Part shown: positions 1-64,000 of the stretch, piece by piece
How positions within the stretch are numbered: position 1 is the stretch's first letter
Layout: the number at the start of each line of letters is the position of its first letter
DNA from: Longimicrobiales bacterium
GTDB taxonomy: Bacteria > Gemmatimonadota > Gemmatimonadetes > Longimicrobiales > Gaopeijiaceae
NCBI GenBank assembly: GCA_965226375.1
Contig: CBDDCX010000007.1
Coordinates: forward strand, 384,001-448,000
Direction: 5' to 3'
DNA: 64,000 nucleotides
The notes under the pieces: generated by a model
Databases searched by the model: none
Told to the model about the DNA's origin: nothing
What the model saw: the letters and a program-made list of their open reading frames with translations, nothing else
Position numbers and translations under genes: made by a program

Positions 1-1
1 G

Positions 2-1240
2 GCCCTTGCACGGATCGATAGGCAGATCGTCGCGGCCCTCGGGGTGGATGCGCTCCGTGAGATGGGTCGCGATACGGAGGGCCCGTCGCAGGATCTCCAG
101 GACTTGATCTTTGCGAGTCCAGCCGATGCGGCTCAGACCGACACGACCAGCGAAGGGGATGAGGCCGTCGAGGAGGACCAGGCGGTCAACCTCAGACCGT
201 TCACCGCGCTGCTTGCCTCGGGCGACGTGTTGGGAACGTATCTGGTCGCTCTCGAAGACGTTGAAACGGCGATGACCTTCCTTGCGCTGCCCGAGGTGCG
301 GATTGCCATGCCCCGGGACATTTCGCTCCATTGGGAGACGGGGCCCATCGGAGTCGGAGCACGCACCTACAGGCGCCTCTACGTGACCGAAGAGGACGCC
401 TTCATGACGGGTGAGCAGCTAGAGTCGGCGGTGGCCCAAAGGGATCCACAGTTCAACCAGGCTCAGGTGAGCTTTCAACTCAACAGGGCCGGCGGTCGGC
501 GCTTCTCCCAATTCACGACGCAGCACGTGGGCGACAATATCGCCATCGTGCTCGACGGCGAGATCGTGAGTGCCCCGGTGGTGCGGGATCGTATCGGAGC
601 GACCGGCGTGATCGAGATGGGCAACGCCGACATCGCCGAGGCCGCCGACCTCGCTCTGGTACTTCGGGCGGGTGCCTTACCGGCCAAGTTGAGGATCATG
701 GAGGAGCGGACGGTGGGGCCCTCTCTGGGACAGGATTCGATCGACCGTGGCAAGATCGCCGGGATCATCGGTATGATCGGTGTCCTGATCGTCATGATCC
801 TCTACTACAAGGTTGCCGGGATATTGGCGGTCATGGCGCTGGCGGTCTACACAATGTTGGTTCTCGGTGGCCTTGCGGCCATCGGAGCCACGTTGACTCT
901 CCCGGGTATGGCGGGCCTGATCCTCTCGGTGGGCATGGCGGTGGATGCCAACGTCCTGATCTTCGAGCGGATTCGTGAGGAGTTGATCCTAGGACGCGCG
1001 ACGCGGACCGCGGTGGACGAGGGATTTGCGCACGCCCTGTCGGCCATCGTCGACGCGAACATCACGACGCTCATTACGGCGCTCATCCTCTTCCAGTTCG
1101 GTACGGGGCCCGTACGGGGCTTCGCCTTGACCCTGTCCATCGGAATCGTGGCGTCGTTCTTCTCGGCTCTCTACGTAACCCGGACCTTTTTCCTCATGTA
1201 CCTGTCGGGGAAGAAGGCTTCCGACCCGATCAGCATCTGA
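2..1240 (+). CDS. secD: Protein translocase subunit SecD (5' part lies outside the window)
   Basis: Frame open from the window edge; motifs LRAGALPA, EERTVGPSLG, GMAVDANVLIFERIREE; C-terminal TM helices; adjacent to secF. Confidence 0.97.
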   Translation, partial: ALARIDRQIVAALGVDALREMGRDTEGPSQDLQDLIFASPADAAQTDTTSEGDEAVEEDQAVNLRPFTALLASGDVLGTYLVALEDVETAMTFLALPEVRIAMPRDISLHWETGPIGVGARTYRRLYVTEEDAFMTGEQLESAVAQRDPQFNQAQVSFQLNRAGGRRFSQFTTQHVGDNIAIVLDGEIVSAPVVRDRIGATGVIEMGNADIAEAADLALVLRAGALPAKLRIMEERTVGPSLGQDSIDRGKIAGIIGMIGVLIVMILYYKVAGILAVMALAVYTMLVLGGLAAIGATLTLPGMAGLILSVGMAVDANVLIFERIREELILGRATRTAVDEGFAHALSAIVDANITTLITALILFQFGTGPVRGFALTLSIGIVASFFSALYVTRTFFLMYLSGKKASDPISI

Positions 1241-1251
1241 GACTGCAATCA

Positions 1252-2208
1252 ATGCGACTGTTCAACCAAGCTGACTATCCCTTCATCGAGTGGCGCCGTA
1301 AGGCCTATGCGGTGTCTGTTGCGATCATCCTCACGGGGATCGCGGCGATGGTCTTGAATGTCTTCGCCATCGGAAATTGGCAGAACTATGGCGTCGACTT
1401 CACCGGCGGGTCACTGATCCAGGTCCAATTCCGGGAGTCTACGACGGCGGCCCAGCTTCGGGCGGCGCTCGGGGGCTCTCAGGCGCCCCCCATCACCCGC
1501 TTTGGCGAGGAGAACGAGTTCGTGATCCGGGCCCCTCTGGGTGAGGAAGAGGTGGACGTGGTTCGGGCACGGGTGGAGGACCAGCTCGTCACCGCGTTCG
1601 GGAGTGACGAGTTCGACGTGGTCCGGACCGAGACGGTGGGGCCCAAGATCGGTGCGGAGCTGGAGCAGAAGGCATTGTTGGCCATTTTGTTCTCCTTTCT
1701 CCTGACGCTCATCTATCTGGCCATCCGTTTCGAGCTCCGCTTCGGCTTGGCGGCAGTCATCGCGACGGCCCACGATATTATGGTCACGCTGGGTTTCTTA
1801 GCCCTGTTCCGGATCGAGATCGCGCTGCCCACGGTGGCTGCGATTCTCACCATCGTGGGGTATTCGCTGAACGACACCATCGTGGTGTTCGATCGCATCC
1901 GAGAGAACCTGAACGCCAAGGGTGGACGGCGTGAGGATCCGGTGGTCTTGGTCGATCGCTCCATCAACGAGACGCTGCCGCGCACGGTGCTTACCTCCGG
2001 CACCACCTTGGCCGTGCTGTCGGCGCTGCTCATTGTGGGTGGTGCTGTGATCCGCGACTTCACGCTGGTGCTCATGTTGGGTGTCGTGATCGGGACGTAC
2101 TCGTCGATCTTCGTGGCGTCACCGGCCCTCTTGGAGATCCAGAAGCGGTTCGGAGACGGGTCTGCCCGTCGCGATCGTAAGGCGAAGAGGGCTGCGGCTA
2201 CCGGGTAG
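1252..2208 (+). CDS. secF: Protein translocase subunit SecF
   Basis: GVDFTGG, VGPKIGAEL, GYSLNDTIVVFDRIREN, GTYSSIFVASP. Confidence 0.97.
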   Translation: MRLFNQADYPFIEWRRKAYAVSVAIILTGIAAMVLNVFAIGNWQNYGVDFTGGSLIQVQFRESTTAAQLRAALGGSQAPPITRFGEENEFVIRAPLGEEEVDVVRARVEDQLVTAFGSDEFDVVRTETVGPKIGAELEQKALLAILFSFLLTLIYLAIRFELRFGLAAVIATAHDIMVTLGFLALFRIEIALPTVAAILTIVGYSLNDTIVVFDRIRENLNAKGGRREDPVVLVDRSINETLPRTVLTSGTTLAVLSALLIVGGAVIRDFTLVLMLGVVIGTYSSIFVASPALLEIQKRFGDGSARRDRKAKRAAATG

Positions 2209-2211
2209 CCC

Positions 2212-2976
2212 GTGTTCGACAGCCACTGCCACCTGACCGACGGCCGCTTCGAGGAAGATCGGGCGGCCGTCGTCGCTGAAGCTCGCGAAGCCGGGGTCGC
2301 GCGCCTCGTCACCATCGCGTCGAATCTGGAAGATGCCCGTGCGGCCGCGGAGTTGGCCGCGGAGCATGACGGCATCTGGTCCACGGCGGGAGTGCACCCT
2401 CATGAGGTGTCCGAGGCGCAGGAGGAAGACCTGCAGGGAGTACGGGAGTTGGCAACGAGTCGGCCCGAGGTCGTGGCCATCGGTGAAACCGGCCTGGACT
2501 TCTTCTACGATCACTCCCCCCGGGATCTGCAGCGAAGGTGGTTCGAGGCGCAGCTCGAACTCGCTCACGAACTGGATCTGCCGCTGGTGATCCACAGCCG
2601 TGAGGCCGAAGACGACACCATTGCGCTGATCCGGAATGCTCCGCGTTCCACCCGGATGGTACTCCACTGCTTCACGGGGAGTATGCGTCTTCTGGAGGCC
2701 GGCCTCGACGTCGGCTGTTATGTGTCCTTTTCAGGCATCGTCTCCTTTGCCAAATTCGACGGCCACGAGGCCGTGAGGACGGTACCGGGCGATCGCGTGT
2801 TGGCCGAGACGGACTCGCCGTATCTGGCCCCCGTGCCACACCGCGGCAAGCGCAACGAGCCGGCGTTCGTCGCGAGAGTGATCGAGTCACTGGCCAGGAT
2901 TCGCTGCGAGAGGGTCGAAGCCGTCATTGCTGCCACGACCGCCAACGCGAACCGGTTCTACGCGCTCGAGTCGTAG
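2212..2976 (+). CDS. tatD: TatD-family metal-dependent DNase/hydrolase
   Basis: DSHCHL, GVHPH, AIGETGLD, HSR, HCF, ETDSPYLAP motifs. Confidence 0.93.
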   Translation: MFDSHCHLTDGRFEEDRAAVVAEAREAGVARLVTIASNLEDARAAAELAAEHDGIWSTAGVHPHEVSEAQEEDLQGVRELATSRPEVVAIGETGLDFFYDHSPRDLQRRWFEAQLELAHELDLPLVIHSREAEDDTIALIRNAPRSTRMVLHCFTGSMRLLEAGLDVGCYVSFSGIVSFAKFDGHEAVRTVPGDRVLAETDSPYLAPVPHRGKRNEPAFVARVIESLARIRCERVEAVIAATTANANRFYALES

Positions 2977-2986
2977 GGGGAGCGTA

Positions 2987-4753
2987 ATGCCACGCACCAT
3001 CGAGGTTCTGCCAGACATAGTCGCGAACCAGATCGCCGCCGGCGAAGTGGTGGAGCGGCCCGCGTCGGTCGTCAAGGAGCTCGTGGAGAACGCGTTGGAC
3101 GCCCGGGCCACCCGTGTCGATATCGATCTCGAGCGGGGGGGCAAGCGCCGTATCCGGGTTACCGACGACGGCGTGGGCATGACCCGGGAAGACGCGTTGC
3201 TCTCCCTGGACCGCCACGCCACGAGCAAGATCCGTGCGGCCGTCGATCTCCAGTCGGTTGTGACGTTCGGCTTCCGTGGCGAGGCTTTGCCGTCCATCGC
3301 CGCCGTCTCTCGCATGACGCTCGACACCAAGGATTCCGATGACGAGGTAGGGACTCGCGTTCGTGTGAAGGGCGGGACCATGAGTGGCGTCGATGACGCG
3401 CCAAGGCGCCGAGGGACCACGGTTGAAGTCGGGAACCTGTTCTTCAACGCTCCGGCGCGGTCTAAGTTCTTGAAGGCGGTGGCCGCCGAGACGCGGGCCG
3501 TGAGCGAGACGGTTACGGTTCTGGCGCTGGCGAACGCCTCGGTGGGCTTCACCCTCACCTCGGACGGGCGGACGCTTCTCGATCTGCCGCCGGCCAAGGA
3601 TCTCGCGGCCCGCGTGAGCGCCATCTGGGGCAGGGAAGTAGCGAGTACCCTCATCGCTTTGACTGCGCAGGACGACGGGATGTCGCTGCGCGGTCTCGTG
3701 CAACGACCCGACGCGGCCAAGAGTGGGCTGCGCAGAGCCAACCTTTTCGTGAATGGGCGCCCCTTCCGGAGTCGCTCTCTCATGGCGGCGTTGGACCGCG
3801 GCTACCGCACCACGATCTCTGAGAAGGTGCGGCCGTGGGTATTTCTGTACCTGCAGATGCCTCCTGGAACGGTGGACATGAACGTCCACCCGGCCAAGGC
3901 CGAGGTGCGGTTCAGGTCGGCTGCCGCTGTGGAGGCGTTCGTGGAGAATGCGGTGCGGGAAAGTCTGACCGCGGAAGCCAGTGCGGCCACCCTCGACACG
4001 CAGCTCGCGCCGCCTCGCATGGCCGTCCATGAGCCCGCCCGGGTCTCTGGGGGGTCGGATCCACGGGATGCGGGGAGTCAGACGGCCCTGTTCCTTTCGG
4101 CCGATGCGATGGACGACGAGGGGGACGGAGGCGTGGGCCAGGCCGGAGCCGCGCAGATCAGCCCGGCGCCGTTCGTGGAGGAGCGCCCGCGCCTCTGGCA
4201 GGTTCTCAACATGTACGTGCTCGCGGAGACCCGAGAGGGCCTCATCATCATCGATCAGCACTCTGCCCACGAGCGTATACTCTTCGAGCGCCTCATGGAT
4301 GCCTTCGAAGAGGGAGGCCAGACGGGCCAGCGACTTCTCTTTCCTCTGACCGTTCGGCTCTCCAAGGCCGAGTTCCAGGAGGCCGAGACCCTGACCGGCA
4401 TGCTCAACCGCGTGGGCTTCGAGGTCGAGGGCTTCGGCGGCAACACGATCATCGTGCACGCAGTCCCCGATCCTCATCCGTACTTCGATCCCCAACGCTG
4501 TTTCCGCGAGATGATGGAGGAGTTGGTCCAGGGCTCCGATCTCACACAGGCGGCAAAGAACCAGCACGAGAAAATCGCCATGATGTTCGCGTGCAAGGGG
4601 GCCATTAAGGCAGGTCAGAAGCTGAACGAACGCGAAATGCAGGAGCTCTTCGATCAGCTCTTCGCGACCGAGCTTCCGTACCATGACGTGCACGGCCGCC
4701 CGACCATCGTGCGACTCGGGAAGGACGAGCTGGAGCGCAAGTTCGGCCGGTAG
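2987..4753 (+). CDS. mutL: DNA mismatch repair endonuclease MutL
   Basis: ANQIAAGEVVERPASVVKELVENALDA, GFRGEAL, DQHSAHERILFE; start moved to ATG 2987. Confidence 0.97.
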   Translation: MPRTIEVLPDIVANQIAAGEVVERPASVVKELVENALDARATRVDIDLERGGKRRIRVTDDGVGMTREDALLSLDRHATSKIRAAVDLQSVVTFGFRGEALPSIAAVSRMTLDTKDSDDEVGTRVRVKGGTMSGVDDAPRRRGTTVEVGNLFFNAPARSKFLKAVAAETRAVSETVTVLALANASVGFTLTSDGRTLLDLPPAKDLAARVSAIWGREVASTLIALTAQDDGMSLRGLVQRPDAAKSGLRRANLFVNGRPFRSRSLMAALDRGYRTTISEKVRPWVFLYLQMPPGTVDMNVHPAKAEVRFRSAAAVEAFVENAVRESLTAEASAATLDTQLAPPRMAVHEPARVSGGSDPRDAGSQTALFLSADAMDDEGDGGVGQAGAAQISPAPFVEERPRLWQVLNMYVLAETREGLIIIDQHSAHERILFERLMDAFEEGGQTGQRLLFPLTVRLSKAEFQEAETLTGMLNRVGFEVEGFGGNTIIVHAVPDPHPYFDPQRCFREMMEELVQGSDLTQAAKNQHEKIAMMFACKGAIKAGQKLNEREMQELFDQLFATELPYHDVHGRPTIVRLGKDELERKFGR

Positions 4754-4776
4754 ACTACTCCCTCGACAGGCCTGTA

Positions 4777-5715
4777 ATGGATTTCTTGGCGATCACTGGT
4801 CCAACCACATCGGGTAAGACCGCCCTTTCCATGCAGGTAGCCCAAGCCCTCGACGCCGAGATGGTGTGTATGGACTCCCGTCAGGTCTATAGGGGCATGG
4901 ACATCGGGACCGACAAGGCGTCTGCGGAACTCCGGGGGCGTGTGCCCCACCACGGTCTCGACACCCGCAATCCCGACGAGACCTACAGCGCGGGACAGTT
5001 CGGGCGGGAAGCACGCGTCTGGATTTCCGAGATTCGGGCCCGGGGACGTGTACCTCTGCTAGTGGGTGGCACCGGCTTTTTTCTGAAGGCTCTCGTGGAC
5101 CCGATGTTCCGTGAACCGGTCATGGAACCGGCGCGCCTCGGTGCGTTGCGCGCACATCTAGCGACCCTTCCGCGGGCGGAGCTCGTGCGCTGGGTGGAAG
5201 AGCTCGACCCCGACCGCACTAGGGTTGCCACCGAGGGAGGGCCCCATCGCCTCGGGAGGACTCTGGAGGTGGCGCTCCTTACCGGGCGTCCCTTGAGCTG
5301 GTGGCACACCCAAGGGCCCCCGGACCAGGAGCCGCTCGTGGGGGTCGTCGTGATCTTGGAGATGCCCCGCGAGGAACTGGACCGCCGTATAGACGCCCGG
5401 GTAACTCGGATGGCGGAAGAGGGCCTGGTCGCTGAGGTGGAGCGGCTGCTACAGGAGGGGTACGGGCTCGATGACCCGGGAATGACGGGAACCGGTTACC
5501 GCGAAGTCGCCGCGTTTCTGGCCGGGGATACGAGCCTGGACGAGGCCCTCGATCGAATGAGGTCCCAGACCAGGAAGTATGCTCGTAGGCAGCTCACATG
5601 GTTTCGACGTCAGGTACCGGATGACGTGGTCCGTATAGACGCGCTCCAGCCTGTGCCGGACCAGGCTGCACAGGTACTGGAGGCGTGGCAGCTCGCAACG
5701 GTGGCAACGGGATGA
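4777..5715 (+). CDS. miaA: tRNA dimethylallyltransferase
   Basis: GPTTSGKT, DSRQVYRGMDIGTDK, VGGTGFF, YARRQLTWFR. Confidence 0.96.
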   Translation: MDFLAITGPTTSGKTALSMQVAQALDAEMVCMDSRQVYRGMDIGTDKASAELRGRVPHHGLDTRNPDETYSAGQFGREARVWISEIRARGRVPLLVGGTGFFLKALVDPMFREPVMEPARLGALRAHLATLPRAELVRWVEELDPDRTRVATEGGPHRLGRTLEVALLTGRPLSWWHTQGPPDQEPLVGVVVILEMPREELDRRIDARVTRMAEEGLVAEVERLLQEGYGLDDPGMTGTGYREVAAFLAGDTSLDEALDRMRSQTRKYARRQLTWFRRQVPDDVVRIDALQPVPDQAAQVLEAWQLATVATG

Positions 5716-5749
5716 GGGGGGATGGGCCCGTGAACGGAGTGCAGCGCAC

Positions 5750-6901
5750 ATGAAAATCGGCATCACATGTTATCCCACCTACGGGGGCTCAGGCGCCGTC
5801 GCGACGGCCCTCGGGATACAGCTCGCGAAGCGAGGGCACGAGGTGCATTTCGTGTCATACGCCCAACCGTTCCGCCTGGGACACTTCCACGAACGGATTT
5901 TCTTCCACGAAGTGGAGATGGAGCACTATCCACTCTTCGAGCACCCTCCCTACACGTTGGCGCTCGCGGTGGCACTCCACGACGCGGCTCGGACCCACGA
6001 CCTCGACCTGCTTCACGTCCACTACGCCATTCCGCACGCGACCTCCGCGTGGATCGCCCAGGAGATGCTCGGGGACGGAGGTATACCGGTGGTGACGACC
6101 CTGCACGGCACGGACATCACCCTGGTGGGACTGCATCCGTCCTTCCAACGGATCACACGCTTCTCTATCCTTCGGTCCACCGGCATCACGGCGGTCTCCG
6201 AGTACCTGCGTGACGAGACGGTCCGTGACTTCGACGTGCCCCCCGAGCGTATCGACGTCATTCCGAACTTCATCGACACCGAGGTCTACGATCCGGCCAA
6301 GGAGCCCTGCTACCGGTCGACGCTCGCTGAAGAGGGGGAGAAGATCGTCATGCACGTCTCCAACTTCCGCCCCGTGAAGCGCGTGTTGGACGTGGTGGAG
6401 GTTTTCGCCCGAATCGCCGCAGCGATGCCGTCCCGCCTGATCATGGTGGGGGACGGACCCGAGCGACCGCGCGCACAAGAGAGAGCCAAGGAATTGGACG
6501 TCGACGACCGAGTGGTCTTCTTGGGAAAGCATGACTCCGTGGAGGAGCTGCTCCCGTGCGCCGATCTGTTCCTGCTTCCCAGCGGCTCCGAGTCATTCGG
6601 GCTGGCGGCCCTGGAGGCCATGGCTTCGGGGACACCGGTCGTGGCTGCGTCGATCGGGGGAGTGCCGGAGCTGCTTCCTCATGGAGAGGCGGGATACCTC
6701 TACCCCGTCGGCGACGTGGAGGGCATGTCGGAAGGTGCCTTGAAGATCTTGAGTGACCCGGATCTGCGGGCGACCTTCGGTGAGGCAGGTCGGGCTATCG
6801 CTATTGAGCGCTTTTCGGCGGAGCGACTGGTCCCCGAGTACGAGGCGTGCTACGAGAGGGCGGTCGAGTCCCATGCACAGACCCACGGGCCCCGAGGGTG
6901 A
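5750..6901 (+). CDS. bshA: N-acetyl-alpha-D-glucosaminyl L-malate synthase (bacillithiol biosynthesis, GT4)
   Basis: N-terminus MKIGITCYPTYGGSGAVAT, HVHYAIPHA, TTLHGTDITLVG, HVSNFRPVKR, ESFGLAALEAMA. Confidence 0.93.
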   Translation: MKIGITCYPTYGGSGAVATALGIQLAKRGHEVHFVSYAQPFRLGHFHERIFFHEVEMEHYPLFEHPPYTLALAVALHDAARTHDLDLLHVHYAIPHATSAWIAQEMLGDGGIPVVTTLHGTDITLVGLHPSFQRITRFSILRSTGITAVSEYLRDETVRDFDVPPERIDVIPNFIDTEVYDPAKEPCYRSTLAEEGEKIVMHVSNFRPVKRVLDVVEVFARIAAAMPSRLIMVGDGPERPRAQERAKELDVDDRVVFLGKHDSVEELLPCADLFLLPSGSESFGLAALEAMASGTPVVAASIGGVPELLPHGEAGYLYPVGDVEGMSEGALKILSDPDLRATFGEAGRAIAIERFSAERLVPEYEACYERAVESHAQTHGPRG

Positions 6902-7686
6902 ATCTCTGGGAAGCGGTCTTTTTGGGATTTCTTCAGGGAGCCACAGAGTTTCTGCCGGTTTCCAGCTCAGGCCACCTGGTGGTGGGTCAGGCGCTATTGG
7001 GCCTGGACATTCCCGGTGTACAGTTCGAGGTGGCCGTGCACGTGGCGACCCTGGTCTCCATCGTGCTGGTCTACCACGGCCGGATCGGTAGGCTCATCGG
7101 CGGCGCCTTGAGTGGTGACGCCAAAGCATGGAGTTATATCGGCCTTCTGGTCGTTGCAAGCCTACCGATCGTGGTTGTCGGTGCGTTTTTTCGGCACTGG
7201 GTGGAGGCGCTATTCGAGAGTCCCTTCGTGCCCGCCGTGGCTTTTCTGGTGACCGGCACTCTGCTCTGGACGACCCGAAGTGCGTTGCGGCGGGAGCACT
7301 GGCCGGGACTGAGCTTGATGGCGGCGGTGGCCGTCGGTCTGGCCCAGGCGGTCGCCGTGGTGCCGGGGATTTCGCGATCGGGAGCGACGGTCGTTGCAGC
7401 GCTGTGGATGGGCGTCGAAGCCGAAGAGGCGGCCGCCTTCTCCTTTCTGATGGCCATCCCGGTCATCGCCGGAGCCGCGGTTCTCCAGCTCTGGGGAACG
7501 GCGGGTACAGGAGCAGGCCTATCCGCGGGAGCTTTGATCCTGGGATCGGTGGTCGCTGCCGTGACCGGTGTCGTGGCCATCCGGGCATTCGTCACCTTCC
7601 TGGCAAGGAAGAGTTTCCATCGATTCGGCATCTACTGTTGGGCCTTGGGCGCCGCTTTCCTCGCCTACCTATTCTCGGTGGGATGA
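6898..7686 (+). CDS. uppP: Undecaprenyl-diphosphate phosphatase
   Basis: QGATEFLPVSSSGHL, PGISRSGAT, FSFLMAIP; GTG start overlaps the bshA stop (GTGA). Confidence 0.95.
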   Translation: MNLWEAVFLGFLQGATEFLPVSSSGHLVVGQALLGLDIPGVQFEVAVHVATLVSIVLVYHGRIGRLIGGALSGDAKAWSYIGLLVVASLPIVVVGAFFRHWVEALFESPFVPAVAFLVTGTLLWTTRSALRREHWPGLSLMAAVAVGLAQAVAVVPGISRSGATVVAALWMGVEAEEAAAFSFLMAIPVIAGAAVLQLWGTAGTGAGLSAGALILGSVVAAVTGVVAIRAFVTFLARKSFHRFGIYCWALGAAFLAYLFSVG

Positions 7687-7690
7687 CCCG

Positions 7691-8461
7691 ATGGGCCGCC
7701 TGTATACTTGGGAGAGTGAGCCGACCAGGGCTTGGGAGCACCTCTGGAGCGTTCCCCACTTCGAGGCCTACGATGCGCTCCCTTCGACGAATGATCGAAT
7801 CAGGGCGTTGGCCGGGGAAGGAGCGGCAGCCTTCAGCACGGTAATCGCCGAAACGCAGACGGCCGGTCGCGGTCGGGGGGGTAAGTATTGGGAGTCCCCA
7901 CCGGGCCTGGGTCTATGGATGTCCTTCTTGCTGCGGCCCGAAGGCAAAGGCGCTCCGTCTCTCACGCCGTTGCTTGTAGGGCTCGCTACCGCCCGGGCCA
8001 TCGAACTATCGTGTCCGGGACTACACCCGAGGATCAAGTGGCCGAATGATGTTCTCGTGGAGGGCCGTAAGGTGGGGGGAATCCTCTGTGAAGGGGTGGG
8101 CCACGATGCCGTGGTGGTGGGCGTGGGGCTGAACATCAGCCAGCGTCCGGAGGACTTTCCCTCGGGTCTGAGGGGTCGTGCCACGTCACTGGGGGCCGGC
8201 GGGTGCCCTGGTGTGGTTCGTGCCGAGTTGGCTGGGGGAGTGTTGCGCCAGGCCCGTGATCTGGTCGAGCCCCTTCCGGACGACCTCGACGAGGGGTTGC
8301 GCGACGAGCTGCAACACAGGGATGCTTTGGCCGGGCGTACGGTCCGGACGGAAACGGGGCAGGAGGGAACGGCCATCGGTGTGGCGAAAGACGGGGCCCT
8401 GCTGATCGAGACAGACGGAACCCGCCATTCGATTAGAGGCGGGGGGGTCAGCGTGGTGTGA
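7691..8461 (+). CDS. birA: Biotin--protein ligase without an N-terminal HTH
   Basis: STND, QTAGRGRGGK.W.SP, IKWPND, KVGGILCE, GVGLN. Confidence 0.92.
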   Translation: MGRLYTWESEPTRAWEHLWSVPHFEAYDALPSTNDRIRALAGEGAAAFSTVIAETQTAGRGRGGKYWESPPGLGLWMSFLLRPEGKGAPSLTPLLVGLATARAIELSCPGLHPRIKWPNDVLVEGRKVGGILCEGVGHDAVVVGVGLNISQRPEDFPSGLRGRATSLGAGGCPGVVRAELAGGVLRQARDLVEPLPDDLDEGLRDELQHRDALAGRTVRTETGQEGTAIGVAKDGALLIETDGTRHSIRGGGVSVV

Positions 8462-8524
8462 AGCGCCGCCTGAGGTAGGGTGGAGGGTGCAGCGGTCGAG
8501 ACGAACTAGCGCGGAGAGAATGAG

Positions 8525-9301
8525 ATGGACTTGGTCATCGACGTGGGAAACAGCGAGACGGTCCTGGGGCTTGTGCGGCCTGGAGGCCTGGAGGTGGCCG
8601 CTCACTGGCGTGTGAGCACCACCGTTCCACGCACCGTGGACGAATACGAGCTGGTTTTCCGAGCACTGCTGGCTGGCCGCGGATTCAGTCCTGAAGACGT
8701 GGGGCTGGCCGTGTTGGGATCGGTGGTTCCGTCGGCCACCGGCATCATCACCGACACGTTGGCGCGGTTCGTTGACCAGCCTCCTGTGGTGGTCACCGCA
8801 CAAAGCCCACTCCCCATCGAGCTCGACGTGGACGAGCCCCTCACCGTCGGCGCCGACCGCATCGTCAACACGCTGGCGGCCAAGGAGATGTACGGACGCG
8901 ATACGATCGCCGTGGACCTGGGCACGGCTACGACCTTCGACTGCATCACGGCCGAGGGTGTATTCTGCGGTGGTGTCATCTCCCAGGGGATCCAGGCGGG
9001 ATTGGATTGGTTGGGCAAGAAGACCGCCAAGCTGCCCAACGTCGAGTTGGGTCCTCCCGATCGGGTGATCGGGCGCCGAACCGAGGAGTGTATCCGCAGC
9101 GGGGTGTTCTACTCGGCCGTCGACGCGGTCGACGGCATCGTACGACGCATCCAGGCCGAGTGGTCGCGCCCTGACGTTTACGTGGTGGCCACAGGCGGCT
9201 ATGCCGAGGTCATTGGGCCGCACGCCGAGACGGTGGACCATATCCAGCCGTTCCTCACCCTCTACGGCCTCGCGTTGGCTGGACGCGCCATTCGGGGCTG
9301 A
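8525..9301 (+). CDS. coaX: Type III pantothenate kinase
   Basis: IDVGNS, VGADR, VDLGTATTFD, ATGG; birA-coaX adjacency. Confidence 0.95.
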   Translation: MDLVIDVGNSETVLGLVRPGGLEVAAHWRVSTTVPRTVDEYELVFRALLAGRGFSPEDVGLAVLGSVVPSATGIITDTLARFVDQPPVVVTAQSPLPIELDVDEPLTVGADRIVNTLAAKEMYGRDTIAVDLGTATTFDCITAEGVFCGGVISQGIQAGLDWLGKKTAKLPNVELGPPDRVIGRRTEECIRSGVFYSAVDAVDGIVRRIQAEWSRPDVYVVATGGYAEVIGPHAETVDHIQPFLTLYGLALAGRAIRG

Positions 9302-9366
9302 CTCGGGTCCACCCAGAAGCGGCTCGCCGATCGCGGAAGGGCGCGTACTTCCCGGCGAATCTCCCG

Positions 9367-9394
9367 TTGACAGGGTCTCGGGGGGTGATAGATT
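9367..9394 (+). promoter_or_regulatory. Sigma70-type promoter of groESL
   Basis: TTGACA (9367-9372), 16-nt spacer, extended -10 TGnTAGATT (hexamer 9389-9394), just upstream of CIRCE. Confidence 0.75.
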
Positions 9395-9404
9395 CCGAGC
9401 CTGA

Positions 9405-9431
9405 TTAGCACTCCTTCAGTACGAGTGCTAG
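9405..9431 (+). promoter_or_regulatory. CIRCE element (HrcA operator)
   Basis: TTAGCACTC-N9-GAGTGCTAG, one mismatch to the consensus TTAGCACTC-N9-GAGTGCTAA, upstream of groES. Confidence 0.95.
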
Positions 9432-9481
9432 CAACATCCCGAACTTCATGTTACTCAACCAGTTAGCAGGAGGCATTTCGG

Positions 9482-9787
9482 ATGTCGACGAAGGCTGCGA
9501 CCAAGATTAAGCCGCTTGCGGACCGAGTGGTAGTGACGCCCACCGAAGAAGATGAGCAGATGCGTGGGGGCCTCTACATTCCGGATACCGCAAAGGAAAA
9601 GCCACAGCAGGGCAAGATCGTGGCACTAGGACCGGGTAAGCTCTCGGAAGAGGGCACGCGTGTGGAGCCCGACGTAGAGCTCGGACAGACCGTCCTCTAC
9701 GGCAAGTACAGTGGCACGGACGTGACTATCGATGGTGAGGACTTCCTCTTCCTTCGCGAGTCAGACATCCTGGCCGTCATTGGATAG
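9482..9787 (+). CDS. groES: Co-chaperonin GroES
   Basis: [34 protein letters not shown]. Confidence 0.98.
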
Positions 9788-9895
9788 AGCGCTGAAATCG
9801 GCGTCGGGCGGTATCGTGCGCGGCATCCGATTTGAGCACTCTCAGGACGTTTTGGTTTACACGTTTCTACTAGCGACAGATTGAGGAGTAAGTAA

Positions 9896-11530
<1,635 letters not shown>

Positions 11531-11618
11531 GGACTCTCCGACACGCGAGTGCCGGGATGGCACTGACTTCCGCGAGACCCTAGCGGGATCTCGGGAGGAA
11601 GCGCCCACGGTCTCTGCG

Positions 11619-11658
11619 CGGCCCGGTCACCATGTTGGTGGCCGGGCCGTCGTCTTTT
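11619..11658 (+). terminator. Strong hairpin with short T tract between groEL and thrS (probable groESL terminator; see findings)
   Basis: CGGCCCGGTCACC-ATGTT-GGTGGCCGGGCCG followed by TCGTCTTTT. Confidence 0.5.
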
Positions 11659-11752
11659 CGGACAGTGGCTTTTCGTACGGACTGCACTACCTTTTTTGGC
11701 CGCCGACCGCGGCTTTGCCGCGGCCCACAAAACCGAGGGGAACTGAACGAAC

Positions 11753-13672
11753 ATGGCAGATATCAAGGTGACCCTTCCTGACGGGACTGTGCTGGAGGTG
11801 CCCGAGGGATCCACCGTAGGCGATGTAGCGGCGGCCATCGGCCCAGGATTGGCCAAGGCGGCTCTGGCGGGTGAGGTGGACGGTCAGACCGTGGACCTTT
11901 TCCACGTCATCGACGCCGACACCGGCCTGAAGATCATCACGGAGCGAGATCCCGACGCTCTGGGCCTGTTGCGGCACTCGGCTGCCCACGTGTTGGCTAC
12001 GGCCGTGCGCGAGCTGCGCCCGGGCGCCGGGATCGGGTTCGGGCCTGCCATCGACGACGGGTTCTACTACGACTTCGACGTGGACGAGCCGTTCACCCCG
12101 GAAGATCTGGAGATCTTCGAGGCCAAGATGGCCGAGGTGGCACAGGCCGACTACGCCTTCGAGCGCCAGATAGTGAATACCGAAGAGGCACGGAAGCTCT
12201 TCGCCGACGATCCCTTGAAGCTGGAGCGCCTGGAGGAGTTCGACGAAGACGAGATCATCACGGTCTACCGGGACGGACCTTTCCTGGATCTGTGCAAGGG
12301 ACCCCACCTGCCTTCCACCGGTCGACTCAAGCACTTCAAGCTGCTGTCCGGCGCCGGGGCGTACTGGAGAGGTGACGAGAAGCGCCAGATGCTACAGCGT
12401 ATCTACGGAACGGCGTTCTTCAAGAAGCAGGACCTGAGCGACCACCTGGAGCAGCTGGAGGAGGCCAAGAAGCGGGACCACCGGGTCCTGGGCCGGGAAC
12501 TGGATCTGTTCTCGACCGACCCGCGGGTGGGTCCGGGACTGATCCTATGGCACGCGAAGGGTTCCGTGATCCGCACCGAGATCGAGACCTTCGAGCGCGA
12601 GCTCGTGGTCCGGCACGGCTACGACCTGGTGTATACGCCCCACATCATGAGCGAGAAGATGTTCGAGATCTCGGGGCACCTCGAGAATTTCAAGGAAGGT
12701 ATGTTCGGGGCGATGGAGGTGGAGGGTGCCGCCTACCGCCCCAAGCCGATGAACTGCCCGGGGCACATCGCGATCTACGAGGCGGACCAGCGCTCGTATC
12801 GGGATCTTCCCATACGCATGGCCGAGTTCGGCACGGTGTACCGTTACGAGCGGAGCGGCGTCCTGCATGGCATGTTGCGAGTCCGCGGATTCACGCAGGA
12901 CGATGCCCACATCTTCTGTACGCCGGAGCAGGTCACGGACGAGATCAACCGTCTGGTGGACCTGGTGGACGAGATGCTCGCTGCGTTCGGCTACCCGTAC
13001 ACGATCGAGCTTGCCACCAAGCCCGAAGAGAAGGCGCTCGGTAGCGACGAGGAGTGGGACTCGGCCGTGAAGATGTTGGCCGACGCCCTGGAGGCTCGGG
13101 ATATTCCCTTCGAGTACGACATCGGGGGCGGGGCCTTCTACGGACCCAAGCTCGACTTCAAACTCATCGATGCGATCGGGCGGCAGTGGCAAGGTCCCAC
13201 GGTCCAGCTCGACTTCAACCTGCCGGAGCGTTTTGAGCTCGAGTACATCGGCGAGGACAACGAGCGCCATCGTCCGGTCATGCTTCATCGCGTTCTGGTG
13301 GGGTCTATGGAGCGATTCGTAGGCGGGCTCATCGAGCACTACGCGGGGGCGTTCCCACTGTGGTTGGCGCCGGAGCAGGTGAGGGTGCTGCCGATCTCGG
13401 AGCAGTGGGTGGAATCGGCCGAAGAGTTCGCTGCTGAGCTGCAGGCGGCCGGGATCCGTGGTGCGGTGGTGAGCCGGGAGACGCTGGGGTATCGGATTCG
13501 TGATGCGGAGATGCACAAGGTGCCGTATATGGCGGTGATCGGGGAACGCGAAGCCGAGGCGGGTACGGTGGCGGTGCGGAAGCGTGGCGACGGCAAGAAG
13601 CAGGAGGTTCGAGATCGGGGCGAGTTCGTTGCCGACCTGGTCCAAGAGGCGGAGTCCAGGGCGCTCGAATAG
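11753..13672 (+). CDS. thrS: Threonine--tRNA ligase
   Basis: TGS domain, RHSAAHVLA editing motif, KPMNCPGH, RVRGFTQDDAHIFC, GSMERF. Confidence 0.99.
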   Translation: MADIKVTLPDGTVLEVPEGSTVGDVAAAIGPGLAKAALAGEVDGQTVDLFHVIDADTGLKIITERDPDALGLLRHSAAHVLATAVRELRPGAGIGFGPAIDDGFYYDFDVDEPFTPEDLEIFEAKMAEVAQADYAFERQIVNTEEARKLFADDPLKLERLEEFDEDEIITVYRDGPFLDLCKGPHLPSTGRLKHFKLLSGAGAYWRGDEKRQMLQRIYGTAFFKKQDLSDHLEQLEEAKKRDHRVLGRELDLFSTDPRVGPGLILWHAKGSVIRTEIETFERELVVRHGYDLVYTPHIMSEKMFEISGHLENFKEGMFGAMEVEGAAYRPKPMNCPGHIAIYEADQRSYRDLPIRMAEFGTVYRYERSGVLHGMLRVRGFTQDDAHIFCTPEQVTDEINRLVDLVDEMLAAFGYPYTIELATKPEEKALGSDEEWDSAVKMLADALEARDIPFEYDIGGGAFYGPKLDFKLIDAIGRQWQGPTVQLDFNLPERFELEYIGEDNERHRPVMLHRVLVGSMERFVGGLIEHYAGAFPLWLAPEQVRVLPISEQWVESAEEFAAELQAAGIRGAVVSRETLGYRIRDAEMHKVPYMAVIGEREAEAGTVAVRKRGDGKKQEVRDRGEFVADLVQEAESRALE

Positions 13673-13780
13673 GGGAGGTCGTGCGGTTCCCTCGCTCGCT
13701 GCTATCCGGGGGACCTCCCCGCATCCCCGCTGCCACGTATCCCCCTCCTAGACGCTCGCTCGGGACCGCACGACCTCCCC
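13672..13780. repeat. Inverted repeat (REP/MITE-like palindrome) immediately after thrS
   Basis: Perfect 16-bp arms GGGGAGGTCGTGCGGT (13672-13687) and ACCGCACGACCTCCCC (13765-13780), with CGCTCGCT directly repeated just inside each arm. Confidence 0.7.
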
Positions 13781-14076
13781 TTGGTCGGCCCCCCTCTCCC
13801 GCTCGTCAGTCACAGGCTACGCTCACTGCCCCGTCTCTCACTTGGGGCGGCCCCACGCCACCGGCCACCCAGGGGGCGGCCCCTCCGCGCCGCCCCAGGG
13901 CAGCCCCCGGCCACACCACCGCGGGGCGGGCCGGTACTCCGGGCCGAAGCCGTACGCTCTCGCTGACGCGTCGGTCTTCGTAGCCGTTGCTCGCTGGCCG
14001 AGTCGCCCTTCACTGTCCAGGGCTCGGGGGCGTATATTGGCGGTTCGACTCATACTGTCCGGACTGGAGTGGCGTC

Positions 14077-14619
14077 ATGCGTATCGTTCGTTCTTGCCTG
14101 CTGATCTCGGCGCTCGCGGCTGTCGGTACCTCCGGCGTGCTGGCTCAGAGCACACCTCCCAACTTCTTGGTGGAGTTCGAGGGGCAGTTCGGTGCGTCGG
14201 CCGACAAGTTGGTGGCTCTGGCCAAGGCTATGCCGGAGTCGGCGTATGAGTGGAGCCCGATGGAGGGTGTGGCTTCAGTGGTGCGGGTGTATATGCACAT
14301 TGCTCGCTACAACTACTACTACCCGGACATCGCGTTGGGCGTGGATTCACCGATGGGGGCGGCGGAGTACGACAGTTGGGAAGAAGGGGTGACGGACAAG
14401 GAGAAGGCGGTCGCGATTCTTGCCGAGTCGATGGAGCATGTGAGGAGGGTAGCGGCCCACTTGTCTGCCATGGATCTCGAAGATGAGACTCGGCTATACG
14501 CTCGGGACGTGGGTCAATGGGCTGTGCTGCTTCAGCTCATCACGCACATGAACGAGCATCTGGGGCAGTCGATCGCTTATGCGCGTATGAACCACGTGGT
14601 GCCGCCCTGGTCGATGTAG
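14077..14619 (+). CDS. Secreted DinB-family (DinB/YfiT-like) protein
   Basis: Signal peptide MRIVRSCLLISALAAVGTSGVLAQ; YEWSP..G, MHIA, HMNEHLGQSIAYARMN.VVPPWS. Confidence 0.85.
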   Translation: MRIVRSCLLISALAAVGTSGVLAQSTPPNFLVEFEGQFGASADKLVALAKAMPESAYEWSPMEGVASVVRVYMHIARYNYYYPDIALGVDSPMGAAEYDSWEEGVTDKEKAVAILAESMEHVRRVAAHLSAMDLEDETRLYARDVGQWAVLLQLITHMNEHLGQSIAYARMNHVVPPWSM

Positions 14620-14629
14620 GCGAGGGCGC

Positions 14630-17328
14630 CTAGTTACCGATCCGGGCCTTCACCTCTTCGAAGAAGTTCTGCACGAGGATGAACTCATTGGCGGCTTCGT
14701 CGGAGGCTGCGAAGCCACGGACCATCAGGAACCGCTCATCGTCGGAGGTGATGTCGTAGAGTCCCACGACGAAGTTGTTGTTGGGTCGACCCTCGTAACC
14801 CTGCGGGACCGGGAACAGCGTCTGACGTTCCCGCACCCGAAAGCCCGACGCGGTTTCCACTTGCGCGGCCATCATCTCACCGGAGTTGTTCACGAAGAAG
14901 AGCTCCTCACCGGTGTGACCCCAGAGCGCGCCGTGCCCTCCCTCGGTCGAGACCTGCCACTTACCCGCGTTCACGTCCGGGAACGGTCGCACGAAAATCT
15001 CGTAGCGGCCCGTCTCGTCCGCACCATACGCAAGCCACCGGCCATCGGGTGACAGGGCCGGTCCCACCTCGTCGACCTCCGACGCGAGGAGCGGGAGAGG
15101 GACGGTATCCACTTCGGGACGGATGGCCAGAATGTCTCGTCCTCCGGCAACTCCTCCGGCCCCACCTGTCCGCAGGATCAACCATTCACCGTCGGGACTC
15201 CAGAACCCTTGCGAGAGAAAGACATCGTGGTCGAGTACCAGTTCTGCCTCTCCCGTTCCGTCGGCGGCTTTCGACCAGACGTCCAGATTCTCACCTCGGT
15301 TGGAAAGGAAGGTTACGTTGACACCGTCGGGGGTCCACCGGGGCATCCGTTCTTCGGCCTCACCGAACGTCAGCCGCGAGAGCGGCCCATCGTCCAGTTC
15401 CTTGATCCAGATGTCGTGGCCGGCCTCGGTCTGGGCCCGGAGCGCCAAGCGCGTGTCGTCCGGTGACAAGCTCCAGCCAGAATTGATGTTGCCGCGATCG
15501 AATGCCCAGCCGGGATCCACCGGCGTGGCGATGCCCGAACGACTCACCCAGACGAACTCTCTCTCGCCGGTAGCTGCCTCGCCTGACCAATACGCCATCG
15601 TTCCGGTTTGCGACACACTGAATTCCGGATACGCGTTCGGACTCACGACGACACCCTCGGCCACGGGCACGGGCGCTCCGAAGAGCGCCATACCGTCAAC
15701 TGCGAGAGGCGCAGCGAGGATGTTGCCATCGAGTGAGCCGAAGATGAGATGGCCGTTGGGCGTCACATAGGGCTTGATACCTGGGGCAAGTATCCTGCGT
15801 ACTCCGTCGGCCAGCCGGACAGCCTCGATCCGCTCTGGATCACCCCAGATCGTGAACACGGCGGTCTCGCCGTTCGCAAGCACCTGGAAGTCGCCGTGGG
15901 TATCGTCTCCCTCCTCGGCTCGTGTGGTGACGGGCTCCACCTCGCCACCCTGTACCGGAACCCGCTTGATGGTCCTATCGGTAGGGGAGTAGTAAAGGAA
16001 GCCGTCGGGGCCCCACCGCGAACAGCAGAACGCCGAGTCCGCCAGCGTGCGCACGACTCCCCCTTGGAGGGGGGCCACCTTGAGTTGACTCGCTGCGACA
16101 AACGCCACTTCGGTCCCGTCCGGGGAGATTCTCGGACTTGTCGGCACCGCCCCGGCGGTCCCCGGGACAGGAGTGAGCGTGAGATTGTCCCAACGGCGCA
16201 GCCAAAGCTGGAAGTCACCCTCTGAGTCGGGTCCCGTGAAGACCAGAGACGATCCGTCGGGCGCGATATCGAAGTTTGTGCTGGGAGCTTGATCCTCATG
16301 GATGAGCACCGAGAATCGTCCGATCGGCTCGGGAGAAGCCGCCGGCTCGGGGCCGAACACCGTCCCAACGAGCGCAGCGCCAAGACGGTGGACAGCGACG
16401 CGAAGGCCGTCGTCCGGCGCTTCCAGGGGCCCGGATCACCCGCTGCGGTGTCGGCCGTCTCCCCGTATCGGAAGTGCTCATCGCCTAACGCGTCGGCGAA
16501 CTCCTGCACCGACGTGAACCGATCCGCCGGGAGCTTTTCCAGCGCGCAGCGCAGCGCGGCGTCCACGTTGGCTGGAATCGACGGTCGATGCGACGTCGCA
16601 GACACGGGTCCGCCCGCAATGATCTTGCCGAGCACCGCTTGGGCCGTATTCCCCGAGTAAGGGGGCTTACCCACCAGCATCTCGTAGAGCACACACGCCA
16701 GCGCGTACGTGTCGCTTGCCGCCCCCAGAACCTGATCGCCGGTCGCCTGCTCGGGGCTCATGTAGAACGGCGTGCCCACCGACAGGCCGGTCTCAGTGAG
16801 GCGTGTACCTCCCGCGGCGCCCACCGCCAACGCGATTCCGAAGTCCGCGATCATCGGCCGGCCCTCGTGCATCAGGATGTTGGCCGGTTTGATGTCCCGG
16901 TGGATGATCTTGCTCCGGTGCGCGTAGTCCAGCGCCTCAGCCAGATCAGTCGCGATCTTCACCGCTTCGTCCACGTGAAGCTGTTGTTCCCGGTCGAGCC
17001 TGTCCTGTAGCGACTCCCCCTCCACGAACGGCATGACGTAGAAGAGGAATGAATCGGCCTCTCCCGAGTCGTGGAGTGGCAGGATGTGAGGGTGCTGCAG
17101 GTTGGCCGTGGTCTTGATCTCGGTGAGGAAACGGTCGGCCCCCACCACGGCCGCCAGCTCGGGCTTGAGGACCTTCAGCGCCACCTTGCGCTCGTGCTTC
17201 AGGTCGTTGGCCAGGTAGACCGTGGCCATGCCGCCCTCGCCGAGCTCGCGCTCTATCTGGTCGCGACCGTGCAGGGCCGCGTTCAGACGTGCGATCGGGG
17301 AGTTCGGATCGTTCATGGACGACAACAT
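14630..17328 (-). pseudogene. Frameshifted Ser/Thr protein kinase - TM - TolB-like beta-propeller (PD40 repeats)
   Basis: Kinase motifs (GEGGMATVY, VALK, HRDIKPAN, ADFGIA, GTPFYMSPEQ) in ORF 15763-17328; propeller repeats (SPDG/WSPDG) in ORF 14630-16360; frame switch inside the TM helix near 16375. Confidence 0.8.
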
Positions 17329-17574
17329 GCGGCTGACCTGGACTGTGCCACAAGCTGCTCATTGGCGCCAGCGTCGGCGTCAGGCTCAAGCGTCCACCGT
17401 GCGGGTGGCTTGCGGCATGGCTGATCCAGAGACCATGAACCGTCACACACGTCGTTCAATGGTCCCGGCGAGGGGGGGGCATTCCGAGACCGAGAGGGCT
17501 CCGTTCCGCGCTATCGCTCACCACCTTGACGGACCCAGACATCTCCATGATCTTGGTAGGTTCTGAGCCTTGGA

Positions 17575-17730
17575 ACAACGACAAAACGGAAGCGAGCGAC
17601 CTGTGAGCCGCTCCACCTTTCGGTTCCACAGATCACGTGGAAACCGCCGGGTCCAAGAGAGCGGGTGACGGGAGCGCAAAACTCTCGGCACATCGTGACC
17701 CTTGTGGCCCGGAGGAATCCGGGCTTTTTT
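17575..17730 (+). promoter_or_regulatory. Structured attenuator leader upstream of infC-rpmI-rplT (putative bL20 leader)
   Basis: Terminator GCCCGGA-GGAA-TCCGGGC-TTTTTT (17707-17730) and competing pairing of 17647-17657 with 17701-17712; the 5' boundary is approximate. Confidence 0.6.
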
Positions 17731-17792
17731 GTTGTGGATGAGCCGGGGTTTCCAAGGCCCGGGCTCCGTAAACCGTAGTGGAGGAGAGCAAG

Positions 17793-18305
17793 ATCGCAGA
17801 GCAAAGAGTCCGTATCAACGATCAGATCCGGATCAGTCCTGTCCGGTTGATCGACGACGAAGGGGGCCAGGTAGGTATCGTCTCCATCGAAGAAGCTAGG
17901 GAACTAGCGCAAAGCAAGGGCCTGGATGTGGTGGAAGTCGCCCCGGACGCTCGGCCTCCAGTGTGCAAGCTGATGGACTATGGGAAGCACAGGTACGAGG
18001 CACAGCGGGCCGCCAAGGAAGCGAAGAAGAAACAGCACCACGTTCAGGTCAAAGAGGTGAAGTTTCGCCCCGGAATCGAAGACCATGACTACAACTTCAA
18101 GGTCCGTCATGCTCGGCGGTTTCTGAGTGAAGGGAACAAGGTCAAGCTGACCATGATGTTTCGGGGACGGCAGGTGACGCACCCCGAGTTGGGACGCGAC
18201 GTGCTGCTTCGCGTCACAGAGGACCTGGAGGACGTGGGGAAGGTTGAATCCCTGCCGAGTTTCGAGGGGCGAATCATGTCGATGGTTCTGGGGCCCCTCA
18301 AGTAA
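17793..18305 (+). CDS. infC: Translation initiation factor IF-3 (probable non-canonical ATC start)
   Basis: RINDQI..VRLID, PPVCKLMDYGK, VKEVKFRP, FRGRQ; SD GGAGGA (17780-17785) is 7 nt before ATC 17793; in-frame GTG 17778 is the alternative. Confidence 0.96.
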   Translation: MAEQRVRINDQIRISPVRLIDDEGGQVGIVSIEEARELAQSKGLDVVEVAPDARPPVCKLMDYGKHRYEAQRAAKEAKKKQHHVQVKEVKFRPGIEDHDYNFKVRHARRFLSEGNKVKLTMMFRGRQVTHPELGRDVLLRVTEDLEDVGKVESLPSFEGRIMSMVLGPLK

Positions 18306-18353
18306 TTGCTCATAGGGGGACCCACCCACGGGCCCCAAGGGAGTAGATAAGCA

Positions 18354-18551
18354 ATGCCGAAAATGAAGACCAATCGTGGTGCGGCCAAGCGTCTCCGCCG
18401 AACCGCATCGGGCAAGATCCGGCGGATGCGGGCGAACAAGAGCCACATCCTCACAAAGAAGTCAAAGAAGAGAAAGCGCCGTCTCCGTACCGCCACCTTG
18501 GTGAGCAAGGCCGACGAGAAGCGCATGAAGCGACTCCTTCCAGGGTCGTAA
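18354..18551 (+). CDS. rpmI: 50S ribosomal protein L35
   Basis: [13 protein letters not shown]...HILTKKS. Confidence 0.98.
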
Positions 18552-18569
18552 GCCAAAGGGGAAGCCTCG

Positions 18570-18932
18570 ATGCCAAGAGCAACATCAGCGCCGGCTCGTA
18601 ACAAGCGGAAAAAGAAGATTTTAAAGGCGGCCAAAGGATACTTTGGCGGCCGCAAGAACCTGTACCGGACAGCGAAGGATGCCGTTGAAAAAGGCTGGGA
18701 GCACGCGTACCGGGACCGGAAGAACAAAAAGCGCACGTTCAGGCGCCTCTGGATTACCCGGATCAACGCTGCTGCTCGTGAGAACGAGCTCTCGTATTCC
18801 CGGTTCATGAACGGACTCAAGCGCGCCGGGATCGACCTGGATCGCAAGGTGCTGGCGGATCTCGCCGTGCGCAGTCCGGAGGCTTTTAGCGCGTTGGCGG
18901 ACCGGGCCAAAGCGGGGTTGGAAGCTGGGTAG
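18570..18932 (+). CDS. rplT: 50S ribosomal protein L20
   Basis: [41 protein letters not shown]. Confidence 0.98.
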
Positions 18933-18960
18933 CCGCCGCCCCTTTCGGCCACGGTACGCC

Positions 18961-18994
18961 AGGGGCTTCGCGACGATTCTGTCGCGGGGCCCCT
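18961..18994 (+). terminator. Hairpin after rplT (possible terminator)
   Basis: AGGGGCTTCGCGAC-GATTCT-GTCGCGGGGCCCCT; no strong T tract. Confidence 0.55.
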
Positions 18995-19062
18995 CGCTAT
19001 TGACGGCTATGGGTAGGACCAGCGTAAGTTGTTGCCCTCAACCGAGGTGAACGCGTTCATAT

Positions 19063-20106
19063 ATGAGTGATTCTAACTCTCTCATCGACACCCTGAAGGC
19101 CCTCGAGGCCGAGGCTCTTGCCGCGATAGAGGATGCCTCGAGCGCTGAGACTCTCGAGGAGCTTCGCATCGCCTATTTGGGCCGGAAAGAGGGCCGCATC
19201 TCGGCGGTCCTGCGCGGACTGGGTGCGCTCGACGTGTCCGAGCGTCCCGCTGTAGGGGCCGAGGCGAACCGTGTTAAGCAGGCCCTCCAGTCGGCTCTGG
19301 AGGAAGGGGAAGGTGCGGTGGCGGGAGAGAGTGTCCCCACCGGTCCTGCCGAGGACCTCACGTTGCCCGGCCGGACTCGCTGGAAGGGTGGCATCCATCC
19401 GGTGAACCAGGTCGTCGACGAAATCTGGCAGATCTTCCGATCTTTGGGGTTCGTACGTGCTCGTGGGCCCGAGGCCGACACCGAGTGGTACAACTTCTTG
19501 GCTCTGAATACGCCACTCGACCATCCGGCAGCCGATGAGCAGGACACGCTCTACCTGAAGGACTCCGTTCTCCTCCGCAGCCACACGTCGCCCGTGCAGG
19601 TGCGAGTAATGGAGCACCATCCCCCTCCCATTCGCATTCTGGCACCTGGAATGGTCTATCGGCGAGACACCTACGATGCCACCCACACCCCGGCGTTTGC
19701 GCAGATCGAGGGCCTGGTGGTGGACGAGGGGATCACCTTTGTGGACTTCAAGGCCACACTGGCCGAGTTCGCGCGCCGATTCTGGGGTCCGGGGACCAAG
19801 GTCCGCTTCCGTCCCTCCTACTTTCCCTTCACCGAGCCCAGCGCGGAAGTGGACGTGAAGCGGCAGCTGACCATGAAAGACGGGACCCAGGTCGAGTCCG
19901 ATTGGATCGAGATCATGGGGGCCGGAATGGTGGACCCCAACGTGCTCGAAAACGTGGGTTACGACGCGGAGCGCTACACCGGATTCGCGTTCGGCATGGG
20001 GCCGGCCCGTATCGCGCTCCTCAAGTACGGCGTGCCCGATCTCCGGCTGTTCTTCGAGAACGACGTCCGTTTCCTCTCCCAGTTCGCGCAGGGAGGGGCC
20101 TCATGA
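19063..20106 (+). CDS. pheS: Phenylalanine--tRNA ligase alpha subunit
   Basis: LRSHTSPVQ, YRRDTYDATHTP.F.QIEGL, RFRPSYFPFTEPS, GFAFGMG. Confidence 0.98.
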   Translation: MSDSNSLIDTLKALEAEALAAIEDASSAETLEELRIAYLGRKEGRISAVLRGLGALDVSERPAVGAEANRVKQALQSALEEGEGAVAGESVPTGPAEDLTLPGRTRWKGGIHPVNQVVDEIWQIFRSLGFVRARGPEADTEWYNFLALNTPLDHPAADEQDTLYLKDSVLLRSHTSPVQVRVMEHHPPPIRILAPGMVYRRDTYDATHTPAFAQIEGLVVDEGITFVDFKATLAEFARRFWGPGTKVRFRPSYFPFTEPSAEVDVKRQLTMKDGTQVESDWIEIMGAGMVDPNVLENVGYDAERYTGFAFGMGPARIALLKYGVPDLRLFFENDVRFLSQFAQGGAS

Positions 20107-22556
20107 ACATCTCGTTCGCTTGGCTCAACGCCATGGTGCCGGATCTGGCACTGGGCGTCGAAGAGGTGGCCGAGCATCTCGCCACCCGCGGAGCTCCGGT
20201 GGAGGACACCGAGTACCTCGGCGCGGGGCTCGAACAGGTCATCGTGGCTCGGGTGGAGTCGGTGCGACAACACCCCAATGCAGACCGTCTGTCTCTCTGC
20301 GAGGTGAATAACGGAGAGGAGACGCTCCAGGTCGTGTGTGGCGCCCCGATCATCCACGAGGGCGGCTACTACCCGTTCGCGGGGGTCGGGGTGACCCTGC
20401 CTGGTGACTTCACGCTCAAGCGGGCCAAGATCCGGGGTGAATACTCGAACGGGATGCTCTGCTCCGAGAAGGAGTTGGGCCTGGGACGGGACCAGGGCGG
20501 TATCATGCACCTGACGGGCCAGGTGTCGTTGGGCCAGCCCCTCACCGAAGCTCTCGCGCTCGACGATGTCCGACTGGACGTAGAGGTGACCCCCAACCGC
20601 GGCGACTGGTTGTCTCATGTGGGAGTGGCCAGGGAGGTGGCTCCCGGTGGGGTCGACGGTATCGAACTTCCGGCGATTCCAGGTGCTCCGGAGTTCGATT
20701 TAGAGGTCAAGACGGCCGAGCTGGAGGTCACACATGCCGAGGTCGGCATCCGTATCGACGAACCTGCGCTCTGCTACCGATTCCTCGGTGTGATCATTCG
20801 TGGGGTGGAGGTAGGCCCCTCTCCGGAGTGGCTCGCCCAGCGACTGCGGGCGGTAGATCAGCAGCCCATCAACAACGTGGTTGATGCCACGAACTACGTG
20901 ATGCTCGAGATGGGTAACCCGATGCACGCCTACGACCTGGGCAAGCTCGACGAGTCGAGACTGGTCGTGCGGCACGCGAGGGACGGGGAAGAAATGCAGA
21001 CCCTGGACGGGTTGGAGCACGAGTTGGACTCTGACATGCTTATGATCTGCGACGCTTCCGTTCCCCACGACATCGCCGGAGTGATGGGTGGCATGCACTC
21101 GTCGGTAACCGAGGAGACCACCGAGATTCTGCTGGAATGCGCCCTCTTCGAGCCGAAGTCCATCCGGAGGACCCGGAAAGCGCTGGGCATCTCCACGGAT
21201 GCCAGTTATCGGTTCGAGAGGGGAGTGGATCCCGAAGGACACCTCCCGGCCGTCAAGAGGGCCTTGGAGGTCATCCTGGCCACGGCAGGTGGCGAGATCG
21301 ATGGGCCGATCCTAGAGGTGCTTCCGCGCCCGTGGGAGCCGGTCACGTTGACGCTCCGGCTGTCTCGGGTCACCCGCGTCCTCGGCGTGTCTCTGGGAGC
21401 GAAGGAGATCGAAGGCCTACTCGAGCCGTTGGGATTCGGCGTCGACGCGGGCGGTGAGGACGAGCTCAGCGTGAGGGTGCCGGGCTATAGAAGTTACGAC
21501 GTGACCCGCGAAGTGGACCTCATCGAGGAGATCGCGCGCACCCACGGGTACGACAACTTTCCCGACGATCTGGGGCCGGCCCGTCCCACGAGCGTGCCGG
21601 ACGATCCGCTCTTCCAACTCGAGGACAACCTGAGGCTCGCGCTGGCCGGGGCGGGGCTGCTCGAGGCCACCAATCCTGCGTTCGCTCCCGAGTCCGAGGG
21701 AGACGTGGAACTCAACAACCCCATCTCCAGCGAGGAGAGCCGTCTGCGTGGCGCGCTCCTTCCGGCGCTGTTGCGGCGGGTGGAGCACAACTTCGCTCGA
21801 GGCGCGCGTGACGTGCGTTTCTTCGAGATCGGTACGGTCTTCCACTTCGCCGGTTCGGGGAATGCACCGCACGAGGATCTTCACGTGGCCTTGACTGTCA
21901 CGGGACGGCAACGGCCGGGTCACTGGTCCGAGGAGGTCGAGCCCGTCGATTTCTGGACGTTGAAGGGACTCGTGCAGGAGACCCTGGCCGAGTCCGGCTG
22001 GGAAGGGGTATCGGTGGGCCCTGCGGGTGCGGGCGCTGTGGCCGAGGGGGCGGACGGTGCCGGCGGCGAGGGATTCGGGGGCGACCCGATGTTCGTGCCT
22101 TCGACCACGGTCGGAATCTCGCTGTCGTCCGGCGTATCCGTGGGGTCGGCCGGACAGGTCAGGAAGGAGCGGATCGATGCTCCAGCTTGGGCAGGGCCCT
22201 TGTGGGCCATGGAGCTCCGCCTGCCGGCCGAACCCCGCCTGGAGCGAACGCCCACATTCCGACCCCTACCGCAGTTTCCCGGGGTGGATCGTGATCTCGC
22301 TCTTCTCGTCCCGCACGACGTTCCGGCGGACTCCGTGGTCGAATGTATTCGCGGGTCGGGTGGCGCACTCCTCGACAAAGTCACCATCTTCGACATGTAT
22401 CGGGGAGAGGGTGTCGGCGAGGCCGAGCGGTCGCTCGCGTTCCGTCTTCGCCTTCAGGCGTGGGACAGAACGCTGACAGACAAGGAAGTGGACCGGGTGG
22501 TCGGGAAGGTCATCAAGAGACTTGTGGAGGACCTCGGTGTCGAACAACGCCTCTGA
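20103..22556 (+). CDS. pheT: Phenylalanine--tRNA ligase beta subunit
   Basis: ATG 20103 overlaps the pheS stop; HPNADRL, VTPNRGD, INNVVDATNYVMLE, TDASYRFERGVD, FDX-ACB C-terminus. Confidence 0.98.
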   Translation: MNISFAWLNAMVPDLALGVEEVAEHLATRGAPVEDTEYLGAGLEQVIVARVESVRQHPNADRLSLCEVNNGEETLQVVCGAPIIHEGGYYPFAGVGVTLPGDFTLKRAKIRGEYSNGMLCSEKELGLGRDQGGIMHLTGQVSLGQPLTEALALDDVRLDVEVTPNRGDWLSHVGVAREVAPGGVDGIELPAIPGAPEFDLEVKTAELEVTHAEVGIRIDEPALCYRFLGVIIRGVEVGPSPEWLAQRLRAVDQQPINNVVDATNYVMLEMGNPMHAYDLGKLDESRLVVRHARDGEEMQTLDGLEHELDSDMLMICDASVPHDIAGVMGGMHSSVTEETTEILLECALFEPKSIRRTRKALGISTDASYRFERGVDPEGHLPAVKRALEVILATAGGEIDGPILEVLPRPWEPVTLTLRLSRVTRVLGVSLGAKEIEGLLEPLGFGVDAGGEDELSVRVPGYRSYDVTREVDLIEEIARTHGYDNFPDDLGPARPTSVPDDPLFQLEDNLRLALAGAGLLEATNPAFAPESEGDVELNNPISSEESRLRGALLPALLRRVEHNFARGARDVRFFEIGTVFHFAGSGNAPHEDLHVALTVTGRQRPGHWSEEVEPVDFWTLKGLVQETLAESGWEGVSVGPAGAGAVAEGADGAGGEGFGGDPMFVPSTTVGISLSSGVSVGSAGQVRKERIDAPAWAGPLWAMELRLPAEPRLERTPTFRPLPQFPGVDRDLALLVPHDVPADSVVECIRGSGGALLDKVTIFDMYRGEGVGEAERSLAFRLRLQAWDRTLTDKEVDRVVGKVIKRLVEDLGVEQRL

Positions 22557-22851
22557 GAAAGCAAAGGTGACCCCGGCTGCGGCTATCAAACGACTCAAGG
22601 CCGCCGTTGCCGATGCAGTCGGAGAGGTCGAGCGCCTCCGCGCGGAGCTCGCGCGCATGGAGGCTCAGGGCGAGGAGCTCGAGGGCCTGATCCGAGGCGT
22701 GACGTCCGGGGAGCGAAGCCCGCGTGAGATGATCGACAGGATCAGCATTCTGGATGAGGAGAACCGTGACCTCCGAGCCCGTGTGAACCAGGGCAGGGAG
22801 GGAGTCGAGCGTCTACTGGCGAGAATCAGATTTCTGGAGGAGCAGCAGTGA
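22537..22851 (+). CDS. Coiled-coil protein, ZapB-like
   Basis: Heptad-rich ~104 aa, ending LDEENRDLRARV..GREGVERLLARIRFLEEQQ; between pheT and zapA; GTG with GGAGG SD. Confidence 0.7.
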   Translation: MSNNASEKAKVTPAAAIKRLKAAVADAVGEVERLRAELARMEAQGEELEGLIRGVTSGERSPREMIDRISILDEENRDLRARVNQGREGVERLLARIRFLEEQQ

Positions 22852-23144
22852 GCGCAGACAAGGAGTCCGTGACGGTCCGGATCGCCGGTGAAGAGCACAC
22901 CATCCGCTCCAGCGCCGAGGCGGAGTACACCAAACGCTGTGCCCGCTACGTGGATCAGCGAATACACGACATCAAGAAGCAGGTCGGGCTCCTCGAGGGG
23001 CATAAGGCCGCCATTCTCGCGGCCCTCTCCATCACCGACGAGTTCTTTCAGGCAAAGGAAGATCTGGAGCAGAGCGGCATCGACATGGCGTCAACGGTCG
23101 ACGGACTCGCCGAAGCCTTGGAAAGCGCGCTAGCCCCCGAGTAA
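22848..23144 (+). CDS. zapA: Cell division protein ZapA
   Basis: VTVRIAGEEHTI, ARYVDQRI, AAILAALSITDE; pheT-zapA-rny synteny. Confidence 0.9.
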   Translation: MSADKESVTVRIAGEEHTIRSSAEAEYTKRCARYVDQRIHDIKKQVGLLEGHKAAILAALSITDEFFQAKEDLEQSGIDMASTVDGLAEALESALAPE

Positions 23145-23179
23145 CAGGCGATTGCATCGGGGTGTCCGCTACAAACTCC

Positions 23180-23300
23180 TCGTCGATGGCGATGTCGAAG
23201 CTTCGACGACTTGCGTTTCGTCGAACCTAAATCCATTGTTTTTCCGGTAGTTAGCCATCACCCACCGTACAGACGCCTCCTTGGGTGGCGTTTGTTGTTC
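23180..23300 (+). ncRNA. Candidate structured RNA between zapA and rny (position where 6S RNA often lies)
   Basis: GATGGC/GCCATC outer stem enclosing the TTCGACGA/TCGTCGAA hairpin, then ACAGACGCC/GGCGTTTGT hairpin; shorter than a typical 6S RNA. Confidence 0.3.
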
Positions 23301-23311
23301 GGAGTAGATAA

Positions 23312-24883
23312 ATGGACCCGCTGGTTATCGGACTGGCGGCGGCTGTAGGATTGCTCTTTGGAGCAGCGGGATACGTCGGACGCGGCCTGATCGAGCAGTC
23401 GCGTCAGAAGAAGGCTCAGGCGGCCGCCGAGGATGAGGCCTCCAGGATCCTGGCTCGCGCACAGGAAGAAGCAGACAACCTCCGTACCTCCAAGGTCCTC
23501 GAGGGTAAGGAAGAAATCTTCCGGCTCCGGGAGTCCTGGGAGCAAGAGGAGCAGCGCCTCCGAGAGGACGCCGAGCGGGCTGAGAAGCGCCTTGCCGAGC
23601 GCTCGGACTCGCAGGACCGCCGATTCGACACCCTGAACGAGAAGGAATCGGCCCAGGAGCAGCGCGCCAAGGAGTTGGATCAGCGAGAGGGCCAGCTCGA
23701 CGGGTCTGCCCAAGAGGTGGAGCGCTCACGGGCGGAGGTGCGCAAGAAGCTCGAGACGATGGCGGGGACCTCGGCGGCCGAGGCCAAGCAGCAGTTGATC
23801 CACGATCTGAAGGACGAAGCGAGGGCTGACGCCGCCAACGACCTCCGCGAGATCAAGGACGAGGCGCAGCGCAACGCCGACCGCGAGGCCAAGAAAATTC
23901 TAGGCCTCGCCATTCAACGCATGGCTGCCGACCAGACCGCGGAGATGACCGTCTCTGTCGTACAGCTTCCCTCCGACGAGATGAAGGGCCGCATTATCGG
24001 GCGGGAAGGACGTAATATCCGCTCGTTCGAGCAGGCGACCGGTATCGACGTCATCATCGACGACACCCCCGAGGCTGTGGTGCTCTCTGGCTTCGACCCG
24101 GTACGCCGAGAGGTGGCTCGGATCGCTTTACAACGGCTCATCGAAGACGGACGCATCCACCCCGGGCGCATCGAGGAGATGGTGGATAAGAGCCGAGCAG
24201 AAGTGGAGCAGTCCATGGTCGAGGCGGCCGAGGAGGTGCTCTACGAGCTCGGTATCCACAACGTCAATGCAGAGGTCGTGAAGATCCTCGGCCGGCTGAA
24301 ATTCAGAACGTCATACGGTCAGAACCAGCTTCAGCACGCCAAGGAGGTGGCCCTCCTGGCGGGAAACATGGCGACGGAGATGGGGCTGGACGTACAAGCG
24401 ACCAAGCGCGCCGGGGTGCTGCACGATGTCGGGAAGGGCATGACACACGAGCACGAAGGCACCCATGTGGAGCTCGGCTATCGTCTATGCAAGAAGCACA
24501 ACGAGTCCGAGATCGTCCTGAATGCTATCAAGGCTCATCACGACGAGGAGCCGCATTACTTTCCCGAAACCTTTCTCGTGACCGCAGGCGACGCCATCTC
24601 CGGGTCCCGTCCGGGGGCCCGGCGCGAGATGTTCGAGGGCTATGTAAAGCGGTTGGAAAAGCTGGAAGAGTTGGCCATGGAGCATCCCGGGGTGGAGCGC
24701 TGCTTTGCCATTCAGGCGGGGCGCGAGATCCGTGTCATGGTCGAGCCGGACAAGGTCACGGACAACGAGATGGCACAGATTTCCGAGGCCGTAGCGAGAC
24801 GCATCGAAGGTGAGCTGCAGTACCCGGGTCAGATAAAGGTGGTCGTGATCCGCGAGACCCGGGCTATCGATTTTGCACGCTGA
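23312..24883 (+). CDS. rny: Ribonuclease Y
   Basis: N-terminal TM, coiled coil, KH domain MKGRIIGREGRNIR, HD domain HDVGK, AIQAGREIRV. Confidence 0.98.
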   Translation: MDPLVIGLAAAVGLLFGAAGYVGRGLIEQSRQKKAQAAAEDEASRILARAQEEADNLRTSKVLEGKEEIFRLRESWEQEEQRLREDAERAEKRLAERSDSQDRRFDTLNEKESAQEQRAKELDQREGQLDGSAQEVERSRAEVRKKLETMAGTSAAEAKQQLIHDLKDEARADAANDLREIKDEAQRNADREAKKILGLAIQRMAADQTAEMTVSVVQLPSDEMKGRIIGREGRNIRSFEQATGIDVIIDDTPEAVVLSGFDPVRREVARIALQRLIEDGRIHPGRIEEMVDKSRAEVEQSMVEAAEEVLYELGIHNVNAEVVKILGRLKFRTSYGQNQLQHAKEVALLAGNMATEMGLDVQATKRAGVLHDVGKGMTHEHEGTHVELGYRLCKKHNESEIVLNAIKAHHDEEPHYFPETFLVTAGDAISGSRPGARREMFEGYVKRLEKLEELAMEHPGVERCFAIQAGREIRVMVEPDKVTDNEMAQISEAVARRIEGELQYPGQIKVVVIRETRAIDFAR

Positions 24884-24961
24884 TGCCCGAGAACATGGAT
24901 ACGGTTAGACAGCGAAGGGACCGTCTAGTGTGGGTAGCCCTGTACACATACAGGAGAGCGA

Positions 24962-25855
24962 ATGTCGGCTGACATCATCTCGGGCAAAGAGATCGCCGCG
25001 TCCATCCGGGAAGAGCTCAAGGAGCGCGTGGCCGAACTGAAGGAGTCCGGGCTCATCCCCGGGCTTGCCGTGGTGCTCGCCGGAGAAGATCCGGCGAGCC
25101 AGGTCTATGTGGGCATGAAGAACAAGGCTGCCACTGAGGCGGGCATCCTCTCCCGGCAGATCACCCTGCCGATGGAGGTCACGGAGGAGGAGTTGCTCGG
25201 CGTCGTCGCGGGGCTGAATGCCGACCCCGACATCCACGGGATCCTGGTGCAACTTCCGCTGCCCGACCAGATCGACGAAGCCAAAGTTCTGTTGGCCATC
25301 GACCCGGAAAAGGATGTGGACGGTTTCCATCCGGTAAACGTGGGCCGGCTGGCCACTGGTGATCTGGACGTGCTCACGCCGTGTACCCCCCGGGGTGTGA
25401 TCGAGATGCTCATGCGTAGCGGGCACGATCCTGCGGGGAAGCATGCCGTGGTCGTGGGACGGTCCAATATTGTCGGGCGTCCCATGGCGTCGCTCCTTCT
25501 GCGCAAGGCCGCCGGTGGCAACGCGACGGTGACGGTGGCTCACAGTCGTACTCCCGATCTGGGCGCGGTCACGCGGGAAGCGGATATTCTGATCACGGCC
25601 ATCGGAATGCCTGAGTTCATCAGGGGCGACATGATCAAGCCCGGCGCGGTGGTCATCGACGTCGGCGTGAACCGAGTCGACGACGACACCCGTGAGCGCG
25701 GCTACCGTCTCGCGGGTGACGTGGCGTTCGACGAGGCAAAGGAGGTGGCCTCGGCCATCAGTCCGGTTCCCGGTGGTGTGGGACCGATGACCATCGCGAT
25801 GCTGCTCTCGAACACGGTGGACGCCGCAGTTCGATCGTCCAACACCGAGGGCTAG
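24962..25855 (+). CDS. folD: Methylenetetrahydrofolate dehydrogenase/cyclohydrolase
   Basis: GILVQLPLP, KDVDGFHP, PCTP, GRSNIVGRP, PVPGGVGPMT. Confidence 0.98.
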   Translation: MSADIISGKEIAASIREELKERVAELKESGLIPGLAVVLAGEDPASQVYVGMKNKAATEAGILSRQITLPMEVTEEELLGVVAGLNADPDIHGILVQLPLPDQIDEAKVLLAIDPEKDVDGFHPVNVGRLATGDLDVLTPCTPRGVIEMLMRSGHDPAGKHAVVVGRSNIVGRPMASLLLRKAAGGNATVTVAHSRTPDLGAVTREADILITAIGMPEFIRGDMIKPGAVVIDVGVNRVDDDTRERGYRLAGDVAFDEAKEVASAISPVPGGVGPMTIAMLLSNTVDAAVRSSNTEG

Positions 25856-25894
25856 AGGGCCGCGCTGCCGGGCCCCCCAAGGGACCGCGATCGT

Positions 25895-27103
25895 ATGACG
25901 AGCCCGCGCGTCTGGAGCGTCTCGCAGGTCAATCGGGCCGTCGGACGCCTACTCGAGGAGAGCATCGAGAGCCTATGGGTCTCGGGCGAGGTGGCGAATT
26001 GGACCCGCGCACGGTCTGGACACTGCTACTTCACGCTCAAGGACGAGCAAGCCCAAATCCGTTGCGCCATGTTCCGCACGGAAGCGGCCACTCTGCCCAC
26101 CGATCCCGAGCAAGGCATGAACGTCCGGGCGTTCGGTGGGTTGTCGTTGTACGTGGCCAAGGGCGAGTACCAGCTCATCGTACGTCGCCTCGAAGCCGAG
26201 GGTGAGGAGGGCCTGTGGCGCCTTGCCTTCGAGCGGGTGCGGGCCAAGCTCGATGCCGAGGGGCTGTTGGCGCCAGAGCGGAAGCGTCCGCTACCGGCCT
26301 TCCCGGGGACCGTCGGCGTGGTGACGTCCCTGGCCGGGGCGGCCCTTCACGACATCATTACGGTCGTCCGGCGTCGCGCCCCTTGGACCCGAGTCGTCGT
26401 ACGGGGAACCCGTGTGCAGGGCGAGGGCGCGGGGGTGGAAGTGGCTGAAGCCATCGAGGTGTTGGGTCGGAGTGGGCTCGCGGACGTATTGATCGTCAGC
26501 CGAGGAGGGGGCTCATTGGAGGATCTGTGGACCTTCAATGAAGAGGTGGTGGCACGGGCCATCGCCCAGTGCCCGGTTCCTGTGATCTCGGCTGTGGGTC
26601 ACGAGATCGACGTCACGGTCGCGGACCTTGTGGCCGACCACCGCGCACCCACTCCGTCGGCCGGCGCCGAGGCGGCGGTCCAAGACGCAGAGGCGTTAGG
26701 CGAGGTTCTTGCATTGAAGAGAGATCGCATGAGTCGGGCATTGCGGGGAGCGGCCCTCAGGCGTCGTGACGCGCTCGTGGTCCGACGGGGTCAATTACGA
26801 CGCTCGGCCTCGGTGCTGGCCCGCCCTCGCAGGGATGCCCTGGGCCGGGCTGGGGACCGGATGGAGATGGCGGTACGCAAGATGGTCTCGCTCAAGAGGA
26901 CCCGTCTGTCCGAGGGCGCAGGCAAGATGGATGTGCTGTCGCCATTGGGTACGCTGGCCCGGGGGTATGCCTTGCCCTTGGACGAGGCCGGCCGCGTTCT
27001 CAGGAGTTCAGCCGATCTGGAGCCCGGCTTGCGGTTTTCTCTCCGAGTTTCGGACGGGTCCGTGCCGTGCGAAGCGTTGGAGAGAGATGGAGCGGACAGT
27101 TGA
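25895..27103 (+). CDS. xseA: Exodeoxyribonuclease VII large subunit
   Basis: SGHCYFTLKD, RGGGSLEDLWTFN, SAVGHEID, RAPTPS, LARGY. Confidence 0.97.
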   Translation: MTSPRVWSVSQVNRAVGRLLEESIESLWVSGEVANWTRARSGHCYFTLKDEQAQIRCAMFRTEAATLPTDPEQGMNVRAFGGLSLYVAKGEYQLIVRRLEAEGEEGLWRLAFERVRAKLDAEGLLAPERKRPLPAFPGTVGVVTSLAGAALHDIITVVRRRAPWTRVVVRGTRVQGEGAGVEVAEAIEVLGRSGLADVLIVSRGGGSLEDLWTFNEEVVARAIAQCPVPVISAVGHEIDVTVADLVADHRAPTPSAGAEAAVQDAEALGEVLALKRDRMSRALRGAALRRRDALVVRRGQLRRSASVLARPRRDALGRAGDRMEMAVRKMVSLKRTRLSEGAGKMDVLSPLGTLARGYALPLDEAGRVLRSSADLEPGLRFSLRVSDGSVPCEALERDGADS

Positions 27104-27161
27104 TGACCGCATCGATCGAGTCGGTAGACGCCCATGGGCGCTCAGTAAGGAGATATCTATT

Positions 27162-27425
27162 GTGACGCCGGCAGACGAAACGCTGGATCAAACCAGCGAA
27201 GGTGGTCCCTCTTTGGAGGACCGTCTCAGACGACTCGAGGAAATCGTTCGATCCCTCGAGGCGGACGACCTGGAGTTGGAGGGGGCCTTGGCCCTCTTCG
27301 AGGAGGGCGTCGAGCACGTCCGAAGCGCAGAGGACACTCTCAAGAACGCCGAACTCAAAGTCGAGGAACTCCTGGGTCCGGTCGAGGCCCACACCACGCA
27401 GCCCCTGGAGGACGAGGCGGAGTGA
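27162..27425 (+). CDS. xseB: Exodeoxyribonuclease VII small subunit
   Basis: SLEDRLRRLEEIVRSLE..DLELEGALALFEEGV; GTG 27162 after SD AAGGAG (3' part of ORF 26766-27425). Confidence 0.92.
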   Translation: MTPADETLDQTSEGGPSLEDRLRRLEEIVRSLEADDLELEGALALFEEGVEHVRSAEDTLKNAELKVEELLGPVEAHTTQPLEDEAE

Positions 27426-28333
27426 CCGACGGACCCTCTCTCGACCTCGAGGCATTTCTTCTCCAAGAAAGAGAGCAGGTGGAGCAGGCCCTCGAGCGCT
27501 CCCTCGAGTCCTTTCGGGGCGATCTTGCCACCGACTTGGCCGAGCCGATTCGCCACGCCGTGATGACGGGGGGAAAGCGGCTCCGGCCCATCTTGTGCGC
27601 CGTGGCCTACCGCGCCTGTGCAGGGATCCCCAGGACGGAAGTGTATGATCTGGCCGTCTCTCTCGAGCTCGTTCATGCCTACTCGCTCATGCACGACGAC
27701 CTTCCCTGCATGGACGACGCCGAGCTACGGCGTGGACGGCCTACTCCCCACACCCTCTACGGTGAGGAGGCGACGATCCGCGCCGGGCTCGCGCTGATTC
27801 CGGCCGCCTCGCTCCAAGCGCTCCGGGCTGCCAGGACACTCGGATGTGAAGACGACACGGTCCGCATGATCGTTCAGGAGCTCAATCGTGCCGCGGGAGG
27901 TGGCGGGATGGTGGGCGGTCAGTACCTGGATCTGCTGGCCGAGGAGTGCGCTCTGACATCCGAGGAGCTCGACGACCTGCACCGAAAGAAGACGGGAGCG
28001 CTCCTCACGGCGTCCTTGGCGATCGGGGGACTGGCGGCCGGTGCCTCCGAATCGACGCTCGCCGGGCTGCACCGGTACGGGCAAGCGGTCGGGCTGGCTT
28101 TCCAGGTCACCGACGACATTCTCGACGAGACCTCTTCGGCGGCCGCGCTCGGCAAAAATCCGAGTGACGGTCTCCTGGCAAAGAGCACCTATGTGTCGCT
28201 CCACGGTGTGGAGGAAGCGGCTCGTCGAGCTCGAACGCTCGCGGAAGAGGCCGTCGAGGCACTGCGGACGGCGAGGATAGGAGCTCCCGAGCTCATTGCG
28301 CTCGCCCACTACCTCGTGGAACGGAAGAGCTAG
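27422..28333 (+). CDS. ispA: Polyprenyl (farnesyl/geranyl) diphosphate synthase
   Basis: GGKRLRP, SLMHDDLPCMDD..LRRGRPT, GGQYLD, KTGALL, FQVTDD; xseB-ispA-dxs synteny. Confidence 0.93.
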   Translation: MTDGPSLDLEAFLLQEREQVEQALERSLESFRGDLATDLAEPIRHAVMTGGKRLRPILCAVAYRACAGIPRTEVYDLAVSLELVHAYSLMHDDLPCMDDAELRRGRPTPHTLYGEEATIRAGLALIPAASLQALRAARTLGCEDDTVRMIVQELNRAAGGGGMVGGQYLDLLAEECALTSEELDDLHRKKTGALLTASLAIGGLAAGASESTLAGLHRYGQAVGLAFQVTDDILDETSSAAALGKNPSDGLLAKSTYVSLHGVEEAARRARTLAEEAVEALRTARIGAPELIALAHYLVERKS

Positions 28334-28452
28334 TGTGGTGTTGAGCACTCCGGTCGTTAAACACGTGCGCCATAACGGCGTAGCGCGTGTGCCGGCGCTA
28401 TCTTCAGAGCTATGTTATATGGCTGACAGAGCAACCTTCAGGAGCTGATTCC

Positions 28453-30372
28453 GTGGCGCTTCTCGACCGAATTCAGGACCCTGGGGACATTCGTCGGCTC
28501 TCGAAGGACGAGTTGCACGAGCTGGTCACCGAGGCCCGAGACCGGCATATCGATGTAATCGCTAAGATCGGGGGCCACTTCGGCGCGAGCCTGGGTGTCG
28601 CCGAGCTCACCGTCGCACTCCACTACGCGTTCGATACGCCTCGGGACAAGCTGATCTGGGACACCGGCCATCAGGGCTATATCCACAAGATCCTCACCGG
28701 CAGGAACGAGCGTCTTCCGACGATACGGCAGCAGGATGGGCTGGCGCCGTTCCTGCGTCGGGACGAGTCGGAATATGATCACTTCGGTGCGGGTCATGCC
28801 GCCACCTCGATCTCGGCCGCCCTGGGCACGGCGATTGCTCGAGACCTGAATGAAGACGATTTCAGTGTAGTCGCCGTCATCGGTGACGGGGCCATGGGAT
28901 GCGGCTTGGCATACGAGGCGTTGAACAACGCCGGCCACACCGATCGTGACCTCATCGTCGTTCTCAACGACAACGACCACTCCATCGCCCCCAACGTCGG
29001 GGCGATGAACAAGTACCTCACGGGTGTGATCACCCATCCGGTCTACAACCGGATCCGAGACGAGGTGAAGGAGCTTCTTTCCAAGGGGCCCGGAGGTGCA
29101 CAGGGCCCGTTACGGAAGGTCGCCCATCGCGCCGAGGAGAGCGTGAAGGGGCTGTTCGTACCGGGCATGCTCTTCGAGGAGTTGGGCTTCCGCTACATCG
29201 GGCCCGTGGATGGCCACGATCTCGATTCATTAGTCGACACGCTAGTTGCCGTCCGTCGCCTCGAGGGCCCGGTGCTCGTCCACGTCATCACGCAGAAAGG
29301 GAAGGGGTTTTCACTCGCCGAGGAGAACGCATACAAGTGGCATGCGGCTTCGCCCTTCGACAAGATTTCCGGTGAGGCGAAGAAGAAGAGCAGCGGCCTG
29401 CCACGCTATCAGAAAGTCTTCGGAAGAGGTCTCAAGGAGTTGGGTGAGCTCGATGAGAGGATCGTCGTGATCACGGCCGGCATGCCGGACGGCACCAGCA
29501 CGGACATGTTCGGACAGGCCTTCCCGGATCGGTACTTCGATGTGGGAATCGCCGAGGGCCATGGCGTCACTGCCGCGGCCGGTATGGCCACTCAAGAGGG
29601 TGTGCGACCGGTCGTCTGCATCTATTCAACGTTCCTGCAGCGGGCCTTCGACAGCATTGTCCACGATGTCGCGCTCCAGGATCTGCCGGTGGTGTTCTGT
29701 ATGGATCGCGCGGGCATCGCCGGGCCGGACGGGCCAACGCATCACGGCGCCTTCGACATTCCCTACATGATGCTGACTCCCGGCATGACCGTGACCGCCC
29801 CCAAGGACGGGGCGGAGATGCTGGCCCTGGTACGTCTCGGCATCGAACACGAAGACGGGCCGTTTTCGGTCCGTTGGCCCAGAGACGCCGTACCGGCCGA
29901 GGTACCGCACGTCAGCGAAATTCCGGCGATCGAGTACGGTACGTGGGAGATACTGCGTCACGGGTCGGACATTGCCCTCCTCGCGACCGGTACCATGGTC
30001 ATCGAGGCGCTCGAGGCGGCCCAGATGCTGGCGGGCCGTGGGGTGCAGTCCACGGTCGTGAACTGTCGCTTCCTGAAACCTCATGACAGGGTGGCCCTCA
30101 AGGAGGTCGCAGAGGGACATCGTAAGGTGCTTACCATCGAGGAGGGGACGGTGGTCAACGGTTTCGGCGCTTATATGGCCCGTGAGATCAGCGACCTGGA
30201 TGTGGGGCACGACGTGCAGGTGCGCTGCCTCGGTCTTCCGGACCGGTTTATCGAACACGGTGCCCGTGATGCGCTGCTTCGCGACGTAGGGCTGGACGCT
30301 GAGGGCATCGTCACCGAGGCGAGGCGTATCCTCGGTGATGCGGTATCCTCCGCCTCAGTGGAGACTGCGTGA
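28453..30372 (+). CDS. dxs: 1-deoxy-D-xylulose-5-phosphate synthase
   Basis: GGHFGASLG, WDTGHQ.Y.HKILTGR, GDGA..LNDN TPP motif, YSTFLQRAFD, GPDGPTHHG; GTG 28453 after AGGAG. Confidence 0.97.
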   Translation: MALLDRIQDPGDIRRLSKDELHELVTEARDRHIDVIAKIGGHFGASLGVAELTVALHYAFDTPRDKLIWDTGHQGYIHKILTGRNERLPTIRQQDGLAPFLRRDESEYDHFGAGHAATSISAALGTAIARDLNEDDFSVVAVIGDGAMGCGLAYEALNNAGHTDRDLIVVLNDNDHSIAPNVGAMNKYLTGVITHPVYNRIRDEVKELLSKGPGGAQGPLRKVAHRAEESVKGLFVPGMLFEELGFRYIGPVDGHDLDSLVDTLVAVRRLEGPVLVHVITQKGKGFSLAEENAYKWHAASPFDKISGEAKKKSSGLPRYQKVFGRGLKELGELDERIVVITAGMPDGTSTDMFGQAFPDRYFDVGIAEGHGVTAAAGMATQEGVRPVVCIYSTFLQRAFDSIVHDVALQDLPVVFCMDRAGIAGPDGPTHHGAFDIPYMMLTPGMTVTAPKDGAEMLALVRLGIEHEDGPFSVRWPRDAVPAEVPHVSEIPAIEYGTWEILRHGSDIALLATGTMVIEALEAAQMLAGRGVQSTVVNCRFLKPHDRVALKEVAEGHRKVLTIEEGTVVNGFGAYMAREISDLDVGHDVQVRCLGLPDRFIEHGARDALLRDVGLDAEGIVTEARRILGDAVSSASVETA

Positions 30373-31283
30373 CGGAGCAGGCGGCCCGGGCCGATTCCGG
30401 GAACGAGATCAAGCGTATCGGAGTCCTCGGACGCTCGGCGCACGAGGACGTGCCTGGCTGTGTCCATCGGTTAGCCCAGTTCGCAGCACAACACCACCTC
30501 GCTGTCTGCTATGAAGAGCACCTCCTGCCCGACGCCCCGGAGGGGGCAACGGCGTTGGATCTCGACGACGATGCGGTCGACTTTCTCATCGCTTTCGGGG
30601 GGGACGGTACGCTCCTGAGGGCCGGGCGCATGGCCGCCGGACGGGATATTCCCGTGCTCGGCATCAACGTGGGTCACCTCGGCTTCCTCACGGCGCTTCC
30701 CCATCTCGAGATGGAGGATCGCCTCGGCCGCATCCTCGATGGTGAGTACGTTCTGGACCGGCGATTCATGGTGCAGGCGCGACTGATTCACGACGACGGG
30801 TCGCAAGGTGACCTCCTCTTGGCTTGGAACGACTTCGTGATCCACAAGAGAGGGGTCGCCCGGGTCACACGGTTGGGTCTACGGGTCAGCGAAGGGGGAA
30901 ACTCGCAGGAGGTGGGCAGTTTCTCCGGAGATGGGCTCATCGTGTCGACCCCCACAGGGTCCACGGCCTACTCCCTTTCAGCGGGCGGGCCGATCGTCGT
31001 CCCGTCCGTGGACTGCCTGATCGTTACACCGATCTGCCCGCACACTCTCGCAGTGCGCCCACTGGTGCTTCCCGGGAGCCAGGTCTTGGAGGTCAGTCCT
31101 CTGGAGCACACGGACGACCTGGTCTTGACGGCCGACGGACAGGTGGCCTACGAACTCGATATGGGCGTCGAGGTCCAGATCACACGCTCGCAGGTGGAAA
31201 TCCCCTTGGTCCGGTTCTCGGACCAGAACTTCTTCGGCACCCTGCAGGCCAAGCTCAACTGGGCGGCTCGCCCCTCGGGCTGA
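30369..31283 (+). CDS. nadK: NAD(+) kinase
   Basis: GGDGTLL, GINVGHLGFL, DGLIVSTPTGSTAYSLSAGGP. Confidence 0.96.
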   Translation: MTEQAARADSGNEIKRIGVLGRSAHEDVPGCVHRLAQFAAQHHLAVCYEEHLLPDAPEGATALDLDDDAVDFLIAFGGDGTLLRAGRMAAGRDIPVLGINVGHLGFLTALPHLEMEDRLGRILDGEYVLDRRFMVQARLIHDDGSQGDLLLAWNDFVIHKRGVARVTRLGLRVSEGGNSQEVGSFSGDGLIVSTPTGSTAYSLSAGGPIVVPSVDCLIVTPICPHTLAVRPLVLPGSQVLEVSPLEHTDDLVLTADGQVAYELDMGVEVQITRSQVEIPLVRFSDQNFFGTLQAKLNWAARPSG

Positions 31284-31352
31284 GAGGTGGTCCGCACTAC
31301 GCGTCCCCAACTCCCATTGAGAAGGCCCGATGTGCCCTAGTAGATTGCGATC

Positions 31353-33014
31353 ATGCTGATCGAGCTCCGTGTCCGCGATTACGCCGTCATCCATGATCTC
31401 TCCCTGGAGTTGGGTCCCGGTCTGAGCGCGCTCTCAGGTGAGACCGGGGCGGGAAAGTCGATCATTGTCGGTGCCCTCTCGCTGCTGTTGGGCGAACGAG
31501 CGTCGAGCGGAACCGTGCGCGTCGGGGCGGAGCGGGCCCTGGTCGAGGCTGTCTTCGACGTCTCGGAGCGACCCGAAATCCTGTCGCGTCTGGCCGAGCT
31601 CGGCCATGAGGTCGAGGACGGCCTGCTCATCCTCCGGAGGGAAGTAGCCGCCGAGGGAAGGAATCGCGCCTGGATGAACGGTTCCCCCACAACGGCGCGA
31701 GTCGTGGGCGAGCTCGGAAGGACGCTCGTCGATCTCCACGGGCAACACGAGCACCAGACGCTCCTGAGACGGGAGGCGCAACGTAACATCCTCGATGCTT
31801 TCGGTGGCGCAGAGGATGCCGCCACGGAAGTGTCCGAAGCGTTCGAGGCCCTCGCTGGTCTCGAGGCGAGACTCGCGGAGCTCAAGGAGCGACGTAGGGA
31901 GCTCGAGAGCCGCGCGGATTTTCTCCGGTTTCAACTCACCGAGATCGAAGAGGGCCGGGTCGAGATCGGGGAAGACGTGGCCTTTGAAGACGAGTTGGGT
32001 CGGCTGGAACACTCCGAGGAATTACTTCGGGAGGCTGATGCGATCCACACCGAGCTCTACGGTGCGGACGGGGCCATCACAGACCGTGTCTCGCGGCTGC
32101 TCGGCTCCCTCTCCCGCATGAAGGAATGGGATCCGTCGCTTCAGACCCGCCACGACGCTCTTGAGGAAGCCTATCACTCCTTGGCCGACGTGGGGCGTGA
32201 GCTGGGTGATTACGCCGGTAACATCCTACACGACCCCGGCCGCCTGGAGGAAGTGCGGGAGCGACTAGACCTGATACACCGCTTGAAGCGCAAATACGGT
32301 CCGGAACTGGCCGATGTGGTCGAGACGCGTGCGCGCTTGAGCGGTGAGTTGAACGAGCTCGAGGGAGCCGGATGGGATGAGGAGGCCCTTCAGCGGGAGG
32401 TCGACGAGGCCGGTGCGTCTTTGGCGGACTCCGCTGAGGAGCTGACGGCCAGGCGACAGCAGGCTGCTCGTCGGCTCGAGACTGAGGTCGAGGCCCTTTT
32501 GCCGGATCTGGGTCTCCCCGGTGCGACCTTCCAGGTGCCGCTCGAGGGCCTGCCCTCCGTGGGAAGACATGGAGCCGAACGGGTGGAGTTTCTCGTTTCG
32601 GTCAACGCAGGATTCGCGCCCCTGGCCCTGGGCCAGGTGGCCAGCGGGGGTGAACTCTCGAGGGTCATGCTGGCCCTCAAGGCCATTCTGGCTCGGGTAG
32701 ATGAGGTGCCGACTCTGGTTTTCGACGAGATCGATGCCGGCATCGGTGGCCAGGTAGCTACCCTGGTTGCCGCCAAGCTCAAGGAGGTCGCCCGGTACCA
32801 TCAGGTGTTCGTAATCACCCACCTACCTCAGTTGGCCTCGCGCGCCCGCAGCCATCTTCTTGTCGAGAAGAGGGAACGGGATGGACTGGCGGCTACGAGC
32901 GTCGATGCGCTGCAGGGCGAGGCGAGGGTGAGGGAGATCGCAAGAATGCTCGGAGGTGATCCGGAGTCGGAGACATCGCGCGTACATGCTCGCGAGCTCC
33001 TGGTGACCGGCTGA
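31353..33014 (+). CDS. recN: DNA repair protein RecN
   Basis: GETGAGKS, ASGGELSRVMLALK, FDEIDAGIGG, ITHLPQLA. Confidence 0.97.
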   Translation: MLIELRVRDYAVIHDLSLELGPGLSALSGETGAGKSIIVGALSLLLGERASSGTVRVGAERALVEAVFDVSERPEILSRLAELGHEVEDGLLILRREVAAEGRNRAWMNGSPTTARVVGELGRTLVDLHGQHEHQTLLRREAQRNILDAFGGAEDAATEVSEAFEALAGLEARLAELKERRRELESRADFLRFQLTEIEEGRVEIGEDVAFEDELGRLEHSEELLREADAIHTELYGADGAITDRVSRLLGSLSRMKEWDPSLQTRHDALEEAYHSLADVGRELGDYAGNILHDPGRLEEVRERLDLIHRLKRKYGPELADVVETRARLSGELNELEGAGWDEEALQREVDEAGASLADSAEELTARRQQAARRLETEVEALLPDLGLPGATFQVPLEGLPSVGRHGAERVEFLVSVNAGFAPLALGQVASGGELSRVMLALKAILARVDEVPTLVFDEIDAGIGGQVATLVAAKLKEVARYHQVFVITHLPQLASRARSHLLVEKRERDGLAATSVDALQGEARVREIARMLGGDPESETSRVHARELLVTG

Positions 33015-33023
33015 GTACAACTC

Positions 33024-34664
33024 TCAGTTCCAAATCCCTTTGAAGAACCGGAGCCCGAACTCGAAACGCTCGATCTTGGGGGTCAAGCCTCCGCTGCCCG
33101 AGACAGCCCTGCGAAAGAGAAAGCGTGCCTCCATCGGTCGACCTCGACCGCTCCGCACGGTGGAGTAGACCACCCCGATTCCGGTCTCGAGCACGTTCTG
33201 TTCGGTCTCCAATTCGAGTGGCCCGACATCGAATGGATTGGGCATGTTGTCGGCCGCGAGGGATTCGTAGGTGTCAGCCTTCTTGGAGTACGCCCGTACG
33301 TCTACAGCGACCGACATTTCCTCGGTGAGCTGGAAGCGGGGAGTCAAGCGGAGCTGGTAGTAGTTGCCGGGGGTCCAGCGGACCTCCTGGGTCGAGGCAA
33401 GAGTCGCGAAGACCCGGTTGGAGCCGGCGATGCGCTTCACCACGGTGGTCGCCCCGGCCACGCCATATCGTGCCTCCCCCCAGATCCCGAGACGCCCCCC
33501 GCTCAGCCCACCGAAAAAGCTCAGTTCTATGTCCTGTTGGCCGTCGCCGCTCCCCGTGTCCACGAAGTTGTCGGGCAGGTCGGTTTGCCCCGTACCAAGG
33601 CGCACCAGGCCACCCGCACCGACCAGAAAGCTCGTGCCTGAGCGCCGCTCGCCTGCCTCGTCTATGGGCGCGGAGGACCACAGCCGCACGTTGGCGTGGA
33701 CCTCTACGTCTCCAATTTCCCATGCACTGCGCCACGAGCTGAACGGAGCGCCGCCGACCCCGAACGCGGGATCCGTCACAAGGCCATCGTAGTCGTCCTC
33801 CGTGAGTAGCTGCGTGGCCACGGGGACGCGGGCCGGATAGGCGACCCCCAGCGTCTGGTGCGCGTCCATGAGCGTCTGGACGCGAGTTTGAAGGGCGGCC
33901 GCCGTTGGGGAGCCGTCCATGGGAAAGACCCCCTGGGACGCAAGCGCATCGAGAAGCGCCTGCCGAAATTCCTGCCCCTCCAGGAGCAGCGCAGAGGCCT
34001 CCACACAGCCCGATGCCGTGGGATCGGCGGAGCACAGCTCGTCCCGGATGCTCGTGAGATCCGCCTCGGCGCCGAACAGACCTCCCCAAAAGTCACTCAC
34101 GCCGCTGGGATCGCTGACCGATGGGGTAACCCCCGCGTTGGCTCCGTTTGCGTCGAAGCCCCAGGCCACCTCCGCCCGCCTGCGCGAGAACGGGACCATG
34201 CCTCCCACGCTCAGCCAGTCGAAAATCCCGACGTCGACGCGAAGCGGAAGAAAGACCACATCATGCGTAACCACCGCTCGGGTCGAGCCGATGATGAGGG
34301 GCTCCACCAGGCCACCTGTAGCCGTCGCCAGATCTTGCTCGAGGGCTTCCATTCCCGGAAACATTCTCGCGCCCACCGCCGTGTCGTTGAAGTCGAAGCC
34401 ACGAAGCTCTTCCTCTTCGATGAGCGTATCGTCCTCCAGTCGCTCCCCGAACCTCGTGTCCGAGTAGAGGTAGAGTGAACTGACCTCGAAGCGGAGTCGA
34501 CCCGGTGGGACGAGAGGCCCGGAGACCTCTTGCGCACCGGCCGATGCCGGCGTCACACCTGCGAGGAACGCCCAAAGGATGGACAGACCGAGAGCACCAA
34601 AAAAAGGGCGCTGTCGACCGGGTCCGAATTCTCCAATGGGACTGCGAACGACAGTCACCCTCAT
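33024..34664 (-). CDS. Hypothetical exported protein, probable outer-membrane beta-barrel with an inserted helical domain
   Basis: Signal-like ..LWAFLAGVTPASAGAQ; amphipathic strands and C-terminal FEFGLRFF; ATG 34664 follows a GAGGAG SD. Confidence 0.65.
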   Translation of the reverse strand: MRVTVVRSPIGEFGPGRQRPFFGALGLSILWAFLAGVTPASAGAQEVSGPLVPPGRLRFEVSSLYLYSDTRFGERLEDDTLIEEEELRGFDFNDTAVGARMFPGMEALEQDLATATGGLVEPLIIGSTRAVVTHDVVFLPLRVDVGIFDWLSVGGMVPFSRRRAEVAWGFDANGANAGVTPSVSDPSGVSDFWGGLFGAEADLTSIRDELCSADPTASGCVEASALLLEGQEFRQALLDALASQGVFPMDGSPTAAALQTRVQTLMDAHQTLGVAYPARVPVATQLLTEDDYDGLVTDPAFGVGGAPFSSWRSAWEIGDVEVHANVRLWSSAPIDEAGERRSGTSFLVGAGGLVRLGTGQTDLPDNFVDTGSGDGQQDIELSFFGGLSGGRLGIWGEARYGVAGATTVVKRIAGSNRVFATLASTQEVRWTPGNYYQLRLTPRFQLTEEMSVAVDVRAYSKKADTYESLAADNMPNPFDVGPLELETEQNVLETGIGVVYSTVRSGRGRPMEARFLFRRAVSGSGGLTPKIERFEFGLRFFKGIWN

Positions 34665-34768
34665 GCGGTGCAAGCACTCCTCGATATGGTGTAACCTCGA
34701 CACGGGAACGGCCTCGAAGGGCACGGTCACAATGGGGCGACTCATTGGACAAGTCACCCCATGGGAAC

Positions 34769-34797
34769 TTGACACTTTTTGGCGCCATGTCTAGCTT
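34769..34797 (+). promoter_or_regulatory. Sigma70-type promoter for the tRNA pair
   Basis: TTGACA-17 nt-TAGCTT. Confidence 0.75.
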
Positions 34798-34869
34798 TCG
34801 GCGCACAAATGAAGGGTGCTTTGGAAACGATCTCCGCGAGTGCGGGTAGTCCAAAGCACCTTTTTCCTT

Positions 34870-34942
<73 letters not shown>

Positions 34943-34991
34943 CTTGGAAAAGGGGCTTTCCGTCCACCGGACGTGGGCCCCTTTTCGTTTA

Positions 34992-35063
34992 GGCGCCGTA
35001 GCCAAGTGGTAAGGCAGTGGCCTGCAAAGCCTCTATTCCCCGGTTCGAATCCGGGCGGCGCCT
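34992..35063 (+). tRNA. tRNA-Cys (GCA)
   Basis: GGCGCCG/CGGCGCC acceptor, CTGCAAA anticodon loop, GGTTCGAATCC T-arm, U73; CCA not encoded. Confidence 0.95.
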
Positions 35064-35272
35064 CTCCAATCGAAGACCTACCCGTCCAACGCCCGGGTTC
35101 GAACCGCTACGGTTCGAGCCGAGGCGCCGAACCGTGCTCCCGCAGTGCGGCCACCGTGTTCTCCGCCGAGACGACGTCGCGAAGCGACGTCAATCGGGGC
35201 GGCGCCCGCTCCCACCTCCTACCCAGGAGGCATGAAGCCCGACCGCTCCTCGCCCGGAGTCCATCAGCCATG

Positions 35273-36004
35273 TCAATCCCTGGGGCGGTACCGCAGGCCG
35301 ATCCCTGCGCCCCAATCCTTATGCTCTTCTCCGGGGAACCAGCTGCCGGCGATCAGCGCATCCAAGCTCTGGCTCAGCGGAAACTTCAACTCCCCGAAAG
35401 GACCCCCGTTATCCCCGTCCGACAGATCCAACGCTCGCCCGGCGGAGAATCCGAAGAAGCCGCTCGTACGCTCACCCCGAAATCCGAATCCTCCTCGGAG
35501 CAGACCTGTGGCACCTGGAATCGGGCTCGGTGCGAAGAAATCAGTCTGGAAGAAGCCCCCCTCTCGATCTCCAAAGCGCAGATACAGAGAAGCCACCGTC
35601 TGATTCCCGGGTATTCGAACTGGGCCTGCACCAAGACCGATCCAGCCACCCTCATAGGCTACCAAAGCCCCCGCGTACAGTCCCCCCTGTTCGGTGGGCT
35701 CCCCCGTCACCGAGGTCGCCCCACCGAATCCCGCCACTCGGAAGGGGGACTCCGCCGGCTCGAACTCGAGGAGGACTCCGCCCGTACGGACCGGCACCGG
35801 GCGTGAGGAGAGAAAATCACCGGAGCAGCTGCGTGTGACTACTTCATACTGTCCGGCGCTCGCACCTATCGAAACCTCGAGGCCACCTCTCCCATCTGCC
35901 TGGACGAGGACCGGCGGTGCGAACGCCCACAGCCCAATGACCGTCCGGCCACGCGTCCTTTTGAATACAGACGCGTTAGGCAGCCTGCTGTTCGACACTA
36001 ACAT
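35273..36004 (-). CDS. Hypothetical exported Gly/aromatic-rich beta-strand protein
   Basis: 243-aa ORF with AGGAGAGGAG SD, signal-like N-terminus, C-terminal WGAGIGLRY strand. Confidence 0.65.
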   Translation of the reverse strand: MLVSNSRLPNASVFKRTRGRTVIGLWAFAPPVLVQADGRGGLEVSIGASAGQYEVVTRSCSGDFLSSRPVPVRTGGVLLEFEPAESPFRVAGFGGATSVTGEPTEQGGLYAGALVAYEGGWIGLGAGPVRIPGNQTVASLYLRFGDREGGFFQTDFFAPSPIPGATGLLRGGFGFRGERTSGFFGFSAGRALDLSDGDNGGPFGELKFPLSQSLDALIAGSWFPGEEHKDWGAGIGLRYRPRD

Positions 36005-36270
36005 GGTTGCTCCTCTCCTGGGTCACACGGAAAGTCCGGACCGCCCTCCAAGTCGGGCTGTCACCTCGGTGCAGCCCTAAGATGCCGATTCGGAGAGATG
36101 GATTCGTTACGTCGGATGACGTAGGGGACGCACCAGGACTACGTAGGTGCCAGCCTCACTCGAGAGCACCGGCTCGCGCACTTCTCTCGCGGTCCACAAC
36201 TTGATCCCGCAGTACATTTCCGAATCCCACGCGTTAGGTGGCCTGACTCACATTCTGCAGATCGAAATCC

Positions 36271-36834
36271 TTGACTCTTTTTGAGTATCTGGCGGTCTTC
36301 CTCTCGATCGTCTTGTCTTTCGGAGTGATTCGCCTCCTCGATGGGCTGCCGGCCGCGGTGAGGCCGAGGCGGGTGTATGCCCTACATGTCACCTGGCTCG
36401 TGGTGGTCCTTTGGCTCCACCTCCAGTATTGGTGGGTGTTTTGGTCATACAACACGGGGGTGACGTGGACCTATCCGGCTTTTTTGCTCGCCCTGGCGTC
36501 TCCGCTACTGCTCTATTCGCTGGCCATCACGCTCGTCCCTCGCGATTCAGACGGTGTCGAGTCTTGGCGGGACCATTTCTACCGTGTCCGTGCGCGCTTC
36601 TTCTACCTGTTGGCAGCATGGATCCTGACGGTCGGCCTGGCCAACTGGCTCGTCCTCGGCCAACCGTTGTTCAACCGACTGCGTCTGGGGCAAGGCACGT
36701 TCTTTCTGCTCTGCTTGGGTGGGGCGCTGTCCAAACGAACCTGGTTTCATACGGTTTTCGCCATCCTCATAGTGCTCTCGGGTTTCGTATTCGTGACCCG
36801 TACGTTCCTTCAACCGGCCCCGCTGGGTCTGTGA
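36271..36834 (+). CDS. Hypothetical integral membrane protein (~6 TM)
   Basis: MTLFEYLAVFLSIVLSFG..., multiple hydrophobic helices. Confidence 0.75.
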   Translation: MTLFEYLAVFLSIVLSFGVIRLLDGLPAAVRPRRVYALHVTWLVVVLWLHLQYWWVFWSYNTGVTWTYPAFLLALASPLLLYSLAITLVPRDSDGVESWRDHFYRVRARFFYLLAAWILTVGLANWLVLGQPLFNRLRLGQGTFFLLCLGGALSKRTWFHTVFAILIVLSGFVFVTRTFLQPAPLGL

Positions 36835-36864
36835 GGCTTCAGTCGGTGGCGGTGGGTGGAGGTT

Positions 36865-37332
36865 CTACCTTCGCTGTCGAGATGACCAGTGAATGGCCTT
36901 GATCTTCCAGGTCCCATTCTCTCGAGCCAACACCGCGAGCTCGGCACTCCGTGAATTGATTTCACGGTCGCCCATTCGGCCCTGAGTCACGCTGGTCGAG
37001 TGAGCCCAGGCGACATCACCGACAAGGCTCACTGTGATGTCTCCTCGTTCTCGGGGCACCGCCTGAGCGAAGCGCATGTCACCGGCGAGGTGTCCTGAAC
37101 GGTAGTGCTCCTTGTCTTCGACGCCACCGCTCTCGAGGATGACTACATCATCGGCGAGATGACTCAGAGCTGTGACGGAATCGCCGGCCGCGAGCGCCTC
37201 GTGAAACGCGCTGACGACTGCGGCTGCCTGACCTTCAGGACTAAGTTGACCCTCCGCGCCGGCGAACCCGGCGAGGGTAGCGATCAACACGATGTTCAGC
37301 GCGCTCACCGTACGGTAATGCTTGGTATCCAC
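36865..37332 (-). CDS. Exported SnoaL/NTF2-like (DUF4440-type) protein
   Basis: FHEALAAGD, LADDVVILESG, GDVAWA, WKIKAIHWSSR; GTG 37332 after GGAGG. Confidence 0.8.
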   Translation of the reverse strand: MDTKHYRTVSALNIVLIATLAGFAGAEGQLSPEGQAAAVVSAFHEALAAGDSVTALSHLADDVVILESGGVEDKEHYRSGHLAGDMRFAQAVPRERGDITVSLVGDVAWAHSTSVTQGRMGDREINSRSAELAVLARENGTWKIKAIHWSSRQRR

Positions 37333-37390
37333 AGGTTCGCCCTCCGCATGCAGTTGCAAGGAAACGGGTCTGGCTCTAGCCCAAGCGGCC

Positions 37391-38954
37391 TCATGGCTTG
37401 CGGGGGATCTTCTCATCCCGCATGGCAGCGTGATACGCGAAGCTCGCCACGACGCTTGCGTTGATCATGAGATCGCGGGGCAAGAGCTTGTCAAAGGTGT
37501 CCATATTGAAGTGGTGCGTCCTGGCCCGATAGTCGATCCGGTCCTGCAAGAACTGGAAGCCAGGTAGCCCCGCTTCATTAAACGAGAGGTGATCGGTCCC
37601 CCTGTTGCTGAACCGGGACAGGGTCTCCACCCCGAGATCGTTGAACGGCCTCATCCAAGCCTCGAAGATCGGTGCGACCAGTGGATGGCCTTGCTGGTGC
37701 ACCCCCCCGGAACTGGCCGGTACCGTTATCCATGTTGAAGTAGACCGAGAACTTGTCATGGTCCGCGGTGGTTCCATCCGTCGGGTTCCCGAAGTGGTTC
37801 TTCACGTAACCCCGAGAGCCCCTGAGGCCCCCCTCCTCGTGGCTCCACAGCAGCAGCCTAATGGTGCGTCGTGGATTCGCGTCGATGGCCTTGAGAATCC
37901 GCATGGCTTCGAGCATCACGGACACGCCGCTGGCGTTATCGGTCGCTCCGGTGCCTGAATGCCAAGAGTCCAGGTGTGCGCCGATGGCCACGACTTCGTC
38001 TGCAAGGTCACTTCCTGGAATCTCTCCGATGACGTTGTATCCCCGGGGGTCGCTCTCGTCGATGGACACCTGCACATCGACCTCCATGGTCACAGGAAGG
38101 CCACGCTCGAGGATTCTGTAGATCCGGTTGTAGTGCTCGGTCGCCACTGCCAGGGTGGGGAGGGCGTTTTCGATACCGGCGCGGGTTCGGGCGTTTCGAG
38201 TGGTCGAGTGCCCGGTCGTGGACACGGTGCCGTCGCTCCCGATGCTCGCCCTCAGCACGGCCGCGACGCCCTCGGACTTGTAGAACTCTTCGATCTCCGA
38301 CGCCGAGATACCTTCAGGCCGGAAGGTGCTCTGCTCCAATTGCCCGCGGGCATGCCCTTGGATCAGGAGGTCCCTACCTTCGGTCTCGAACACTTTCAGG
38401 GACTCATCCGTGTGCCTGAACGCGTCCTGGACCATCCGCGGACCCATGGGCATGAGAGGCGTCGCCAGGACGATCGCGCCTCGGAGGCGCCCACGATACT
38501 TGTTCAGGTCCGCTTCGCTTCGAATGTCCGCGAGCACGGCGCGCTCCACGACCTTACCGCCGGTTCCGGGAGTCAGGGCGAGAGGGTACGCGATCACCAT
38601 CTGGTAGTCGGGCTCGAGCATGTGCACCGACACGCGTTCGACGTCCCATCCGGCGGTTTCATCTCCCCACGCCTCCTTCTCGATTCCGGAGAGCCCGAGT
38701 TCGCGCATTCGGTCCACCGCCCAATCCTGAGCCTGTCGCATATTCGACGATCCGGTGAGACCTGGGCCGATCACGTCGGTCAGGTAGCCCGCGAAATCCA
38801 TGACCCGGGAGTTTTCGAACGCTTCCTGCCTGATAGCTTCCGCCACCTCCCAATGGATGGACTCCTGGCTCTGCGCAGGCGACACGCACGCCGATGTGAG
38901 GGCGATGGCGGCAGTGCAGAGCGAGGCGGAAGACGAAGGATGTACGAATCGCAT
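37391..38954 (-). pseudogene. M28-family (carboxypeptidase Q-like) peptidase with a +1 frameshift in a G7 run
   Basis: GAHLDSW, GATDNASG, HEEGGLRGS, YFNMDNGTG in ORF 37578-38954; continuation GTDHLSF..THHFNMD in ORF 37391-37777. Confidence 0.85.
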
Positions 38955-39174
38955 GGAAGTAGCTCCAGTGAAGAACAGGTGAGTCGTCGAATATTTGGCT
39001 GAGGCTCGACACGGAGCAAGTAGCTGTCGAGGCCATGGGGAGCGGCATCAACTGTGGCGAATCGTGCCTCACCGACTAGCTTCTACCGCTCCCCTAGGAA
39101 AGGGGCCGACCACGCAAGGCTACTCGTAGGAGGCCCATGGCTTTCAGATCAGATTCACCGGGACCCGCCCTGGC

Positions 39175-41466
39175 GTGACCTCGAACGCCGAAGGTTCCAC
39201 CCCAGGAGCCCCCGCCTTCGCCCGAACCCTCGGGCTCTTCGACGCGACCATGATCGGAGTCGGTGCCATGATCGGCGCCGGTATCTTCGTGCTCACCGGC
39301 ATCGCCGCGGGCGTGTCCGGGCCGGCCTCCATCCTCGCGTTCGCCCTGAACGGAGCGGTGACCTTGCTCACCGCCTTCGCATACGCCGAGCTCGCCACGG
39401 CTATCCCGGAGGCCGGGGGCGGATACGCCTACGTACGCCGTGCCTTCCCCGGTGCCGTCGGGTTCACGGCGGGCTGGATGCTGTGGTTCGCCTATACAGT
39501 GGCATGCAGCCTCTACGCCCTCGGGTTCGCCGGCTACTTCTGGGAGTTCTTCATAAAGTACCTGCCCGGCCTCGCCGACGGTGTTTTCGGAGTCGTCGGA
39601 GAGAACGGGGCCATCCTCCTCGTCACACTTCTCGTGGGCGTGGTCTTCGTTCGGCTGAACGCGCGGGGAGCGGAGGTCACTGGGAAAGCCGAAAACGTCC
39701 TCACGGTCACCAAGCTATGCGTTCTCGCCATCTTCATCGTCTATGGGCTCCGGCGAGTCTTCGAGGAACCGGGACAAGCGGCGGCCAGCTTCAGTCCGTT
39801 CTTTCCGGAGGGAATGGGCGGCGTGATCGTCGCGATGGGTCTCACCTTCATCGCCTTCGAAGGATACGACCTGATCGCAACGGTCGCCGAGGAGATCAAG
39901 GAACCGGAGAAGAACATCCCGCGGGCGACGTTCATCTGCCTGGGCATCACGATGGTGATGTATCTCCTGATCCTGTTCGTGTCGCTTGCGGCGGTGAGGC
40001 CGCCGGACGGACGACCCTCATGGCAGTTAATGGGCGACTACGGAGAGACGGCCATCGTGCGGGCGGCCGAGGGGTTCATGCCGGCGTTCGGAGTGGCGAT
40101 CATCGTCTTCGGCGGATTGCTCTCCACCATGTCGGCGCTGAACGCAACGGTCCTGGCGTCATCACGGGTAGCCTTCTCCATGGGTCGGGATCGCCTTCTG
40201 CCGGTGTCCATGGCGACGATCCATCCGGAGCGCCGGACCCCGCACATCGCCATCATAGTCACCGGGGTGATCCTGTTGGCCATGGCGTTGACGCTGCCCA
40301 TCGAGGCGTTAGGCTCGGCGGCAAGCCTCATCTTTCTCCTGACCTTTGCCATGGTGAACCTCTCGGTGATCACCTTGCGGAGAAAAGCACCGGAGCTCCG
40401 GCGCCGCTACAAGGTTCCGTTCTATCCTGTCCTACCCATTCTCGGGATCGTTCTGAACCTGTACCTGGCGGTCTACCAGTTCACGTTCCAGCCGCTGGCT
40501 TGGTACGTGACCGGCGGGTGGATATTGATCGGTTTGTTCCTCTACTACAGCTACTTCGAGAAGCAGGCTGCTGGAATCCGTCCACAGATACTCGAGCCTC
40601 GGCGACCCGCCGAGCCGGTCGCACACGAGACGGTTGTGGTGCCCCTGCACAACCCAGACCACGTACCTGTCCTACTGGATTATGCCGAGCCCCTCGCTCG
40701 AGCACGCGGTCTCAGCACGACGGCCCTCTCGGTAGTCAACGTGCCCAGGCAGCTCCCCATTCACGAGGGGCTCCGCTTTGCCCATCATCGAGAAGCGCTG
40801 CTCAAGAAGGGCCGGGAGTACGCGGTGTCTAAAGGTGTGGAACTGGAGACCGACCTGGTGGTGGCCCACCATCCGCATGACGGGATCCTGGCGGGTGCCC
40901 GCCGGAGTGGAGCCGACCTGCTGGTCATGGGCTGGAAGGGGTTCACGGACACGAGTGATCGGATCTTCGGTGAGGTCGCCGACCAGGTGATCCGTAACGC
41001 TCCCTGTGACCTGGCACTGCTCAAGGTCGCCGACACGGAGTTGCCCAAGCGTTGCCTTTTCCCGACATCCGGGGGAGCCCACGCCCTTCTGGCGGCGGAG
41101 TTCCTCAACGTGCTCGCCCCCGCCTTCGACATGACCGTGACGGCGTGCCATATCGTGGCCCCTGACGCCTCCCTCGAGGAGCGGGCCGAGGCCGAGCGGT
41201 GGATCGACAAGACGTTGTCCCGTATGGGGCCCGATGTTCGAGTCGACCGACTCCTCATTGAAGGGAAGACCATCGCGGGCGGAATCGCCCGGGCTAGTAA
41301 GGACTTCGACTTGGTGGTGTTGGGCGCGGCGCGGGAGCCATTCTTTCGTCAGGTCCTTTTCGGTGAGATTCCCGAGAAGGTGGCCCGGTACTCACCGGCA
41401 TCGGTGCTGGTGGTAAAACAGTACGAGGGTCATGTTCGCTCGCTCTTCAAGCGAGTGTTTGGCTGA
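39175..41466 (+). CDS. APC-family amino acid permease fused to two universal-stress-protein (USP) domains
   Basis: GAMIGAGIF, YAEL..AIPEAGGGY, FIAFEGYD, ~12 TMs; C-terminal DLLVMGW..IFGEVADQV and DLVVLGA..LFGEIPEKV. Confidence 0.9.
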   Translation: MTSNAEGSTPGAPAFARTLGLFDATMIGVGAMIGAGIFVLTGIAAGVSGPASILAFALNGAVTLLTAFAYAELATAIPEAGGGYAYVRRAFPGAVGFTAGWMLWFAYTVACSLYALGFAGYFWEFFIKYLPGLADGVFGVVGENGAILLVTLLVGVVFVRLNARGAEVTGKAENVLTVTKLCVLAIFIVYGLRRVFEEPGQAAASFSPFFPEGMGGVIVAMGLTFIAFEGYDLIATVAEEIKEPEKNIPRATFICLGITMVMYLLILFVSLAAVRPPDGRPSWQLMGDYGETAIVRAAEGFMPAFGVAIIVFGGLLSTMSALNATVLASSRVAFSMGRDRLLPVSMATIHPERRTPHIAIIVTGVILLAMALTLPIEALGSAASLIFLLTFAMVNLSVITLRRKAPELRRRYKVPFYPVLPILGIVLNLYLAVYQFTFQPLAWYVTGGWILIGLFLYYSYFEKQAAGIRPQILEPRRPAEPVAHETVVVPLHNPDHVPVLLDYAEPLARARGLSTTALSVVNVPRQLPIHEGLRFAHHREALLKKGREYAVSKGVELETDLVVAHHPHDGILAGARRSGADLLVMGWKGFTDTSDRIFGEVADQVIRNAPCDLALLKVADTELPKRCLFPTSGGAHALLAAEFLNVLAPAFDMTVTACHIVAPDASLEERAEAERWIDKTLSRMGPDVRVDRLLIEGKTIAGGIARASKDFDLVVLGAAREPFFRQVLFGEIPEKVARYSPASVLVVKQYEGHVRSLFKRVFG

Positions 41467-41538
41467 TCGGGTGCGGTACTCCACCGTTCGTCCCGACCGC
41501 TCGAGTGGGCCGCGAGCGACACGCCTAGGTCGCGTCCG

Positions 41539-42948
41539 ATGACGTTCCGCTCGGAGCTCCCGCGCAAGGTCGTGCACATCACGATGGGGGGCTTTGCCCT
41601 GTTGTTGCGGTGGCTGACGCCCTGGCAGGCCGTTCTGATGGCCGTGGCCGCTCTCGCGCTCAACTTTTTCTTTCTCCACAGCCTGACCGGGGGGAGGTTG
41701 CTGCGGCCCGAGGAGCGGGTAAAGAACTTCTCCCCCGGTGTCGTGATCTATCCCGCCGCCCTACTCGGCGTTTTCGTGATCTTCCAATCGCGTCTGGAGT
41801 TGGCCGCCGGGATCTGGGCGCTCCTGGCGGTGGGCGACGGCATGGCCACGCTTTCGGGCCTGGCCCTCGGTGGTCCCCGGCTGCCGTGGAACAAGAAGAA
41901 GACGTGGTCGGGGCTCACGGCCTTTGTCCTCTTCGGAACGGCCGCAGGCGCGTTCTTGATTCGGTGGACGCAGCTGGCCCGCGGCTCTTCCGCCCTATGG
42001 CCCGAGATCGACGTGACGTGGGTCGGTCCGTCGTTCTTCTCCGGCGGGCTCGTCGACGAAGGGACCATCACGTTTCTGCCCCTCGGTTGCCTGGCGGCGG
42101 CCGCTGCGGCTGCTGTGGCCGAGTCGCTGGAGAGCAGTATAGACGATAACATACTCGTGCCGTTGGTGGGTGGTGGGGTGCTCTCACTGTCCACCCTCGT
42201 CATCCCGTCTCAACTCGCTGAGAATGCTACCGTGCTTGCGTCCGGGTTGGCGTGGGGGCTCTCCGTCACCGCGCCATTCACGGTGTTGGCGTACGGGATC
42301 GGGTCCGTTGATCGTAGCGGTGCCGTTGGCGGCCTTTTGATGGGCACGCTCCTCTACGCCATAGCGGGTTGGCCGGGCTACGGCCTCTTGATTCTGTTGG
42401 TCGTCAGTGGGGTGGGCGTGACGCGCTTGGGTCATTCCCGCAAGGCAGCTCTTGGCATCGCTCAGGAGAGGGGCGGACGGAGGAGGGCGGGGAGCGCCCT
42501 GGCCAACACGGGTGCAGCGGTGGCCTTTGGCTTTTTGGCGGTGGCGACACCTTTTCCGGATCTGTTCGCGCTGGCCATGGCGGGGGCCTTTGCCACGGCG
42601 CTTTTCGACACTACGGCCTCGGAGTTCGGTAAGGCGTTCGGGAGACGGCACCACCTTGTCACCCTTCGATCTGTTCCGGCCGGTACGGACGGAGCCGTCT
42701 CCCTAGAAGGGACGGTCGCCGGTGTCGTGGCTGGGGTTGTGATGGCGCTACTCGCCTGGGCCCTCGGTCTGGTCACGATGGTCGGGGCGATGGCGGTGGT
42801 GATCGGCGCCTTCTGCGGATCCATGGTGGAGTCGTTGATCAGCGCCCTGATTCGAGGACGCACCGGATCCGACAAGGAGCTCCTCAACCTGGCCAATACC
42901 GTGGTGGGTGCCGCCGTCTCCGTGGCCCTAGTGGTCGCCTTCTTCTAG
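41539..42948 (+). CDS. Membrane protein: polyprenol/phytol-kinase-like (SEC59/DGK1/VTE5) domain fused to DUF92 (TMEM19-like) domain
   Basis: RKVVHITMG, VGDGMATLSG, KKTWSG, DDN; then ERGGRR..SALANTG, DTTASEFG, VPAGTDGAVSLEGT. Confidence 0.75.
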   Translation: MTFRSELPRKVVHITMGGFALLLRWLTPWQAVLMAVAALALNFFFLHSLTGGRLLRPEERVKNFSPGVVIYPAALLGVFVIFQSRLELAAGIWALLAVGDGMATLSGLALGGPRLPWNKKKTWSGLTAFVLFGTAAGAFLIRWTQLARGSSALWPEIDVTWVGPSFFSGGLVDEGTITFLPLGCLAAAAAAAVAESLESSIDDNILVPLVGGGVLSLSTLVIPSQLAENATVLASGLAWGLSVTAPFTVLAYGIGSVDRSGAVGGLLMGTLLYAIAGWPGYGLLILLVVSGVGVTRLGHSRKAALGIAQERGGRRRAGSALANTGAAVAFGFLAVATPFPDLFALAMAGAFATALFDTTASEFGKAFGRRHHLVTLRSVPAGTDGAVSLEGTVAGVVAGVVMALLAWALGLVTMVGAMAVVIGAFCGSMVESLISALIRGRTGSDKELLNLANTVVGAAVSVALVVAFF

Positions 42949-43166
42949 TGCGCAGCCACTACATTCCCCGATCCACGGCGGGGTGGATCACGCTCCTCGC
43001 TTTCCTGGCCCTCATGGCACTGGCCCAGCCCCCCATCGTGTATTGGGTAGACGTGTTATTCAGCGGGACTTGGGTACTCGGCCTGCCGTTCCTCTACGTC
43101 TACCTCGGCGTCATCTACTTCGCCCTCATCGGCGTTCTCCTCTTGGCACTTCGGAAGAAGGTCTGA
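42948..43166 (+). CDS. Small two-TM protein, probable accessory subunit of the downstream symporter
   Basis: 72 aa, LGLPFLYVY, directly upstream of an SSS gene; start overlaps the preceding stop. Confidence 0.7.
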   Translation: MRSHYIPRSTAGWITLLAFLALMALAQPPIVYWVDVLFSGTWVLGLPFLYVYLGVIYFALIGVLLLALRKKV

Positions 43167-43169
43167 AGC

Positions 43170-44675
43170 GTGGAGACCTGGGTCGTCGCAACCGGTCTCA
43201 TCTTTGCGTACATCCTAATCACGATCGTCCTCGGATTCCTGGCGAACCGCGCCATGTCCGTGGACCTGGAGGACTTCCTGCTCTACGGCCGGAAAGCCGG
43301 GTTCGTGGTCCTCTACCTCACGGTGGTGGCCAGTTATCACTCGGCGTTCGCGTTCCTCGGATCTGGCGGTTTCTTCTACACGCATGGGATCGGCTTCTGG
43401 GAAGCCGGAACGTGGACGATCATGGTGGGTGCGATCACCTATACGCTCGGCGTCCGCATCTGGGTGCTGGGCAAGCGCTTCGGTTACATCACGCCCGCCG
43501 ACATGTTGGCCGACTTCTACGAGAGTGAATCGGTCCGAGTGGTGGTGGCCCTCGTTTCGGTTCTCTTCACGGTCCTGTACATCCAGGTCCAGGCGCAAGG
43601 GCTTGGATATATCATTTCGGTGGCGTCCGGCGACCGCATCTCGTTCGAGGTGGGAACGCTCATCTTGCTCATCGTAGCGGGCGGATACCTCATGGCGGGA
43701 GGACTCAGAGCGGTCTACTGGACCGACGTGATCCAGGGCGTGTGGATGTATGTGGCCGTGTGGGTAGGTGCCCTCGTTCTGGCCGAGAGGCTCTTTGGGG
43801 GTCCTCTGGCTCTTTGGCGCAGGGTGGCCGAGGAACGCCCGGATCTGTTGCGGTTGCCCGGGCCCGAGGGCTTCTTTACGCCTGGCATGTGGGTGGGCAT
43901 GACGGTGGCTCTGTCCTTCGGGATCGTGCTTCAGCCCCACATGATGATCCGCTACTACACGGCGACGTCTGGGCGGGTGATCAAGTGGCTCGGCGCCACC
44001 ACACCCATCTTCCTCATGACCCTGTACATCCCGGCCGCTCTGGTCGGGATGGGTGGGGCCATCATCATGCCGGATCTGGCGACTCCCGACCGTATCTTTC
44101 CCGAGCTGCTGGTCCTGTACGCCCCGGCGTGGCTAACGGGCCTGATTCTGGCCGGGGCCACCGCGGCCGCCATGTCCACGTTGGACTCCATACTCCACGC
44201 AAACATGACGGTGCTCACCCGGGACGTATACCAGCGATATGTGGCTCCGAACCGCGACGCCGGCCACTACCTGTGGGTAGGACGGGGGATCGTGCTGGGA
44301 CTCCTGGTGGTGGGATACGTGCTGTCCGTAAACACCTTCAGCTTCCTAGTGACCCTTGTGACGCTCTCGGGGGCGGGAGCGCTACAGCTTCTCCCGGGGA
44401 CCTTGGGCGTGTGTTATCCTACACGTCGACCGTTCAGCAGGGTAGGGGTGCTCGCGGGCATCGGCGTGGGGATGATGGTGCTTTATTGGACCCTGGCCAT
44501 CGTACCCCACCCAGCCGGTGTACACGGGGCCATCTGGTCCTTGGCGGCCAACTTCGTGACGTGCATCGTGGTGTCGAGATTCACGGCACCGCCTTCGATC
44601 GAGACCGTGAATCGCATTCATGGCGCCCTGGAGGATTACGTGTACGGGTCCGGCGACGAGGGCCTGGGCGTCTAA
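43170..44675 (+). CDS. Sodium:solute symporter (SSS) family protein
   Basis: SAFAFLGSGG, GGLRAVYWTDVIQG, AAAMSTLDS, ~13 TMs. Confidence 0.92.
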   Translation: METWVVATGLIFAYILITIVLGFLANRAMSVDLEDFLLYGRKAGFVVLYLTVVASYHSAFAFLGSGGFFYTHGIGFWEAGTWTIMVGAITYTLGVRIWVLGKRFGYITPADMLADFYESESVRVVVALVSVLFTVLYIQVQAQGLGYIISVASGDRISFEVGTLILLIVAGGYLMAGGLRAVYWTDVIQGVWMYVAVWVGALVLAERLFGGPLALWRRVAEERPDLLRLPGPEGFFTPGMWVGMTVALSFGIVLQPHMMIRYYTATSGRVIKWLGATTPIFLMTLYIPAALVGMGGAIIMPDLATPDRIFPELLVLYAPAWLTGLILAGATAAAMSTLDSILHANMTVLTRDVYQRYVAPNRDAGHYLWVGRGIVLGLLVVGYVLSVNTFSFLVTLVTLSGAGALQLLPGTLGVCYPTRRPFSRVGVLAGIGVGMMVLYWTLAIVPHPAGVHGAIWSLAANFVTCIVVSRFTAPPSIETVNRIHGALEDYVYGSGDEGLGV

Positions 44676-44684
44676 CCCGGTGCC

Positions 44685-47045
44685 TCAGCCTGCCGCCAAC
44701 GCCTCACGAAGCATACGCTGGGTCAGCTCGGGATCGGCGGCGCCTTTCGTCTCGCTCATCACCTGTCCGACGAAGAACCCGAGCAAACCGGTCTTGCCGC
44801 TCCGGTACGCTTCGACCTTGTCGGGATGGCGCTCCATGACCGCGGCGACCAACGGCCCCAGGGCTGAGGCGTCCCTCACCTGTCCCAGGCCCCGCTCCTT
44901 GATAATGCCGGCAGGATCACCACCTTCGGTAGCGAGGATCGTCAGAACGTCCTTCGCCGCTCGCCCGGAAACCGCCCCGCTCGAGACGAGATCCACCAGT
45001 GTGCCCAGCTCGGCCCCGCCGAACGGTAGATCCGCGATCGGTCGTGCCTCCCGGATCCGTGGCACCTCGTTTACGACCCACTTTGCCAGGAGCGCGGGCT
45101 CGCCGGTATGATCCGTGGCGGCCCGGAACAACTCCAGCAGCTCGGCATTCTGAGCCAGCACCGAGGCCTCTGCCTCTGAGAGGCCGGACTTGGACATGAG
45201 CGCGTCGTAGATTCGTCCGGCTTCGGAGTCGTCGGGGCGTGCGGCGCGCCGTGCCGGAGACGGGTCTCCCCGTGCAGGCTGCCAGGTGCTTGTTCGTGAC
45301 TCCGTCCTCGTCGTGACCTCTCCTTCAGAGCTCGAAGCTGACGCTTCCCGTGCCTTCGCCCAACTGTCGCGGAGGGTGACCGTGCGGTTGAACACCAACT
45401 TGTCCCGCTTCGAGTCCACCGAATCGGGCACGAAGTATCCCGTCCGCTCGAACTGATACGGGCCGTCGGATTTACTCGCGGCCACGCTGGGCTCGATCCG
45501 GCTCTCGGTAAGCACCACCAGTGACTCGGGATTGAGATGCACGGTGAAGTCCTCACCCTCGTCCACATCTTCGGGGTCGGCCTTGATGAAGAGCCGGTCG
45601 TACAGGCGCACTTCAACGGGCAGTGACTCGGAAGCGGAGACCCAGTGGATCGTCCCCTTTACCTTGCGGCCTTCCGGTGTGTTGCCGCTTCGGGTCTCGG
45701 GGTCGTAGGTGCAGTGAACTTCCGTGACATCTCCAGCTTCGTCTTTGATCACGTCCACACAACGAACCACGTACCCATAACGGAGGCGGACCTCTTCACC
45801 CGGGATCAATCTCTTGAAGCCCTTCGGAGGGTCCTCCTCGAAGTCGCTCCTCTCTATGTACACCTCACGGGTGAACGGGATAGGGCGGGCCCCCTCCTTG
45901 CCCACGTCCTTGGGAAAGTACGGCGCATCCAGCGCTTCGACGTCTCCCTCCGGATAGTTGACGATGACGATCTTCAGGGGTCGCAGCACACACATGACCC
46001 TCGGCGCCTGATGGTTGAGCTCGTCGCGGATCGCGTACTCGAGCTTCGCGACATCGACCCGGTTCTCGGTCTTGGCCACCCCGATCATGTCACAGAAGGT
46101 GCGGAGAGCCTTGGGCGGCACGCCTCTTCGTCGCATCCCGGCAACGGTGGGCATTCGCGGGTCATCCCACCCCGACACATGCCCGTCGGTCACCAGCGTC
46201 AGCAACATGCGCTTGCTTAGCACAGTGTAGTCGAGGTTGAGCCGGGCCATCTCGTACTGACGAGGATGGGGACGCGGCACTTCCAGGTTGTCCAGAACCC
46301 AGTCGTAGAGTTCACGATTGTTCTCGAACTCCAACGTACAGACCGAGTGGGTAATGCCCTCGATCGAATCGGAGAGACAGTGCGTAAAGTCGTAGAGGGG
46401 ATAGATGCACCAATCCCCCCCTGTCCGGTAATGATCGGCATGCCGAATGCGATAGAGGACCGGGTCACGCATGAGCATGTTGTTCGCGGCCATGTCGATT
46501 CGGGCTCGCAGAACGTGTTCACCGTCTCCGAACTCTCCGGCTCGCATACGGCCGAAGAGATCGAGGTTCTCCTCCACCGTACGATCCCTGAACGGGCTTT
46601 CCTTGCCGGGCTCGCCCACGGTGCCGCGGTACTCGCGAATTCCCTCCCCGCTCAAGCTGTCCACATAAGCCTTGCCCGCCCGAATCAACTCGGTCGCGTA
46701 CTCGTACAGGCGCTCGAAATAGTCCGACGCAAAATAGAGGTGCTCTCCCCAATCGAACCCGAGCCAGCGGACGTCCGCTTGAATCGAGCGAACGTATAGT
46801 TCGTCCTCGGTCTCCGGGTTGGTATCGTCGAAGCGGAGATGTGTGACGCCCCCATGGTCGGCGGCGGCGCCGAAGTTGAGGCAAATCGACTTGGCGTGAC
46901 CAATGTGGAGATATCCATTGGGCTCCGGAGGAAAGCGAGTAACTACGGCTCCCCCGTGCTTGCCCGAACCTACGTCTTCGGCGATGATGGCGCGGACGAA
47001 ATCCCGCCCGGGGCTTGGAACGGATGGGTTCTTGTGTTTAGTCAT
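44685..47045 (-). CDS. glnS: Glutamine--tRNA ligase with C-terminal GatB/YqeY domain
   Basis: [41 protein letters not shown]-terminal [20 protein letters not shown]. Confidence 0.96.
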
Positions 47046-47214
47046 GAAGCATCGGACGGGTCCGCCCCGGCACCCGGGTTCACGCGTGTGAAGCGCGGTT
47101 CTTTTCCAAATTCGTGGATCCAGGGGAGTCTAACCCCGGTATCATCAATGGGTTCACGGGGAATCATGGGAACGTGTGGAAGGAGTTGCTTAAGGGTTCC
47201 GATGCGGAGGGTTC

Positions 47215-48843
47215 GTGAGAATCACGAGGTCGAAGGGGTTCGTAACTTGGGTCACGGTGGTCGCTGCTCTGGTGGTGGGCGGCGCCGCGGGAACGTCGCC
47301 GCGAGGAGCGGACTCCCCTCTGCCGCCTCAGGCGACTCCCAAACTCGTAGTCCTGGTAGTGGTGGATCAACTCCGCGGCGACTTGCTGCCAGCATATTCC
47401 GCCGCGTTCAGCGGGGGATTTCGTAAGCTCCTCGATGGAGGATTCCGCTTCACCCGGGCGACTCACAACCACGCCGTGACCTCAACCGCGCCCGGACACG
47501 CTACGATCTCGACCGGCGTGCACCCGTCCAAGCACCGCATGGTCGCGAATGAATGGTATGAGATCGAAGACGGCCAACTGGTGCCCGCGTTCTCCGTGGG
47601 AGACTCGTTGGCGCCGATCCTCGGGTATAGCGGCTATCGGGGACGCTCCTCCGCCCACCTCGAACGGGAGGGACTCGCCGACTGGATCGAAGCCGCTGAC
47701 GACGATGCGCGCATCGTGTCCATCTCACGAAAGGACGTGGCGGCCATCAATCTTGCCGGGAAAACAAAGGGGGAGGTGTATTGGCTCCTCCAGGAATTCG
47801 GAAAGTTTGCCACCTCTGAATTCTACGCTGACCGCTATCCCCGTTGGATCACGCGCTTCAACCGAGACGTCCTCCCGGACGTATACTCCGATACCATCTG
47901 GGAAAGCCAGATTCCTGAAGACCTACTCCATCTCACCAGGCCCGACACATCGATGTGGGAGGGTGCCCCTGGACAGAGCGCCTTTCCGCATCTTCCCCGG
48001 GCGGAGCTGGCCCGGGAGGGCGAAAGGGGTCTGAACAGTTGGCGGCACGGGACTCCCTTTCCCGATAAGGCGGTGCTTCACCTGGCCATGGAAGCCATCG
48101 ACGAGCGAAAGCTTGGACAACGCCGTGAAGTCGATTTCTTGGCGCTCTCCTTCTCACAGACCGACGCCATGGGCCACGGCTACGGTCCGTGGAGTCGCGA
48201 GCAGCTGGACAATCTGATCCGGCTCGATGGACTGCTCGGGCAGCTCATGGCGTTTCTCGACGAGGAGGTGGGCGAGGATAACTGGGTAATGGCCCTGACC
48301 AGTGATCACGGGGTGTCGGACATTCCCGAGCTCCGCGACGATCCGGTGGCGCGCCTCGTCGTCGATGATGTCCGCGAGGTTCTGCAGACAGCCCAACAGG
48401 CCCTGACCGACCAAGGAACTGACGGTGATGTTGCTCGACGGCTCGTTGAAGCGCTCGAGCCGCTCCCGAGTATTCGCCGGGTATTCACGTTCGCAGAGCT
48501 CGAGGTGGACCAGCCGGCCGACTCGTTCGCCCAGTTCTACGCGAACTCCCACGTACCCGAGCGCCCAGTAAACCAGCTCGCGCGATACGGCGTCTACCTA
48601 CTGTGGACGCCGCACTCCCTGGTGGCTCCTTCCTGGCTGACACGTCGCGTCGGCACGGATCACCGCTCGGCGTACTACTTCGACCGATGGGTGCCGCTGA
48701 TGTTTTACGGGGCGGGTGTCGAAGCGGGTTCCTTCGAAGGCGCTGCTGCTACAGTGGACGTGGCGCCCACGCTGGCGGCACTGGCAGGGATCTCGACTCC
48801 CGACGATCTCGACGGCGAGGTCCTGATCCCAGGGGTGCCCTGA
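47215..48843 (+). CDS. Exported alkaline-phosphatase-superfamily enzyme (PafA-like)
   Basis: VVVDQLR, TAPGHATISTG (Thr nucleophile), TDAMGH.YGP, TSDHG, DVAPTLA. Confidence 0.88.
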   Translation: MRITRSKGFVTWVTVVAALVVGGAAGTSPRGADSPLPPQATPKLVVLVVVDQLRGDLLPAYSAAFSGGFRKLLDGGFRFTRATHNHAVTSTAPGHATISTGVHPSKHRMVANEWYEIEDGQLVPAFSVGDSLAPILGYSGYRGRSSAHLEREGLADWIEAADDDARIVSISRKDVAAINLAGKTKGEVYWLLQEFGKFATSEFYADRYPRWITRFNRDVLPDVYSDTIWESQIPEDLLHLTRPDTSMWEGAPGQSAFPHLPRAELAREGERGLNSWRHGTPFPDKAVLHLAMEAIDERKLGQRREVDFLALSFSQTDAMGHGYGPWSREQLDNLIRLDGLLGQLMAFLDEEVGEDNWVMALTSDHGVSDIPELRDDPVARLVVDDVREVLQTAQQALTDQGTDGDVARRLVEALEPLPSIRRVFTFAELEVDQPADSFAQFYANSHVPERPVNQLARYGVYLLWTPHSLVAPSWLTRRVGTDHRSAYYFDRWVPLMFYGAGVEAGSFEGAAATVDVAPTLAALAGISTPDDLDGEVLIPGVP

Positions 48844-48945
48844 TGCGGGAGGATAGCGACACGGTAGACTCCGCATCGGTTCCCACGTACGCGAAAGCCC
48901 CCATGGAATTCATGGGGGGCCTCCCGGAAACGCTTCGAGAGGGCG

Positions 48946-49173
48946 CTATGCGATTCGGCGGTCGCCGTTTCGGCGAACCTCCGCACGGCGCAAGGAACCG
49001 GCGCGTCGGACGGAGCCTGCGCGGCGGATGTCCGCGCGCTGCTCACTATCTACCGAAGCCTCGCTGATACGACGGTTCCAGATGCGGCGCCCCTTGCCGA
49101 TACGTCTCTCATCATCGTCGCGTTTGTCGGGTCCTCGGCGTGCTACGTTGCGACGTTCGCTCTGAACTTCCAT
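48946..49173 (-). CDS. Small Arg-rich protein with repeated (D/E)RR / RRxxxRR motifs
   Basis: MEVQSERRNVARRGPDKRDDDERRIGKGRRIWNRR...DRRIA; start uncertain. Confidence 0.5.
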   Translation of the reverse strand: MEVQSERRNVARRGPDKRDDDERRIGKGRRIWNRRISEASVDSEQRADIRRAGSVRRAGSLRRAEVRRNGDRRIA

Positions 49174-49343
49174 CCATCTCGTTCCTGTCTGGGGGGACAA
49201 CGAGTCCAATCCTCGGGCTAGGTACATTACCGTTCCTCATTAAAGATGGGAACGGGCCGGGTATTCTGTCCAGCATCTTCACGACATTGGTACTGGCCAG
49301 GCCACGGCCCGCGCCGCGCCTTTCCGGTGCGCGACCGGTGTTA

Positions 49344-51887
49344 TTACTCGCCGTTATACGGCTTCCGGGGCTTGCTGGGTGTCCTCAACTCCATGCGACG
49401 GTGCTTGTCCGCTTCCTCCAACGCTTTCTGGATTCGGGGACAGGCATCCCTGACCGCATCCAAGTCGTCTCGCCGTAATTCGTATAACGCGCACGGGGTT
49501 ACGGCACGGCACGTTGCCGTGCGCGGAGTTCCGTGCAGCAACGCCATCTCCCCGAAAAAGTCGCCCGCCATCAGTGTCGCCATGTCCCGGGCGAGTCCAC
49601 CGTCCTGTCTGGATACCCGAACCACTCCGCGAGCCACCAGATAAAGCGACGATCCAGAGGCTCCCTGCTGCACGATGACCTCGCCGGCCGGCGCTGTCCT
49701 CCGCCTCAGCTTCGACGCGACAATGGCGAACTCCTCTTGATGCGTGTCCACGAAGAACGGCACCTTTTTCAGGAGTTCCTCCGGGTCGACCGCGAGCTTC
49801 CCGATCTTGCTCGCGCGGAGATCACGGAGTTCGTCCGCCATCTCTGCGAGCATCGCTTCGGCCACGCCCTCCGGGATGATGCCGGCGTGCGCTTTGGCTT
49901 CGATGGCCTCACGTTCGGCGTGGAGTACCATGCGTTCCGCGAGCCGTTCCTGCGTGGAATGGACGAACTCGGGGAACTGCTCGGCGTTCTGATCGAGACG
50001 CGCGCGTGCGTTCTCCTTCCAGTACTCGTAGGAGGCCCGAATGTCGTCCACGATTTCTGGTCGGGCCGCCTCGGCCTCTCCGACGGTGTCTAATTCCTCC
50101 AACACCTGAAGACTACCACGCGACCGAGCCCACGCGATTTCGTAGTCCCGAGCGGTCCGCTCCGCGCGCATGCTCTCCGCCCACGCCCCAAGGCCTGGGA
50201 CGTGATCCATGAGGCGGTAGACCACGTTTTCGATCCTCTCACCCGTAGGCGGATGGAGCGTGAACTCGGGCAGCCGTCCCTCGTGTCGGATCCCCTCGGT
50301 CTGCAGCTCGATGGAGTGGACGAGATTTCGGTAGGTCCGTTCCGTGAGATGACCCCGGGAGAACATGGAGTAGTAGATGGTGTTTTCCTCACCGAACGAG
50401 CGGAGATAGAGGAGTTTTCTCTCCTGCTCGAGGTCCAGATCCTCCCGGCGAAGCTCGGCCAGGTCAGACTTCATTGATTCAATGCTCGCTTCGCAACGGG
50501 AGCGGACCCCTTCGGCGATGCGCGGAGGAAAAAGCCCGCCGGTTTGAAGGTCCGGGATCTGTTCGAGCGTGCGCTGTTTGGCAGACAGCAGCCCTTCGAG
50601 GCGGGCGACACGATCCGACAGCGGTGGAACGTGAAGCCCGAACTTCTTGACGAGAGCTTCTATGGAGAGGCCCTGCACAAGGAGCGTGAAGAGGACGGCC
50701 CCCATGACCAGCGCAACGATGACCTCGTTCAGGTCCCCGAAACCCGGCACTTCTCTCCCCAGGTCCGGAAGACTGAGGGCGATGGCCAGAGCGACGGCAC
50801 CCCGGAGCCCTCCCCAGAACATCACGGTCTGATAGTCCCGGTCGATCGGATCAGAGCCCGGGAGCCGACCGATGCCGGGCACCAGCCCGAAGATCACCGT
50901 GGCCCGGGAGACGAGCATGGCCGCGATCACGACCACCAAGAGAGGTGCGCTGCTCGCAAGGGCCCCGAGGTCCACCGCCAGGCCCACCATCAAGAAGATG
51001 AGAGCGTTGGCCACCATGGCCATGTACTCCCAAAAATGCTCGAGGTAGCCTGCCACGGATGGGGATATCTTGGCCTTTCCCCAGCCTCCGATGAGCATGC
51101 CGGCCATAACCGTAGCCATCACTCCGCTCAGGTGGAGCACCTCTTCGGCCAAGAGGAACGAGACATAGGCCAGGACGGTCGTGAGCGTCACCTCGATAAA
51201 AGTGTCGGCCTCTACCCGGCCCAGGATCATTCCCACGACCAGGGCCGACGCCCACCCGACCATCAGTCCGCCGAAGAACACGAATAGGAACTGAACACCA
51301 CCAAAGACGATGGCCTCCTTGGTGATGACGCCGGCCAGAAGGATGCCCGTCAAGATTTTCGCCAGCACGATTGCCGTCGCGTCATTGAAGAGGCTTTCGC
51401 CCTCCACGAGGATCGTAAGCCGCTTGGGCGCGCCGAACTGGCGGAAGAGGGAAATCACCGAGACAGGATCCGTGGCGCTGAGGATCGACCCGAGGAGGAG
51501 TGCTTCGAGCCAGTCCAGCGGGGTGGCTACGACCACGATTGCTGCGATGAGACCGGTGGAGATGAGCAGGCCGGGCACGGCCAAGGTCAGCACCGCCGTC
51601 AGGTTCTCACGAAGCGCCCGCGCCTCGAGGTTGAACGCAGCCTCGAAGATCAGGGTGGGAAGGAAGACAAAGAAGGCGATTTCCGGGGCGATCTGCAGAT
51701 TCGCGATGGGTTCCAGAATCGCCCCGCCGAAGCGGGCCAACTGTGCCAAGGCGATCCCCGTGACGACCAAAGCCACCGTGAACGGAACCTTGATGCGTTT
51801 CGAGATGGCCATGACCCCGGCCGCGACGAGCAGGAGCCCGACCGTGGCGCCGACCACCTCGATCACATGATGGCCGGCTTCATCCAC
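49344..51887 (-). CDS. CPA1 Na+/H+ antiporter with cytosolic helical region and C-terminal cyclic-nucleotide-binding domain
   Basis: FLPTLIFEAA, SATDPVSV, EGESLFNDAT, WGGLRGAV; C-terminal FFGEMALLHGTPRTATC. Confidence 0.93.
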   Translation of the reverse strand: MDEAGHHVIEVVGATVGLLLVAAGVMAISKRIKVPFTVALVVTGIALAQLARFGGAILEPIANLQIAPEIAFFVFLPTLIFEAAFNLEARALRENLTAVLTLAVPGLLISTGLIAAIVVVATPLDWLEALLLGSILSATDPVSVISLFRQFGAPKRLTILVEGESLFNDATAIVLAKILTGILLAGVITKEAIVFGGVQFLFVFFGGLMVGWASALVVGMILGRVEADTFIEVTLTTVLAYVSFLLAEEVLHLSGVMATVMAGMLIGGWGKAKISPSVAGYLEHFWEYMAMVANALIFLMVGLAVDLGALASSAPLLVVVIAAMLVSRATVIFGLVPGIGRLPGSDPIDRDYQTVMFWGGLRGAVALAIALSLPDLGREVPGFGDLNEVIVALVMGAVLFTLLVQGLSIEALVKKFGLHVPPLSDRVARLEGLLSAKQRTLEQIPDLQTGGLFPPRIAEGVRSRCEASIESMKSDLAELRREDLDLEQERKLLYLRSFGEENTIYYSMFSRGHLTERTYRNLVHSIELQTEGIRHEGRLPEFTLHPPTGERIENVVYRLMDHVPGLGAWAESMRAERTARDYEIAWARSRGSLQVLEELDTVGEAEAARPEIVDDIRASYEYWKENARARLDQNAEQFPEFVHSTQERLAERMVLHAEREAIEAKAHAGIIPEGVAEAMLAEMADELRDLRASKIGKLAVDPEELLKKVPFFVDTHQEEFAIVASKLRRRTAPAGEVIVQQGASGSSLYLVARGVVRVSRQDGGLARDMATLMAGDFFGEMALLHGTPRTATCRAVTPCALYELRRDDLDAVRDACPRIQKALEEADKHRRMELRTPSKPRKPYNGE

Positions 51888-51888
51888 G

Positions 51889-52899
51889 TCAGGCTCCGGT
51901 CGTCACGGAGGGACCACGCACGGCGATGAGCAACGCGTTTGAAACGCTCTCGAGCCCCAGTTCGTGGATCTTCTTTCCCGCCGCCGGGGACGACTCGGGA
52001 ATGGTGACTTCGTCAATGCGCAGGTTGGCGTCCTGGTCGCGGAGCATGACGTCCAGGAAGTTCACCACGGTGGGCCTGATGAGCTCCGAAGCCAGACGGA
52101 GCCCACCGATATAGGTCGGCGACACCACGGCGTTCGCTCCGACTCGCCGGATCTTGTCCTCGGAGCGGATGTCGGTGACGCGCGACACGATACGAATAGA
52201 GGAATTCAGTTGGTGGGCGCTCAGGGTGATGACAACGTTCTCCTTATCGTTGTCCGTGCATGCGACGATTCCTGCGGCCCTCTCGACACCCGCGGCGATC
52301 AACACTTCGTCGGACGCGGGATCCCCGACAATGAGCGGTGTATCCGCGATTTCGCCGCGCAAGTAGTCGACCTGGTCCCGCTTCTCACAGACCAGCACGA
52401 CCTGTCTGCGTACCGAGAGGAGCTCTTTGGTGGTGTAGACGGCTGTGCCTCCGGCACCGCACACGATCAAATGCCCCGACATGCTGCCGATGGTTTTCTC
52501 CAACTTCCGTCTCTTGAAGACGTGCCCGATCTGTCCCTCGAGTATGAGGGCCGTCGCGGTCGTGACAAAGTAGAGCACTCCGCCCATCCCCACGAGAATG
52601 AGCACGGCCGTGAAGATGCGTCCGCCGGGACGAGCGCTCATGTCGACGATCTCACCGAACCCCACGGTCGTGAGCGTAATCGCCGTCATGTAGAAGGCGT
52701 CCACCCACGCGACCCTCGGGTCGATGATGCGATACCCGACCACGCCCACCACCATGACGCAGCAAAGGAACAGCGCCGCAACGCTCAGCCGCAGCCTCAG
52801 CTGTCGCAGATCTTCATCCACCTCCGTGGGCGTGACGTCGTATACGTTCAAGTTTCGCAGGCTGCAGAAGAAGTACAGCGGGCCGCGTTGCCGATGCAA
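51889..52899 (-). CDS. 2-TM potassium channel with RCK (TrkA-N/TrkA-C) domains, MthK-like; C-terminus appears truncated
   Basis: Filter TLTTVGFGE, HLIVCGAG Rossmann strand, AAGVERA, GGLRLASELIRP; start uncertain. Confidence 0.88.
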   Translation of the reverse strand: MHRQRGPLYFFCSLRNLNVYDVTPTEVDEDLRQLRLRLSVAALFLCCVMVVGVVGYRIIDPRVAWVDAFYMTAITLTTVGFGEIVDMSARPGGRIFTAVLILVGMGGVLYFVTTATALILEGQIGHVFKRRKLEKTIGSMSGHLIVCGAGGTAVYTTKELLSVRRQVVLVCEKRDQVDYLRGEIADTPLIVGDPASDEVLIAAGVERAAGIVACTDNDKENVVITLSAHQLNSSIRIVSRVTDIRSEDKIRRVGANAVVSPTYIGGLRLASELIRPTVVNFLDVMLRDQDANLRIDEVTIPESSPAAGKKIHELGLESVSNALLIAVRGPSVTTGA

Positions 52900-53086
52900 C
52901 GGCCTGAGATTCTAGGCGGAGCGATACTGGTTCACTGACGTGAATCTGCCCCTCAGATCTGCCGAAAAGCAAGTAAGTTTGCCCATTGTGGCACTCCGGA
53001 GCGGCCATTGCCCCACCCCGACCACCACGGCATGTTTCGGCACTTCAGTCTTACGAATAGCGGCTCCAAAGCAGGGCAACGGGTAA

Positions 53087-53686
53087 TTGGCGTACATCCC
53101 ATACGTTCCGTACGAAGAGGCCGAGGGCCCGCTCGCCGAGCTGTATCGGCAATTCGGAGGCTCCGAATCGAGCGTGGACAACATCATCCGGATCCACTCC
53201 TTGAGCCCACCCTCTATGGAGCACCACGTACGCCTCTACGCACACCTCATGCGAGGCAAGTCACCATTGAGCCAGGCACAGCGCGAGATGATCGCGATCA
53301 CGGTCTCGGCTGTGAACGACTGCTTCTATTGAATCAACCATCACGGGGCGGGACTCCGTACGCTCACTGAAGACGCCGAGTTGTCCAGGGCCCTGGCCCG
53401 CGACTATCGGGAGGCCGATCTCGAGATCGACGATCGGGCGATGCTCGACTACGTGGTGAAATTGACCCTGACACCCTGGAAGATTGGCGAGGCCGATGTC
53501 TCACGACTTCGGGAGGTGGGATTCGACGATGCCGGCGTTCTCGATATCTGCCAGATCGCCTGCTACTACAACTATGTGAACCGCCTGGCCGACGGGCTGG
53601 GTGTCGAACTGGAGTCCGACTGGAAACGAGGCCCTTTGACCCTCACCCGGGCCGAGTTCGAGGAACGACGACGGACCACGGAATGA
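53087..53686 (+). CDS. AhpD/carboxymuconolactone-decarboxylase-family peroxidase-related protein, probable selenoprotein (in-frame TGA 53330-53332)
   Basis: ORFs 53087-53332 and 53381-53686 share a frame; REMIAITVSAVNDCFY-TGA-INHHG gives CxxU; downstream LREVGFDD..YNYVNRLADGLGV is the family C-terminal half. Confidence 0.85.
53343..53359 (+). promoter_or_regulatory. Putative bacterial SECIS stem-loop
   Basis: ACGGGG-CGGGA-CTCCGT hairpin with G-containing loop starting 16 nt after the UGA. Confidence 0.55.
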
Positions 53687-53928
53687 TCGAGCTCACGGGC
53701 CATGACCTCTCGTTGGAGACCATCGAAGCGGCGGCGGTCCACCTCGTCGTGCCTCGGGTGGGGTCCGTGGGCGCCAGCGGTGATCTGGCGCCTTTGTCGC
53801 ACATCGCGCTGGCTCGGACCGGAGAGGGCAAGGTCGAATTCCAGGGCGTGATCCGAGATACGAGAGACGTGTTCACCGAGCTGGGCGTTGAGGCTGTCGA
53901 GCTTCGCGAGAAGGAGATAGAGCTTTGA
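53683..53928 (+). pseudogene. hutH: Histidine ammonia-lyase remnant (81 aa, large deletions)
   Basis: HutH-like N-terminus MIELTGHDLSLETI fused to the MIO segment GSVGASGDLAPLSHIA...LREKE; full enzymes are ~500 aa. Confidence 0.85.
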
Positions 53929-55592
53929 GTACGATTGCAGAGCCGCGGACGATCCGTGCAGCCCGCGGGAACGAGCTTTCTTGTCAGGGGTGGACACAGG
54001 AAGCTGCCCTGCGAATGCTCATGAACAACCTGGATCCAGAGGTCGCCGAGCGGCCGGAAGATCTGGTGGTCTACGGGGGAACCGGCCGAGCCGCCCGGAG
54101 TTGGGAGGCGTTCGATGGCATCGTGGCGACCCTTAAGGAATTGGAGGACGACGAGACGCTTCTCGTGCAGTCCGGCAAGCCGGTTGGGGTGTTCACCACA
54201 CATCCCGGCGCTCCTCGGGTCCTGATCGCCAACTCGAACCTGGTAGGCCGGTGGGCGGACTGGGACCACTTCAACGAGCTCGAACGGAAGGGTCTCATGA
54301 TGTACGGCCAGATGACGGCCGGCTCGTGGATCTACATCGGAAGCCAGGGCATCCTACAGGGCACGTACGAGACCTTCGGCGCCATGGCGCGACAGCACTT
54401 CGGTTCCAGCCTGAAGGGCCGCTGGGTGCTCACCGGCGGAATGGGGGGCATGGGGGGTGCCCAGCCGCTTGCCGCCACCATGAACGGCGGCGCCATCCTA
54501 GTCGTCGAGGTGGATCCGACGCGCATCCAGCGGAGGCTCGACACCGGATATTGCGACCGGATGACTGACGATCTCGGTGAGGCGCTGGAATGGACGCGCG
54601 GGGCCGCCGACCGAGGTGAGGCCCTCAGCGTCGGGCTCGTGGGCAACTGTGCGGAGGTGATCCCCGAAATTGCCGCTCGAGGCATCGTCCCCGACTTGCT
54701 CACCGACCAGACGTCGGCTCACGACCCCTTGAACGGCTACGTGCCCGCCGGCTTGTCTCTGGAGGCCGCGGAGGCCCTACGTACACACGATCCTGCGGAA
54801 TACGTACGCCGCTCCATGGAGTCCATGCGGGCCCACTGCGAGGCCATGGTGGAGCTCATGCGCGCGGGTGCGCACACCACCGACTACGGCAACAACCTTC
54901 GTACGCAGGCGCTGGACGCCGGCTTCGAGGACGCTTTCGCGTTTCCCGGCTTCGTGCCCGCCTACGTGCGTCCTCTGTTCTGCGAGGGGAAGGGGCCGTT
55001 CCGCTGGGTGGCGCTTTCGGGTGACCCCGCCGACATCCACCGAACCGACGATCTCGTGCTGGAGATGTTCCCCGACGACGAACATCTCGTGCGGTGGATC
55101 GAATTGGCACGGGAGAAGATTCATTTCCAAGGTCTGCCTGCCCGAATTTGCTGGCTCGGGCAAGGAGAGCGGGCCCGTTTCGGTGTGGCTATGAACGAGT
55201 TGGTTGCCAGTGGAGAAATCTCCGCGCCCATCGTCATCGGGCGAGACCACCTCGATACGGGATCGGTGGCGTCGCCCTTTCGTGAGACCGAAGCGATGCT
55301 CGACGGAAGTGATGCGGTGGCCGACTGGCCGATCCTGAACGCCCTACTGAATACGGCGTCGGGGGCGAGCTGGGTGTCGTTCCACCACGGGGGTGGTGTC
55401 GGCATCGGCAACTCGCTCCATGCGGGCCAGGTCCTCGTGGCCGACGGCACGCCCGAGATGTCCGAGAGGATCGGCCGTGTGCTCACAAATGATCCCGGCA
55501 TCGGTGTGGTGCGTCATGCCGACGCCGGTTACGAGAAGGCGGTAGAGACCGCCGAGCGAGAAGGACTTCGTCTTCCAATGCGTGAGGGTTAG
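53925..55592 (+). CDS. hutU: Urocanate hydratase
   Basis: [62 protein letters not shown]. Confidence 0.98.
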
Positions 55593-55598
55593 CAGCAG

Positions 55599-57431
55599 AT
55601 GTCACAAAGGATCGTCGAGTGTGTCCCCAACTTCTCCGAAGGGCGAAATCCCGCCGTCCTGAAGGAGATCACCAACGCCGTCGAGGCCGTTCCGGGCGTG
55701 AGCCTTCTCGACGTCGATCCCGGGGCCAATACCAATAGAACCGTCGTCACGTTCGTCGGCCCTCCTGAAGCCGTGGAAGAGGCCGCCTTCCAGTGCGTAG
55801 CCCGTGCGGCCCAGCTCATCGACATGCGGGAGCACCAGGGGGCACACCCCCGGATGGGGGCCACCGACGTGGTGCCCTTCGTGCCGGTGTCCGGCGTGAC
55901 CATGGAAGAGTGTGTGGAGATGGCCCGACGCGTCGGAGAGCGGATCGGCTCGGAGCTGGATATTCCGATCTTCCTCTACGAGAACGCGGCGACTCGCCCG
56001 GAACGGCGCAACCTGGCACAGGTACGATCCGGCGAGTACGAGGGCATGGCCGAAAAGCTCAAGGACCCGGATTGGCATCCGGACTTCGGGCCGCGGGACC
56101 TGAACCCTACTGCAGGAGCCACCTGTGTGGGCGCTCGGGAGTTCCTGATCGCGTACAACATCAACCTGAATTCCACCGACCGGCGTTATGCCAACGACAT
56201 CGCTTATGCGATCCGTGAGCGAGGGCGATGGAAGCGGGTCGGCAACACCGACCCGTTCTACTACAAGGGTGAGGTAGTGCGCTTCGCCGAAGACGGCACC
56301 TATCCCTGCGGTCCCTGCGACTTCCTCGGCGGAAGCTTTGCGGAGTTGGAGACCCACTACCGAGATGTCCACGGCGGCGATCTTCGGGCGCGGTATCAGG
56401 CGCTGGACATCGATCCCGACGCTCCGTCCGGCCCCGTTTTCGACGATGGCCTGTTTACGGACGTGAAGGCCATCGGTTGGGTGATCGACGAATATGAGCG
56501 GGCTCAGATCAGCATCAACTTCACGAACTACAAGGTGAGCCCTCCTCACGAGGTGCTGGAGGCGGCTCGGGAAGAGGCACGCAAGAAAGGTGTGATCATC
56601 ACTGGCTCCGAGCTGGTGGGCTTGATCCCGTTCGAGGCGCTGCGGCAGGCCGGTGTCTTCTACCGTAAACGGGCCATGAAGTCGACAGGCATTCCGGTTC
56701 CCGATCTGCTGGAGACGGCCATTCAGTCCATGGGGCTGAGAGATGTGGCGCCATTCGACGTCGAGGAAAAAGTGCTCGCCGCACCCACTGCGGAGGGGCC
56801 GCTGGTGCGACGACCCACGTACGACTTCATCGACGAGGTCTCGCGGGAGACACCCGCGCCGGGCGGTGGATCGGTAGCTGCCTTGGCTGGCGCTCTCGGC
56901 GGGGCGCTGGCATCGATGGTGGTGAATCTCTCGGTGGGGAAGGGTGAGTTTGACGATCGCTACGAGCAGCTCTGTGCGATCGCGGAGCGCGCTCAAGCCG
57001 TGAAGGATTTGCTCGTGCGTATGGTCGATGAGGATACACAGGCCTTCGACTCCGTCCTTACCGGCATGCGCATGCCGAGGGACACGGAGGAGGAGCGGGT
57101 TCTTCGTTCCGCGGCGATCCAGGAGGGTTATAAGACCGCCACCCTCGTGCCCCTCAGGACGGCTGAAGGATGCCTTGAGGCCATGACGCTATGCCGGGAG
57201 ATGGCCGGCATGGCTACGCCCGAGATGATCAGTGACGTGGGATCCGGGGCTCTCATGGCCCATGCAGGCCTCAAGTCGGCTATCTACAACGTGCGCATCA
57301 ATCTGCCGAATATCTCTGACGACGCGTTCGACAAAGAGGTGCGTGGCAAACTGGATGGGCTCCTGCAGGGGGCCGACGAAGTTGCGCGTGAGGTGGAGGG
57401 GTTCGTAGAAGCGGCGCTGGAGGTCGGTTGA
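55599..57431 (+). CDS. ftcD: Bifunctional glutamate formimidoyltransferase / formimidoyl-THF cyclodeaminase (FTCD)
   Basis: ECVPNFSEGR, NRTVVT, HQGAHPRMGATDVVPF, GAREFLIAYNIN; C-terminal PAPGGGSVAA, NVRINL. Confidence 0.95.
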   Translation: MSQRIVECVPNFSEGRNPAVLKEITNAVEAVPGVSLLDVDPGANTNRTVVTFVGPPEAVEEAAFQCVARAAQLIDMREHQGAHPRMGATDVVPFVPVSGVTMEECVEMARRVGERIGSELDIPIFLYENAATRPERRNLAQVRSGEYEGMAEKLKDPDWHPDFGPRDLNPTAGATCVGAREFLIAYNINLNSTDRRYANDIAYAIRERGRWKRVGNTDPFYYKGEVVRFAEDGTYPCGPCDFLGGSFAELETHYRDVHGGDLRARYQALDIDPDAPSGPVFDDGLFTDVKAIGWVIDEYERAQISINFTNYKVSPPHEVLEAAREEARKKGVIITGSELVGLIPFEALRQAGVFYRKRAMKSTGIPVPDLLETAIQSMGLRDVAPFDVEEKVLAAPTAEGPLVRRPTYDFIDEVSRETPAPGGGSVAALAGALGGALASMVVNLSVGKGEFDDRYEQLCAIAERAQAVKDLLVRMVDEDTQAFDSVLTGMRMPRDTEEERVLRSAAIQEGYKTATLVPLRTAEGCLEAMTLCREMAGMATPEMISDVGSGALMAHAGLKSAIYNVRINLPNISDDAFDKEVRGKLDGLLQGADEVAREVEGFVEAALEVG

Positions 57432-57443
57432 AACGGTAGACCG

Positions 57444-57505
57444 CGCTCAGGTCTGCAGGGGGAAGGCGCTTAGGCGTCCAGGGAAAAACGCTCAGGCCTC
57501 TAGGG
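57444..57505 (+). repeat. Three direct repeats CGCTYAGG-N5-AGGG at 22-23 bp spacing upstream of hutI
   Basis: CGCTCAGGtctgcAGGG (57444), CGCTTAGGcgtccAGGG (57467), CGCTCAGGcctctAGGG (57489). Confidence 0.6.
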
Positions 57506-57567
57506 GGCGAGTACGGGCCCCTGAGGATCCTGGGCGCGCAGAAGACGACAATAGAATAGGACTCCTT

Positions 57568-58794
57568 TTGGCTTTCGACAGTGTTTGGCTGAACGGTCAC
57601 CTCGCCACCATGCGGAGCGGCGGAGCCGCGTACGGGGAGGTGCCCGACGGTGCGGTGGCCGTGACCGGTGGGCGGATCGACTGGGTGGGTCCCAGGTCGG
57701 AACTCCCCGCCGACGACGTAGGTCCGGAGACGGTCGAACACGATGTACAGGGTGCCTGGCTTACCCCCGGCCTCATCGATTGTCATACCCACCTGGTATT
57801 CGCAGGCGACAGGGCGGACGAGTTCGAGGCGCGCCTTCAGGGTGCGTCGTATGAAGAGATCGCCCGCTCGGGTGGGGGCATTCGCTCCACGGTCCGTGCC
57901 ACTCGCGAGGCGACCCCGGAAGAACTGGAAGCCGGCGCTTCCGCGAGGGCCGGCCAGTTGCTGAGGCAGGGCGTCACCACCGTCGAGATCAAGTCGGGAT
58001 ACGGGATGGATGTCGTCACCGAGTTGGCGATGCTGCGAGCGGCACGGAGCGTAGGCGAAAGTCTGCCACTCACGGTGAAGGCCACGCTGCTCGCTCTCCA
58101 TGCCCTCCCGGCGGACTTCGACGGGCGTCGCGAGGACTTCCTTGCTCTGGCGCTGAAGGAGCTCTTGCCCGCGGCCGTAGAGGAGGGGCTGGTCGATGCA
58201 GTCGATGCCTTCTGCGAGGGCATCGCGTTCACCCCTGACGAGTGCGCCACATTTTTCCGCGCCGCCACTGACCTGGGGCTTCCGGTCCGACTCCATGCGG
58301 ACCAGCTGTCGGACACGGGAGGTGCCGCCCTGGCGGCCAGTTTCTCGGCGCTCTCCGCCGATCATCTCGAGTACACTTCGGAAGAGGGTGCGCGTGCGAT
58401 GGCCGCCGCCGGGACGGCGGCCGTTCTGTTGCCCGGCGCGTTCTACTATCTGCGCGAGACCCACACCCCTCCAGTAGACGCATTCAGAGAGCACGGTGTC
58501 CCGATGGCTCTGGCCACCGACGCGAACCCGGGCTCGTCTCCCATCCTATCGATCCTGACGATCCTCAACATGGGCTGCACTCTCTTCAGGTTGACTCCGG
58601 AGGAGGCGCTGGCGGGTGTGACGAGAAATGCGGCAGGAGCTCTGGGCCTCGGGACCGAAGCGGGCACTCTGGAGCCGGGAAAGCGAGCGGACCTGGCTCT
58701 TTGGGACGTGGAGCACCCGCGCGAGCTGGCCTACTGGATCGGCACGAATCCGTGCCGATCCGTGGTCAAGGACGGAGTTCCGGTCGGGACCTAG
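57568..58794 (+). CDS. hutI: Imidazolonepropionase
   Basis: PGLIDCHTHLVFAG.RA.EF, GVTTVEIKSGYG, DAFCE, HADQL, SADHLE, ATDANPGSSP. Confidence 0.97.
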   Translation: MAFDSVWLNGHLATMRSGGAAYGEVPDGAVAVTGGRIDWVGPRSELPADDVGPETVEHDVQGAWLTPGLIDCHTHLVFAGDRADEFEARLQGASYEEIARSGGGIRSTVRATREATPEELEAGASARAGQLLRQGVTTVEIKSGYGMDVVTELAMLRAARSVGESLPLTVKATLLALHALPADFDGRREDFLALALKELLPAAVEEGLVDAVDAFCEGIAFTPDECATFFRAATDLGLPVRLHADQLSDTGGAALAASFSALSADHLEYTSEEGARAMAAAGTAAVLLPGAFYYLRETHTPPVDAFREHGVPMALATDANPGSSPILSILTILNMGCTLFRLTPEEALAGVTRNAAGALGLGTEAGTLEPGKRADLALWDVEHPRELAYWIGTNPCRSVVKDGVPVGT

Positions 58795-58809
58795 TGTCTT
58801 GTCCCCCGG

Positions 58810-60150
58810 TCAGCCCCCTCTGGGGCGCCGCACTGCCGCTCGGGACCGGCCCGAGGAGCCGCTCCGTGACGGAGCGCTGCGAGCGGAAGATGAGCGGCTG
58901 GGTGCGCTTCGGGTCGACGACGAGCGAGAGGGCGCCGCACGTGCGGAACTCCGACCCGAGCTTCTGCTCGGCGCGGCCGAGCGGGGCGTCGGGCGGCTAC
59001 TGCGTGCGGAACTCCGACTCGGTGCCGATCTCGACGGGGCTCGCCTCGTCGCACTAGACGGTGCACTTCTCGCGCGGCTCGGAGCTACCCGAGGTGCAGA
59101 ACGTACCCGACTCGGAGTCGCTTGTCGCGTGCCGGACCTCGACGGTGCAGACCGTGTCGTGGCGCTCGGGCGCTGGCGGGTCGAACGCGTGGTCGACGAA
59201 GGCCGGCCGGTGCTCGACCGGCGCGCAGTCGGTGTGGCCCGGGCCGACGTTGCACGCCTCGATGGCGCCGCACGTGTTACTGTCCGGCTGGGTGCTCGGG
59301 TGCCGGACACGGTCGACCGTGTGTTGGTCCGACTTCGCACGGCATCCGAAGGACGGGCTCGCGTGGCCGTAGCTCGGGCTCCCGTCACCCGGCTGCCGGC
59401 TGCGCGGCCGGCTGAAGCACGAGTCGCCGGTGCCACGGCCCGACTTGCCGTCGAGTTCCGCCGAGCAGAGCGGGCGACGATGGCCGACACGTCACTCCGC
59501 GCGGCGCTATTCGCGCTGGGCGTGGTCGTCCCCGACCGCGGAGTGGCCACCCGTGAAGCGGCAGTACGCCGTGGCGACTCCTTATAACCCGTACCGTTGA
59601 TGGCTCGACCTCGTCCGGGCCGCCAGGCGACCGCTGAGCGAGGCACTACGTAGGTGGGTTGCGCGTGATAATTGTAATAGCCGTAACTCCCATACCCGTG
59701 CCCACCACCGTAGTGGTTCCCGTACCCAAACCAGTTGTAGGCGTAGAGGTTGCCGAAGCTCAGGTGGGTGCCCACGCCCCAGTAGGGATACCCCCAGCCG
59801 TATCCCCAATAGCCTGGATAAGAGAAGCGCCAAGGCACGTAACCGTAAGACAGACTGACGAAGTGGCTACCGTGATAGTGATCGTCATAGCGATAGCGGC
59901 TGGTATAGCCTGCATCGTAGGCGCCGTAGAGGCAGGGAAAGACGTACCAATCGTAGTAGCCGTAGTCCCAGCAGGGATCGTCATAAGCGGGTTCGTACCA
60001 CGGGTCCACGCTCGTGTAGGACAACCCCACTCCAAAACCCACTCCGAGCGAGAAGGAGAAGCTGCTCCAGGAATACTGTGCAGCCACCGCTTCCGGACGC
60101 CAAGTGAGGGCGCAACCGAGTATCAACGCCGTTCCGATCAGCCTACGCAC
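58810..60150 (-). CDS. Exported protein with Tyr/Gly/Trp-rich region and long Ser/Arg/Thr/Ala low-complexity tail
   Basis: Signal peptide MRRLIGTALILGCALTWRPEAVAAQ; AAGGAGG SD; many RSAPSR-type repeats. Confidence 0.8.
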   Translation of the reverse strand: MRRLIGTALILGCALTWRPEAVAAQYSWSSFSFSLGVGFGVGLSYTSVDPWYEPAYDDPCWDYGYYDWYVFPCLYGAYDAGYTSRYRYDDHYHGSHFVSLSYGYVPWRFSYPGYWGYGWGYPYWGVGTHLSFGNLYAYNWFGYGNHYGGGHGYGSYGYYNYHAQPTYVVPRSAVAWRPGRGRAINGTGYKESPRRTAASRVATPRSGTTTPSANSAARSDVSAIVARSARRNSTASRAVAPATRASAGRAAGSRVTGARATATRARPSDAVRSRTNTRSTVSGTRAPSRTVTRAAPSRRATSARATPTARRSSTGRPSSTTRSTRQRPSATTRSAPSRSGTRQATPSRVRSAPRVAPSRARSAPSSATRRAPSRSAPSRSSARSSRPTPRSAAPSRSSGRSSARAAPSRSSSTRSAPSRSSSARSAPSRSGSSGRSRAAVRRPRGG

Positions 60151-60185
60151 GATATGCCTCCTTGGAAGGTCTTCCTGAAAAGCAG

Positions 60186-60201
60186 TGCACGGCCCGTGCC
60201 A
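60186..60201 (-). promoter_or_regulatory. Putative sigma54 (-24/-12) promoter
   Basis: Minus strand TGGCACG-GGCC-GTGCA, GG and GC at consensus spacing, ~35 nt above the GTG at 60150. Confidence 0.65.
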
Positions 60202-60334
60202 CGGAAGAAACGTCCTGAAACGTCTTTATCTAAGCCAATGGGAACGATTAGTGCCACCTCTATGGGCCCATAGTGTCCCCGATGTAGGACGGGCGTAAAG
60301 CCCCGTCCAGGACAGGCTGAACCGACCTTCGTGC

Positions 60335-61657
60335 TCAGCTTCGGGCCTCGAGTGCGGAGAAGAGGGACTCGATTTCCGCTTCGGATGTGATCGTGTTCGG
60401 AGAAACTCGCAGGGCGTTGAGGCCTTGGGTCTGGAACGGACGAAGCACGATCCCGCGATCGGAATACATGTCCCCCGACACGACATTGGCCGCGGGTGCC
60501 TCGAAACCGATGCCGATGAGCGAGGCTCCGAGCTCCCAACGCTCCGGCGACCGCCAAGAAAGCGACGAGTCGGCGTCCACACGGGCCTTGAGTCCGTTCC
60601 TGATTTCCCGGTAGCGGGTGACCTTGTCGACGGGACCGAGGGCGCTCTGAAAGTCCAGCGCGTCTCCCATGGCCAGGACCTCCGCGAGATTTCTCGTACC
60701 GTAGTCTTCGAACATCCGCGCGCTCCCCGCCCACCGGCGCTGGCCCCATGTGACCCACATCGGGTGGATCGCCTCGACGGCTTCTCTCCTCACATAGAGT
60801 AGGCCCAACCCCTTGGGCGATTGGATCCATTTGTGCGGACTCGCAGCGTAGGCGTCGACGCCCGATGCCTCGAGGTCGAGCGGAATCATGCCGGCCGTCT
60901 CGAGCGGAATCATGCCGGCCGTCTGCGCGCCGTCCACCGCCACGAACTCGACGCCCTCCTCTTTGGCCATGGCCGTGAGAGCAGCCATCGGGTGCCGCAG
61001 CCCCATGATATTGTCCACGTGAGGAAACACGAGCACCTTGGTCTCGGTGCGGATCTGCCGCCGATGGATCTCGACGACTTGATCCGCGGTGAGGCTCGGC
61101 ACGTCCGTCACCGGAAAGTCGAAACGCCGAACGGCGTATCCTTTTCTGGAGGCGTGATGGTTCCAGCAGACGCTGGCGCCATCATGGTTGATGGCACTGA
61201 AGAGCACTTCGTCACCCGGGCCCAGTGGAAGACCCTGGGCCAGGAGGTTGAAGCCCTCGGTGGTGTTGTGGGTTATGGCGACCTGCTCGGGATCGGATCC
61301 GAAGAGAGCCGCAGCCTTGGCTCGCACGGATTCGCGGGGCTCCTCCCAAGCACCTCCCCACATGTAGAGCCAGGGATTGGCTTCGCAGACACGCATGTAT
61401 TCGACACAGGCCTCGTGGACCGCCCGAGGGACGGTCCCGATCGAGGCGTGATTCAGATAGACGACATCCGAGCTCAGCAGGTATCGGTCACGGAGCGCCT
61501 CCCACGCGGGTGTAGAGCGAGGGCGAGACGCGACCGCTTCGAGTTCGGCGCCGAGTGCTTCTTCGACCAATTCGAGACGCGCGACGGCAGGCCCGGCCAG
61601 GGCCAGAGCCGCTAACGATTTGAGGAAATCTCGACGTTCGTGACGAACCGACAGCAT
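60335..61657 (-). CDS. Class V PLP-dependent aminotransferase (isopenicillin-N-epimerase/cysteine-desulfurase-like) with Tat signal
   Basis: ERRDFLK Tat motif; YLNHASIG, NTTEG, VDGAQ, SPHKW (PLP lysine), LRVSP. Confidence 0.88.
   Translation of the reverse strand: MLSVRHERRDFLKSLAALALAGPAVARLELVEEALGAELEAVASRPRSTPAWEALRDRYLLSSDVVYLNHASIGTVPRAVHEACVEYMRVCEANPWLYMWGGAWEEPRESVRAKAAALFGSDPEQVAITHNTTEGFNLLAQGLPLGPGDEVLFSAINHDGASVCWNHHASRKGYAVRRFDFPVTDVPSLTADQVVEIHRRQIRTETKVLVFPHVDNIMGLRHPMAALTAMAKEEGVEFVAVDGAQTAGMIPLETAGMIPLDLEASGVDAYAASPHKWIQSPKGLGLLYVRREAVEAIHPMWVTWGQRRWAGSARMFEDYGTRNLAEVLAMGDALDFQSALGPVDKVTRYREIRNGLKARVDADSSLSWRSPERWELGASLIGIGFEAPAANVVSGDMYSDRGIVLRPFQTQGLNALRVSPNTITSEAEIESLFSALEARS
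60877..60924. repeat. Perfect 24-bp tandem duplication inside the aminotransferase
   Basis: CGAGCGGAATCATGCCGGCCGTCT x2, giving TAGMIPLE-TAGMIPLD. Confidence 0.95.
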
Positions 61658-62081
61658 GACTCAGTCTCCGCGAATGTGAATGTGTCCCTTGCCATGGAGC
61701 AGGAAACGAGGAAGATTAGTGTCCACCCATTCGGGTGCCTGGAACGTAGATTTCCGCTTCTTCAGGCCGAACTCTAGAGTCGTTCCAATCTCGGACATAC
61801 CGTCCCCGGCGGCCTACACCGTCGGATTGCTTGTACGCATAGCATGCGAATACGGGCTGGCAAGTTGGACGGGGCGCCCCGACACCGCCAGGGTGGCCGA
61901 AGCCCTTTGGTCCTGAGTATCTCGGTTTTGAATGTTTCGGTACTGAATCTCGGTACGTTGCTCGCCGTCGCGGACTGTGCGGGCGTATAGGCGGCAGTGA
62001 TGATGTTGGTTCTTCAGCGTTCCTCGAGCAGGGCAGTTCAGCTCACGATGCCGTGGGCCCATAACAAGGAAGTCTAGAATA

Positions 62082-63641
62082 GTGGACGGTAACACACCCA
62101 TTGATCGCCTCGATTCCGAGGCCCAGCAAGATCAGCCGGTGTCTCAGGACCAGGATCGTCCTGAGCCGCAGGATCGACAGGACCAGGATCGTCCTGAGCC
62201 GCAGGATCGACAGAACCAGGATCGTCCTGAGGCACAGGATCGACAGAACCAGGATCGTGCCGAATCGGGGGACAGGCAGGATCGTCCCGCCCAGCGGGGT
62301 CGACAGCAGCGGGGTCGGCAAAAGCGGGGCAGAGGTCAGCGAGGTCGCCAACAGCAAGGCGGACGCCAACAAGGCGGACGGCAGGGCGGACGGCAACAGG
62401 GCGGCCAGCAACAGGGCGGGCAACACCACGATCGACAGCAACATGATCGACGTGAGGCACTGGCCGACCAAGAATATCAGGATCAACCTGACGAGCACTA
62501 TGAGCCAGGTGAGCCTCTGGGCATCCTGGAGGTGCTGGGCAGTGGCTCCGGATTCATCCGTCGTCGTGATGCGAGCTACCTAGCCAGCCAGGAGGACATC
62601 TACGTCGGCGCCAAGGTCATTCATAAATTCGGCCTGCGCACCGGAGACGAGCTCACGGGATCCGTGGGGCCACGGCCCAAGAACGGGAAGAGTCCACCGC
62701 TCACTCATCTGGGTCTGGTCAACGATGGTCCGCCGGAAGATGCTAGGTGCCGCCCGGACTTCAACCGACTGAGCGCGGTGCACCCCAGCGAGCAGCTCAT
62801 GCTGGCTTGTGATCGAACGGTGAGTGGCGAGGTCGATTACACGAACCGGGTCATCGACCTGTTTTGCCCCTTGGGCAAGGGACAGCGGGCCATGATCGTG
62901 GCTCCGTCCAAGGCTGGTAAGACGACCATTCTCCAGGCTGTAGCCGAGGGGATCGCCACGAACCACCCTGAGTGTACCCTCCTGATCCTTCTGGCCGACG
63001 AACGGCCCGAGGAAATCACCGACATGGAAATGTGTGGCTTCGGTGAGGTGGTGGCGTCCAGCTTCGACCGACCGGCGGAGCGACACTGTCAGGTCGCCGA
63101 GATGACTCTCGAGCGGGCTCGCCGGATGGTGGAGAGTGGTAAGGACGTGGTGATCATCCTCGATTCGATCACGCGACTTGCTCGGGCATATAACACCGTC
63201 GAAGCAGGGAGCGGTCGTACGCTCTCGGGCGGACTCGACGCCAATTCGCTTGAGAAGCCGAAACGATTTATCGGGAGTGCGAGGAAGATCGACCCCAGGC
63301 AGGGTGGCGGATCGCTGACCATCGTGGCCACCGCCCTGGTCGACACCGGATCGCGCATGGACCAGGTGATCTTCGAGGAGTTCAAGGGGACGGGCAACAG
63401 CGAGCTGGTACTGAGCCGCGAATTGGCCGACAAGAGGATTTACCCCGCCATCGATCTCAACGCGTCGGCCACACGGAAAGAGGAGTTACTTCTCGATCCG
63501 GATAGCCTGTCTGTATCGCGGGCCATGCGTCGACAGCTAGCCGACGTTGCACCTGCGGACGCCATGACCGAGTTGTTGGGAGTCATGCGGCGGACCCGCA
63601 CGAACGAAGGACTCGTGGCACTGGCCAGCCAGAAGATCTAA
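62082..63641 (+). CDS. rho: Transcription termination factor Rho with N-terminal low-complexity extension
   Basis: GILEV..SGSGFIR, DIYV, LRTGD, PLGKGQRAMIVAPSKAGKT, LDSITRLARAYN, IFEEFKGTGN. Confidence 0.96.
   Translation: MDGNTPIDRLDSEAQQDQPVSQDQDRPEPQDRQDQDRPEPQDRQNQDRPEAQDRQNQDRAESGDRQDRPAQRGRQQRGRQKRGRGQRGRQQQGGRQQGGRQGGRQQGGQQQGGQHHDRQQHDRREALADQEYQDQPDEHYEPGEPLGILEVLGSGSGFIRRRDASYLASQEDIYVGAKVIHKFGLRTGDELTGSVGPRPKNGKSPPLTHLGLVNDGPPEDARCRPDFNRLSAVHPSEQLMLACDRTVSGEVDYTNRVIDLFCPLGKGQRAMIVAPSKAGKTTILQAVAEGIATNHPECTLLILLADERPEEITDMEMCGFGEVVASSFDRPAERHCQVAEMTLERARRMVESGKDVVIILDSITRLARAYNTVEAGSGRTLSGGLDANSLEKPKRFIGSARKIDPRQGGGSLTIVATALVDTGSRMDQVIFEEFKGTGNSELVLSRELADKRIYPAIDLNASATRKEELLLDPDSLSVSRAMRRQLADVAPADAMTELLGVMRRTRTNEGLVALASQKI
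62145..62276 (+). repeat. Four in-frame 33-bp tandem repeats (Q[D/N]QDRPEPQDR) in the rho 5' region
   Basis: CAGGACCAGGATCGTCCTGAGCCGCAGGATCGA x2 perfect, then two diverged copies; QQGG-type repeats follow to ~62450. Confidence 0.93.
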
Positions 63642-63659
63642 GCGGCCGGAAGCGCTCCG

Positions 63660-64000
63660 CTACGCGCCGTCCCCAGACGCACGGCCTACCACGTTCTTCA
63701 GTCTGTCCAGATTCTCGGACAGTTGCCGTCCCTGGGAGTCGGACATGGTCCTCGCGACGTAGCCCATGAGCGGATTCCGTCCGAAGTCGCCCTCTTCGCG
63801 CCAGGTGACGACACTCCCATTGGGCGATTCCTCGACTTCCAGCGTTCCGATGACCTCGGTCCCCTCGCCGACTCGGACCCGATAACGAACCAGCTCCGGC
63901 GGTCTACTTTCGGTGATGGTCACGGATCCGGACCCGTACTGGGGATCGTCCCAGCTGCGCACCGCCCCTGAACCGGACGACGGTTCGCTCAATGTGGATT
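63660..64000 (-). CDS. SRPBCC/polyketide-cyclase-family protein (5' part outside the window)
   Basis: GSGAVRSW..GSGSVTITES.PP..V.Y, VVTWREEGDFG.NPLMGY, LDRLKNVV. Confidence 0.75.
   Translation of the reverse strand, partial: STLSEPSSGSGAVRSWDDPQYGSGSVTITESRPPELVRYRVRVGEGTEVIGTLEVEESPNGSVVTWREEGDFGRNPLMGYVARTMSDSQGRQLSENLDRLKNVVGRASGDGA

Follow-up and report, generated by a model that had tools for sequence, protein, structure and literature searches.

We predict that a TGA codon at 53330-53332 of the window, the 64,000-nucleotide stretch of DNA analyzed here, is very likely read as selenocysteine (Sec) with the help of a downstream hairpin, and that the open reading frames (ORFs) on its two sides belong to one intact gene for an AhpD-like protein, likely a thiol/selenol oxidoreductase. 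The initial annotation had proposed that the two ORFs share a frame and are split only by this codon, and translation of the frame bears this out: between the TTG at 53087 and the TGA at 53684-53686, the sole internal stop is the TGA at 53330-53332. Translation with table 11 yields one ORF at 53087-53332 (81 aa) and another at 53381-53686 (101 aa), neither of which reaches the 81.8-bit cut-off of the family model TIGR01926 (40.5 and 65.9 bits), whereas the 199-aa read-through protein passes it with 137.7 bits. The TTG start is common to loci L014, L015 and L044, and the context of read-through at the TGA is AVNDCFY-U-INHHGAG. The gene has the following features.

53087..53686, + strand: AhpD-like (TIGR01926) selenoprotein gene, 199 aa, in one frame from a TTG start to a TGA stop.
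53285..53344, + strand: codons of the AhpD proton relay, E67...C79-F-Y81-U82...H86, invariant in 27 aligned homologues.
53330..53332, + strand: predicted Sec82 codon TGA, the second position of C79-x-x-U82.
53343..53359, + strand: predicted bacterial SECIS, a 6-bp stem (ACGGGG/CTCCGT) with a 5-nt loop (CGGGA).

The claim that the TGA stands at the second Cys of the family motif agrees with the alignment of homologues, in which the last position of C79-F-Y-U82 pairs with Cys: the codon at the Sec82 column is TGA in 28 of 36 loci and TGC or TGT in the other 8. Named relatives belong to the Longimicrobiales/Gemmatimonadota. In a set of 61 related genomes, the gene family was matched in 32, 24 with a TGA in the match (22 of these were checked at the Sec82 column itself) and 8 without. 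Either selA or selB was present in 23 of the 24 TGA genomes, and in the remaining one, G009 (78% complete), selD contains a TGA. Neither gene was detectable in seven of the eight Cys genomes; the other Cys genome, G031, carries the full Sec machinery. This correlation between TGA and machinery rests on few independent events, because seven of the eight Cys rows form a single separate clade (support 100/100) in the tree, from which, as from alignment A2, L021 and L022 were left out. One Cys orthologue, L028 (G003:C163), is likely a reversion from Sec to Cys, since it is nested inside the TGA clade (support 95/89) and shares its gene order, including the linkage to hutH, has lost the hairpin, and comes from a genome (G003, 78% complete) in which selA, selB, selD and tRNA-Sec were not found.

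A search for the Sec machinery, which the initial annotation had recommended, was run on the source genome (estimated to be 90% complete). The genes taken as the criterion for bacterial selenoproteins, selA, selB, selC and selD, were all found, at the following positions.

C8:1329876: selA, 464 bits.
C7:545741: selB, 332 bits.
C6:613956: selD, 373 bits, with an in-frame TGA of its own in HGAG*ASK.
C7:594801: tRNA-Sec, 69.5 bits against a gathering score of 47, with a UCA anticodon.

All four map outside C7:384001-448000, as expected from the earlier statement that none of them lies in the window. Use of Sec is wide in the Gemmatimonadota, with selA present in 37 of the 61 relatives and matches to the gene family in 161 of the 301 genomes of a class-wide search. 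Together, the TIGR01926 score, the Sec machinery and the conservation of the TGA support the proposal of a 199-aa selenoprotein that standard annotation splits, and the annotation should be corrected to this one protein in place of two fragments.

A stem-loop with a G in its loop, reported to begin 10 nt downstream of the TGA, was found as described, with positions 53343-53348 pairing with 53354-53359 and the loop lying 16 nt after the UGA. The bacterial SECIS model outlined in a 2026 review asks for a loop of 3-9 nt, a stem of 4-16 bp, a UGA spacing of 16-37 nt, a G in the first two loop positions and an energy of -7.5 kcal/mol or lower (PMC13188914). The loop length (5 nt), stem length (6 bp), G (loop position 2) and spacing (16 nt) of the hairpin all fall within this model. 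Its free energy is -7.2 kcal/mol when folded alone, compared with the model constraint of -7.5; a 33-nt window around it reaches -8.8 kcal/mol, but in another fold. The local RNA has a minimum-energy fold other than the hairpin, whose pairs form with a mean probability of 0.21-0.42, and folding was no better than in shuffled sequences (z of +0.29, +0.78, -1.04 and +0.80 in four windows).

Support for the predicted hairpin is comparative, rather than coming from the folding of a single sequence. The full six-pair stem can form in 24 of 28 TGA loci, compared to none of 8 Cys loci. At the codons under the stem, the 24 TGA loci of the HHGA type have GGR (24/24), GCG (24/24), CTY (24/24) and CGT (23/24), codons that account for 43, 35, 49 and 15% of the respective usage in the source genome and have a joint expectation of 1.1%, a contrast that is inflated by shared descent. 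Across 14 aligned loci, pairing is kept in 84 of 84 cells, and a single change affects both sides of a pair. Covariation in these 14 loci is weak, with 29 of 500 shuffles scoring as high, and is too sparse to count as proof. Both the geometry and the conservation in relatives are in line with the initial view of the hairpin as SECIS-like.

The residues of the predicted active site, E67, C79, Y81, U82 and H86, are identical in 27/27 aligned homologues. An AlphaFold2 model of the protein, folded with Cys substituting for Sec, has a pLDDT of 92.9, and its helices 63-76 and 80-94 form a helical hairpin that bears the relay residues. In the PDB, the model matches (TM ~0.8) the TIGR01926-type Cys proteins Mlr4105 (3C1L), 2PFX, 6K40 (titled D. 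radiodurans alkyl hydroperoxide reductase, which we take to be DR1765), 2OYO and 2PRR. These share 27-35% identity with the source protein and have the motif NxCxYCxxxH, with Cys where the source gene has Sec; the clade of the source gene differs from them in an extra C-terminal segment of ~20 aa (W180...EEF). Sec82 occupies the place of Cys133 of Mycobacterium tuberculosis AhpD, the more reactive cysteine of that enzyme.

The relay has been described as E118, C130, H132, C133 and H137 in M. tuberculosis AhpD and as E36, C48, Y50, C51 and H55 in Pseudomonas aeruginosa PA0269 (PMC3141380), and the spacing of E67/C79/Y81/U82/H86 is identical to both. The likeness lies in this helical-hairpin Glu/Cys/x/Cys/His arrangement; both proteins are distant from the source protein (profile E of 2e-4 for 1GU9 and 4e-13 for 2O4D), and the source gene has no ahpC neighbor. 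From the fold and motif we infer peroxidase activity for the selenoprotein, by analogy. The peroxidase activity of PA0269 is weak, at 0.16 uM H2O2/min (PMC3141380), and D. radiodurans DR1765 mutants are described in a review as sensitive to H2O2, with complementation that depends on CxxC (PMC8945050). In the mechanism that we propose, SelB and Sec-tRNA would bind the hairpin with the CGGGA loop, leading to Sec insertion at the UGA. The selenolate at position 82, aided by His86 and Glu67, would then reduce a peroxide or the disulfide of a partner, a selenenyl-sulfide would form between Sec82 and Cys79, and a cellular reductant would restore the enzyme, perhaps by a lipoyl/NADH route as outlined for AhpD (PMC8945050).

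The initial annotation stated that AhpD-like selenoproteins had been reported from genome surveys, and such proteins have indeed been catalogued since 2005. A survey of the Sargasso Sea in that year listed 27 sequences as "AhpD-like protein" (COG2128, CXXU) (PMC1088965), and the GOS survey contained 299 sequences of the AhpD-like selenoprotein family (PMC2398784); the family is common in marine metagenomes. It also goes by the name "AhpD-like 1", is present in BSepDB (PMC13326102) and appears as TIGR01926 with CxxU in a table of the 2026 review, where it is absent from the experimentally verified rows consulted (PMC13188914). Knowledge of the AhpD-like TIGR01926 selenoprotein family seems to be entirely computational; a biochemical test of any kind would therefore be a first. 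The source gene is a further ordinary member of this predicted family, with which it shares a score above the HMM cut-off, the CxxU motif, an in-frame TGA paired with Cys homologues and SECIS geometry within the bacterial model, and from which it differs in nothing of kind. Neither the Longimicrobiales nor the Gemmatimonadota are named in the text of the review (PMC13188914) or of the BSepDB paper (PMC13326102), whose supplements or database may list genes from these groups, and our literature search found no paper on a Gemmatimonadota selenoproteome.

Other (seleno)protein models share the CFYU motif and an AhpD-like fold with the source protein, namely NF041238 (AhpD_rel_CFYUT) and NF053654 (YciW-related). 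Membership in either was rejected, with 66.1 bits against 175 for NF041238, of which only model positions 151-338 of 357 were matched, and 23.8 bits against 310 for NF053654. Membership in TIGR04030 was likewise rejected by profile search.

Downstream, the selenoprotein gene is followed by genes for histidine utilization (hut).

53683..53928, + strand: hutH remnant, 81 aa, an internally deleted histidine ammonia-lyase whose ATG overlaps the selenoprotein stop (ATGA).
53925-55592, + strand: hutU, above the cut-off of NCBIfam TIGR01228.
55599-57431, + strand: formiminotransferase-cyclodeaminase (FTCD), above the cut-off of NCBIfam TIGR02024.
57568-58794, + strand: hutI, above the cut-off of NCBIfam TIGR01224.

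Several internal deletions have left the hutH remnant with its N-terminus, the ASG region and the final bases, and in three of four runs, one of which may be the source sample, near-identical contigs extend across the deletion. No other copy of hutH was found in the source genome, in which hutU, FTCD and hutI are intact. Judging from these genes, the hut route would allow the source strain to use urocanate at best, and not histidine. In relatives, 21 of 22 close loci have a hutH-like gene directly downstream of the selenoprotein gene, with a 4-nt overlap of start and stop in 15 of them (starts picked heuristically), and all six of the neighboring ammonia-lyases that we tested pass the NCBIfam hutH cut-off. 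The selenoprotein gene and the hut genes probably share a transcript. No RNA run was among the public runs listed as containing the sequence. A scan of 52800-59000 for sigma-70 promoters and terminators gave nothing above chance.

One interpretation of this gene order is that the protein is a selenoprotein with a dedicated role toward histidine derivatives, either keeping the thiols of HutH reduced or reductively stripping a sulfur, selenium or halogen substituent from modified histidines before they enter the hut pathway. We regard this as improbable. It would fit the close loci described above and the genomes of the same family, where 26 of the 28 genomes with both positions listed have the selenoprotein gene immediately before hutH (of the 38 family rows, 10 were left out for want of a listed hutH position). 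It would also fit a fold superfamily that includes the reductive debrominase Bmp8, which acts on tetrabromopyrrole (TM 0.74, profile E 2e-6); Bmp8 shares 15% identity with the source protein, and the source locus has no halogenase cluster nearby. However, the arrangement was seen in 0 of 18 genomes of other families, and the presence of an intact selenoprotein gene beside a deleted hutH argues against a tight functional link. Likewise, three genomes that are 93-98% complete (G071, G104 and G238) have the selenoprotein gene with no match to hutH, and nine genomes of genus g6 have hutH with only a weak best match to the selenoprotein (E of 1e-31 to 1e-36, with 42-44% identity where listed) that resembles a distant paralogue. 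Paralogues of the ergothioneine type were also considered and rejected, as the six lyases score as ordinary HutH and HutU passes the urocanase cut-off but neither of the two for thiourocanate hydratase. A literature search found no published link between hut genes and AhpD-like proteins or selenoproteins. The most specific form of this idea, in which the selenoenzyme of this Longimicrobiales family is translationally coupled to the hut pathway as its dedicated first step and reductively removes sulfur, selenium or a halogen from modified histidines or reactivates oxidized HutH, strikes us as a shade less probable still; if true, the orphan TIGR01926 selenoproteins would gain a first specific substrate, and selenium would be tied to the breakdown of histidine. 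The conserved position of the selenoprotein gene ahead of hutH offers a testable but weakly supported lead to a substrate. The simpler reading, and most likely the correct one, is that adjacency to hut reflects inherited gene order, not need.

Alternatively, the TGA could be a real stop that separates two half-proteins, as in a split CMD protein, an explanation to which we give very little credence. An ORF with a TTG start is present at 53381 and short CMD proteins of ~100 aa exist in the PDB, but the stop would fall within the active site, separating C79 from H86, with the loss of residues 82-98, and related contigs lack this TTG, reading C at 53381. Moreover, none of the 36 loci has TAA or TAG at the Sec82 column, compared to 48% TAA/TAG among sampled stops of long ORFs in the source genome. 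Least credible of all is that the gene is dead and the TGA due to nonsense mutation or to an error in sequencing, a reading which might be suggested by the decayed hutH next to it and by an ABC permease elsewhere in the genome that bears an apparent plain nonsense TGA, but which is excluded by the conservation of the TGA column across 27 further loci with identities as low as ~27%, and is further opposed by a TGA somewhere within 145 of the 150 class-wide matches listed (83 further matches are unlisted), by near-identical contigs from four of four runs that cover the codon and end 13-27 letters past it, fewer than the 31 letters needed to bridge it formally, and by the conservation of both ORF halves among the 27 aligned homologues. 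No variant at 53330-53332 was present among the contig rows listed (72 more are unlisted). The initial annotation had named a genome without Sec machinery and relatives with Cys throughout as the case that would speak for such an error, and the presence of the machinery and of TGA in 28 of 36 loci excludes it. We therefore retain the reading of the TGA as Sec.

Further TGA-containing redox genes suggest that Sec is in general use in the source genome. A rough survey of in-frame TGA codons listed 16 of 222 candidates, selD not among them, and so gives less than a complete selenoproteome. A second TIGR01926 gene (L043:1501-2088; G000:C7:342305-342856) scores 115.4 bits and has an in-frame TGA (CHY-U-T), with a 6-bp hairpin (loop CGGGAA) 24 nt after it. 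Four other genes are likely selenoproteins, each with a hairpin candidate: a peroxiredoxin-like UxxC protein (L051:173-817, W-U-PWC), a DsbA-like UxxC protein (L052:108-818, V-U-PWC), a DUF3179 UxxC protein (L053:103-1329, F-U-VIC) and a deiodinase-like protein (L054:119-781, SYT-U-PP). Two candidates were rejected. L055 consists of two adjacent ABC genes, and L056:67-2853 (G000:C5, TGA at 31373) is the ABC permease mentioned above, a member of the ADOP family in which the TGA has a non-Cys context and is probably a nonsense mutation.

Two other parts of the window were noted. On the - strand upstream of the selenoprotein gene, 49344-52899 encodes a divergent potassium channel with a TrkA domain and a CPA1 Na+/H+ antiporter with a fused cNMP-binding domain, and a clustering of neighborhoods suggests that several relatives likewise carry the potassium channel gene upstream. 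Downstream of hutI, also on the - strand, an ORF at 58810-60150 has a middle region rich in Y, G and W and a long low-complexity tail of R, S, A and P.
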